From positions 13,270,001 through 13,330,000 of the forward strand of contig OZ249436.1 in the NCBI GenBank assembly GCA_965235115.1: a stretch of DNA of 60,000 bases. The letters are read 5' to 3'. The notes beneath the pieces were generated by a model. The model searched no databases and was not told the DNA's origin. It saw only the letters and a list, made by a program, of their open reading frames with translations. A program made the translations under genes and the position numbers. This stretch comes from Laetmonice hystrix (taxonomy: Eukaryota). Each line of letters opens with the position of its first letter. Position 1 is the stretch's first letter. Positions 1-60,000 of the stretch are shown one piece after another.

Positions 1-305
1 GTATGTAGATGAGATTATTTGAAGTCAGTGATGCATCTTGAACAAGTATAGCGAAGCACTGGTACGATTTGTTCTCTGCAACCATTTAATTATCTCAAGG
101 AAAGCCATTATGTTGCCTAAATTGTGTTGCAAGAATATCATTTATGCTGAGCTTAGGCCTATGGATTATTTTGGGTTTTTTTTGGATGCGCGGGTATGGC
201 CTCCCTGTTGTTACCAATATGATCACCCCCTTGAGAACGGTGGCCATGATGTAAGCATATAACCGATGTCATTGTCTTGTCCTGTACGAAACGTGCTGCC
301 TGCAG

Positions 306-404
306 ACACCGACGAGACGGACAAGGAACCATTCGACGAGCAGAAGTTCCTGCAAGGACAGCTATCACTAGTAGGAGGCGAGCCTAACCCTCTGCCACCA
401 AAGG
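306..404 (+). CDS. Upstream gene exon, motif copy 1 (DTDETDKEPFDEQKFLQGQLSLVGGEPNPLPPK)
   Basis: cctgcag| acceptor, g|gtaacc donor, 99 nt, phase 1-1. Confidence 0.75.
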
Positions 405-3400
405 GTAACCTTTTCCTCCCATCAATGTGTTCAAAGAACTGTTCTTTGTTCTAAATTGTCTACTCACCCTATCTATGTATGTATGTATATGTTTGGACGT
501 TTATAGCTGTACATGTTCGATCACATTTCCATCTGTGCTTGTGGTAAATATACTACAGCTACAACAAAGCACAAATGGAAATGTATTTTGTTGCGTTTAT
601 TATTATTTTTTTAAAATTATTATTATTATTTTTAAACAAGATAGTGCAATGTTCGCCGTTACTGCTGAGGTACCCCTCACTGTGACAAATCACTTGCATG
701 AAATGTGTGGTTACATTATGAGATGATACACAGAGCGTATTAATAAAAGCAACGCTTTCATGTAGAGTATATTTTTTAATTAACCGACTGGCCATGCCAG
801 CATGAAAAAAGGAGCACCAATTAGACCTGCCTACTGTGATGTGTTGGTCACCGCGGAATTCATTCCGCGACCGGACCAAATCTGGTGGGGCACTACTGCG
901 CCACCTATCGGAATGAGATAAAAAGTATATTAATTTTATTGATAGAAATCCTGCGGGGTATAGTTCATAGAAATAGATATAATTAGTTCATAGAAATAGC
1001 TATAATATGTCATATCAATTAAAAGGAATGATCCAGATTCTAGACTAACTGCATCTGATTCAGTGATCTAAAACAAATACAAATGTACTTTCTGAATGCG
1101 AACCGACAGTGTCTGGAGGCTGCCTCTCTCTCCGGTTTGTATTCAGTCTCATGCATCTATCGTTTATCGATGATACAGGTTTCCGCAAAAAATACCAGTT
1201 GATATTGAATTATTTGAACTTTGTTGGAACCTTTGTATTGGAACCTGCAAGACCTACTGATTTCAATTAATTGAACTTGTTCTGTTGTTTTTTAATTAAA
1301 TACCAAAATTGAAAAAGAAAAATATTCTCTACACAGGTATCTTTTTCAGTCAATTCTTTATATTTAAATCATACAAGGTTATATGCATATCTGTAGATGG
1401 ATACTCTATGTATACACTGATGTCATACTATAAACTTGAACACCTACCTTGTGTTAACGTTCGCCTGTCGATTGACTTTGTAGAGTCCTCCGTTCCCAAG
1501 GAGATCCCAGAGTGGGCCAAACGTCGGCAGTCGGTCGGTGAGGTCGACCCTCAGTATTACGACGAGCAACTCTACCTGCATGGCTGTATCCCACTCGTCA
1601 GCGGCGGCACCCCAGATCTCATGCCGGGTAAGTGATCGCCTGCCGACGACAGAGAGAGGAGTACAAACATATGAGCGAACCAAGAGGTCATCAGGTCAAA
1701 TATATTTAGGTCCGCTTTCTTCAAAGCTGACTTCCGGCGGAAGAAGTAGCATCTTTATATCGTATAGCTGGAGGGAGGGGGTGTCTGCCTTCGTTTAATT
1801 AAGGATCCACTTCACCAATTAGCCTTTGTTAGGACAAAGACTGATTGATTCCCCACCCTGCAGGGTCATAGAGCCGCTATATACAAACAAATTGTCTATT
1901 ATACGGCTCACTTCCTAATTTCATTCACAGTTAAGACGCTTCGCAAGAAGCCACCTAAACCAAAGGAAGAGGAGGAGGAGGAAGAGGAGAATGCGCACGC
2001 TTTCGACGAGGATGACTTCCTGGCGGGTCGTATACCCGTTCTGCGTGGGTCCGTCGACCAGGACACCACACCTAGAGGTAGGCCTTAACACACTCGCCCC
2101 CCAATCACGGAAACGTCTAGAGATGACCATGTTCTCAGTCGCGTATAAATAATTAAGAGTGCAGTTACCGGGGCAGAAACAGGACAGAGGTCTTGGGTTG
2201 AGACTCTGGGGGATTCTGCAGAAACAGGACAGAGGTCTTGGCTCGAGATTCTGGGGGATTCTGCAGAAACAGGACAGAGGTCTTGGGTCGAGACTCTGGG
2301 GGATTGTGCAGTAACAGGACAGAGGTCTTGGGTCGAGACTCTGGGATCATGCAGAAACAGGACAGAGGTCTTGGGTTGAGACTCTGGGGGATTGTGCAGT
2401 AACAGGACAGAGGTCTTGGGTCGAGACTCTGGGATCATGCAGAAACAGGACAGAGGTCTTGGGTTGAGACTCTGGGATCATGCAGAAACAGGACAGAGGT
2501 CTTGGGTCGACACTCTGGGGGATTGTGCAGTAACAGGACAGAGGTCTTGGGTCGAGACTCTGGGGGATTGTGCAGAAACAGGACAGAGGTCTTGGGTCGA
2601 CACTCTGGGGGATTGTGCAGTAACAGGACAGAGGTCTTGGGTCGAGACTCTGGGATCATGCAGAAACAGGACAGAGGTCTTGGGTCGAGACTCTGGGGGA
2701 TTGTGCAGAAACAGGACAGAGGTCTTGGGTCGAGACTCTGGGATCATGCAGAAACAGGACAGAGGTCTTAGGTCGAGACTCTGGGGGATTGTGCAGAAAC
2801 AGGACAGAGGTCATGGGTTGAGACTCTGGGGGATTGTGCAGAAACAGGACAGAGGTCTTGGGTCGAGACTCTGGGATCATGCAGAAACAGGACAGAGGTC
2901 TTGGGTCGAGACTCTGGGGGATTGTGCAGTAACAGGACAGAGGTCTTGGGTCGAGACTCTGGGGGATTGTGCAGTAACAGGACAGAGGTCTTGGGTCGAG
3001 ACTCTGGGGGATTGTACAGAAACAGGACAGAGGTCTTGGGTCGAGACTCTGGGGTATTGTGCAGAAACAGGACAGAGGTCTTGGGTCGAGACTCTGGGAT
3101 CATACAGAAACAGGACAGAGGTCTTGGGTCGAGACTCTGGGGGATTCTGCAGAAACAGGACAGAGGTCTTGGGTCGAGACTCTGGGATCATGCAGAAACA
3201 GGACAGAGGTCTTGGGTCGAGACTCTGGGGGATTGTGCAGTAACAGGACAGAGGTCTTGGGTCGAGACTCTGGGGGATTGTGCAGTAACAGGACAGAGGT
3301 CTTGGGTCGAGACTCTTGGGGATTGTGCAGAAACAGGACAGAGGTCTTGGGTCGAGACTCTGGGGGATTGTGCAGAAACAGGACAGAGTCGCGTCATCTC

Positions 3401-6400
3401 CGACCTGTTTTGAGGAGGACTATATCTTCATGCATCCCTATGAAGCTTCCTGTGCTTTCTGTTCTTTGTGTCTGGATTTGTTGAAGTAGATGGCGCCAGG
3501 GTTAAACAGAAACTGCCGCGGGACGTCGGCGCAAATGATGCAGAGGGTGGCGCTGAGAAGAGCATGTGATAGGAGAAGAGATAGATAGGCCTACTCTCGT
3601 TCAACATCTGAATCGCCGATACCTGAACAAAGACAAAGCCATAAAGGGAACCGTACCCCGGTCAAATTAACACGACATGCACCGTTATAATATTAACTCT
3701 CTGCTATTATCGCTGTCCTCCCATATTACGCCGACCCCATTAAAAACGCCCAGTCGCATGCCCGGAAGGGCCAGTCTCGATTGACATATAGTGTTTATAA
3801 ATACACGTATAACAGTCCAGAAGCTGTATCGGCCGGTCGAGATGTCGAGCTCCTGCCCCCTCGACATACGACAACAGTAGCGAAGCGGAAACGGAAGTCG
3901 AGGTGTTCCGAATGTGGCCGCCAGCCAATGTGGCCGCCAGTCATCGCGGCCATGTGGCCCCAGGCCGTCACTATAGTAGGACCACCTTCCGTTACATTGG
4001 TCCATGTCGGGGTGGAGCGTTCAGACCGCTGCCGTTAGGGGACGTTATCATTCCACTGCACAAACTTTTAAAACGGAAAGTCACCACAAGGGAGATATTG
4101 CGACATGTCGCTGCAAACATACGAGAAACGGTTGAAGTCAGCGGCCGTGTATCCGACGACCACCAGCTTTCGTGACATTCACCCGTGTTGGGCTCTGTTC
4201 AAATTCATTCCGGAGACATGGCGCTCGATGTTACTGTTAGACAGACGGTCCGTCCATTACTTGCCAGGTAAGCGCCAGTCATACAGACCTAAAGATACTG
4301 ACAGGTATCATTCCGGAGACATGGCGCTCCATGTTACTGTTAGACAGACGGTCCGTCCATTACTTACCAGGTAAGCACCAGTCATACAGACCTAAAGATA
4401 CTGACAGGTATCATTCCGGAGACATGGCGCTCCATGTTACTGTTAGACAGACGGTCCGTCCATTACTTGCCAGGTAAGCTCCAGTCATACAGACCTAAAG
4501 ATACTGACAGGTATCATTCCGGAGACATGGCGCTCCATATTACTGTTAGACAGACGGTCCGTCCATTACTTGCCAGGTAAGCTCCAGTCATACAGACCTA
4601 AAGATACTGGCAGGTATCATTCCGGAGACATGGCGCTCCATGTTACTGTTAGACAGACGGTCCGTCCATTACTTACCAGGTAAGCGCCAGTCATACAGAC
4701 CTAAAGATACTGACAGGTATCATTCCGGAGACATGGCGCTCCATGTTACTGTTAGACAGACGGCCCGTCCATTACTTACCAGGTAAGCGCCAGTCATACT
4801 GACAGATACTGACAGATACAGATACAGATACTGACAGGTATCATTCCGGAGACATGGCGCTCCATGTTACTGTTAGACAGACGGTCCGTCCATTACTTAC
4901 CAGGTAAGCGCCAGTCATACAGACCTAAAGACACTGGCACATATTATAGTGTATCAAATGTAACAGAAACATTAGCTGACATCACCGAGATAGAATTAAG
5001 ATGTGCTATAAACGGGATGATTTTGGAAGGTGGTCCTCCTCTGATAACTCCGCATTTATAGGTTTGCTCATAATATAGATTATGAGAGGAAAAAAACACT
5101 TGCACATATAGAATTACCCCAGGAGTGTGCACGCAACACAATTCGTTCTGAGAAGAAAGTGCACGCTGATCCTAAAAGCTTGCAAAACGGTCCAAACAAC
5201 CCACTTACATGTTATACCGGCGTACATAATATTTACGACTTGGTGATGACTATACCTGAGTATATATTGTCATGTAGCGAGTTATATTTCCGTGTTTATG
5301 AGACAATGTTAGCACAGGAGCGGGTACTGTATGAACGTATTGTGACCGATACGAGCGCCGTGACCGGTACGTGATGGGGCCCACTTGATTAGGGCTGACC
5401 CATGAAACAGATTTTGTTTTAAAGGTGGCACATAGGCCTAACAATTATTATTACGGTGACATGGTTCATATTACATACAGGCGTACACAAATATTGGCCC
5501 CATATCCACTATAGTTATGTTCTCTGCTTCTCTACAAACTCTGCAGGGAAGGCCCTGTTCCGGCTAGATATGTCTGAACGGCTATTTATGTCCGACAGGA
5601 GATATGTCCGCAAACATGAGCTAGATGTGTCCAGAGAAATTGATATGTCCGCAAATATCAGCTAGATGTAAACTGCCGGTCTCGCACAGCCTTGGCATAT
5701 CCATTTTAATACATCGCTGAAACTAGAAGAAAAAAAAACTGGAACATTTGGAAAGTTAACATCGTTTTGGTGATAGGCCACAATATTTCGGCTCATTCAG
5801 CCCCTCCCTGATCCTGATGAATGGGGGGCGAGAGGCGAGAGCAAATCAGGGATTGGTCTAACTCTTCAGGGTCAAAGTCCTAACGTTCGTATCTGGCGAC
5901 TGGAGACACACGATAGCCTATTGAGAGTCAACTGGTTTGGAACCTTGCCGCAGATTGAGCACACTGACGGGCTGCGCGTTCTATTATAGAAGCCTTTAGA
6001 AGAGTTGTCCACGGATCTTCGAGTTTCACCCTCACCTCTCCCTCATTGACACCAACCGAGCGAACCTCTTCGTACTGTCAGGTTTTCAACAGCGTCTGTT
6101 TCCAGACTACGACCGAACGTTGAGACCCGAGTCTCGCCTTTCCTAGACACTTGTACAGCGTTACTAATTGCTTGAGATACACACCATGTTTGTTGGTCGG
6201 GTACCACAGAACAGGTGTGACAGACACAGCACAGGGTTGATCACGATATTAAACTATATCTCAGCGAAATCACAAACCTTAAGGTAGTGCACGTTGTAGG
6301 TAAACATTTAACCATACTTTTAAAATGAATTTTGTCTTGATTCTTAACATTTGGTTTCGTGAAAATCAAAGAAACTTGTAAACATCCAGGCCACAACGGC

Positions 6401-9400
6401 CCATGGCAACTATAGACGAAGGTGACACCAAGCGTCAAAAAGCCCTATGGTGTCTCCGCTAGGGGGCCAAGCAAGGAACGTGAGCGGACGAGCGTACAAG
6501 CGTCAATAGCCACATTGCAGGCATTGGTGGTATCTGTGATGGATGCTGCCATCTGGTGGTCAGTTTTAAATAGGCGCACTCTAGAGGATAATCCGGATAT
6601 CCACAAATGTCAGCTAAATGTGTCCAGTAATCCGGATATGTCCGCAAATATCGGCTAGTTGTGCCCGCTACCGGACACATCTAGCTGATGTTTGCGGACA
6701 TATCTCCTATCGGACATAACTAGCCGTTCGGACGTATCTATAGCCGGAACAGGCCCTTGAGTCAACATTCCATGTTTCTGTCTTTCTACTTTCCGCCAAA
6801 CTTGAAGAGTTAGGGGTGGCTGTCAATTGACAGTTTATTTTGATATAGTGATTGCCGACCAATATCGGTGTGTGTGTGTGGGGGGGGGGGGGTACGATGT
6901 TTGGTGATATAATGAGTCATTGTTAAACCCCCTTGTTGAGTAGCTGTGTTTATACTATTATATTAATGCACCGTTTGTATATTTGTGTGTCAGAGCCCCG
7001 GATGGAACCAGAGCGCATGCTGGCCCCCTGGGAGAGAGATCCCACCCAGGAGATCTACGCGGAGGAGGAGTTTGATGAGAGTCAGTTCCTCCGTGGACGG
7101 ATTCCGGTAGTACGCCGGTCTGCCGACAGGGAACTGTCAGAGAAAGAAGGTAGGACCCGTCACTGGTATCGTTGTCCTAATTGCAATGTTATAATTATAT
7201 TTTTTTCTAAACTACTTTTCCCCTCTGCTATAGGCCTACTACACCTCCACTGATCGAGTCAGAAGTTATCAAAGTTTGGACGATTTTCGTTATAGGCAAA
7301 AGCGCGACAAGAGGGGACAAGGGTCACATGCCTTCCGATAAATTAAAATGTCATAAATTAGACAGATTTTATCGAAAGACACCCCCCCCCCCCATATCCC
7401 TTGTGGCGCCCGTGGACATGGTCGACATTTAAACTGTCGTAAAACGGTCGCCGTTACAGTCGGTATACACAGTCATGTAGCCAGTAGGCCTACACACGCG
7501 ATAATACAGTTCATCTTTGTAAACCAACAGATTGCCAGCGACATCACCAGGTCGGTCAATTGTCATGTTGTGCTTCTGAAAGACAAAGACGGCAAAAAAA
7601 CGAATATAAGAGATTATCACATGTTGCCATTCATTTTATTTTAACATATCCGGTAATATAGAATGTGACGAGTAAATGACGTCAACTTTAAGATTCTTGT
7701 TGCTACTTGACTGAGACTCAACGAGGGCCAAATCCTGACGTCATAGCCTACTAGTACTATGATCATTGTGAGGGTCTCTACAGAACATTGGGCGATAGTC
7801 TTTTGACGAGGCCCCAATAAACATTTTTAGGCGGCTTTCCCGAGAAGCAAAAGAAAAGCGAGCCGCGAGCCCCATGGGAGCTGTGGAGAGTGGACTCTGA
7901 CGAGGAGGATGGGTTTGACGAACATGACTATCTCCGGGGCCAGACTTCGGTTGTGAAGGGTAGAGATCGTGTGCTGTGTGTACTACTGCTGCGCCCTCTA
8001 CCGTCTTGTCCCTGTACAATCTCGACCTGACCGACCCGATGCGTACCTTTGTCTCTAGCTGATGGTGTACATTGATTTCTACCACTCAGTCCTAGCGTCC
8101 CTCTCCCACAGATGACGTCGAGCCCGCAGTCACGTGACGGTGTCATGTAATCAATTTGCATATGTCCTTGACCTCCATTCCAGGTGACTCTCTTTTTGTG
8201 CTGTCAACTGATCTCTTCCCATGATTCCGTGGATGCTAACTGTTTTAAACTTCTGACGGTGTGGTGTTAGTTATTGAACCAGATAGACTGGTTTGGTGGA
8301 AACCAAGTTGGTGTATTGCCGTGGATGCGTGAGGCGGCCCTGTGATTGCGAATGCTGTGGTTAGGTCGCCCAGGTAGATGCCATACCCGTGCTGTTTCTT
8401 CAATGAGTTAATGAGAAGAGAATCAATCAAATCTGATGGCTGCCAGGTGGTTTTTATCGCATTTTCCACTTATATCTATCCTTGTTTGAAATATCAGTTC
8501 CTTTATATCGCAGTGCGACTTACACGCGAATCTCTTTTTCTTTTTTTTTTTTTTTTTTTTTTGAGGTTGACATCTTAAGTGATAACTCCGTTTTGTATAA
8601 TCATGTACTTGCGGGCATATAAAAACAATTGTCCCGTCTACACGGAGAACGATACACGTTCATGTCGATACTGGTGAAGGCGAACGTGTTTATTGTATAA
8701 GGTGAGGTGATGGAAGGATTCCTGCCTTTACTGGCCATCCTCAGGACGAGAACATAATACAAGAGTTCACCTTACAGTGTGTGTCAACAAAACTGTGGTC
8801 CCCTATATGTTCTATACAAATGTGTTCAGTATGTATATGATGCCCTTCCCTTGTGTCAGTTAATAACATTATCCAGTAAGCTACCTGACCTAAAATCCAC
8901 GTAGTTACGGGTACACCGTAAATATGAAGGGCATGATTGAGGCATCTCCCGACCTGCTGTGATTTGTGTCCGTAAAATGTCCGTATAAAGATTAGATCCA
9001 TATAGATTGATAGCAGATGGTGTGTCCCTTGGATGTACCGTGTGTAATATAGAGTTAGATAATATACTAATCCGTAATAATACAGTGAAGGTGGAGTTAT
9101 AGGTGAGTACCTCCTAGTGTCTGCTAACATTGTGCACTCTGTGTCGTAGCATCCAACCAACGTATCCCGTCTCGTGCCTTCCTCCGTCTCAGCCGTTCTG
9201 TGAGCAGAAACCACGGTCGGCCTCAATCTCCTGCGAGTAACGGTGAGTTCCCAACCTCCCCCACCCACTCAATACTGAGTCATCACAACGACATCGGGCT
9301 CACAAGGCCAAATGCCCGCTTTGTGCGGTAACATATGGAAGTTGTATGTTATGTGTAAATGCGTACTTATTTAAGTTGAATGTGTCCAAAATGAGCTATG

Positions 9401-12400
9401 ACAAACGTTATAGGCTTCACGAGTGTAAGTCATTATAGAGTCCCATTGCCTTTTTCGTGTGTGCATAGAGAGAGAAGTGTACATAACTGCTGCTCGGGGT
9501 ATATAGATGAAAACCTGGCGGTAGGCTGACTTCGCTTCCATGGTAGAATCCAATAGCTGGAATGTCAATGACTCGGAACACTGGTTGTATAGGCCTTCCA
9601 TGCAATACCCACAACATACCAGAATCCGTTCCTGAGGTGGAGAGTGCTCTTTTTTACACAGATTCGGCGCCGTGTGAAACGGACGACACACCAGCCACGC
9701 CACGAAAATCCCGCAGCAGGAAACCTAAATATGGTGATGTGATTGCACAACAAAGCAGATTGGTGCTTTTTGTTGATGTGGCACACCAGTTGAAATTGTC
9801 GGACCAGCACATTAAAAAGAGATCCCTCCCTGCTTAGTAACAGGACCAATGTGTCCTTTAACTCTCCTGTTCACTATAAGAACAAGAAAGGAGCTGAGCA
9901 TGGTAGATACTCGGTATCCCGTAACTTCTGTGGTAATATTGTCTCAGACAATCTTACGCTGCAGTGAAGTCTGATAGATTGATAACCAACATCGTCAGAA
10001 ATAACATGGTTTCTGCAATCTCATCAGTCTAAGAGCGTACCTCATACTATACTGATACTCAGATACCAGCAATCGCCTTCTGACGTATAACAGGTCCTAG
10101 ATAATGCCCTGGCGGTACCCCACTCATCGTTTGCATGATCCCTTCTCTATACCTCTTACTGTTGTCTGAGCTATGTCTGCCGTTTGTGGTTTACGTTACG
10201 TCTGTCACTTCTATGCATACCCTTGTCCATACTCTACTAAATGTAATCTGTCCTGCATGGAAATATCCCCAAACCAAAAAGCCAGTGAAACGCTCTGCTA
10301 ACACTGTTACTCAGTGTGTGTATGCTGTCTCCTATCTATATAAGAATTCGTATTAAAATAATACATCAAGAATGATAATATTTCAGAAACGTCTTCATCT
10401 TGAACCCGTTCTTTCCAATTTATTATATAAACCCGGACTGCCTGTTTCTTTATTGGCAGTTTCAATGTCATTTGTTATAACATTGTCTACAACTATACAT
10501 GATCTTTTATTCTGCCTAGTAACCAGTGGCGGCACTAGAGGGTAAGGGGTAAATTCCCCCTCAAATGTTGTTTACGCCCGTCGTACACCCATTCTATATG
10601 CTCCAAAGTATAGTGCCCATGTCCTTGATTTCCCCCCTGATTTTCTGTTTTGACCCACTTTACCCCAACCCCTGGTTTTTAGTATGGCCCCGCCACTGGC
10701 AGTGATATCTCAAATGTACACTGCATATCTAACTTCAGAGATGGGCCAGACCAGGTCCGTTAATACCTATGTTCTCCCCGCTGAAATCTTGGGGTGGATC
10801 CTATACCAGAAAACAGTGCTATTGCCGCGAACACGCTCAAGCAATGAGTCGTTTGGTTTGGCTTGCAGACCGAAGCCGCAGCTTGAGTCCTGGTTCGGCC
10901 AAACGTCGCCAGAAACAACTTCAGGAAGGAACCAGCAAGGACGTGCCCCTCGATGACCTTACCTACAAGGGCACCAACATCCCGTCCAAGACTTTCCTCA
11001 AGTTGATGAGCCACGTCGACCGCCCAGGGACGGAAGGTGAGAGGGGAACGGACTCAGGCGAAGGTTTAGTCCCAGTCCATCTGAAGGTTTCACGTGTTGA
11101 ACGCGTCAAACTAGTTGCTGATTTTAAATTATTTTACCAGTGAATCATTCTGTCAGTGTTAGTATAGGGCCAAGCGTCTTCCTATAGCGACTACCTGACC
11201 TGTATACGTTTGTCTTCTTGCTTAGACCCGCTCGACCGTCTGCGGGAACACCAGAAGAGCATTGAGTACGATCCGGCCGATGAGGAGGAGGACGAGGAGG
11301 ACGAGGAGATAGATATCCGGGCCCACAGTCCCGAAGCGTACTTTGACGCCCTCCAGCAGCAGACGGCGGGCCCTGGGGCCGACGACAAGGGCAGACAGGT
11401 GAACGGTGAGGTGATGGACAGGTCCAAGGTCGGCCCGCCTGCACCCGCTGCCGGGGGGAGCCCGAGAGACGCGCCCAGGGCCCAGGACCAGGTTCCCATA
11501 ACCCCTACGGAGCCCCCTCGCCAGGTCAAGATTATCTCCAGAGCCAAACCTCAACCTCAGGCTAAACCTCAACCTCAGCCACAGCCACAACTGAAACCAA
11601 GGACTCCACCACAACCTCCTCCCAAACCCGTCACCAAGGTATCTACACATCTTCTTGTCCACTAAGTGATCCACTCTATAATCGAATCTGTAGCAGGACG
11701 CCTACATGTGTATAGTCAGGCCTACATTTGTATAATCGAATCTGTAGCAGTAGGCCTACATGTTGTAAAGTTTAGCCTATAATAGACCAACATCCATTGG
11801 TATTGTTCCCAAACTCAGTACTTTGACCTCTGCCTTACAGTGGATGGAGGACATCATGTAATATTATTCGTCCATGACCATCATTATCGTTATCGTCATT
11901 CTTCGTGATATTGCAATACTAACAATATTACCAAGATTTCTCCTAGTGACCTAATCTTTCCTATTTCATGATTTCTCCTAGTGACCTAATCTTTCCTATT
12001 TCATGATTTCCCCTAGTGACCTAATCTTTCCTATTTCATGATTTCTCCTAGTGACCTAATCTTTCCTATTTCATGATTTCTCCTAGTGACCTAATCTTTC
12101 CTATTTCATGATTTCCCCTAGTGACCTAATCTTTCCTATTTCATGATTTCCCCTAGTGACCTAATCTTTCCTATTTCATGATTTCTCCTAGTGACCTAAT
12201 CTTTCCTATTTCATGATTTCTCCTAATGACCTAATCTTTCCTATTTCATGAATTCCCCTAGTGACCTAATCTTTCCTATTTCATGATTTCTCCTAGTGAC
12301 CTAATCTTTCCTATTTCATGATTTCTCCTAGTGACCTAATCTTTCCTATTTCATGATTTCCCCTAGTGACCTAATCTTTCCTATTTCATGATTTCTCCTA

Positions 12401-12562
12401 GTGACCTAATCTTTCCTATTTCATGATTTCTCCTAGTGACCTAATCTTTCCTATTTCATGATTTCTCCTAGTGACCTAATCTTTCCTATTTCATGATTTC
12501 TCCTAGTGACCTAATCTTTCCTATTTCAGGTGGTTATAGACGACCAGGTGACCGACTTCTAA
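306..12562 (+). CDS. Unrecognised multi-exon gene (5' end probably upstream of the window) encoding an acidic/Pro-rich protein with repeated FDExxFLxG motifs
   Basis: Chain of AG...GT-bounded exons in continuous frame: 306-404, 1484-1627, 1931-2077, 6994-7149, 7831-7959, 9150-9242, 9662-9733, 10869-11036 (all phase 1-1, lengths multiples of 3), 11226-11638 (phase 1-0), then terminal exon 12530-12562 (VVIDDQVTDF*) or 11841-11861 (WMEDIM*). Shared peptide motifs across exons support coding status. Confidence 0.8.
1484..1627 (+). CDS. Upstream gene exon, motif copy 2 (...PEWAKRRQSVGEVDPQYYDEQLYLHGCIPLVSGGTPDLMP)
   Basis: tttgtag| acceptor, g|gtaagt donor, 144 nt, phase 1-1. Confidence 0.8.
1931..2077 (+). 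CDS. Upstream gene exon, motif copy 3 (...KEEEEEEEENAHAFDEDDFLAGRIPVLRGSVDQDTTPR)
   Basis: tcattcacag| acceptor, g|gtaggc donor, 147 nt, phase 1-1; missing from the ORF track because it has no start codon. Confidence 0.8.
2172..3388. repeat. Intronic minisatellite of mixed 45-bp and 43-bp units (about 27 copies)
   Basis: Unit ggacagaggtcttgggtcgagactctgg(gggattg/gatca)tgcag(a/t)aaca repeated head to tail; it generates the many repetitive ORFs in the track. Confidence 0.97.
4105..4267 (+). CDS. Candidate alternative first coding exon of the upstream gene (MSLQTYEKRLK...RSVHYLP)
   Basis: ATG with an in-frame upstream stop at 4069, strong cag|gtaagc donor in phase 1 (compatible with the downstream phase-1 exons), CpG-rich sequence upstream at about 3490-4200. 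Confidence 0.45.
4205..4937. repeat. Tandem repeat, 7 copies of about 103 bp spanning an exon end and 5' splice site
   Basis: Units start at 4205, 4308, 4411, 4514, 4617, 4720, 4841; each contains ccag|gtaag. Confidence 0.95.
5551..6756. mobile_element. Non-autonomous TIR DNA transposon (PIF/Harbinger-like termini)
   Basis: Left ggccctgttccggctagatatgtctgaacggcta...gctagatg is the reverse complement of right ...catctagctgatgtttgcggacatatctcctatcggacataactagccgttcggacgtatctatagccggaacaggccc (imperfect TIR of about 90-120 bp); no transposase ORF; TSD unclear; superfamily is an inference. Confidence 0.7.
6994..7149 (+). CDS. Upstream gene exon, motif copy 4 (...LAPWERDPTQEIYAEEEFDESQFLRGRIPVVRRSADRELSEKE)
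   Basis: gtgtcag| acceptor, g|gtagga donor, 156 nt, phase 1-1. Confidence 0.8.
7831..7959 (+). CDS. Upstream gene exon, motif copy 5 (...RAPWELWRVDSDEEDGFDEHDYLRGQTSVVK)
   Basis: tttttag| acceptor, g|gtagag donor (weaker), 129 nt, phase 1-1. Confidence 0.72.
9150..9242 (+). CDS. Upstream gene exon (ASNQRIPSRAFLRLSRSVSRNHGRPQSPASN)
   Basis: ctaac branch point at about 9124, gtcgtag| acceptor, g|gtgagt donor, 93 nt, phase 1-1; IPSRAFLRL resembles IPSKTFLKL in exon 10869-11036. Confidence 0.65.
9662..9733 (+). CDS. Candidate small exon of the upstream gene (DSAPCETDDTPATPRKSRSRKPKY)
   Basis: ttttttacacag| acceptor, g|gtgatg donor, 72 nt, phase 1-1. Confidence 0.5.
10524..10698. mobile_element. 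Short MITE with hAT-like termini
   Basis: cagtggcgg ... ccgccactg terminal inverted repeats, 175 bp; the putative 8-bp TSD is degenerate (ctagtaac / gcagtgat). Confidence 0.45.
10869..11036 (+). CDS. Upstream gene exon (DRSRSLSPGSAKRRQKQLQ...LTYKGTNIPSKTFLKLMSHVDRPGTE)
   Basis: cttgcag| acceptor, g|gtgaga donor, 168 nt, phase 1-1. Confidence 0.8.
11226..11638 (+). CDS. Upstream gene exon, acidic then Pro/Gln-rich (...KPQPQAKPQPQPQPQLKPRTPPQPPPKPVTK)
   Basis: tgcttag| acceptor, aag|gtatct donor, GC-rich coding-like composition, phase 1-0. Confidence 0.8.
11935..12529. repeat. Tandem repeat, 17 x 35 bp, ending at a 3' splice site
   Basis: Unit gatttc(t/c)cctagtgacctaatctttcctatttcat; the final unit ends ...tttcag and is followed by the terminal exon. 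Confidence 0.97.
12530..12562 (+). CDS. Terminal coding exon of the upstream gene (VVIDDQVTDF*)
   Basis: ctaat branch point, polypyrimidine tract and cag|, phase 0 matching the preceding donor; followed by an AT-rich 3' UTR-like region. Confidence 0.65.
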   Translation: MVIDDQVTDF

Positions 12563-14153
12563 TCCCACTCAACGCTAGTTATCTCCTGCGCTTAATATGA
12601 CAGACACTACAAAATTGTTCTGTTAAGGTTGACAACGCTATGAACTTTAAATACATACCCTAAGTAGGGAATCATTTACGGCGATATCGGAGAGATATAT
12701 CTGGTAACAACAATCGTTACCATAAAAACCTCTCTAGATTGAACATATCTCATTAGAATAATAAGTAGGAAGAAGCACCAATTTGTGACATGACCCTTTG
12801 TCAGAAGTCCTCGACCTTCACACGTCCCCAGAGCCTTGGCCCCAGTGTAGGTAATTCCAAAACCCCGTGTTTGATATTAGACTAGTAATGGCAATTTTGA
12901 AGAAAAAGTCAATTTCAACTCCGATTTCGAAATCTGTCGATTCTTTTTACTGGTGCACAAGATGTTTGCTCTTGTACGTTTCGCCCTGATGGTGAGGAGA
13001 GGACTTTCCTCAAGTTTCTACTTCGGAGCTCAGTATGTGGACGACCGCATTGAAGGGTGTGTGTGTGTCCGTGTTTCTATGGTTACCTCTGTCAGATAAG
13101 ATTTGATCATTGTCCTTTAAAAGTGGGATGCTTCCACCAGGAAACTTCCATTCGTTATAAATGGTGTATATCGTCTGTTAATTCTTTCTATAGAAAATGT
13201 TGGGCTCTACAATGTTCAGGGGGAGATCATGTACGGTTGCCTCGTAGATTACTCCTGACGAACGAACTAACTGCAATGTACCGACTGTTATAGAAGAGCC
13301 ATGTTCAGTTTAATCGGGTTTTGATTTGTCAAAATTCCGTTTGAAGATTTATTTGTGCTGTGTTTGACTCTGGCTGATGGTGACAGGACAATATTCTTCC
13401 CCGTAGAATGACCCAAGGCCAGATTCCCTTTCAGAGTTTTAAGGAATTTTCAGAAGTTGGGATTGCAGCCATCAAAGTTCCCAGCGGCCATAGAGGATAA
13501 TTACAAGGGAAATACGGACTAGAGTTATTGAGCTGGGTGATATTGGTAGGGAGATATTGACGCTGGGGGTAGTGTCGGGGATATTAGCCTCAACCCCTAA
13601 ATGGTATGTACGGTATGGATTGACGATTGCCCACCACATTGTGAACCATTTGCATTTCTGTATTTTGTATATATTCATTGAAGTGATCTGTTTCTATAGA
13701 AGAAATGCTCGTAGGAGTGATCCAATTAAACAGAGGAATCTACTCAGTTGTAAAAGGAAAGATTCTAGCTCATTGGTATTCTGTTACATATTGCTACTGA
13801 AATGTTTCTAACATAATACAGCAATAGGTCGTATAGAACAAAGGATATAACTAGCCAACGTATGGGATCGATACAGATGTAGATGGGAGATTATGGTTGT
13901 CGTAATATAAGCTGAGAGGAAGTCCCATGAAAACGAAGACTTAAACCCCCGAGTCAGGTTATGTTTATAGTGATGTTTAATATTTATGTCCATCATGTAT
14001 TTATCAGTTGTCTCTTTAGTATGGTAACTATTGTTTCGGCTGTTAGGCGGGTTTGGAGCCACATCGTCAACATGTAAAGGACCTATATTATAATGAAGGT
14101 CTCCTGGTAAATCACCAAAGGAACCCCCATGAGAGATATACTTCATGTCTTTA

Positions 14154-14159
14154 AATAAA
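14154..14159 (+). terminator. Candidate polyadenylation signal of the upstream gene
   Basis: AATAAA about 1.6 kb after the stop, followed by T-rich sequence. Confidence 0.35.
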
Positions 14160-15329
14160 GGGCTCGCTTGTTAAAGCCCTACTAATCTTTTGACAATTTT
14201 GAAGTTATAATCGTATTAATTTTTTAATCATAAGCTTCTTTGACGTCCATTGTACATATAATGTAAGCGCGTGCTAGGAATTTTACAGAGCCCTTGTAAT
14301 TTATTGAATGCCAAATACCCCACGCTAGGTATTTTAGTGTAGCTCTTACTGGTAAAGACTAGTCAGTTCTATTTGGTGGAAGGAAAATTAATGAGTGCAT
14401 GGGTTATCCCTAGAAAGGAGGATATCTTAGCCGAGATTCGACATCTTTAGGCGTGTGTGTATTGGTCATGCTTCGATTTGTTTGTTTCCGATCATAGAAG
14501 ACATCGCGAACCACGGTAGTCAAAGATTAGTTTATGTGAATAGACCTCTCTATATCAATTTTATAGTATACTAGTGTCCTCACTTCAGCTCTGGTGTGTT
14601 GATTGGCCTATTACAGAACACGTCAGTGTGCTCACAGAGATAGTTCGGGTCCGCTGTGAAGGAAAGAACGAAAGTCATGCGGTTTGGAATGCACTATGTG
14701 ATATTTAAACTCATGCAGGTAACATCATTATAGAGCGGGGAGGGAACTTATTCTGTGAAGAAAAAGGTCGACGGATATGCAGAAATAAATTGCGCTTGGA
14801 TTTCGGTTCGCCAAATGTAATGTAGTCTGTTGTTATTTATCGACAGCCTTCTAAAATGCACATGAATTCATACAGACATAATGACATACATACACACATT
14901 GCATACGTCAACATATATTTTCCTTCTCTGTCCTATAGTTGTCAATTATGCACATATGTGAAAGTGCAGAACGTCGGGTTAAAAGCTATGCTACAAAGTC
15001 CAATTTCTATATACTACTTAGAAGTCTACGGCACTCAGTTTGCCCATCGATTGCTTCATTCTCAAAGGTAGCAAACAAATATAAGCCTTCAATCGCATCT
15101 ACTATTTAAAATGCAAAACTTTAGGCGTATAGAAAGATTTCAATTAGCGGTGGAAACAGGCAATTTGTTTCTACAACATATATAAGTGACGAAAGTCTCT
15201 AGAAGCTGCGCGATGGCGTACCGTGTTATTGGCAGCACCATACCTGTGATAACTACATTTGCCGACAGGTGGCCACCCGTCCGTGTGGGAGATCTACGGT
15301 ATCGATTTATCATAGGTTGCGTTCGGCTC

Positions 15330-15420
15330 ACCTGTCATGGCAAAAAGGTGGTCACGTGACGCGGCGTTTCGCGCACTCAGTGACGCTTGACGGTGCGCAC
15401 GCTCCAAGACAACATGGAGA
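15330..15420. promoter_or_regulatory. Likely PKD1 proximal promoter with a perfect palindromic GTCACGTGAC E-box/CLEAR-type motif (15351-15360)
   Basis: CpG-rich patch about 700-900 bp upstream of the PKD1 start codons; the motif is seen directly, its function is inferred. Confidence 0.4.
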
Positions 15421-16251
15421 CGCTGTGAGGGAGAGCAGAGGGACCCCCCACGTCGGTAACTGTAGCAGCGGTCGGCTGGCGGGTATGTTGACTGACTCCA
15501 CCTCCACGACATGGCTGCTGCGAGTGCTGGTTGATTTATCATGTCACGAGGACGCACTACCTGCCCAGGTCACATTATCTGACCGGATCGACATTTGATC
15601 AGATAACATTCCGCTCAGGTCAGTAGATCCGACTACTGTAGACTTCGGTCCTTGGATTGTCATCAGCGGTTCGACAGGCGCGATCAGTGCTCTCAGCTGG
15701 GAATATGTTAGAGTGTAACTGTTGAATACGACTGATCAATAAGTCGTATATTATATCGTCACTCAGATTGCCCAGTGTTTACAAGTGACGAGATTCGGAT
15801 AGGAAAGTGCTTCAAGAGAACGGCGTCTCCAAGGATTTATTGTGGAATTACATAGAAAGCAGCTCGGAGAATTAGTTGTTTACGGCAGGCACCTTTGAAT
15901 AATTAACTGCCACGAACGTGGCCGTGGTGGTTCCAATTACACCAATTGATTAGTCACTGTCAATGGACGTTTATGGCGAAGGCTCGATCATTCTCTCTGT
16001 AAAAGTTGTGCCATGCAGGTGTGGAGACGGGTAAGTGGGTACGTGTGGAGAGCGAGACTGCAGACGGCAGCGGTGCCATGGCTGCTGATGCCGTCGTCTA
16101 CCGACACGGGCCGGGACCCGGTCGTCACCACGTGAGGAGCCGGACGGTGGCGGCAGGGACGACCGGTCGTACCTCTCAGGTCCCGACTACACCCCGCCTG
16201 ACGCCTGGGACACCCAGCAGACGATATGAGGGACGTGCTCACCCATGCGGG

Positions 16252-16505
16252 ATGGGAGCCTGGAGTCGGTGGAGTTGGTGGACATGGCTGGTCCTGGTGG
16301 CCACGGTCGTCCCCTGGACCGTGCCCGGGGGAGCGGGTAGTGGGTCGGGGTTGGTGGACGCTCAGTGCCGGGGGCCGCAGTGTCCCACACAGTGTGTCTG
16401 CACCCCGACGGACGCCAATCAATGTATCTTTGACTGTCACGGGCCAAACCTCGACCTGCTGCTGCTCAGACATTCCATCGTAAACCCCAGCAGTGTTCAA
16501 GAACT
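16252..16505 (+). CDS. PKD1: PKD1 exon 1: signal peptide and LRRNT (CPTQCVC...C)
   Basis: MGAWSRWSWWTWLVLVATVVPW hydrophobic leader; ct|gtaagt phase-2 donor; a second in-frame ATG lies at 16078. Confidence 0.85.
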
Positions 16506-19500
16506 GTAAGTGCTCGCCACGTGTGGTTGAATGGTCTTTTATCATTTTAATGCATTGATATTTAGTTTCAGTCAGACTAATATTATCCGAAAACGTCTCT
16601 AAGGGCCGCAAATTGCGATTTTATGAAGGTGTTTCCGTGAATCTATCTATATTACTTATATTTAAAATGGTCGCAGTGAGAATTTGCTTATTCTGTATGA
16701 AAAGCTGCTGAAATAGAACGGTGGAGAAACATTAGCGAAGGTGACGTGAAATCTCAGTTTGTTATTTAAGGTAATATTGAATAATCATGTTATTGTCATT
16801 CTATATATCCCATATAGAAGGCAAACATCCATAATGTCGGTTTGCTAATAATACAATGACCAAATCACTTTCAGGGTCCCGTAACAAAGCAAAGCGTGAT
16901 CGATGATTGGCACATCAATCCTGTCTCTATTAATAGCGCGGCTAAAACTGGAAATATTCCCCTCAAAGACTATCAATATACCAATATTGAATGCCAGCGG
17001 TGAAACTTTTTAAAAAGCTCGACCTTTGGTGGCAGTTTGTAAAGCAGCGAACTTCCGCGATCCGCTACCGCTGTTCACCTCCGTTCCACTTGAGACATTT
17101 TTTTACACGGGGTTATGGTGCAGGTGAAAGTCCGATGCTCTTATAAATGCTCTCACAATGCCTCCACATTTTACACCTGAAAAAGTTTGTTGAACTATCC
17201 TACTTCAGAAAGTTAGTAAAATTATTGTTTAAACTACAGATATTTTATATAGCACGCTGCCAGCCTACTGATCATTGTAAAGAGTTTTATGGCGACACAT
17301 AAATCTATATATCCGCCTACCGATCAGTAAGCGACCTTCTGGAAGGACCTTGGACGTGGAGGTCACATGCGAACCTTGTTATGGTCCCAGTGTTATCACC
17401 TACTGCGTAGTTAGCGACAGAGAAATCATCAACTACCTTTGACGGTGGGCGTCTCTGAAAGGGAGGGGGGCTAGTGTTATGCGACCTATACAACTCGGTC
17501 TCTGCTGTTTACAGAATAACATAACACATGTAGCAGTAAACAGTTTCATATTTATGAACAAAAACGATCTTTCCCCAACTAAATTATTAATTAGCCTTTT
17601 CAAGCTTCAGTGAATTCAATCATACATTACTTTACACAAGAACGGTTCCACAGCAAGTGTTACATTAGGAAAAGTCAGCCAGGAGCTGGAGAAGGAACAG
17701 AGTTTACAAGTCATACGTCTGATATACATAATTACATGTATGTGGAGTAAGCGGTTTGTAAGCTTGTAATCCGATGTGACCACCACACGGCCTGGGCGAT
17801 TAACTGTTCACGGCAATGATAAACCAAGGACTCATTGCGAAACGAGTGGCCCAGTCGATTAACTGTTCACGGCAATGATAAACCAAGGACTCCTTGCGAA
17901 ACGAGTGGCCCAGTCGATTAACTGTTCACGGCAATGATAAACCAAGGACTCATTACGAAACGAGTGGCCCAGTTTGTATTCACATCTACTGGATGATTAA
18001 TTAAAACCCAAACGTGTAGGCTATAAGAGATTAGGCCCCCCTATCTGTGCCGTATGTAGTATATTCGTATAATGGCATTCTGCATGAAAGCAGATTACCA
18101 CGGAACACAACGCGAATTTAGCGCGATAATCCTCAGAATGCCACAGATCCCGGATTAGTTTAATCTCAGTTTTATCCTATTAGTGTACACTCAGCCCATT
18201 GTTGTTATATTTGCCCATATATACGGATCGATATGGATAGACATCTAAAAGACTACAAGTTGAGTGACCTAGATTCATGTCCTTTGGTCCAAATGTATTG
18301 ATTAGTAATTAATGATTTTAATAACATAATTAGGAGGTGCACAGATATTTCGTTTGGCCTAGTTCTTAGAAAAGATTTTATTAAAACCGCAGTACTAAAA
18401 AAAACTTGAAACTCTTGTTTACAAACTTCCACTGGTAGAAAACACAAATTAAGATAACCTCAGATATATCAGTCTCGTCATTATCACGCTCATTATCTTA
18501 CATGATAATTGACTTATTATCATGTATGTACATGTATCATTTATACAGAATATATCTGAGAGAGAAACCTTCTCTTCTCCACCATACTAGCTCCGGACTA
18601 TTTGTAAACGTTATCCATTATAGTCTATCAGGCCAAACCAAACTTAGTTTATTTGGAACATATCAGTATTTTTTAGGTCAACATTATCATGGGGACGCTC
18701 TCTAGACCTGATAATCTTGACAGACCGTTAAGGTGAGGTCATGTACACTAAGCGAGGATCGCCAGATCTAGGTATCTATGTGTGTTGTGTTATCAGGTAT
18801 ATTACAAAAAGCAAGAACTCCCATCAGCGTCCGGCGTTAAGTTATTTTATGAAAGCGACATGGTTGAGGTGTCAGTTGAGGAATTATGGTACATGATGTT
18901 AGAGCATTTACAGGCCCATCGTGTTTGCCACCTATATACTATACGGTGAAAACATGGTCCTATACTTGGTAACATAATGTTTGGTGCCCTTTAGTCAGCA
19001 GTCACCAGGCAATTTATCAGCTCAATTTCCGTGTTTGAATTCGTTCTGTCAACCAGAATTATAGTTTTAGCAGGCTTTATCCGACGACAAAAAGACATAG
19101 GCCTATAGAAGCGTGTTTCCAACACGATTAGCTCTAAATCTTGCGGCTTAGAGCAATATAGAATCTATCAACTCCGAAAAGGGGCGTCGCACAAATAATA
19201 TTGTAAATGTAATAAATGACCTTACGAAATGTAGGCCTATAGGTCTGGGTCATGGCAGAGCCCTGAGATTTAGTATACTACCTTGTTCAAATAAATGTAA
19301 ACCTCCCTTCATTTAACGATTGAAAGAGCTGAATAAATTAAATTCTATTGTTGCAGGTTTCTAACAGGGAATAACATCCACTCAGTGCCAACCGACTCCT
19401 TCCAAGGCCTTGCCAAAATGGAAACATTGTAAGTCCACCCGACATTTCAATGATTTCATATTTCGTACTCTCTCCTCCATTCTATCTCTCCCCCCAACCC

Positions 19501-22500
19501 CGTCCTCCATCTCCTCTCTATATTTTCTCTTTCTATATTAATATTTTACTGCCGATTTAATCGTTATGTGGGTGTTTTCTGTATTTATTTATCAAATTGA
19601 AAACATCATTGCGAAAAATTTTATTTCGTTGATTTTAGTGACTGGTGGTAAAGACATTTTGTGGGACCAGTGAGTGTGCATGCGCAACTAGTGCTGCATT
19701 AAGTCCTCGCTCTACGCCACGGCATTATTTGTCTCAGTATTGGAGTCACTTAACAGTTTGGATTGTTAAACAAATATGCTCAGTCAGATACGTGACAACG
19801 GAGAGTACCATAATGTTTCCATTTGCCCGTTTTTTCCAGCTTGCCACTCGAGTTGCTAAATCGTGTGCGACAGAACTTCCGCAATGGATTTATGAATTAA
19901 TGATGCCCACTTAAAAATTTAGATTTTGACGTTCTCCCTTAGTTTCATGATAAACATACCTAAAATGTCGGTCAATAACAGGTTGTTCACATAGGAAACA
20001 CAGTTCGGAGCCGTCCTGTCTCTCGGTTTTCGATTTACAAGTGTTTAATAGTTAGTGGATATGGTATGTCGGGGAAAAGACTCATGTGTCTCATGCCCTC
20101 ATAGGCTCGAGGTGGAACCGAAAGCTTACTATAGTATTTATGTACTCTAAGTACTCTAAGTACTAGAGTATGAAGCACGAGTGTATGACTAACGAATACG
20201 ATACATTAGCACACTGCTGCAAATCGGCTACAATTGGCCCGTATACAAGTGACATAATTAAAGTAGGATGTAACTTTAGCCGCGTGTGCTAACTTACTGT
20301 TTGGATGTTTTCGTATGTCTTAAAACGGAAAGCGTATTTTTTAGTTTAAGCTGTCGTTTTATGATTTCAGAGACTTGAGGAATAACTCTATTTCTACATT
20401 GCATCCAAATGTCTTTCAACCTCTGACGAACCTGAAAGTCTTGTGAGTATTGAAGTTGACGATTATCAGTCCTTATTTCTTGTTATATTTATTGGTACGT
20501 TGTGTGCTACTTCAATGCTATAGGTCACGGATCCCTTGTATTAAATGGTATTCCAGTCCTGGAAAGTGACCAAGTGTTCTTCATAATATCTCAAACAGTG
20601 TCAGCCTATTATTCTCATAACTACATGTAACGAAAACGGCGAGAACCCATGCAGGCATTAAAATAGTTTAATTTGGAAGAGAGCACTCTTAGAAAGATTT
20701 CTTTTACTTTTAGACGACTTTCGGGGAATGACTTGCACACATTGCCTTCAAATATCTTCGCTGGGCGAAGTTCACTGAACCATTTGTAAGTAAAATAAAC
20801 ATCACAGAACGGATGGTGGATATTATATTAAATATTTAGCCCAGCGCTGTGCGCTCGCCCTGTATTAACATAAGCGTGTCCAGGTCCAAGCATATTTTGT
20901 TTTTCAGCAAGTTATAAGACAAGCATATTTTAGCACATCAATATAACCATGCTTTCTACTGCTCAACTAAAGGTTTCCATACATAACAAGATCGAAAAGT
21001 GACGAATTCCGATTAAATTATCCCTCTGTCTTTACTTACAGATCATTATCGAACAACTCCTTCACACAGCTGGACTTTACTGTTTTCGAACCACTTTCAG
21101 CATTACAACAACTGTAAGTTTAAACTTACGTCTTCTTTTAGAAGAGTACAATTTCGGAAATATGCGGGGTTTTCTATTATAAGATTCCAAACGGTGGCTG
21201 AATTTGGCTGGCCTTTTCTTGTAAACCGTACATCAACAGAGGTCATTTTGAAGTGGACATCACCCGACACAAATTTCAAAAGACTTATTGTAGGTAATAC
21301 AAATAGAACTTGGGATTTGTTTGGAACAGTAATAATAATTCCCCTATGTAACGATACACAGGAGATATAATACGGTATCTCTGACGATGTGAAGGGCCTG
21401 GACATACCGTGCCGTTCACGTTCCCCCCCCCACCCGCCCCACCCGCCCCGTCTAAACACCACAAACAACAAATGAAGATAACTGTGGGACAAGAGACTGT
21501 CTGACATTGCGCTGAGACGTGATACAGTTATAAATAATGTCATATCGGAAGTGACGATCGATGGTAACGGTAGTCAATTGATTCGTAGCCTCAGACCACA
21601 CTGTAGACAGTTTGGCGATACATCAGGCAAGTGCCGCCTACTTGGGACCGTACACTTAGCGAGTCGGTGAAGTGTGAAATGAAGCATTGCACCGCTGTCC
21701 GCTATGACCCTTCATATACAGACGCCTCCTGTGTACCTTTCTATGGATTTTTCAGCTTAGTCCGGTGGCACAGGAGTAGAACCTTGCAATCTCTGGTTAC
21801 AATCGTTTCTTTGCATTTTCCAGTAATTTAGACCATGTAGTTCAAGAATCCGTCGGGTGTAATGATTACCCCCGCTTGGCATTTTCAAAATTCAAGATGG
21901 CGGCCAAAATGGCCGCCAAATCACGTTTTTAGCTATAACTTTTGAACCATTCAACATAGAGTCCTGATTTTGGTGTCTAACATGGGGTTTTCGGTGTCGG
22001 GGAATCCATTTACAATGTGAAAATATAATTTATTGACTCTTATGCATACTAATAGGGCCTACATTCAAGATGGCGGCCAAAATGGCCGCCAAATCACGCT
22101 TTGAGCTATAACTTTTGAACCATACAACATAGAGTCCTGATTCTGGTGTCTAACATGGGGTTTTGGGTGCCGGGGAATCCATTTATGGTGGTAAAATAAT
22201 AATTTGATGACTCCTATGCCTGCTAATGGCGGCCTACATTCAAGATGGCTGCCAAGATGGCGGCCAAATCACGTTTTTAGCTATAACTTTTGAACCATAC
22301 AACATAGAGTCCTGATTCTGATATCTAACATAGGGTTTTGGGTGTCGGGGAATTCATCTATGGTGGTAAAATAATAATTTGATGACTCTTATGCATGCTA
22401 ATGGGGGGGCTACATTCAAGATGGCGGCCAAGATGGCGGCCAAATCACGTTTTGAGCTATACTTTTGAACCATATAACATAGAATCCCGATTTTGGTGTC

Positions 22501-25500
22501 TAACAAGGGATTTTGGGTGTCGTGGAATTCATTTATGGTGTTAAAATAATAATTTGATGACTCCTATGCATGCTAATGGGGCCTATACATTCAAGATAGC
22601 GGCCAAATAACGTTTTGAGCTATAACTTTTGAACGATACAACATAGAATCCCGATTTTGGTGTCTAACATGGAGGGTTGAGTAATCAAGTAATCATTCCA
22701 TCAGCCCCTATGATCCAACTGAAAGATGACAGCTAATTAAGGACCATTTACCAAGCAAAATTAGGATTATTCAGCAAAACTTTATATTTCTTTGAGCATT
22801 AAGACCATGCGAAACACGTAAATTGAATAAGGTAGGAAATACGAACAGTAACAGGATGTAGCTAGACCAGATGATTGTCGGCAATTATTTATCCCATCTC
22901 CCACTATTATAGAAAAAAAATCCTAATTGACCTTTAGTCTGTCCCATATTTACTAATCTATTAGATTCATTGAATATGAATGAAATATTACTGAATAGGT
23001 TTCATCTGAGATGGAGTTTAGTGTCCAAAAAAATCAAAAATTGAATTTTTGCCTTTGGTGGAATTCGGACCCATGGTCTCCAGCCTTTAGGTGGGGCATG
23101 CTACCCACTCAGCTGTCGAGACTCACGGATAGGGTCGTGCTAAGGTTGTATTTCAAAAAGGTGATGATGTCATGACACAAAAGGGTGACGTCACAGGAGA
23201 AAATGTTCATAAAGTTGGCTCACCGGCCCACCCTTTTAAGCACACAACGTTTTATTAAGATCTGTTGGGGGCAAAAACAATCATTTTCTGACACTAAACT
23301 CCGTCTCAGTAGGCCTCGGCAGGGAAGACGTTATGTTTTTCACGTTTCTCATATTCTCTCCCTCTCTCTCTCTCCCCCTCTCCTCTTCCTCCTCTCCCCC
23401 TCTCTCTCAATAGTCATTTCTCGTCAGTTTTAAAGCTATCTCGAATGAAATTTGCACTGAAGTTGTACTATAGTCTGACCAACACTCCATATCAAGCAAT
23501 ACGTCATGTAAGGGTTTTAAAACATACTAAAGACGTCCAAGTGGGTATTAAAGGGGCATGCTATGAAACACGTTTTTGAGGATTTCCGGCAATTATCCAA
23601 CATGACTGTGTACTAGGGATCTAAGTAAATAATCCTACCACAGCATTTTGTCCTCCGACGTGTTTTCGCTGCGTATGCAGCACAAGTAGATTCTATACGA
23701 CCAAACCTATAGATTTCTCCCGATAGCACATCTCCCGCCATAATTTGCCATAGACAACCTCCCATCAACCCATGTACATGTAATTGCATACTGTGTCACA
23801 TCCTGCGTGTGCACTCTCTGCGTGTGCTTAGTCACGTGCTTCGCTTAGTTGTAAACAATTCAGCAGTTGCACTCGATCGTCCGGCATCAGAATGCCACCC
23901 AAAAAATATTTTACGAAATCGGCAGAAAAACGGGCAAGGGAGCTTCATAAACTTCGATTTCTCACACAAAATGAAACTGATAAGTCTGTCTTTGTTTACC
24001 AAGCAATATTAATGAAGGATCTCTTTATGAAAACAGCAAAAGTTCTTTGAAATACCGATTTTTCACGTTTCCTCATAATATGCCCCTTTAATATTTTCAT
24101 GGAACCCATTCAGTAATATTTCATTCATATTCAACGAATCTAATAGATTAGTGTATGTCTATCTAAATTAAACTTGTAGGTCTAGCACTTAATGGGACAG
24201 AATAAAGGTCGATTAAGAAACTTTAACTTCTTATCTATTATACAATGTACATGTAGTTGGAAATGGGATAAATCATCCGGTCTAGCTACATACTGTTACT
24301 GCTTGTATTTTTTACCTTATTTAATTTACGTGTATCGCAAGGTCTTGATGCTCAAAGAAATATTAAATTTTGCTGAATATTCCTAATTTTGCTTGATAAA
24401 TGGTCCTTAATTAGCTGTCATGGATTCCCCCGGCACTCAACCGCCCATGTTAGACACCAAAGTCAGGACTTTAAAGTTCAATGGTTCAAAAGTTATATCT
24501 AAAAAACGCGATTTGGCTGCCATCTTGGCGGCCATCTTGAATGTAGGCCCCCCTACATGCATAGGACTCATTAAATTATTATTTTAACACCATAAATGGA
24601 TTCCCCGACACCCAAAACCCCATGTTAGACACCAAAATCAGGACTCTATGTTGTATGGTTCCAAAGTTATAGCTAAAAACGTGATTTGGCCGCCATCTTG
24701 GCCGCCATCTTGAATGTAGGCCCCCATTAGCAGGCATAGGAGTCATCAAATTATTATTTTACCACCATAAATGGATTCCCCGACACCCAAAACCCCATGT
24801 TAGACACCAAAATCAGGACGCTATGTTGAAGGGTTCAAAAGTTATAGCTAAAAACGTGATTTGGCGGCCATTTTGGACGCCATCTTGAATTTTGAAAATG
24901 CCAAGCGGGGGTAATCATTACACCCGACGGATTCTTGAACTACATGGTCTGAAGTACTGAAAAATGCAAAGAAACGATTGTAACCAGAGATTGCAAGGTT
25001 TTAATTAAAAACGGGCTTCTGCCACCGGACTAGCTGTTTTGGAAACGGGGAAACCTTTGTAGTCCTCGTTTCATTGAAAAGATATATGCTATATTTACGA
25101 ACACAACTGAATCCCTGCCTTCTATAGGGATTCGAACACAAATTTCAAAAGACTCATTGGAGGTAATACAAATCTAGAACTTGGGATTATGGCCAGAAGT
25201 CGCAGCATCGAGATCCATTCCCATGTGGGCCTACTGCCTTGAGGGTGTTACGGGTTTAGGGTTAATAATTATAGAGAACAGATTATTGAGAACAGACATG
25301 ATTGAAGTAAACGAGTATATCCCATTCATAACCCATGCTCAATGTTTACGATTGTAACCAGAGAATTGTCAGGAAACCCATGGCACTGTGACTGTGCCAT
25401 GAGAAGCAGTATTCAATGGTTAAAGATGGCGGCGACCAATGGCTCCATTATAGACGGTCTACTGCCTACCTGTCTGACACCGACAAGCCTGACCGGTGTC

Positions 25501-28500
25501 TCTCTGACGGCCCTGGCCGTCAACCGACTTGAATGCAGTGAGTATATACCACGGTGCTATAAACTACACTTAAACCTTCTTACAACAGTCGTACTAATAG
25601 AAATCAGTGGATAGCCTCAAACATAATACCGTCCATCGACCAGAAACAAAATGTTTTCGCTTTGATTAATAAGGCTTAGGTAAATATTGAGAATCACTGC
25701 CGTAACCAAATACAAATTTTGTTTCTCTTGTTTTAACCAGATCCTAGTACCTTCGTATCGTGCATCCGTGCCACAAACGATTGGACGCCAATATTCTTCA
25801 GTGACAGAGTCACAGATTCGGTGGAAACCCTAGCTGAGTGTGACATGGAGTGCTCCAAGCTAGGAGTTACCTACGGTATTTATGTGGGGAGCACCTACTG
25901 TCTGTGTGGAGTCAGCAGCACAGATTCCACTTGTACCTGCCCGGATACTGCTGAACAACTCACCGTCGGTGAAAGACTCTGTTCTAGGACGTATCTCAGC
26001 GGGGCGTTCAGTGTCAGCGCCACTCTGACGGTGGTGACGTCATTACGTCCGTACTCGACGCGGGAGAACGCTGAGTTACGTCTCAACACGTCATTACCTG
26101 GGGAATCCTACACGTGGGACTTTCACGACGGCACCGACAGTGTCGTCACGACCAACACCACCGTTCGACACAACTTTAACCTAGCTGACACGTACCCAGT
26201 CACAGTCCTCTCTCAAACAATGGCCACTGCCATCAGGTTTAACGTTACAGTTGTTGACCCAGTGGGACCCACGGCACTGGAGGCGCCCAAGTTCTGGGAT
26301 GCATCAAAACGAGTCCCTCTAAAATTAAAAATTGCCGGAGGCTCGAAAATAAACACGAGGTGGAGTCGTTTTGATTCCAGTGGAAAACAATTGTATGGTA
26401 GGTATGGAATTTACAATCAAAGAAACTCCTTTTGTACAACCTGTATTAGTTTTCTTTAGCAAATGGCAGTGTGTTTATTGATTGGCTCTAATCCAGTTGA
26501 TAATGCTTTCTTGTTTACCTTTAAAATATGTAAAGGCTGATTGTGTACAAATATATGGCAGACGTAATCCTTTCTTACTACAGGCAAGCGATGTCCTGTC
26601 GGGTGGTACCAGTACAAATGGAACCAGTGCCTTCGACCCACCAAATCAAGGGTTTCCACTAACACCACTTATAACGGTGCTGTAGAAGAATGCGCGTTAC
26701 GAAAGGCTACATTAGTTACGTTCAATGATAGAGACGTGGACCAAATCACCAATCTCCTGGCTGACGGTGGGTACATTTGGACGTGTCATCTTGGGTCTCA
26801 TTGGGGCTTGGGCCGTTATCCTAAACCAGATATGAAGAAAAATGTATTGTTTTTGAAATCGCGAAAAAAGTTTACCCTGGAAAGAATTTCAGCTTTGCCC
26901 TGACCTGAGGGGGCTACTCATAATAGGGTAGCTCCGATGTCACATACCTGGACTTATTTCTGTGATTTTATTCTGAACGAAAGTTTCTATTGAAACTGCC
27001 GCTCTACCCCATCTTCAAAGACAATGAACAAAAATAGCATTCTAAGAGATAAAATCCCATGACTAGTCTTCATCGGTTTCTGTATTTACTCTATCTGAGT
27101 GAGGACCTTTATTTAATTCGCAGCTCTTCGAAACAATTCCCTCGTCATCGGTGCCATCAAAGATGCCAACACCACCTATCGGTGGAACTCGACAGCCGAG
27201 CCAGCTTTTTTCAATGTTTCTATGGTAATAAATAGTGAAATTGGTGACTGTGTTGCCCTAGGGGTGGAAGGGCTTGTCGGCATTGACTGTGGATCTGTGG
27301 AAAACTTCATATGCCATAAACGTGAGTATGCCAATGCTGTATGTCTATTGTACATCAGAAGCGAATTCGTCTCATATATTTTTCGTTAACTGTTGAAGTT
27401 CCCTGTACTCAAGAAATGAAACCACTGAACGTGGAATAATGAAATATTTGGATTATCATGAGGTCCTCTCGTTTTGCCACATTAGGCCAAGAGTCGTGTA
27501 GGTACGGAGGTGAGGAGTGGGACCACCACACCTGTATCGTACCTCTAGGGGAGGACATTCCGTTATCCTGGTCCCAGGCTAACACTGTCTGCCGGTCACT
27601 GAACGCACAACTGGCCACAGTCGACAGCCAGCAAAAGGAGGCGTTTATCCGGCTCAAAGTCCTTCATACTTTTAGGTAAATAAAGGAATTCTAATTACGA
27701 TATAATTCATGATTATAACCTGGCCTGTGTTACCCTCAGCATTTATAATCTAACTGCCCTCAAGGGTTAGTAGAAGACCTGTAATGGGTATTAAGTAGGA
27801 GGACTTTAGCTTAAGACTAAAGAATCTTTAGGATGAATTCATGGGTTTTGTGTGACAGAACATCATGATGATGAGTTTGTTTCAGCAAAAATGTTCTCTG
27901 GCTGGGTCTTCAAGATCATGATCTTCCCGGATTTTACTTGTGGCAAGATGGTTCCTCTCTGGGTGCCTATAACCCGTGGTGTGACGGAGTGCCAATCAAA
28001 AGTACAAATGGAACCAATCAATGTGTGGTAATGGTCACTGATAGTAGCTCCTCTTGTTGGCGAACCTCCCGCTGTGACGAGCCAAAACCGTTCTTGTGTC
28101 AGCATGCCACCGACAGTGAGTAGCCTACTTCCAATATGAGCCAAAATAGAAGGGCTCTTGATTGCGTTTCTTCAAACGATGTACTATCCTTTATAGTAAC
28201 TATGTTTAAATGTCACTTTTTAGAATGTTGAGACGTGTTTCATAAATTGGCTGCACCTATCCGTTTTAGGTTACCTGGAGCAGATTCAAGTGTTTATTGG
28301 AGGCCTTGGAACAATGGATGTGTCACACGAGTCCAACACCGCATCAACACCATCTCCACCTCTGACAACAATATCTACAAACAGTGAACTTATGATACTT
28401 CCAGGTCTGTAAGATTGTTAATGGTCGTATAGACGTTGTATATAGTCACACCAAATGCACAGTTCGGCAGTGTATGTCTTCTTTCTGTTGTAGGCTGGTG

Positions 28501-31500
28501 GTTCCAGCACAGCGGTGGCGTTCAGTATTGGCGTTTTCTCGCCCACAACCGTACCGGAGGTGCAAACAGTCATATACGTTTACAAGTTTACCGACCAACT
28601 TGTGCCTCCAACCAGTATTTTGTCCCACCAGGTAAGATATTAACTAAGTCTAGAAATACATCTCTGCTTATTGACTCCCACGAGTTAGTTTTCACCTAAG
28701 AGGGCACCGTTGCTCTGTTTCAGGGTGTGCCGAGCTGCCGTCGCCGTTTGCCACTTGTTCTTACACTCCGGTCACCTGCCGGCCACCGCCGGCCACGTGC
28801 TCAACAGGAAACCAGTATTGTCCCCTGGCAGGCAAATGTCAAGTCTTCTCTCAACCTTGTGGTTGTGTAGGTCTGGAGGACGTGTTGGCGATTGGCTGCG
28901 GTCACGGCTCCTTGTCTTCCAATACCACGTCAACCCCTTCCCAGTACCAAACGAGGTTTGGTGGTTCCCTACCTAGCTACAGCCTCGTCGGAGAGACTCC
29001 AATAACTCTGGAGCCAGGTCAGACTGGTCTCTTCATCGCTGATGCTGGTAACATACCGGTCGAACCTAATGACGTCATTGGCGTTCAATTTATAACTGGT
29101 GCGGGCTTCGGGTCTCTCTGTGAACCAGCAGCGGCTGGACAGTCTTCGACAGCTTGGGCTCAGAGTGTCCTGACACGTACTCTGCCATGGGACCACTCGA
29201 GGTTAGACATTAATGTGGACGAGGTCACATGGGTTGATTCATCCGTTTGTCACGTCCAGGCAATGTCTGCAGTAACTGCCACAGTAACACCTCCTGATAA
29301 CGTGGTAGATGGTCGAGCGCACGGGGCAGGTAACTATACGTACAGAGCCGTCCTGCGCAATCCGCTCACTGAGAGCCTCGGAACCACGGAAGCCACAGTG
29401 ACGACGGAAGCCACAGTGACGATGCAGTGGACGATACGGGGATTGCGCGTGGCCAATCCTGAACGGCAGTTGGCGAGATCAAGTCCTGGTTCTGTAGGTA
29501 CGGCGGTCGTTCAAGTGAACACAACACAATATCTCGTTTGGAGAATTTCCCGAGGTTCTGATGTAAGGGCAAACTGGACAATATCAGGCGTCACTCAACA
29601 ATTGACTAAACAGTGTCCCCCGCAGATCATAGATTCAGTGAAAGATTGCAAAAGAAATTTTCAGTTCCTAGTTCATACCATGTCATTTCGCAAAGTCAGC
29701 GAAATATCTACTATTTCCGTGACGCTCTGGAATGAGGTTAGTCAGGAAAAACTAACGGTGGACATACTTGCCCAGCAACTCCTCAATGGTTTTACAGTAG
29801 CCGATGTTCCAAAGAGAGAGTTTATATCGGGCGTAGCTGTTCCATTTTCGACGACCAAGACGGCAGGAAGCGAGGTCTATTATGAATGGACATTTGGAGA
29901 CGGGAAAACGAAAGTCGTGAGCACTGCCAACTATTCCCACGTTTATCTGAATCCAGGAATCTACAACGTGGCAGTCGTCGCGAAAAACACGCTCAGCTCA
30001 CAGACTGATACGCTTCAAGTGAGACTTTTAAGGAAGGCAAATGTACAGAACCTTCAAATTCAAGCAAGCACAGAAGTGGATATGACGATGAAGTTTGCAG
30101 TCGCGGTTAAAATGGACTTTCAGTCTCACTCGTCCATCACAGTGTTAATCGACTATGGCGATGGTGGAGAGAGTTGGATCACAAAACCCGAATTGACGAC
30201 CTCATCGTCTGTAACCATTCAACAACAGCACACGTATAGCGTCGGTAACTTTTACACAATCACGGTGTACGTCATTGATAACCTGTTCTGGGATGGCCAA
30301 ACAAACATCAGAAGTATGGCCGGAAATCCCGGAGTGTACGTAGACAGTCATCATATTCAGGCCTGGACCGTCCTATCCGGGTTGGTCATTTCCTCGAGTC
30401 CAGAATGCAGTGCTGTAAGTACACCTGCAAACTTCAGTGTCGCTTTTCCTAAAGGATATACTAAGACTGGATTTCAGTTTAACTGGGACTTCGGAGATGG
30501 AACACGCTTAAGTGGTTTGGAACAAGATATGCCAATACACGTCTATTACAGTGCTCCTAAAACAACGCACACGGTGACGGTTAGCGTCAAGGATGGTACA
30601 ACTAAAGGTTCTTCGAGCTACACAAAATGTGTTCAGGAAAGCATCACGAATGTTAATCTGGCATTGCAATCTGGGCAGTCATTTCTGGCGTTCACAGCAG
30701 GATCGTCTGTCACAGCTAGATTCAAAGTGAACACAACTGGCTCGCACTTACAATATCACTGGATCTATGGGTTGGAAACCTCAGAGTTAGCCCCTTCATC
30801 GTTTAACATCAGGTACACCTCTGAAGGTACACGTACAGTCAGTCTTCAAGTTTCAAACGACGTCAGTTCCAAAAATCAATCCACCACCTTCGACGTCGTA
30901 GAAAGGATTGCAGGGCTGCGACTTATCCACGACGGGGACACTGGGGACGTTCTGGCGACGGAGAAAAACTATACATTAACCGTCAGCATTACAGCTGGGA
31001 GTGGTGTGGTGTTTTCATGGGACTTCCCTCCATCAGCACAGGTCAGTGTCGCCACGAATACGACCAGGACTCTCCTGTGGACGAATCCTGGCACAGAGAC
31101 AGTGAAGGTACATGCCAGTAACCAAGCGGGTTCACATCAGCAATCTATCGTTGTGACATTACAAAACCAGATAAGTGATCTAAAGGTTACTGCTCGGGGC
31201 ACGGATGTAACTGTAGGTGGCGGTATCAAAGTCCGGGCTGTGGCTGTCGGAGGAACAAGTGTTCAATACTCGGCAGTCATCGAGAATCCACGTGGGGATC
31301 GCTCTGTCAATGATAACCTCTTCAATGGAATCCTGACAGCGAATCTCACCACACCAGGACGACACGTCGTCTATATGACGGCGTCAAACAGGGTTAGTTC
31401 TGTGACGAAAAGTGTTGTGATCCACGCATGGGAACTCCTAACAAATCCGTTCATCCAGTCAGCTTCTATCAGAAACTCAAACTGGTTACCGAAAGGAACC

Positions 31501-34500
31501 CCGATTATATTCGAAGTTCAGTTTAGAAGCGGTAAGGCCAGTGATTTCCAATGGAGGATAACGAAGAACAATGCGGACATTTCGTGTGAACCCATGATAA
31601 ACACGGATCAGTGTACTGGAAACAACAAAACGATGCCAGTCGAGTTCCCGTCGGAGGGACGTTACGCTGTGCGTGTGGTTGCAAGAAATCCTGTTTCCAG
31701 GGTCACAGTGAGTGCAGAGTTTGAGATACAAGAACCTATCCGGGACCTTATTATCCAGGATCTACAAGGTGATATTGCATACTTAAATGAAACGCTCAGC
31801 TTTACGTCACATTTGTCTTTTGGCACAGGAGTATCATACCACTGGCAAATGTTACTGCCCACGGGGTCAAGTACTCCAGTACTTACCAATCCAGAGACAT
31901 TCACACATCAATTCGATATGGATGGAAATTACAGCCTCAGTCTAACAGCGATTAATAATGTCACAGTGGTAACTAAGGTCTTAAACATTGATATAAGAAC
32001 CCCGCCAGACAACGTTCTTATTGCAATCCACTACCCAAATGATACAGACGACGAATACATTTGCCGACCTTCTTTTGGGTGTTACATTCACGAGAACAGA
32101 ATTGTCGAAGCTTTTGTAGAAGGCCTATCTGAAAAAGACCTTCCTCACACTTGGCGATTTTTTGGCACCTATCCCGCAGCCATTGTGCAAGGTACAAAGG
32201 CACAACACAACTTTACCGTAAAAGGCCCCTTAGTTTTTGAAGTTAGAATACAGCAACCTGACTACCTTCTCACCATACGGAAATTCATCCACGTTCAAGG
32301 TCGACTCCCACCCTTTGCCCTCGCACAGTCCAAGAACGTGACCTCTACGGGAAGTTCTGTTTCATTTACGCCTTCAATTGAAGAGTTTGACAAACTGGAG
32401 TGTATCTGGATAATATATGAGGAACAACTTCCACCTAAAACATGTGGAACGCTGCAATACGTTTTCCGTTATGTTGGCGTCATTCCGGTCTACGTCACTG
32501 CCAAAAATAAAGTCAGTTTCTCTAGTAGCTACGTCAGTGTGCGTGTACAGGAAGAGATAGCTGGACTGGATCTGGTGGAATCATTCTATCCTGTCGGCAG
32601 ATTGATCGAAATGTTTGCAAATGTTTCTGCCGGAACGAATGTAAGCTACGAGTGGGAGATACAAACAGGTTCTGCCACGTTCTCTGTCAACAATCGGAGT
32701 CTAGCGGTTGCTAGATTTCCGGCACTGGGACATTATACCATACGGATAACAGCAAAAAACGATGTAAGTAGGAAGACCATTGAAAAAGAAGTCTATGCGC
32801 AGGAAGAAGTGACTGGTCTGGAGTTGGTAAAGGCACTTCGCCAGGTTTATGTCGGACAGACAGTGTGCTTTACCGCCTCAGTAAAAACAGGAACGGACGT
32901 CACATTTGAATGGAAGATCGACCTAAGGATTCAACAAGATGGCCCGAACGCTACCTTCAGCTATACATTCAAGAGATCCGGCACAGTGTTTTTGAGTGTG
33001 AAGGCGTACAATAACGTTTCAAGTAAGTGGATGCTATTACTGATATCTTCGTATACGATTCGCTGTGATCCGATGGAACTACTCGTGACCGGAGGCAATG
33101 TGAGAAAAGAATGGATGTCAAAAACAATAAATGTTGAGGCGTCAGTCAGTCTCAATTGTACCCGCTACCCTGTCCTCTATAAGTGGACAGTGTACACGGA
33201 CGAGACATGCCAAAACGAGTCCACGGCGGTGAGTCTACCAAAGAGTGTCCCTGTGACGACGCCTTTCCTCATCCTACCCCCAAGAACGCTCCATCATGGC
33301 ATTTACTGTGCTCGCTTCTCTGCGTCATATGAACGCACACCTGTTCTGACTGAAGTTCAGCTTCGTTTGGAGGTACTTCGCTCACCACTGAGGGCACTCA
33401 TTGCTGGCGGATCTGAGCGTACGGTTTCAGCCAAAGATAAAGTACAACTCGATGGTTCGCGATCATACGACCCTGACCGGCTGGACGGAAACCCTCTTGA
33501 CTTCAGCTACACCTGGACGTGCAAACCACAGGTAAGAATATGGCGTGTCTTATTTTTTTTAAATTGTGTATATATTTCAATGCATAAAATCTTCTTGTGA
33601 ATAAGGCAAACAAATAAAGCCTCTCTTTTGGCTTGGCAGTGGAGGAAAGAGATATCTGCGGGGAAGTCGGAATGTTTCGAACCACAGAACACCAGCAGGG
33701 TCACCATTGACAAGGGAATGCTGAAGTCTAATCGGAACTACACTGTCACTCTCACCATCAGTGTCTCCGATCGTCCTGGCACGACCATCACGCAGACGGT
33801 AGGCACCATTACCGTCCCTCTGGATCGGTACAGACAAATAAATCAACCCTTTGATCACTTCTCTCAGATTACGATATTTTTTAGTTTTATCTGGCTAATC
33901 CGATGTTCCTTGTTTACACAGGTTGTAGTCACTAAAGAGATTGTGCCGCTTGTTGGGATTGAGTGCGATTCTTGCCGTGAATCTAACCAATACATCATCA
34001 GCACTGGGTGTGCTGTCAAACTGATCGGTAACTGTGCCAACTGCGGCATCTTCTGGAAGAACGACTACAAGTGGAGAGTTGTACGCGACGACAAACAGGA
34101 GATTACCCTCGACTACAACACAACGACAACAGGGGTGAATAATCGCAACCTAGTCATCAATAAAGGCGTTCTCAGCATCGACCACAGCTATGACTTCTAT
34201 CTGGAGGTGTATTCCCATAAACTAGAGCAGAAAGGGTTCGCTATGCTGAAGATGCCACACAACCACCCGCCGTCTGGAGGTCGGTGCAGGATACTCAATG
34301 AAGGAGATGTCGTGGCCGCCTTGACAGAGACACTCTGCGTGATTTGTGAAGATTGGGTCGACCCAGATGATGCCACCAATTCACCCCTTACATATGAAGT
34401 AAGTATATTATTGTATAATGGTAGTATGAATATTCTAGTTCTGTGCAGTCATGCCATTTTGTTTTGCTGTTCAAATGATCTGTGAAAAAACGTAATTCAT

Positions 34501-37500
34501 AACGAAACAATATTACGACGATGTATGCACAAAAGATTGAAACTGAGATCTAAAGATAAAACAACATGCATGTAAATCAAAAACCGAATTGGTGTTTGTA
34601 AATGAGTGTTAGCCCAGTCAGACAGAGGATAATATGTGGTTGTGTTGCTGACAGGTGTTGGCACTACGGAATGGTGAGGTGAGGGATCCACTCTACACGG
34701 GCTCACAGACTGAAGGCTGTTATTATCTCTCACCGTCACAAGATCAAGAGGAAGATTTGGAGTTGCTGATAAACGTCATTGACAAGCAACGTGGTACAAC
34801 GAAGGCCCTCGTTAAGTAGGTTCTTTCTATTGTAACATGGTTGTTCCATGTTCCATAGATGTGTGTGTGTTTTTCTGCCATATTTTTTTAGATTCCATAA
34901 TTATGAGTGAATCTTTCCTACATTATGATAGCCTAATGTTGACAAAGACGAACTCTTCAAATAAACATAATCTCATATAGTGTTGACTGACTGGCATTAG
35001 CGTCGTTCCCGATATGCAATATGCAATGGTTCTCATGATCGAATTAACAAAAGTGTTTTTTAGGATAGAAACCTTTTCTCTGTGAATAATCATTTTTTAT
35101 GTTTGATCGCACCAGGGATATTAAAGTGAGAATGTTCGCTGTTCCTGAGAACAACACGCATTTTGACCACCTGTATACGTTGATGAAAGAGACGCTGCCT
35201 ATTCTGGTTCTCCACAGTAACCCGAAGGTAACCTCTCCCCCTTCTTGTCACTGGACGAACAAACACAACAAACACAAATACAGAAACAGGGCAAACACAA
35301 TGGACCTCACAGGGGTTCAGACACAAACTGGGAAACACAATGGAACTCACAGGGGTTCATACAGAAACACAGCAAACACAATGGACCTCACAGGGGATCA
35401 TAAAGAAACGCGGCAAACACAATGGACCTCACAGGGGCTCATACAGAAACGCGGCAAACACAATGGACCTCACAGGGGTTCATACAGAAACACGGCAAAC
35501 ACAATGGACCTCACAGGGGTTCACACAAAAACACGGCAAACACAATGGACCTCACAGGGGTTCACATAGAAACACGGCAAACACAATGGACCTCACAGGG
35601 GTTCACACAGAAACACGGCAAACACAATGGACCTCACAGGGGTTCATACAGAAACACGGCAAACACAATGGACCTCACAGGGGTTCACACAGAAACACGG
35701 CAAACACAATGGACCTCACAGGGGTTCATACAGAAACACGGCAAACACAATGGACCTCACAGGGGTTCATACAGAAATGCGGCTACATGAAAACGTGCAC
35801 AGATACACAGATTATAATTCCCCTCTTTAAATACTTTACGGCGAAGTCGATTTGGAATATGTAGCAAACAGAAAATGTGCAAGTTTTTCTGACATGCAGA
35901 TATTCGACTTTTTCCTTATTACATCAGCAGGAATTCATTTATTGTCCTTGACCTGCTAATATTATTAATTTTTTCATTTGATAGAGTTTGTTAATTAATT
36001 GTTGTCGTTTCCTTTTTAAGGTGGTTATGCAATATGCAACAGCTCTAGTACTCCAACTGAATTCCTTGTCATCGGGTCCATCGGCGGAATATAATACGGA
36101 CATTGAGAAACGCATGGGGATGCGCACGGAAATTCTTGAGGCTCTGAAGGATCAGTTGCCTGTTAATACGCTTGACCAATGGGTCCAACTTTCATACGCC
36201 CTGAAGTACCTGACGGTAAGTTTGAGTTGAATAATTATTCATCTGTACAAATCCTCTTTTAATGATCTAGGCCTACTTATAAATCTTGTTCAAATAATCA
36301 GTTGGTTGTATTTAAATCTTCAAGCAATGTTTTGCTTGATATAAAAGACATCTTAGCTCTTCTGGTTTGGAGAGTAGGCGACCGTGTGCGTATATAGGAA
36401 TGAGCCCCGGGGCAAACAGGTGAGTCCGTTTTGAGTGGCTGATCACCCTTCTCCCCCTCCACCCATACAGTCAGTGATCGGCGAGTTCCCACCAGAGCAG
36501 AAAGTGTTCGAGGATGTAGTGACGATGGTTCTAAACATGACGGAGGCCATGACACCGCTGGCGACCACGGCTCAGTCAGGCGACGAGTTCGCTCCCACCA
36601 ATGTGCTCTCTGTCATCAATAACCTACTGGCCAACCTCCAGTACATCGCCATCAACTACACGCCACGCAAACGTCGGGATGTCGGTTCGTTCTCCACCGA
36701 TTACTGGGTTCGAACTCTTACTGAGGGGCTCATCGGCCTCGCAAACGACATGGTCTTCATCTCCTGCAGCACGCGCATTCCAGGAGAAACACCAATTACG
36801 TTTAACGTGGGTGATCTCAAGTGTCTGGGACAGCGTACCCTAGCCAGCTCCATCACAACAAACGTGCCCAACTTCGATTACGATATCACCTTTCCTCCAA
36901 CACTTCTTGCACGGTTGGGATCACAGGTGGTGGTGCAATCATTCACCTTCATGGAACAGAATCCATTCTCGTTTGACGACTCCGACGACCCAGTCACATC
37001 ACAAGTGGTGAGTATCCTCTTTCGCCACGATAACGGTAGTGAGATAGTGGTGAGTGGGCTGGACGACGACAAGCGGATCCGGATCGTCCTGCCGGCTCAC
37101 ACCCAGAGTGGGGCCGGGGAGCAGGAGGAGGCGGTCGTCAACATGACCCGTCTACAGCCCGGGAACAGTAAGGTGACCATGATCAACGTGACCACCACTA
37201 TACCAGGGATTGCCTATAACGTGGAGATTAACGGTACCGTGTTGGCGGCGGGGGCGGCGAACGGTACGACCAAGGAGCCATCACTACACCTCCTGGTATA
37301 CCTGGCGTATGGCTACACGCCCACGTGGGTGAGGAATGACCACGTTATGGAGATCAAGGACAACACCACAGCCCCACGCTCACATCGAGCCTACACCTTC
37401 TTCGTGTAAGTTCTTTTTTAAATCTACTACTCATTTAGCTTTTAAGGTGTCATTATTGACCAAAGGTTTCATGCATTGCACATGGATTGGACTAAACGTG

Positions 37501-40500
37501 CGTGGATTAGCATTGATATCTATACTGTAATGATCACCACTTTTACACTTTGTGGAGTCCATTCATAAACCTGTAAGTGCCATCTTTGTGCAGACCACCC
37601 GGTACGACGACCCCGCTGAGTATAACAGTGACGAATGCTATGGCAGACCGGGATGTTGATGTTGCTATCAGTCTCTACTCTCTCCGATGTGCGTACTACA
37701 ATCTGCGCGAAGATTCGTGGAGAACTGACGGGTGTTCGCCCACAGCCGACTCTAACCGGACACATACTGTCTGTGAGAGTGACCATCTCACGTTATTTGG
37801 TGGTTCCACCCTTCTCAACCCACTCGACCTGGACTTCAGCGACCTGGGAGTAAGTAGCCTACGTAGTAAGCCTCAGCCAGTACAGATACGGATACTTTGT
37901 CTAGGGAGTAAGTTGTCGCATGCAATGTGTTCGTTTCGTATTGAAATCACCTTCCAGTATAACGTAAGCATGGCTATGTATGATAACAAAATTATCTGAA
38001 AAGAAAACCGGCAAGGACAACCCAAACTTACAAGAGTAGCCTGTAGGTCTACACCTATCTCTGAGGTAGCTCTACCTGTAGCTAAATGGATTTGATGATA
38101 TCCTTGGTATTGGTTGCAGGATTTGAACCTTGCCGAGAACCCGGTGGTGTTGATTCTAGTGGCAGTGATAGCAGGTCTGTATATCGTGGTAGCGTTCTGG
38201 GCTCGGCAGTACGACCTGCAGGACCTGCACCACATCAGTACTGTACCGCTCTGTGGCCGAGACGCCATCTTCAAATACGAAGTCACTGTCGTCACGGGTC
38301 GAAAAAGAGGAGCAGGTATTATAGACCTAACTATTAAACCCAACTTGACAGACGGATGTGTGCCAAAGCATAACCTAGGCCTATTACTGGGTTCAGCCAT
38401 TTGGAACTCCAGCCTTTGAGTTCTGTCCGCTAGTAATATGTGACTCGAAGTATAGCGTCCAAGAATTAATTGGCTCTTTCTTAAAAATAAGTCTGGGTAA
38501 CACTAGGCCTACAGCCCAGTGTCTTCATTAATAAATTTAGGCAACGGCTTAGATCTATATAGCCTACACTCTGTAGATTCTAACTAGATATATAATACAA
38601 CGAACTATACTCTGCGTATTTTGAGAATACATGTGTACAACTGTTCTGAGTTTAGCTCCATACCTAGGCTTCCAATCACATCGAAGTCTTGCGCCTTCAT
38701 CCCTTTTTCTTTATTTCCTCAGGAACAACGTCCAACGTTGGCCTGAAGATGTACGGTGACGAAGGGAAGTCAGGGGCGCGCCACCTCAACCGGCCGGACG
38801 CTTTCCAGAGGAATTCACACGACAGTTTCCTGGTTGCGACGGACATGTCGCTCGGCAACGTGCAGAAGATTCATATCTGGCACGACAACACGGGCAAGAG
38901 ACCCGAGTGGTACCTATCGCGGGTCGTCATCCGCGACCTCCAGACCAACAAACAATTCTTCTTCCTGGCCAACGACTGGCTCTCGCTGACGGTCGCCAAG
39001 GGAACCATCGATAAACAGATATATGCAGCCGGTACGTGTAAACCTAACCTTAACTGGGTACCGGGAAAAGGTTATCAGTCGTAGGCCTACTTGCTTACTG
39101 AAATACTAGATTTCAAACGAGCTGGAAGTAACAGCCTCTGGAGACGCCTCCGGCACATGCGCAATCATTTACAGCTGAGAGTGCCGTCTAGTGACCTTTT
39201 AACGAACTACCGTATGACACCCATGGACATGCACGATCCCATATTTTAATGAGATTAATAGCCGTGATCTCAGACCGAGTGAGCGCAGAATGTGAGCAGC
39301 GATCATTATTTATAACCCTGATTTTGCTTTCCATGACAGCGCCAGATGAGTTGAACAGTTTCGGCACGGTGTTGAGCGAGGAGACAAACCGCGGGTTCGC
39401 CGAACGTCATGTGTGGTTGTCCGTGTGGGACCGCCCCCCACGGAGTCGATTCTCACGCGTCCAGCGGGTCACGTGCTGCGTGACGCTTATCTACACCTTC
39501 ATGTGTGCCAACGTCATGTGGTACGTCTCACAGCTCTGTTTACGTAGACCTTCCATCGGCAACGGCGCGCATTGAGTCGAATGAGTTTAATGAATCCTTA
39601 TATAAAGCAGGGGAAATAATATTATGTAAAACTGAGTTATCTTGATGTGCAAGAGTTGTACGTTTTTTCAAGGTATGGCATGATCACACGACCGTCGAGG
39701 GTCAACCAGGCTCTTGGCCTCGTGTCTATCAGCTGGCAAGACTTTGTCATCGGAATCCTAGCTTCAATTATAGTCTTCCCAATCCATTTTGCCATCATAC
39801 AAATATTTCGCCTGAGTAAGGTGAAGGTGCGTAAACTATGTTATTATATTATGAATGTTTTATATTTAACATGCATAAATTGCTTATAATAGAAACGCTC
39901 ACAAATGTTTTCTGATCAGATAAGATTTGTTGAAAAGAGTGCATTATTATTATTATTATTATTTTGAAAATGTTGTATCTGGGTAGAGATCCATGTATTT
40001 ACTTGGTCAGGTGGATGCCTACGACTACGGGCTGAAGCCAGGTACGGCACAGACGATCGAGGTGGAGGCAATGTGTGATATCTCTCAGGCCGGTGACTCG
40101 TTCATCCTGTACGGAGACCCAAACCGTGAGAACTCTGCCCCTCTACACCTCCACAGTGGACCGTCCTCCGAGTCAGTCACCGTAAGTATACCTCCCCATG
40201 TCAGTCAGCAACACTGGCAGTATGTTTTTTTAACATGGTCGGCAACGGCTGAGTGGATAATGGCAAGCAGGGCAGATTAAGATAACTTACACTGGTATAG
40301 AGGTCAAGGAAGGTGTTCATGGCTGGCGTACAGCTTGGACAACGGTCAAGTGATCGCAATAGAAACACCTTCCTTAAACATAAAGTTAGAATCAACGGTA
40401 ATTGATCGTTTTTATTCTATGAAAAATAAAAAGTGTTGCTCTGAGAAAAAAAACCCACAACAACAAAGAAAGAAAACCGCCCTTGTCGACTGATAGCTGT

Positions 40501-43500
40501 TGTATGCCGTCTAGATGGCACGCAGTTTGCGGCGTACCGGACCCACCACTATAACAGTGCGAGGGGACACCAGTAGTGTGACATCTGATACAGCTAGTAA
40601 CGTCAGCCGGGAAGATCAGTTCAATAAGGTCAACATTAGGATTCACTCACCTTCAACCTTTACATTCTGCATGGTTGATTTTTAAAAAATCTTTTTATTA
40701 CATCGCATGATCTTCACGTTAATGTTTGCATGAACAAAAAGTTTACGATATAGGGAGCCTGTATCGTAAGATTGTTATTTTTTATATTTCCATACTTCCT
40801 TTTATTACTACATAGCATGTGGTATGTATCTCTACGGATGAATTCCTGTCATTCATATTGTCTGCTGGTGGATGATACCACAGAGTACCTATTCTGTGAT
40901 GATACCCTATAGCCTAGACCCTTATATATTTGTGTGTGTCTCTCTCTATACAAGCGCATTGTCACACAGGGTTCTGATTAGCGTTGGGACGAGGTCTATG
41001 CTATACATCTATATCATAAACACACTATATTATAGTATAGACTGCACCGCCCAAAACTACAGACTCATGTGATTGCAGTTTGCACATATAGACCTATAGG
41101 TCTATAGACCTAGTGTGTATACGGACGTGCATATGGTGTAATAATTATTACGAGCAAAATACTCCTGACTTTGGAGAATTATATTGGCTGTCAACTATCA
41201 ATCTGATCGATTACTGCTTTATCTGTGTAAATTGTTATTGATGTAGTGTGACTGGCTGGAAATAAGAGGCAATTGTCATTTACGTAATGTTACACCTGTT
41301 GACTGGCAATTGGTCATAGCGTAATGTTACACCTGTTGACTGGCAATTGGTCATAGCGTATTGTTACACCTGTTGACTGGCAATCGGTCATGGCGTAATG
41401 TTACACCTGTTGACTGGCAATTGGTCATAGCGTAATGTTACACCTATTGACTGGCAATCGGTTATAGCGTAATGTTACACCTGTTGACTGGCAATCGGCC
41501 ATAGCGTGATGTTGTAGAAGTAATTTATATTGCGTGATTACATTGCCTAATGTATATTTCGAATATAGATAATCACATGAATAACGAAATAATGAACACA
41601 TGAAATACTGTTAAATGCTACATTTTCACGCTCTCGTATGGGCGTACAAGTACACGTTTACGGATATGCCTAGTCTAGAGTTTGAAGATTGATTCTTGAC
41701 AATTTATCGACTAAAAATGTCTTTTTGTCTTTTGCATATGCCTATATTCTTATGTAGGAATGTATCATGTCACTTACATTAAATTTGCTAGTGTCTCCAT
41801 ATTAAAGTTCTTACTGCTGTTTGTTTCAGGTGCCGATCGAGGGGAAGAAATGGTGGTCGTATGATACAATTCTCAAATGGCCCGAAAAACTTCCAAGCGA
41901 GCACAGAACTGAATCGGCAAGTGCAGGACCGTTAAAGAAGAAAGCAGGATTTAGATCGCTGACAGCACCCAAGGTAATAGTTACGGTTGTTAGTGGTAAA
42001 ATGAGGCTAGGGGGACCACCATTCTGTTAATGACAACCTTGGACAACATTGGTTCACCTAAAATTACGGTTCAGTTTCTAATCTCATCCCTCAAATTAGG
42101 CGTTTAGCTAATTCCTCCGGTGGCTTACCGGTAGGCCTATATTGTCATATACAATCTACCTAGGCCCTATTTCGGATTTCGCACTAAAGAAGAATTAGTC
42201 TGTCCAGTATGGTGTGCCAAGTGTTGCCTTTATAATTTCGTACACGAAATTCTTTTTCGTAAGCGAAGTAAACAAAATTATAATTTCGTACACAAAATTC
42301 TTTTTCGTAATATCCATTTCATATACGGAATGACATTTCGTCTACACAATAATGAATTCCGTCAACGAAATTCACTTTCGTCTCAACAATCATCCATTTT
42401 GTCTACGAAATGGAATTTCGTCTCCATAGTACGGTGTATTCATTTCGCGTATGAAATTCTATTTCGTCTCCAAGGTACATCCATTATGTCTCCGAGAATG
42501 ATTTTCATCTCCACAGTATCCATTACATGTCACGAACACGAAATTCTTTTTCGTAAACGAAATTATAATTTCGTACACGAAATTCTTTTTCATAAATGAA
42601 ATGACATTTCGTCTACACAAAAATCGAAATTCACTTTCGTCTCAACAATCATCCATTTTGTCTGCGAAATGGAATTCCGTCTCCATAGTATTCATTTCCT
42701 GTACGAAATTTTATTTCGTTTCCACAGTACATCCATTCCGTCTATGAGAATGATGGCACATTTTGCTCCTTCTATTAAAATTTCGTCTCAACAATTCTAT
42801 TCCGTATACAGAATGGAATTTTGTCTCCTTAAAGCCCATTTCGTGTACGAAATTCAATTTCGTCTACATAATAATCAATTCTGTCCACGGAATTGACTTT
42901 TGTGCCCATAAAATAAATTTTGTCTCCGAAATGTTATTTCCTCTCCACAATAATCCATTCTGTATACATAATGGAATTTCGTCTCCATCATGTCCATTTC
43001 GTGTACTAGATGTCATTAAGACGAAAGTGAATTTCGTTGACGGAATTGATTATTGACGAAATGTCATTCCGTATACGAAATGGATATTATGTCTACGAAA
43101 TTATAATTTCGTTTACGAAAAAGAATTTCGTGTACGAAATTATAATTTCGCTTACGAAAAAAATTCCGTGTACGAAATTATTTTCGTTTAAGAAAAAGAA
43201 TTTTGTATACGAAATTATAATTTCGTTTCCGAAAAAGAATTTCGTGTACGAAATTATAATTTCGTTTACGAAAAAGAATTCTGTGTACGAAATTATAAAG
43301 GCATTTATAACACTTGGCACCCCATAGTCCCGACCCTGTTTCTGCTATGCTGGTCGATGTTTTGTAGGAGTCTGGATCAGGTGAAGTGATCATTGATGAT
43401 GAAATGTTGATGGGATCTGACCGTGAGCGAATCCTTCAGGGAGGCAGTAAAGAGAAACGGAAGTTTGTCAGGTAAGAAAAAACGTGTTCAATAACAGGGT

Positions 43501-46500
43501 TTTTTTTACCCCCTCCGTTTTCACGAGTTGTTCTCCCGTCCACTCTCTCGACGCCCGAGTTACACCTGGAGAACGTAGTCTCCGCAGCTGTCTTTTCATC
43601 TCCTCCCCTTTTGTTCTGATGTGACGCAGAAAATTGTATTTCATAATGAACACCCACAACATGACCATGTGATCGAAAGCTTTTTTAGGTTAATGGTGAC
43701 AGCACAACCAAGAACGCAAAAAGATTTACTTATGCATAGTAATGTTCCTTTTCCATAATTTTCCTCCATTTGTGAAGGTGTAGACATGTACCATCACTCT
43801 ATTTATCTATATGAAGTTTTCCGTCTTTCTCTCCTGACTAAACAGACAGTCGACGTCGGCCACCTTGAGTATAAGTGAGAGTATCGCTGAGTTGGACGAG
43901 GACGAGCTGAGCCCTGTGGACACCGGTCAGAAACCCGGCGTCACTGAGGTCATACGCTTGGTGACCATCGGTCGGCAGGGGGTCAACGCAAGGCCGGCTG
44001 AGGTCAATGGTCACTTCAACAGTCCGATCGCAGCTGGGACCACCACCCGCACTGCCACAAGGGGGCGCTCCGACAGCGGGCAGACGAACATGACGGAGAA
44101 CACGTCAGACGATGACGTCAAACGGAACAGCACGACGCTATCCCGTGTCAATACACCGAGCTCCTCACTGAGCGGTGAACCAAAGTCTGGAGATGGTGGT
44201 AAGGCTTTGACAGAGGGACAGCCAGAACACACGGATGATACATTGCCAACCGTGGATATTCTCAGGTTGGATGACCACGGCAATGACATCAGTAAACAGC
44301 GGGAAACGGAACCCGTGAAAACAGACCCCCACATGTTGGACATACCGCGGAGTAACCAACTGAAGAAATCAAAGTAAGTCACTTCATGATCTGGACAGCA
44401 ACAAGTTTTGTCTTGATGCTCGGTCAACACGTTTTTAATTAATGAGCGCAAACTTTGGAAGGTATTTGTATCAGTTTTGGGTTTGTTATCAAGGATGTTA
44501 GACCTTTGTCTGGTTGTAGGCGTGTACATTTCTCAGTATATTATTCCGATGCATACAATCATTGTTCCTGATATACAATGTAGGCAATAAAAACTGGTGA
44601 CTTTGGGATTATTACAGGTCACAGGCCCGGGTAAGTAAACGCTGGGCCCAGATCGTGATTCCAGCCGAGTACGAGCAGTACAAAAACGATGACTATCACA
44701 CGTTTGACCCTAACAATGATGACGAGTCACCATCTTTATCACGGACACACACCATCAAAAGTAGCGGCAGCACCCTCAGTACCACCAGTACCGTATCATC
44801 CAGTAAGTACCTGCAACCCGACTGGGCTGGACACTATTGTGTTGTTTCTGGCGATGGGTCCCGTCTAGGAGGTGTTACTGCCTCCTTGGTACAGACCAAA
44901 CGTAACTTGATACCGACCGTTGCAGGGTTCCACCAGTTGATGCCAGCCCTGCCGTCCAATCAGAACTGCCTCCTGCCCCACTCCTGTATCTACATCGCGT
45001 ACGCCATGTGCTTCATCCTCTCCACATTCTCCATCATTGTCACCATCCTGTATGGACATAGCTTTGGTCGTGATCTGGCTCTCAAGTGGCTGCTTGCTTT
45101 CTTCATATCTGTGCTTGACTCGGTCTTCATACTGGAGCCCCTCAAGGTACTCATCCTGTCCAACGTGAAGGCGCGGTTTTACATTGTTAAACAGTATCAG
45201 TTATTATTCAGCGGGGCGATAATAATTATTGTAACTCCGAGGTAGTCATATTGACACACTTGCCTGCCCATCTTTACAACATGTGGTGACCAGTCCTCTT
45301 CTAACAGAAATACGGCCAAATATGGCTCGGAATAACCACCTTGAATGTGCATCAGTCGATCCGTAAGTGTTTACTGTTATTTACATTAGAAGGTTGGAGT
45401 ACAATGTTGAAACGTTTGCAGGTGCTGTTCCTGGCCGTGTTTCTGGCAGTGACCACGAGGGAGTTGCACGAGGATGAGGGTTGTATCGAGACACGGCCTC
45501 TGGTCGAGAGTGGCGAAAGGATCAAGGTGGGCCACGCTTTAATGTCATAGAACTTACGTGAAATGCTACAAACAATAGAATTAGAAACTTGGAAATTATG
45601 CATTTAAAAAATAGAAAAAACTCTAACAGGAGAAACCAAATTTAAAAGGTGATATCAAGTTTGAAGTAATGACCTGAAGAAACAGCAAAAACAACGTAGA
45701 TCCCCCTATAGAATAGAGGACCCCCCCCCCCCAGCCCCCACAGAAAATGTATACCATGTTCTCATGATTCCCCCTCTCGGTCCTGCAGAAGGTACGCATG
45801 AAACCTCTGGGCGGGTTCGCGCTGCTCCAGGCCCGGGAAGAAGGACGTAAAGTCCGCCGTATGCACCGTCTCCTACGTCACGCTGCCGTCTACGCCATCT
45901 TTGTCTGGGTGGCATTCTTCATCACGTACCGGGCTCACGATACCAACAACTTCCCCGTCACTGCGGCAATCTCACAGTCCTTTACCTTACCACGCAACGT
46001 CAGCCACACCGGCTTCTACTCCATTCACCAGTGAGTGACTCTCAGGGGGCTAACGTTGGGTTGATCTCTACTCCATTCACCAGTGAGTGACTCTAAGGGG
46101 GCTAACGTTGAGTTGATTTCTACTCCATTCACCAGTGAGTCCCTCTAAGGGGGCTAACGTTGGGTTGATTTCTACTCCATTCACCAGTGAGTCCCTCTAA
46201 GGGGGCTAACGTTGGGTTGAGTTCTACTCCATTCACCAGTGAGTCCCTCTAAGGGGGCTAACGTTGGGTTGATTTCTACTCCATTAACCAGTGAGTCACT
46301 CTAGGGGGGCTAACGTTGGGTTGATTTCTACTCCATTCCCCAGTGAGTCCCTCTAAGGGGGCTAACGTTGGGTTGATTTCCACTCCATTCACCAGTGAGT
46401 CCCTCTAAGGGGGCTAACGTTGGGTTGATTTCCACTCCATTCCCCAGTGAGTCCCTCTAAGGGGGCTAACGTTGGGTTGATTTCTACTCTATTTATCACT

Positions 46501-49500
46501 GACTTCCAGGGGGCGTCGTAATACATTCACAGACCGAGCCTTGTTTTTGTACATAATGTGTAATACTAAGATATGACCTTTCTAGGGCTGAGCATTGGTG
46601 GCAGTGGATAGAACAGGTGGTCGCAGAAAGTCTACATGCTCAAGGCAGTGAGGATATCAACACGCAGCGACACCTGCTGGGAGAGGCCAGACTGAGGCAG
46701 GTGCGAGATCGACCAGGTGAGCCTCGCGGCGTTTCCCTGTCATTAACATGATCATGATGGACCCGATATAGTACCTTTGTCGTCCAGATCGGGCGTTGTG
46801 AAAGCATATTCTTGGTGAATGTTCAATTTTAGAGGCCAGTCGATGTTGATGTTTCCCCGTTTCTTATCCAGTGGAGTGTCACGTGACCCATCCTTTGAGC
46901 AAGATGTCTGCTGGCTATCTTGTCCGCCATGGTTGTTATGGAAACCCCGGAAGGATGGAGGAAACGTCAGATTTTGATTATGGTTGGTTGCCTGGCAACA
47001 GTAACGCGTCGTGGGTGTACAGTTCGCCATCATCGGCTCTCGGGTACGTGTGTAATTGAAGTCGTATACAGAGACGTTTGACGCCACGACACCTAAAAAT
47101 GCTTCTGGAATCTTTGTGGTCCTCTGTATTATCGAGCTGTGGTCCTCAACCACGCGAAACAGGAATGTCTGTTAAATAAAGTGACTGGAATCTTAATTTG
47201 TGTCACTTTTTGCTTCGTAAGCCACTAGATTTTAAGACCTTGTTTTATAGATGAAGCAAAACTACTCATAGTTGGATCAATAAATGTAAATGTAGTTATC
47301 ATTATGTTTTCATTTAATGTGTGACGTGTGTCACAGACAGCCACAGATTGGTCTAACCGTGGTGTTGTCTGGTTTACAGTGAGGAGTTCTGGGGTCAAGC
47401 GGGGTCATACAGTGGAGGTGGGTACGTACAGGGTCTGGGTGAGACGGTGTCGGATACACTGTCCGTCATCAGTACACTCCGTCAGGCCAACTGGACTGAC
47501 CGCAGGTATACACTGAATACACATACTCATCTTGTATAAGCGGTAAATGGTTCAACAGGATTAGCTTGCAAGTGATCAAGTTTTTCTTGAGATTACAATA
47601 CCTAGACATGCCTGCTTTATTAAAGAGTGGCTCTATAGTTCACTGCACCAAAAATACTATTCATTTAATAAATATATGTTTATATAATGTGTTCCGTTTG
47701 AATGTATGTCAGTTGAACATTTGATGCTATTTTCCCCGTGCAGTACGCGTGCTGTGTTTCTGGAGGCCAATTTCTACACGCCACCAATGGACCTACACAC
47801 GGCACTGAGGATGGTGGTCGAGTTTCCCGTCACAGGTAACATTCCAAATAACTTTCAAATGTCTCCGCCCATCTGATGTTTTGTTTGAAGAAGACTGCTA
47901 CACGGTCTTCTTTTTGTAGAAATCATTTTGTCGCTATGAGGTAGACTAATCTTTCTATGATCTATATTTCTATTCTAAATCTTTTGTTAGGTGGCGTGTT
48001 GACGACGTCAGAGATCCAAACCTTCCAGTTACAAACGACACGGGCTGGACAAGTCAACGCTCTCATGATCTTCATTGTAAGTCAATGGTCACTTAAGTTA
48101 TTCACATTTTCTCAGAGCCTTTCTGCTTTGAAACCTGAATGATTGCACCGAAGCTGACACTTTGGGAATAGAGTTGTATGATTTGCTCACGTTTCTCGAT
48201 GTTACAGGTAATCCTATCACTGATCTGGGTCTATATGATCTCTGTCGTGGTCTATGGCCTCCGTCGCCATAGTTACCGTTATTTCTTTACCTTGTGGCAC
48301 TGGATGGAGGTTACCATGGTAGTGATAGTACTCACTGTCATTGTCGTGTACGCCCACCGCACCGTCAAAGACAATACTGCGCATGCGCGCTACCTCAGCG
48401 ACCGGAAAGTTTTCTCCAGTTTCTTCCCGAATGTTAGCGTCTTCCGTAGTTGGAAGATCGCGACCGGCTTATTGGTGTTCTTCATGACTGTTTGGGTAAG
48501 TCTCTAGGCATGGTCTACTCATAGACTGCTCATAATCGTGTACCCCCTTTTACATGTTTGTGTGTGATGATGACACTATCATAGACCATCATGCGATATG
48601 CATACATAATATGCTTTCTGTTTCAATTTGTTGTAAATAAACTGAACTATAGTAAAGACTAAACCTGGCAAATACTTGGCATTTGTTTAATTTCTGACCT
48701 GAATAAATATGTGCATGACCTTCATCTGTAAAATGATGAAACATGATCATGATATTTGCCCCCAGTTGGTGAGAATGATGCGCTTTATAAAGTGGATGTC
48801 TGTGTACGGAAGGACGTTCCACGCCAGTTCTTACAGTTTGACAGGCTGTGGACTTATCTTGGTTCTCATCTGCTTGGCATATTCTCATCTCGGTTACTTG
48901 GTATGGAACCTTTACTTGTCTTTGTCACATTAACCTAAATTTGAAGATGTTTTGTTATGCATGGTTAGGGTTAAGAAAAGTGTTTTGAAGAGTGCGTGTG
49001 GGGGTTTGTTTCAGTGGTTCGGGTCAGTGATTGCTGCCTTCCGTACCTTTGGCTCGACGTTCGTCACCCTTGTCGTAATGATTCGGGGTCGGTCGGACCA
49101 GACGTTCAGTGAGATGGCCGACCTAAACGGTCCGTTCACCGGTCTGTTTGTGTTCACGTTCACGGTGGCCACTCTGGGTGTGGTGATGGGGTTGGTGATT
49201 GGCGTGCTTACCCACACCTTCAGGCTGGTTCGTCTACAGATGTTCTATCACACCACCATCGACATGCATGATTACGAGATGATTGACTTCATGATGAAAC
49301 GGTTGAAGAAATACATCGGCCTAACCAAGCCTAAACCGGTGAGCGAGACGCTCATACCTAGTCTATGTCACACGTGGACCCTTGGCTAGATAGTGCGGTT
49401 TAAGAAAAGTTTGGAGGAGGGGTAGGAGTAAATCTCGAATTGTGTGAAATTACAAGTAAAGTTACGTTTAAATAGACTCTAGTGGACATGGTCAGGGTCG

Positions 49501-50682
49501 TGGGCCATTCAGCTGTTCCGTTCTGATGTTGGGTATCTTATCGTTCTGAATGTGAGGCCTACATATGTTTAATCTGACGCCAATCGTTCCCTTATTGCCC
49601 CCTTTGGTGTGCCCATTTAACCGAGCAGTGTATTTTTTTGTCCCCTACAGGCGTTCCGTCGGGTTAAGTTCCAGGGCATGCCGTCCATCTCGAGCCGGAG
49701 TTCGGGCTCCAGTCGGACAGGGCTCTCCCAGAGCCTCCTCTCCAGCGGGAGTTACGACGCGTTCGGCTTCGACGGCCTGGATGAGGAACAAAACTACCTG
49801 GAGGAACTCCTGGAGAGATGTGTGCCCACGTGGAACCGCATGCTGGAGAAACTGGAGCGAGTGCTGTGGTTGGACAGGGACGTGGCGCGCCTGGAGAGTG
49901 CCGTCATTCAGAACGTCGGTCTCGTCATGATGCGTAGAAAACAAAACGGCATCTTACCAAACATCCGGGAACTGGGGCGGGTAGCCATGGGACGAATCGT
50001 GGGTGCGCGGGGTTCCAGGTGCCACCGCTCCAACTCAGAGTCACTCATGACGGAGATGAGAGCGAAGCAAATCCGAGAAGCTCTCAACGCCGAGTTGGCA
50101 GAGATGGAACATAAAGTAGTAGCAGACGTAGAAACCCCAGTGCTGGGTAGGAAGCCCAAGAGTATGAGTTTTACCGAGGGCCGAGGGGACGGCCTAGGCC
50201 TGTCCCTAGGAGTGCCCGTGATCAGTGTCCAGAAGCCCATATCGAGTGTTGTAACTGTGATGGAGAACAAGGGAATACCCGGTATTGGAGCTAACAGGAT
50301 GCCAGGGCAGAGGCCCCCAGTACAACCGAGGCCCTTCAACACTTCGGCCGGTCCACGCCGGGGCTCGGGACGTCGTGGATCATCGGAAATGTGGTCGTCC
50401 TTCAGACCGGGTCAGGGGCCCAGAGACTCGGGTTCGGGCGACAGTAGGAGGGCCAGAACCAACAGCGAAAACCTGGCTTCTAAAATACACGTTGCAGAAA
50501 GGAGAAGACAGCAGAAAACAGAGCAGCAGAGGCCTTCCGGGAATAGGGCTGCCAGACCTGACGCTAAGCCACCGCTTCCATACGCCACTGCCGCACGACG
50601 TCCAGTCAGTGAACAGTCGGACCGGGTCAAGAGAAACCCTAGCTTAGGCCTACCGCTCCCGAAACAGCAAGGACAGTTCTAA
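16252..50682 (+). CDS. PKD1: Polycystin-1 (PKD1-type), complete, about 43 exons, about 4,930 aa
   Basis: Exons read by hand: 16252-16505, 19357-19428, 20371-20442, 20714-20785, 21042-21113, 25362-25537, 25741-26397, 26584-26766, 27124-27321, 27486-27675, 27886-28115, 28270-28404, 28494-28631, 28724-33531, 33640-33798, 33922-34398, 34655-34815, 35116-35227, 36021-36215, 36471-37405, 37594-37849, 38120-38315, 38723-39031, 39340-39520, 39673-39826, 40011-40181, 40301-40384(?), 40515-40628(?), 41830-41973, 43368-43471, 43846-44373, 44618-45146, 45422-45526, 45789-46030, 46586-46716, 46872-47043, 47380-47505, 47744-47835, 47991-48076, 48208-48495, 48766-48900, 49015-49338, 49651-50682 (sum 14,799 nt, phases consistent). 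The LRR-WSC-PKD-CTL-PKDn-REJ-GPS-PLAT-11TM order and PKD1-specific motifs (IRLQVYR, RFSRVQRVTCC, GFALLQAREEGRKVRRMH, FRRVKFQGM) point to PKD1 itself rather than PKD1L/REJ. Confidence 0.93.
17797..17973. repeat. Tandem repeat, 3 x 59 bp, in PKD1 intron 1
   Basis: cgattaactgttcacggcaatgataaaccaaggactc...gaaacgagtggcccagt at 17797, 17856, 17915. Confidence 0.9.
19357..21113 (+). CDS. PKD1: PKD1 exons 2-5: four 72-nt single-LRR exons
   Basis: 19357-19428 (FLTGNNIHSVPTDSFQGLAKMETL), 20371-20442 (DLRNNSISTLHPNVFQPLTNLKVL), 20714-20785 (RLSGNDLHTLPSNIFAGRSSLNHL), 21042-21113 (SLSNNSFTQLDFTVFEPLSALQQL); all phase 2-2; LxLxxNxI/L consensus. Confidence 0.9.
23051..23124 (-). other. Degenerate tRNA-like (Pol III A/B box) segment inside the Academ-like element
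   Basis: Minus strand reads ...cAGCTGAGTGGgtagcatgccccacctaaaggctggagaccatGGGTCCGAATTCCacc, an A-box and a B-box-like motif at tRNA spacing; the cloverleaf is not intact. Confidence 0.4.
23552..24087. mobile_element. Nested MITE with TTAA target-site duplication (Kolobok-like)
   Basis: ttaa|AGGGGCATGCTATGA ... TCATAATATGCCCCT|ttaa; 13/15 TIR match; 536 bp. Confidence 0.8.
25362..26397 (+). CDS. PKD1: PKD1 exons 6-7: LRRCT, WSC domain, first PKD domain
   Basis: LSGNPWHCDC...LPTCLTP (LRRCT); ECDMECSKLG...YCLCG (WSC); YTWDFHDG...HNF...YPVTV (PKD). Confidence 0.92.
26584..28115 (+). CDS. PKD1: PKD1 exons 8-11: two tandem C-type lectin-like domains
   Basis: CTL1: CPVGWYQYKWNQC...AVEECALRKATLV / YRWNS...DCVAL...DCGSVENFICH; CTL2: SWSQANTVCRSLNAQLATVDS / LWLGLQD...WQDGS...QCV...WRTSRCDEPKPFLCQ. 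Confidence 0.85.
28724..33531 (+). CDS. PKD1: PKD1 giant exon (4,808 nt): Cys-rich region, PKD repeat array, start of REJ
   Basis: Contains ORF 28882-33600; repeated WTFGDG/IDYGDG/WDFGDG and A.N.VS motifs; LDGSRSYDPD REJ motif; cag|gtaaga donor. Confidence 0.95.
33640..37849 (+). CDS. PKD1: PKD1 exons 15-21: REJ/GAIN and GPS autoproteolysis site (HL^T at 37784-37792)
   Basis: NHPPSGGRC, CEDWVDPD, NPFSF...VTSQVVSILF, CAYYNLREDSWRTDGC...VCESDHLTLFGG. Confidence 0.92.
35280..35778. repeat. Intronic minisatellite, about 12 x 41 bp
   Basis: acagaaacacggcaaacacaatggacctcacaggggttca(c/t), starting about 55 nt after the 35227 donor. Confidence 0.95.
38120..39826 (+). CDS. PKD1: PKD1 exons 22-25: TM1, PLAT/LH2 domain, TM2-3
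   Basis: VVLILVAVIAGLYIVVAFWA; YEVTVVTGRKRGAGTTSNVGLKMYG...HIWHDNTGKRPEWYL...FLANDWL; HVWLSVWDRPPRSRFSRVQRVTCC. Confidence 0.95.
41282..41512. repeat. Intronic tandem repeat, about 6 x 37 bp
   Basis: gcgtaatgttacacctgttgactggcaat(t/c)ggtcata. Confidence 0.92.
42208..43326. mobile_element. Foldback-type non-autonomous TIR element with internal short palindromic subrepeats
   Basis: tatggtgtgccaagtgtt ... aacacttggcaccccata termini; inverted arms rich in cgaaattataatttcg and gaaattctttttcg motifs; superfamily undetermined. Confidence 0.8.
44618..49338 (+). CDS. PKD1: PKD1 exons 32-42: TM4-5, TOP (polycystin) domain and TM6-11 channel-like region
   Basis: LLPHSCIYIAY...LKWLLAFFISVLDSVFILEPLKV; LLGEARLRQVR; GSYSGGGYVQGLG; NWTDRSTRAVFLEANFY; TRP-like S5-pore-S6. 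Confidence 0.93.
46015..46490. repeat. Tandem repeat, 9 x 52 bp, each unit copying a PKD1 exon end and its 5' splice site
   Basis: tctactccattcacca|gtgagtccctctaagggggctaacgttgggttgatt; the first unit overlaps the end of exon 45789-46030. Confidence 0.96.
49651..50682 (+). CDS. PKD1: PKD1 last exon: cytoplasmic tail
   Basis: ccctacag| acceptor; AFRRVKFQGMPSISSRSS resembles the PC1 FRHKVRFEGM motif; helical segment LEELLERC...LEKLERV...VARLE; stop taa at 50680-50682. Confidence 0.92.
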   Translation, partial: AFRRVKFQGMPSISSRSSGSSRTGLSQSLLSSGSYDAFGFDGLDEEQNYLEELLERCVPTWNRMLEKLERVLWLDRDVARLESAVIQNVGLVMMRRKQNGILPNIRELGRVAMGRIVGARGSRCHRSNSESLMTEMRAKQIREALNAELAEMEHKVVADVETPVLGRKPKSMSFTEGRGDGLGLSLGVPVISVQKPISSVVTVMENKGIPGIGANRMPGQRPPVQPRPFNTSAGPRRGSGRRGSSEMWSSFRPGQGPRDSGSGDSRRARTNSENLASKIHVAERRRQQKTEQQRPSGNRAARPDAKPPLPYATAARRPVSEQSDRVKRNPSLGLPLPKQQGQF

Positions 50683-50943
50683 CCACATAGCTAGGCCTAT
50701 AGAGTGATGTTATTTATGGCCGCGGCTCATGAGAACATAGGCACTAGTCGAGAGTTTAAACCTCAGTGATGCGACATGGACGCCAGAGCGTGGCCCGACC
50801 TTACGGTGCCAACGTTTTCTCTTCTAGAGATGAAAAAAAATATGTGATGGCTTCCAGCCCCAGTAGGGCTGTGTATCATCGATTTGTGATATTTTATTTA
50901 AGTGTCGCCTCTTTTCATTTGAAGTACACGGACACGGCCAGGA

Positions 50944-51100
50944 GTTTTACTAGATTGACAAACAAGCCGCTTGGGTCGTGGCGTCGTGTTACGTTCACGT
51001 ACCAAAACAGCGCGGTTATCAGAAAGTTTTACTAGATTGACAAACAAGCCGCTTGGGTCGTGGCGTCTTTGTTACGTTCACGTACCAGAACAGCGCGGTT
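50944..51100. repeat. Two-copy direct duplication (about 80 bp) in the PKD1 3' UTR region
   Basis: gttttactagattgacaaacaagccgcttgggtcgtggcgtc...acagcgcggtta occurs twice. Confidence 0.85.
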
Positions 51101-54100
51101 AACGGAACAGGGCAGCATGAGACAACATTTAGTAATTATATTATTTTTACCTTGTACTGGGTCGAGTCAAGACCCCTCGTGACTCCTTAACCTTTGGTTA
51201 TATGAGACGGTACTACTGTAAACTGGTACGATATAGGAGGCCAACATGTATTGGATCATGTACAAACTGTCAATCACCCAGACTGTGAGGTCATTTTATC
51301 TGAGGATGTCCCGGCGTGATATTCACTTCATTGTTGGACAGTATAGGACGGTCGTCAATAGGCGAAAGTATACAAGTCTCGAGCGAGGAAACATAGGAAA
51401 GTATCTGTAATAACGGGGTGTAGTTGTCTTTATGTTATGGTCCCTGCAAATATCATTATGTATCTCTATCACCATTACGGCACTTGACATTATGCTTTCT
51501 GACACTATGACGACGTTGCAAAACGTGATCACTATGTTTACCTGATTTGTACAAAAGTCGTGTACATTGTGTAAATAGTAATACGTGTACAGGTATATAA
51601 AAGCCACGAGTAGTTGGGGATTATATGTGCGTCAAGAGTAAGAAGATACCATGTTGCATTTCAGTTATTCCATTCCTGTTATGTCGTGATATATATAGCG
51701 TGATAAACGCAGTGCTTACCGTTAGGCACTCAGATAGCTGTGATTCACCACCTACGAATCCGTGTCCATCTGATCACGTGTTGGGACGAAAATGCTCGAA
51801 AACTCACTGAGGATATGTTTATAATATTTTCTATTTATGTTCACACGCATCCCTCTGTGTAAAATGACTGTCCGATCACTGGTTCGATACATAATGACAA
51901 ACGTATCTCATCCTGCGCTGTGCCTGTATCTTCCCAACGTTTGAAATCACCGTTAGTTGTGAAAGGCGTGCCAACATGTTTAGATGTTGTTATATCGTAG
52001 ACAAAGTCCACCCATGTTGCCTTTATTCCGACAGTATTACGGACAAATCAAACTGTGATATTATATCGCCCTTGATAATGCGTTCATGGAGGTTTCCTTG
52101 GAGGTTAGTTAAACATTCTGAAAATTGAAGTTTCTGGGTAATTGTCATTTCATACGTAGTTCTAGATTAAAGTCAGACATGATGACCAGTGCACATTGAA
52201 TCTGTGCAGTTAAACCATAGTATCACACTGAGGAACACATAAGTTTAATGTATCGTGTCTTACATCTTTTAACACATATACAATCGTTTGGTAGGGGGAA
52301 ATCAACATTACTTTTGCTGACTGATTTTGTTTTACATAATAACTCTCGTGTGTTTCCCATCGGGACCTGATGTGATGATCTGTGATTTTAAACGGACTCT
52401 CTATTATAAAAGGTTCAGCCAAAGGTTTTTCGACTCTGTGACTGTTTTCTCTCTATTTATAAATGCTAATGTCAACGGATTTATTGTTTATATGTATGTA
52501 TTATGTTAGGCATATGATGCCTTTCTTGGTTATTTTATAAGACACGGGACCACTCATTGTGCGCACGTTTGTTATTGATAGGTATAAGCGTTGTCCGATC
52601 TCTTAGTATGGAAAGATGCTAAGATTTCTTTTTGCAACCATACTGATAAAGTGTGATTGAACTGAGGGGCCATCGAATAGTGTTACTTTATGGATAATCC
52701 GATCAGAAAAAAATATAGGGTAACGAGCATAACAGAACTTTCCAATGCCAAAACGTATACAGTGTGTGAGATGACCCGGGCGATGTGCCCTAGTCTGACT
52801 AACTACCTCATCCATTATGGATTCGAACATGGACGTTCGATTTTCATTTGTCATGGTTACGGATACTATATTTTCGTATGAATGTTAGAAGTTGAATGAT
52901 ACATTTTCCCTCTAAATAGTATAAGACGGTGAACAGCGGTCTCTATTTTCATAAGGACTTCTATATACATGTAGCACCATTTGTATAGCCGGGCGGATTG
53001 GAAGGCGATGCAGACCTGTGTACTCATGTAAGGCCCTAAGTCTGCAAACACATGCATGTACAGTACACTGAACAAGAATGATGCGGTTACAAGTTGTCAT
53101 TTCCTGTTAATCGACACCTAACATGTGACAAATAAATCGCTCAACGATGCCATCATTTTGGTTGAATAAAATGAATGTTTGGAAAATATATTTTGTCTGG
53201 TTTCTTTCCTGATAAAGAGTCCACTGTAGACGAATACAGGTATCCCACAGTTCGACATTGATCCTGTGATACCACACTGTCCCTCCTCGATACAAGGGCG
53301 CTACCTGACGGCAAATATCACATTTTATTGTATGCGCATTCCATCTGCCAGTGCCGTTCAGGGGGTGCCATACGGTGATCCGTATAGTACGATAGTTCTG
53401 ATTTCGGTGTCGTGCCGTATTCATGCATCAGGCACCTCTTTCCATACTTTCCGCCGTAAAGGACCCTCATCCACGTCACGTGTTTATAAAGGGCGCAGAG
53501 TGGATCAGCGATTAACGGCCAACACCCTTGGTAAAGCGGCAAAAACCGGAGGCCAGGGTCCTTTAATATTTAAGCAATCCCCCCGGCTACTGCATCAAAT
53601 CTAGGTCTCGCAATTTGAAACCTGTAATAGCGGTACACTGAAAACTGATTGATAGACGGTGATTTGTAGACGGTCACGCCTAGTATAAAGAAACCAGAGA
53701 AATCCCTCCACCAGCAAGAAACAATAGGTGTTAGAATAGGGGTCAATCTTATAGCATTGGGCGAGCCAGTATTTCTAAGGACCTTTAGAGGGAGGATAGG
53801 CGTAATTTTATTAATCGGGAAATACAAAGGAAAATAACATACTTAATTTCCGTAGCCGCGTAAAGAGCCGTTCATTTATGCTCAAACATCACATAGGTAA
53901 AAAGTAGTAAGGAGATGCATTAAATACTTTTTAAAAAATAACGAAAAGAAACATTTGTGTAAACTTCCATTTATTGGAAATACCGATAGAAAACTGCAGT
54001 TATTAGTTGATAATGCATGACAAGCATGTGTAGTAATAAATACATGTATGGGGAGAGAGGTGCCACCTTCTGTCACATAGATCCTTCACACGGAGCTGCC

Positions 54101-55554
54101 CCATAGTCTGCCTCCACACGTTATGTCTGAAGGTCTACTGTACCTCGGAGATCAAACCTAAAGCCTATCAACCAGGCACGACGCGTACGTGGACCAAACA
54201 TCCACACTCGATACGTGCATCACGTGATCCTCTCCGGCCAATCACAACAACGCTTAGGGCACGACCATAGCAACCAATCGACGTGTTTCCAACCCACTCA
54301 ACATCTCGGTCACGACACCCTGGTTGTTGCCCAGTCGACCTATACATTCTGTCTCAAACCATGTTCTTATACTACTTGGACAGTCGCTTTGCTTTGGGCA
54401 CCGCCCAGTGCTTGTTGGTCATTTCAGCACAGAGAAAAACCGACGTTAGCACATGGAACTTTATGGCCTACAACGATATCTAAACATAAAAGATACATGC
54501 TACAGCCTGAACTGATTGGTTCCACGTCGATCTCCGATTGTATCCTGGGCATTAAGCTATAGTTAGCGAGTCTTTGATACTTTGAGGCACAGAGTCGTAC
54601 CTAAGTGACATGCCTTTCTCCCAAGCGGGTAGCAAATGGAACTCTTCCTGTTACACGAATGTCGATGATGGGGTCAAGGTTAAATGGACAACATCACTGG
54701 ATGTTTGGGTGTAGGTATAGGATTGAACAGCCACACGGAACATTGTCACCGATATGTGTGCGTTACAACGTGAATACCATGCTCCAAGGTCACAGATATA
54801 CAACCAAGGCTGCTCCATGTTAGCACTGATAGCTTACAATGTTCGCACCCGTCCATCACACATGATACCAGCAATCGGAGCTGAGCAAAGATGACGTTCA
54901 CAAGAACACGTCCACACTGGGGATGGTGAACTACGCAATGATCACTTTATTGACTGCCGATATCCTGTATCCTCATACATGTCAAATTACGTCCACAACA
55001 CCTCCGGATCCACTGCTCAGTATGGGTATTTCATGAGGCGGCACCCGGCACTACACCCGCAATCATTCTTACAATAGTTATGTAAGCTTCAGGTATCTCA
55101 TGGGATCATATAATTGTTTTAGTTGGACAGGTGTCTGCCCAATGTTTTATAAAACGGGGCACACATATTTGCTTCCCTGAAAGCAGGTGGTCGCTATAAA
55201 TGTCTATTTGAAACAAATATATCATTTTGTAATGATATTAATGGTAACGAAGAGTACAACAAAAAAGTCATGTATTTTTGAAACACAAGTTCTCCTAGCA
55301 GTCCGATAATATAAAGTTACTTTTTCATACTTATTTAGCATAAATACATCTGTATTTCTAATAGGTTGCAATATACAGCATTCAAAGAAAATCATACTGT
55401 AATAATATCATGCATATTATAAACTCTTGAAGATGTACTTAGAACATGGTCACTGTATCAGGTATAATCTAAGCTGAGGTTTGGTCCTGGGGCCTCCAAT
55501 CCCATGTGACCCATAGTGTTTGAGTCACACAAGTCGAGAAAAAAAAGTGCATAA

Positions 55555-56225
55555 AACCTATTCCTTCTGTCATGCCTGCTGACAGGCGCATTGTGTCATG
55601 GAATAACCTATTCCTTCCGCCAACGGTCATGCCTGCTGACAGCCGCATTGTGTCATGGAATAACCTTTTCCTTCCGCCAACGGTCATGCCTGCTGACAGC
55701 CGCATTGTGTCATGGAATAACCTATTCCTTCCGCCAACGGTCATGCCTGCTGACAGGCATTGTGTCATGGAATAACCTATTCCTTCCGCCAACGGTCATG
55801 TCTGCTGACAGGCATTGTGTCATGGAATGACCTATTCCTTCCGCCAACGGTCATGCCTGCTGACAGCCGCATTGTGTCATGGAATAACCTTTTCCTTCCG
55901 CCAACGGTCATGCCTGCTGACAGCCGCATTGTGTCATGGAATAACCTATTCCTTCCGCCAACGGTCATGCCTGCTGACAGGTGCATTGTGTCCTGGAATG
56001 ACCTATTCCTTCCGCCAACGGTCACGCCTGCTGACAGGTGCATTGTGTCATGGAATAACCTATTCCTTCCGCCAACGGTCATGTCTGCTGACAGGCATTG
56101 TGTCATGGAATGACCTATTCCTTCCGCCAACGGTCATGCCTGCTGACAGGTGCATTGTGTCATGGAATGACCTATTCCTTCCGCCAACGGTCACGCCTGC
56201 TGACAGGTGCATTGTGTCATGGAAT
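55555..56225. repeat. Minisatellite, about 12 units of 55/57 bp
   Basis: ataacctattccttccgccaacggtcatgcctgctgacag(cc/gt/-)gcattgtgtcatgga. Confidence 0.95.
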
Positions 56226-58775
56226 GCAGACTTTCTTAACTCATTTTTTCCAGACTAGTTTCGGATTATTACTGCACATTATTGTGCCAATATATCTTTG
56301 CATGATGCATGTCATGCAGAACGTGTTTTTCTGGTAGGGTGTATGAGGAGCAGGGAGCACTGGTTGTTCACTTGTTAAACAGAATGGCTAACACTGCAAC
56401 CATAACTACAGACTAGCTTTGTACACACGCTAAACCTGGAATGTCATCCCTACTTGGAGATTTCCCGTTTCTAGTTACCATGAACGGAACGTTTGGTGAA
56501 ACGTCTTCTATATCCAGCCTTTTTCCCCCCACTCAATACATTAAATCGATACATGTACATCTTAACATGCATCATAGATAAATATGATCTAAAAGGGCAA
56601 CAGTGCACGCCATCAAAAATGTTGAATAATTCTGCATAAGTAACAATCATGCGCAGCAAAAGAAACTGACACAGATATCTGTAGACTGAACGACTGTTGA
56701 AAATTCAGATTCCATAATATGTCATACAAGTTTACTGCACTGCCATATCCCGACAATTTAAAACCCAAAACTGTTTGATCAAAACTTATAAACTAGGTAC
56801 CGTAAGTTTCCATCAGTGACTTTAAACAGTCAAAGAGGAAAAAAAAGTACTTTTCCCCACTAACGTTTTCAGTATCTTTTCAAATGTTACAAAAGTGATC
56901 CTTATAAAGTTCATCTCGAGACTCGATTTCTTTCCCAGAACGGCCAGGCATCGTTTGGTTTTCTTCTAGTGAAATTTAATTTCGAACTCATTTCGTCTCA
57001 ATAGAGAACGTTCAGGACATACGAAAACGTGCCTCTCACACTCACCTCAATTCATTCCTTAAAATAAAACAAAACGATTGATCGGCTCTTCACACAAAGG
57101 ATGCAGTCCAACTTGTCCATTACACATCACAGACGAGTGCTCTTAAAAACAAACTGCCTATCTATTCACATGACAAAACATACTGAGAGGTAGGGCTGGT
57201 TTGATAACATAGGGCCTTACCCCGACTATCAACCGGCCCCCATCACCTGACAAGTTACATTATCTATGCCAGCATCATCGCATTAACCTTGACAACGTAT
57301 CGATAATTACTTTCAATAAAAAAAGATATTTTGATAAAATACACCTAAAATACACCAATTCATGTAATACTAAATATCATGACCCATCGAGTCCAAGAGC
57401 TGACTGATGTTGAGAGATGTAAAAACTCTAGGTTCTAGACTGTACACGTCACTTATTCTGGCTATAAATAACAATACGTCATCCTAATAGCGTATCTCAC
57501 AAATATGACATTTTACATCGATAAAAACACTTCTCATGTAAACACAGAAGTGGCTCTTGAAATTCTCCGTCATGGCGTATGGATTCTTTGACATCTTCTT
57601 TTTCTTGATTTCCTAAAGATCGCTCTAACCTGTTGGCCTGTTTCAGGATTGCATTGCCCACTGAGAGCTACGGTCAAACAAAATTGCACGTTTTAGTTTT
57701 CTGTCTCAAGTGCTGACTGTTGTTCCATCACGTACCAAAACTAGTCATACTAGCAACTAGAAAAACGGAAGTAGTAGTTAGGCATCCCGTTGAGATTCGC
57801 CGAGTTTGAGTAGTGCCTTTCCTATCTACAAATCAAACTGTAGCGTTTTAACCTTTCAGTTCACTCTCGAATGTAACCGTCTCTGCTGGGCCCGTTAACT
57901 AGAGCAATGATAGAAACCACGAATAGTTCTAATATATTCTAATTTATCCAATGGGTTTGAGCACCTAGATGAATGGAGGTCGGCTCTGCCTGGGATACTT
58001 CCTTAGTGACCGCCTTAGTTTGCAGCCACAAGCTGACACAGCGTGCACAAACAGATGTTATCACATCCTGACCGGAACTACTATACCACCTGCAAACACG
58101 CATACACACAACGTTCACTGTCTAACGTTGATATAATCTTACTTACGCCGTCATCATTTAATGATATACTTATACACGAATGCATATCAGTCCAAGTTAG
58201 AAGTTACACTGCACACTGCTTCATTCCTCATTATGAATATCATTCAAAGAGTCTTGATTCTTGAAACTTGCAGAAAAGCATCACTCGTTACTTAATTAGT
58301 TGACTGCGTTCCAGGCTTGACCAATGGAACTTCCTTGACCCAGGTGTCCTACACACTTAGCAGTATTCACATTCTCATACATTCGGCACTGGGGCGACAA
58401 GCTTTGTTCAATAAGCGATGAGACATACACGCAGTTTCGTATAGCAATGCACTGTACAAATAGGCCAAAGGGGAAGAAATGCTGCTCTGAGACTATATAT
58501 GATATCGATATATATATTTATATATAAATGTCATTCTTTCACGGGTATGCCATCAATTTCCAATCATAATTCTATGATATAAGAAAGAGCTACCGTAATA
58601 AGGAAATACAAAGGATTATAATGACGTCTATGAATGTCACGTGAACAATAGAGAGCTTGGTTAGATATGATTGAATCCCACTCAGGGAAGTCTCCTGCCC
58701 ACTGTGGTCGTGTTGGTGGTGGTTGGTGGCGCCCCCTGGAGTTTTCCCTGGAGATTACCAGATGGTCGTTTGGCG

Positions 58776-58865
58776 TCAGGCGTGAGCCTCGTTGCTCACG
58801 TCATGCCGATTGTCCGTCATCTTGTTGGTGTCGTTATACTGGCGATAAAACTCATTCGTACTGTA
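58776..58865 (-). CDS. Possible terminal coding exon of a convergent gene extending beyond the window (YSTNEFYRQYNDTNKMTDNRHDVSNEAHA*)
   Basis: Minus-strand tctgtttcgtttcag| acceptor, open frame to TGA, then long AT-rich 3' UTR-like sequence towards lower coordinates; no homology recognised. Confidence 0.35.
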   Translation of the reverse strand, partial: YSTNEFYRQYNDTNKMTDNRHDVSNEAHA

Positions 58866-60000
58866 CTGAAACGAAACAGAATCCTCACTGAAAATACCAC
58901 TGAACCTGTGCCCAGAATACCGTGTGTACGCGGTCCAATCACACTTAGCCATCACCATATTATAGAACAGACACCGTCAGGATTGTGGTGATTGGACCCA
59001 TTCATCAAACATCCACCACCAACACGTTTCTGGTACGGATGTCTATAAAACCTTCCTACCTGCAAGTCAATATCGTTAGTACTTAGTATATATTACAGCC
59101 TGTCTGAAAACCGTTTTAATTTACCTATACCTTAGCATCTAGTTTAGCTAAACTTCTGTCTAATATACCGGGGTACTACGTACATTGTATTATGTTACGG
59201 GTTCTTAAAATTAGGATGCATGTATGCACATACAAGAATAATTAATAAACAGGTACTTAGGTGAGCTGTGGGAGGTAGGGTGTCTTAAAACAAGTGTCAA
59301 TTACATTACCAGGTTTAATATAAAAAGCAAAAGCAAAAAAACAACAGCAGTCTTGAGAGCAAAACAGAGAGGGTAAAATACTTCTTAAAACTGCATGATG
59401 CATAAAAGCGATTTTTTTTTTTTTGGGTGGGGGTGGGATAAAATTATAAAAAAATGAGGTCTCTGTCTATTTCTCTACCACCTTTAAAACATATAAGATA
59501 TATAGGCAGCACTTAGTGTGAGCCCTCTACGTCAAACAACACACCAATATTGACAGCAGTACACAACATGAACACTCAGTCGCTACCAGTCCTTGACCGC
59601 CAAGTCACTGTACAGAAAAGAATTCAGAGAAACAGACAGAAACAGCGTTAGGAAAACACAGAGACAGAACGAGAGAGAGAGAGACAGAAAAAGTGAACAG
59701 ATTCCATACTAACATGCATCTTTCAAAAAAGAGATCAAAATCTCTCACGATGTGACAGTAGTCTACGAAATACATACAGGAATGCTAGAGAGATTATTAT
59801 TTTCAAGAAAATTAATCACAACATTTATATTTCGTTTATTTAAAAAAAAAGAATTCCTATACTTCCCTGAACACAGAGGTTGCAAGCATCTAAGGAGTCT
59901 AGAAATTCGGATAATGAGCGCGGCTTGGTAATATAAATTTTTCTCTCAATGTGAAACCAACCCCAGTAATCTGTTACTGATGTCTGATGGGCAGACAACA

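Follow-up and report, generated by a model that had tools for sequence, protein, structure and literature searches.

The nine exons that each encode one copy of an [FY]DExx[FY]LxG motif in Laetmonice hystrix most likely belong to an annelid LIM-less Alp/Enigma (Zasp-like) gene, whose long isoform would end in the disordered tail that they encode. Five of these exons lie in the window, the 60,000-nucleotide stretch that was analysed, and the gene, which begins ~34.8 kb before the window, reaches window position 12562 (Table 1). That this isoform and its repeat tail act at muscle Z-bodies is the best overall explanation and one that we consider fairly probable. Judged from sequence, the gene family is known and the repeated motif is uncatalogued.

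Table 1. Features of the gene. Positions with the prefix C1 refer to contig C1 and lie before the window, whose base 1 is C1:13270001; all others are window positions.
Feature	Position	Strand	Remarks
PDZ exons	C1 13235239-13235343, 13245448-13245596	+	
Pro-rich exon	C1 13252523-13253597	+	
KPWAY exon	C1 13254334-13254725	+	
ZM exons	C1 13256042-13256293, 13258234-13258331	+	
Three IPS exons	C1 13259521-13259691, 13260820-13260939, 13261313-13261492	+	
Alternative last exon	C1 13262567-13262703	+	ATDF-stop end
Possible ATG exon	C1 13264160-13264232	+	
Exon before R1	C1 13264334-13264414	+	
Repeat exon R1	C1 13265864-13266055	+	
Repeat exon R2	C1 13266829-13266987	+	
Repeat exon R3	C1 13268114-13268260	+	
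Repeat exon R4	C1 13268704-13268844	+	
Linker exons	C1 13268472-13268579, 13269818-13269940	+	without motif
Intron, 3' part	1..305	+	remaining gene upstream of window
Repeat exon R5	306..404	+	phase 1/1, core FDEQKFLQGQLSLV
Repeat exon R6	1484..1627	+	phase 1/1, PEW patch, core YDEQLYLHGCIPLV
Repeat exon R7	1931..2077	+	phase 1/1, acidic run, core FDEDDFLAGRIPVL
Repeat exon R8	6994..7149	+	phase 1/1, PWE patch, core FDESQFLRGRIPVV
Repeat exon R9	7831..7959	+	phase 1/1, PWE patch, core FDEHDYLRGQTSVV
IPS exon	9150..9242	+	phase 1/1, IPSRAFLRL then RS.S stretch; counterpart in complete homologues
IPS exon	10869..11036	+	phase 1/1, Y.G..IPSKTFLKL, motif type as in the three upstream IPS exons
Helical module exon	11226..11638	+	phase 1/0, PLDRL..H.PE.Y then Pro/Gln-rich stretch
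Last coding exon	12530..12562	+	VTDF-stop

Exon junctions are based on splice signals and homologues. The long model joins 25 exons without an internal stop, and the locus offers two alternative TDF ends, ATDF in a predicted short form of 892 aa and VTDF, after the repeat block, in a predicted form of up to 1624 aa. The VTDF end is of the class I (S/T-x-hydrophobic) PDZ-binding type (PMC10754285). Three sequencing runs cover the introns and, among the joints listed, show none at exon ends, which is what DNA reads should give; they are uninformative on expression or skipping.

Exons R5 to R9 each have an AG acceptor, a GT donor, a length divisible by three and an open frame in phase 1/1 (5/5 exons). 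The first-pass annotation had described one motif peptide per phase-1/1 exon, with a Pro-Trp patch before three copies; all five quoted peptides were located on the + strand, and so were the patches. Its five exons are all real, but the set comprises nine, as reading upstream of the window, a check that it had proposed, revealed four more motif exons along with the PDZ and ZM exons. The strict motif pattern occurs five times in the window and in none of 60 block shuffles; since this pattern was derived from the very matches that it counts, recovery of further copies by a profile is the better test. Indeed, a profile of the five motifs, also suggested at the outset, recovered the four upstream copies (E 4e-6 to 2e-3) and, from 1.84 billion representatives, 26 proteins. 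A repeat profile (A4) run over the window, the 100 kb before it and an 80-kb paralogue cluster found the nine copies only. A genome-wide DNA pattern gave five matches (four at the locus, one in a 46-residue frame without context), and a control pattern gave four.

Compared with one another (504 codon pairs), the 14-codon cores of the nine copies have identities of 0.62, 0.70 and 0.36 at codon positions 1, 2 and 3, and identical residues use different codons in 126 of 241 cases. This pattern indicates constraint on the peptide, in agreement with the purifying selection on a short motif proposed earlier. The census of homologue motifs covers 46 distinct motifs with Gly at +8; P0016 and P0024 (2/26 profile matches) look like unrelated repeats and were dropped. 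In these motifs, which were chosen by pattern, E and F/Y are present in 46/46 and L in 45/46. The tail after Gly +8 reads [IVL]x[IVL] in 38 motifs, strictly [IV]x[IV] in 20 and [IV]P[IVL] in 21, and its form G-x-[IV]-P-[IVL] could dock as an IxI/V motif in the beta4/beta8 groove of small heat-shock proteins, in which case the long isoform would anchor chaperones multivalently at the Z-line in the manner of BAG3. The genome holds 21 HSP20 matches, and BAG3 is among the proteins whose IxI/V motifs bind such grooves, also multi-dentately (excerpts of PMC8047445 and PMC9237749). We nevertheless consider this docking role quite unlikely, given that the strict tail is found in only four of the nine L. 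hystrix copies, that [VI]x[VI] is a common pattern, fitted by 1.1% of human tripeptides (excerpt of PMC8047445), and that the DExx[FY]L helix is the best-conserved part, being kept without the tail in many copies (four middle units of P0031, three of P0001).

The first-pass annotation regarded the protein as unrecognised, a view overturned by the ZASP/PDLIM-type PDZ and the ZM region in the upstream exons and by homologues with PDZ and repeats in one chain. The 13 best PDB matches of the first PDZ exon (PWGFRL) are all ZASP/Cypher/PDLIM PDZ domains, and the second PDZ exon scores above cut-off for Pfam PDZ (34.7 bits), a match that alone is less specific. The ZM exon matches PF15936 with 31.9 bits (cut-off 28.7), and the exon after it aligns weakly with PF15936 positions 51-71 (E 0.1). 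The five IPS.F..L motifs, which we take to be a candidate ALP motif (AM), resemble QS[RG]TF..L motifs located close to the paralogue that has LIM. None of the 54 LIM matches in the genome falls within the locus; LIM-less members count as Alp/Enigma family (excerpt of PMC9751615), so Alp, Enigma and Tungus are the only subtypes that the missing LIM rules out. LIM-less ZM paralogues are clustered in the L. hystrix genome.

By domain content, the gene is like Drosophila Zasp66 and Zasp67, which have an N-terminal ZASP-type PDZ, a ZM and no LIM (excerpt of PMC9751615), but it adds a long tail of nine repeat exons and an alternative 3' end. Zasp52 also contains a large optional disordered block, exon 15e, although this is one exon between LIM domains (excerpt of PMC13521563), whereas in L. 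hystrix small duplicated exons, each with the fixed motif, make up a terminal array. Mytilus PDCP-1 and molluscan PDZ/ZM proteins likewise combine PDZ and ZM in lophotrochozoans and are described without LIM; PDCP-1 is highest in muscle tissues and binds actin, and no such repeat is described in the excerpted text (PMC7573561).

The PDZ-ZM unit and the repeat block very probably belong to one gene, as their exons are frame-compatible and PDZ and repeats share one chain in the homologue P0029 (733 aa, 2423-nt contig). Its order of PDZ, KPWAY block (53% identity over 40 aa), one IPS, six repeats, two IPS and EVTDF is the genomic exon order, with a PDZ match below cut-off (E 0.003). Intron-free homologues from other animals have the PDZ-side exons and 5-8 repeats, collinear with the genomic exons. 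In L020 (P0030) a KPWAY-like block, five repeats and an STDF end follow one another in a single open frame. Sequence derived from IPS stands ahead of the first repeat in P0002 and in P0031, the Capitella model, and a TDF end is found in 5/5 complete homologues and one partial homologue. R8 has its best match in the penultimate unit of most complete homologues, positional orthology being clear mainly for R8, and the PLDRL..H.PE.Y module has a weak likeness in homologues. Searches of P0029 and P0030 with PF15936 gave no ZM match, and the form with the repeats may therefore have a PDZ but no ZM.

Alternatively, the repeat block may form a PDZ-less gene of its own, or be mainly an internal-promoter product, from a duplicated 3' half of a Zasp-like gene, and would then be a PDZ ligand (VTDF) and not a PDZ protein. 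Downstream of the ATDF exon and ahead of R1 there is a candidate ATG exon that has a GT donor, so the block might have a transcript of its own; another exon before R1 also contains an in-frame ATG. The upstream unit closes with a separate stop exon, the two halves have IPS motifs and a TDF end in common, and the paralogue clustering fits as well; the intron-free homologues come from other species, and P0029 was analysed as protein. We hold this alternative to be unlikely, since P0029, L020/P0030, P0002 and P0031 join upstream-type sequence to the first repeat and the IPS exons end in phase-1 donors compatible with the repeat block, whose acceptors are also phase 1.

The earlier remark that the motif was not recognised from any named family agrees with our searches: the repeat profile is unmatched in Pfam, NCBIfam (best E 0.18) and PDB (best E 0.86), and all PDB matches of the repeat and IPS profiles have E > 0.2. 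Eight exons searched against Pfam gave no family, and the 26 repeat-profile proteins one match only (E 0.14). Among 7999 candidates from longer proteins (1361-3885 aa), none carries the repeat, which is weak evidence. ESM Atlas returned no usable match for P0002 and one weak feature match for P0031 (0.77, TM <= 0.26), neither with a bearing on novelty. In literature searches no paper names CAPTEDRAFT_224947, the motif strings gave one irrelevant match, and titles and abstract openings on Zasp, annelids and ZM give no account of the repeat. The LIR, FAM21 LFa, tropomodulin TMBS1, kinesin Y-acidic and calcineurin LxVP motifs fit poorly.

In the AlphaFold2 model (pTM 0.18) the whole tail is disordered and 5/6 motif units form a five-residue helix of locally higher confidence; a single repeat is modelled as one helix. 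The prediction is consistent with the multivalent chain that had been proposed. We envisage one transcript encoding PDZ, Pro-rich, ZM (where present) and IPS segments, which would either stop at the ATDF exon or bypass it and take the repeat block to VTDF. By analogy with the family, the PDZ would anchor the scaffold on the alpha-actinin C-terminus (ESDL in L. hystrix) at muscle Z-bodies, and each repeat would fold upon binding into a short helix that Gly and the hydrophobic tail close off, so that 5-10 weak sites for one Z-line partner would hold the scaffold by avidity. We find this role reasonably probable; muscle expression of the L. hystrix paralogue is presumed from the family, and the Platynereis gene may correspond to the LIM-bearing paralogue. 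The domains of L. hystrix alpha-actinin are split over exons. Titin Z-repeats are alpha-actinin-binding repeats of ~45 residues, one per exon, with copy number varied by splicing; the L. hystrix repeat differs in sequence, and titin is a working analogy only.

The repeat is a probable binding motif, with alpha-actinin as the favoured putative partner and small heat-shock proteins as a rival. FATZ/myozenin LM1-LM2 offers a likeness, a disordered Z-disc scaffold with short motifs folding on binding, Pro-Trp in LM1 and a ZASP-binding site at its end, but it has no sequence match, and its motifs are basic and not tandemly repeated (excerpt of PMC8163081). Comparison with FATZ LM1/LM2 and solved alpha-actinin ligands detected no likeness save the Pro-Trp pair in some copies. 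FATZ motifs are basic against an acidic rod whereas the L. hystrix core is acidic (excerpt of PMC8163081), which speaks against alpha-actinin. Our choice of alpha-actinin is a guess at less than even odds; some other partner is nearly as likely, actin or the thin filament rather unlikely, and a small heat-shock protein improbable. The disorder of the tail, and the condensates that FATZ-1 forms with alpha-actinin (excerpt of PMC8163081), would also suit a mere elastic spacer or a condensate self-association motif with no specific partner; we judge this very unlikely, as E, L and F/Y, in motifs chosen by pattern, are nearly invariant, more so than a spacer would require.

The first-pass annotation drew on the symmetry of the motif exons to propose tuning by exon skipping. 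This symmetry is not special to them: all 17 exons from the ZM region to the last large exon are 1/1, and eight of them lack the motif. Tandem exon duplication in disordered genes by itself predicts symmetric exons (excerpt of PMC3632108); the block probably grew by tandem duplication of a phase-1/1 exon. Tuning of repeat number in vivo by skipping single repeat exons is doubtful. Each of these exons is removable in frame, Zasp genes are heavily spliced (22 Zasp52 isoforms; excerpt of PMC13521563) and homologues have 5, 6, 6 and 8 units, but the symmetry is shared with the motif-free exons, the R2 and R3 splice signals are weaker but canonical, and the different unit counts come from different sequences (31-59% identity). 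Lineage gain and loss thus suffices, and duplication alone explains the range of 5-10 units across homologues.

Annelid muscle scaffolds have had scant sequence-level description so far. The motif is common to Capitella, Paralvinella, Ridgeia and L. hystrix, and the three homologues bearing an organism name are all annelid, with no mollusc among the organism-named matches. If our reading is right, an uncatalogued short motif has been kept between these annelids and offers a way to test how a LIM-less Zasp gains multivalency, together with a candidate splice switch behind fibre-type differences in obliquely striated muscle; it opens no new class of system. A bolder version, in which an annelid-specific sarcomeric motif array replaces LIM in one Zasp paralogue, and the choice between ATDF and repeat tail, with exon skipping, sets valency and Z-body build across obliquely striated fibre types as an independent analogue of titin Z-repeat splicing, seems to us a long shot. 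The analysis also corrects gene models, as the annelid entries located in public databases are fragments labelled 'hypothetical' that miss the PDZ.

The repeat exons most likely belong to a gene of a known kind, a LIM-less Alp/Enigma gene, in a genome of 627 Mb (window, C1:13270001-13330000). On the matching strand 5' of the repeat block lie two PDZ exons, a Pro-rich exon, the KPWAY exon, two ZM exons, three IPS exons, named for their IPS..F..L motif, and one exon that terminates in ATDF-stop. PWGFRL stands in the first PDZ exon, for which the top 13 PDB matches are all PDZ domains of ZASP, Cypher and PDLIM; two Pfam profiles are matched above their cut-offs, PDZ by the second PDZ exon (34.7 bits) and PF15936 by a ZM exon (31.9 bits). 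None of the 54 LIM matches of the genome falls at the locus. Two motif-free linkers accompany the repeat exons upstream of the window, and 3' of the fifth repeat exon inside it the frame runs on through two IPS exons, a 413-nt exon and the last exon of the long form (VTDF-stop at window 12562). All exon junctions agree in phase: leaving out the ATDF exon gives a model of 25 exons and 1624 aa that is free of internal stops, and a model terminating at ATDF encodes 892 aa.

The first-pass annotation had described five peptides, each in its own phase-1/1 exon, that are kept while their nucleotide sequences diverge. Re-reading the sequence confirmed all five peptides and the exon boundaries.

Repeat exons in the window
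Feature	Window positions	Splice ends	Phase
Repeat exon	306-404	AG/GT	1/1
Repeat exon	1484-1627	AG/GT	1/1
Repeat exon	1931-2077	AG/GT	1/1
Repeat exon	6994-7149	AG/GT	1/1
Repeat exon	7831-7959	AG/GT	1/1

Across the nine cores, identity is 0.62 and 0.70 at first and second codon positions and 0.36 at third positions, in agreement with the proposed divergence. The strict pattern has five matches in the window and none in 60 block shuffles; this test was post hoc, and independent support comes from the profile built from the five motifs, a search that the annotation had recommended. It picked up four further copies upstream, where the annotation had suggested looking for more copies and an N-terminal domain and where the PDZ exons also lie, and 26 proteins (E <=0.001, among 1.84 billion representatives), from which P0016 and P0024 were removed as unrelated repeats. 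The motif matches no family in Pfam, NCBIfam or the PDB, and the tail as a whole was found neither there nor in the running text of the open-access papers searched. The AM motif, judging by its description in PMC1781342 and PMC3305314, is a different motif.

The consensus of 46 distinct homologue motifs, chosen for Gly at +8, is [FY]-D-E-x-A-[FY]-L-x-G-[RK]-[ILV]-[PSN]-[ILV]-[LV]. AlphaFold2, run with a 10-sequence alignment, models the chain as disordered (pTM 0.18), with a 5-residue helix of locally higher confidence in five of the six units; a single repeat predicted alone forms the same helix.

The homologues join the two halves of the gene, as read from their sequences. P0029, a protein of 733 aa encoded on a contig of 2423 nt, follows the genomic order, with a partial PDZ, the KPWAY block (40 aa aligned at 53% identity), one IPS motif, six repeats, two further IPS motifs and EVTDF. 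L020, the sole confirmed match among 112 pattern matches in a metagenome scan, is one open frame of 633 aa in which a KPWAY-like block is followed by five repeats and STDF, and is probably a cDNA because the corresponding exons lie >11 kb apart in this genome. P0002 starts within an IPS-like stretch, and P0031, a Capitella gene model, has an IPS motif followed by ten units. Two of 20 matches looked up have an assigned organism (Paralvinella, Ridgeia), and a separate search added Capitella; all three are annelids, from which, among mostly nameless matches, we infer that this genome is an annelid's and that the repeat is annelid-centred. Seventeen short matches hold exactly one motif each, and 15 of them, by eye, leave the conserved part via a G/R/S-first pair (e.g. 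GK, GR, RK), as expected of a gene caller reading across a phase-1 donor; one motif per phase-1 exon thus seems conserved across species, judging by the protein sequences. Complete homologues carry 5, 6, 6, 8 and 10 copies against nine here, with clear positional correspondence mainly for the next-to-last unit.

All 17 exons from the first to the fifth IPS are 1/1, eight of them motif-free. As disordered genes are often made of tandemly duplicated symmetric exons, according to PMC3632108, the symmetry reports origin and permits skipping without being evidence of it. A clearer candidate switch than single-exon skipping is whether the transcript takes the ATDF exon or the repeat tail, and an ATG exon before R1, the first repeat exon, makes an internal start possible.

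What is shown is the anatomy and the conservation. As to mechanism, the long isoform would be anchored at Z-bodies through its PDZ domain, with the repeats acting as weak fold-on-binding sites that lend avidity for a putative partner; its VTDF end may in addition be a ligand for PDZ domains of the Zasp type. Alpha-actinin of this genome ends in ESDL. FATZ LM1, as described in PMC8163081, has a Pro-Trp pair in common with some copies of the repeat, but the repeat is of opposite charge and gives no profile match. The repeat's hydrophobic tail resembles the sHSP-binding IxI/V motif (PMC8047445, PMC9237749), yet the fit is strict in only four of nine copies, and in several homologue units the tail is lost while the helix is retained. 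At its boldest, the interpretation would be that the motif is new and that splicing sets its valency and so shapes the Z-bodies of annelids, which we regard as rather unlikely.

Upstream, in head-to-head orientation, is another PDZ-ZM gene without LIM (L008-L010, G000:C1 ~13207400-13226100, - strand), with a KPWE motif and apparently a GTSDF-stop end. A PDZ-ZM-LIM gene is 3.6 Mb distant from the repeat-bearing gene, in a second cluster (L032-L036, G000:C1 ~9620400-9652800, - strand) whose ZM exons have QS[RG]TF..L motifs and an ATSDL-stop end. The repeat profile matches neither gene. C-termini of the [ST]-D-[FL] type are shared by the LIM-less forms and alpha-actinin (ESDL).

The R7-R8 intron holds a very high-copy element (window 5549-6758; depth ~50,000 vs ~50 in the flanks) with terminal inverted repeats, which looks like a non-autonomous DNA transposon. 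Intronic tandem repeats lie at 2173-3388 (45 nt), 4205-4939 (103 nt, with a donor-like GGTAAG in every copy) and 11935-12528 (35 nt). Several small-HSP genes of this genome (L021-L027) have long open frames, and a number of them encode two alpha-crystallin domains in a single frame. A gene whose translations, inspected by eye, resemble PKD1 (Polycystin-1) spans window ~15450-50700 on the + strand and includes a 1641-codon open frame (28675-33597); this gene is unrelated to the repeat gene.
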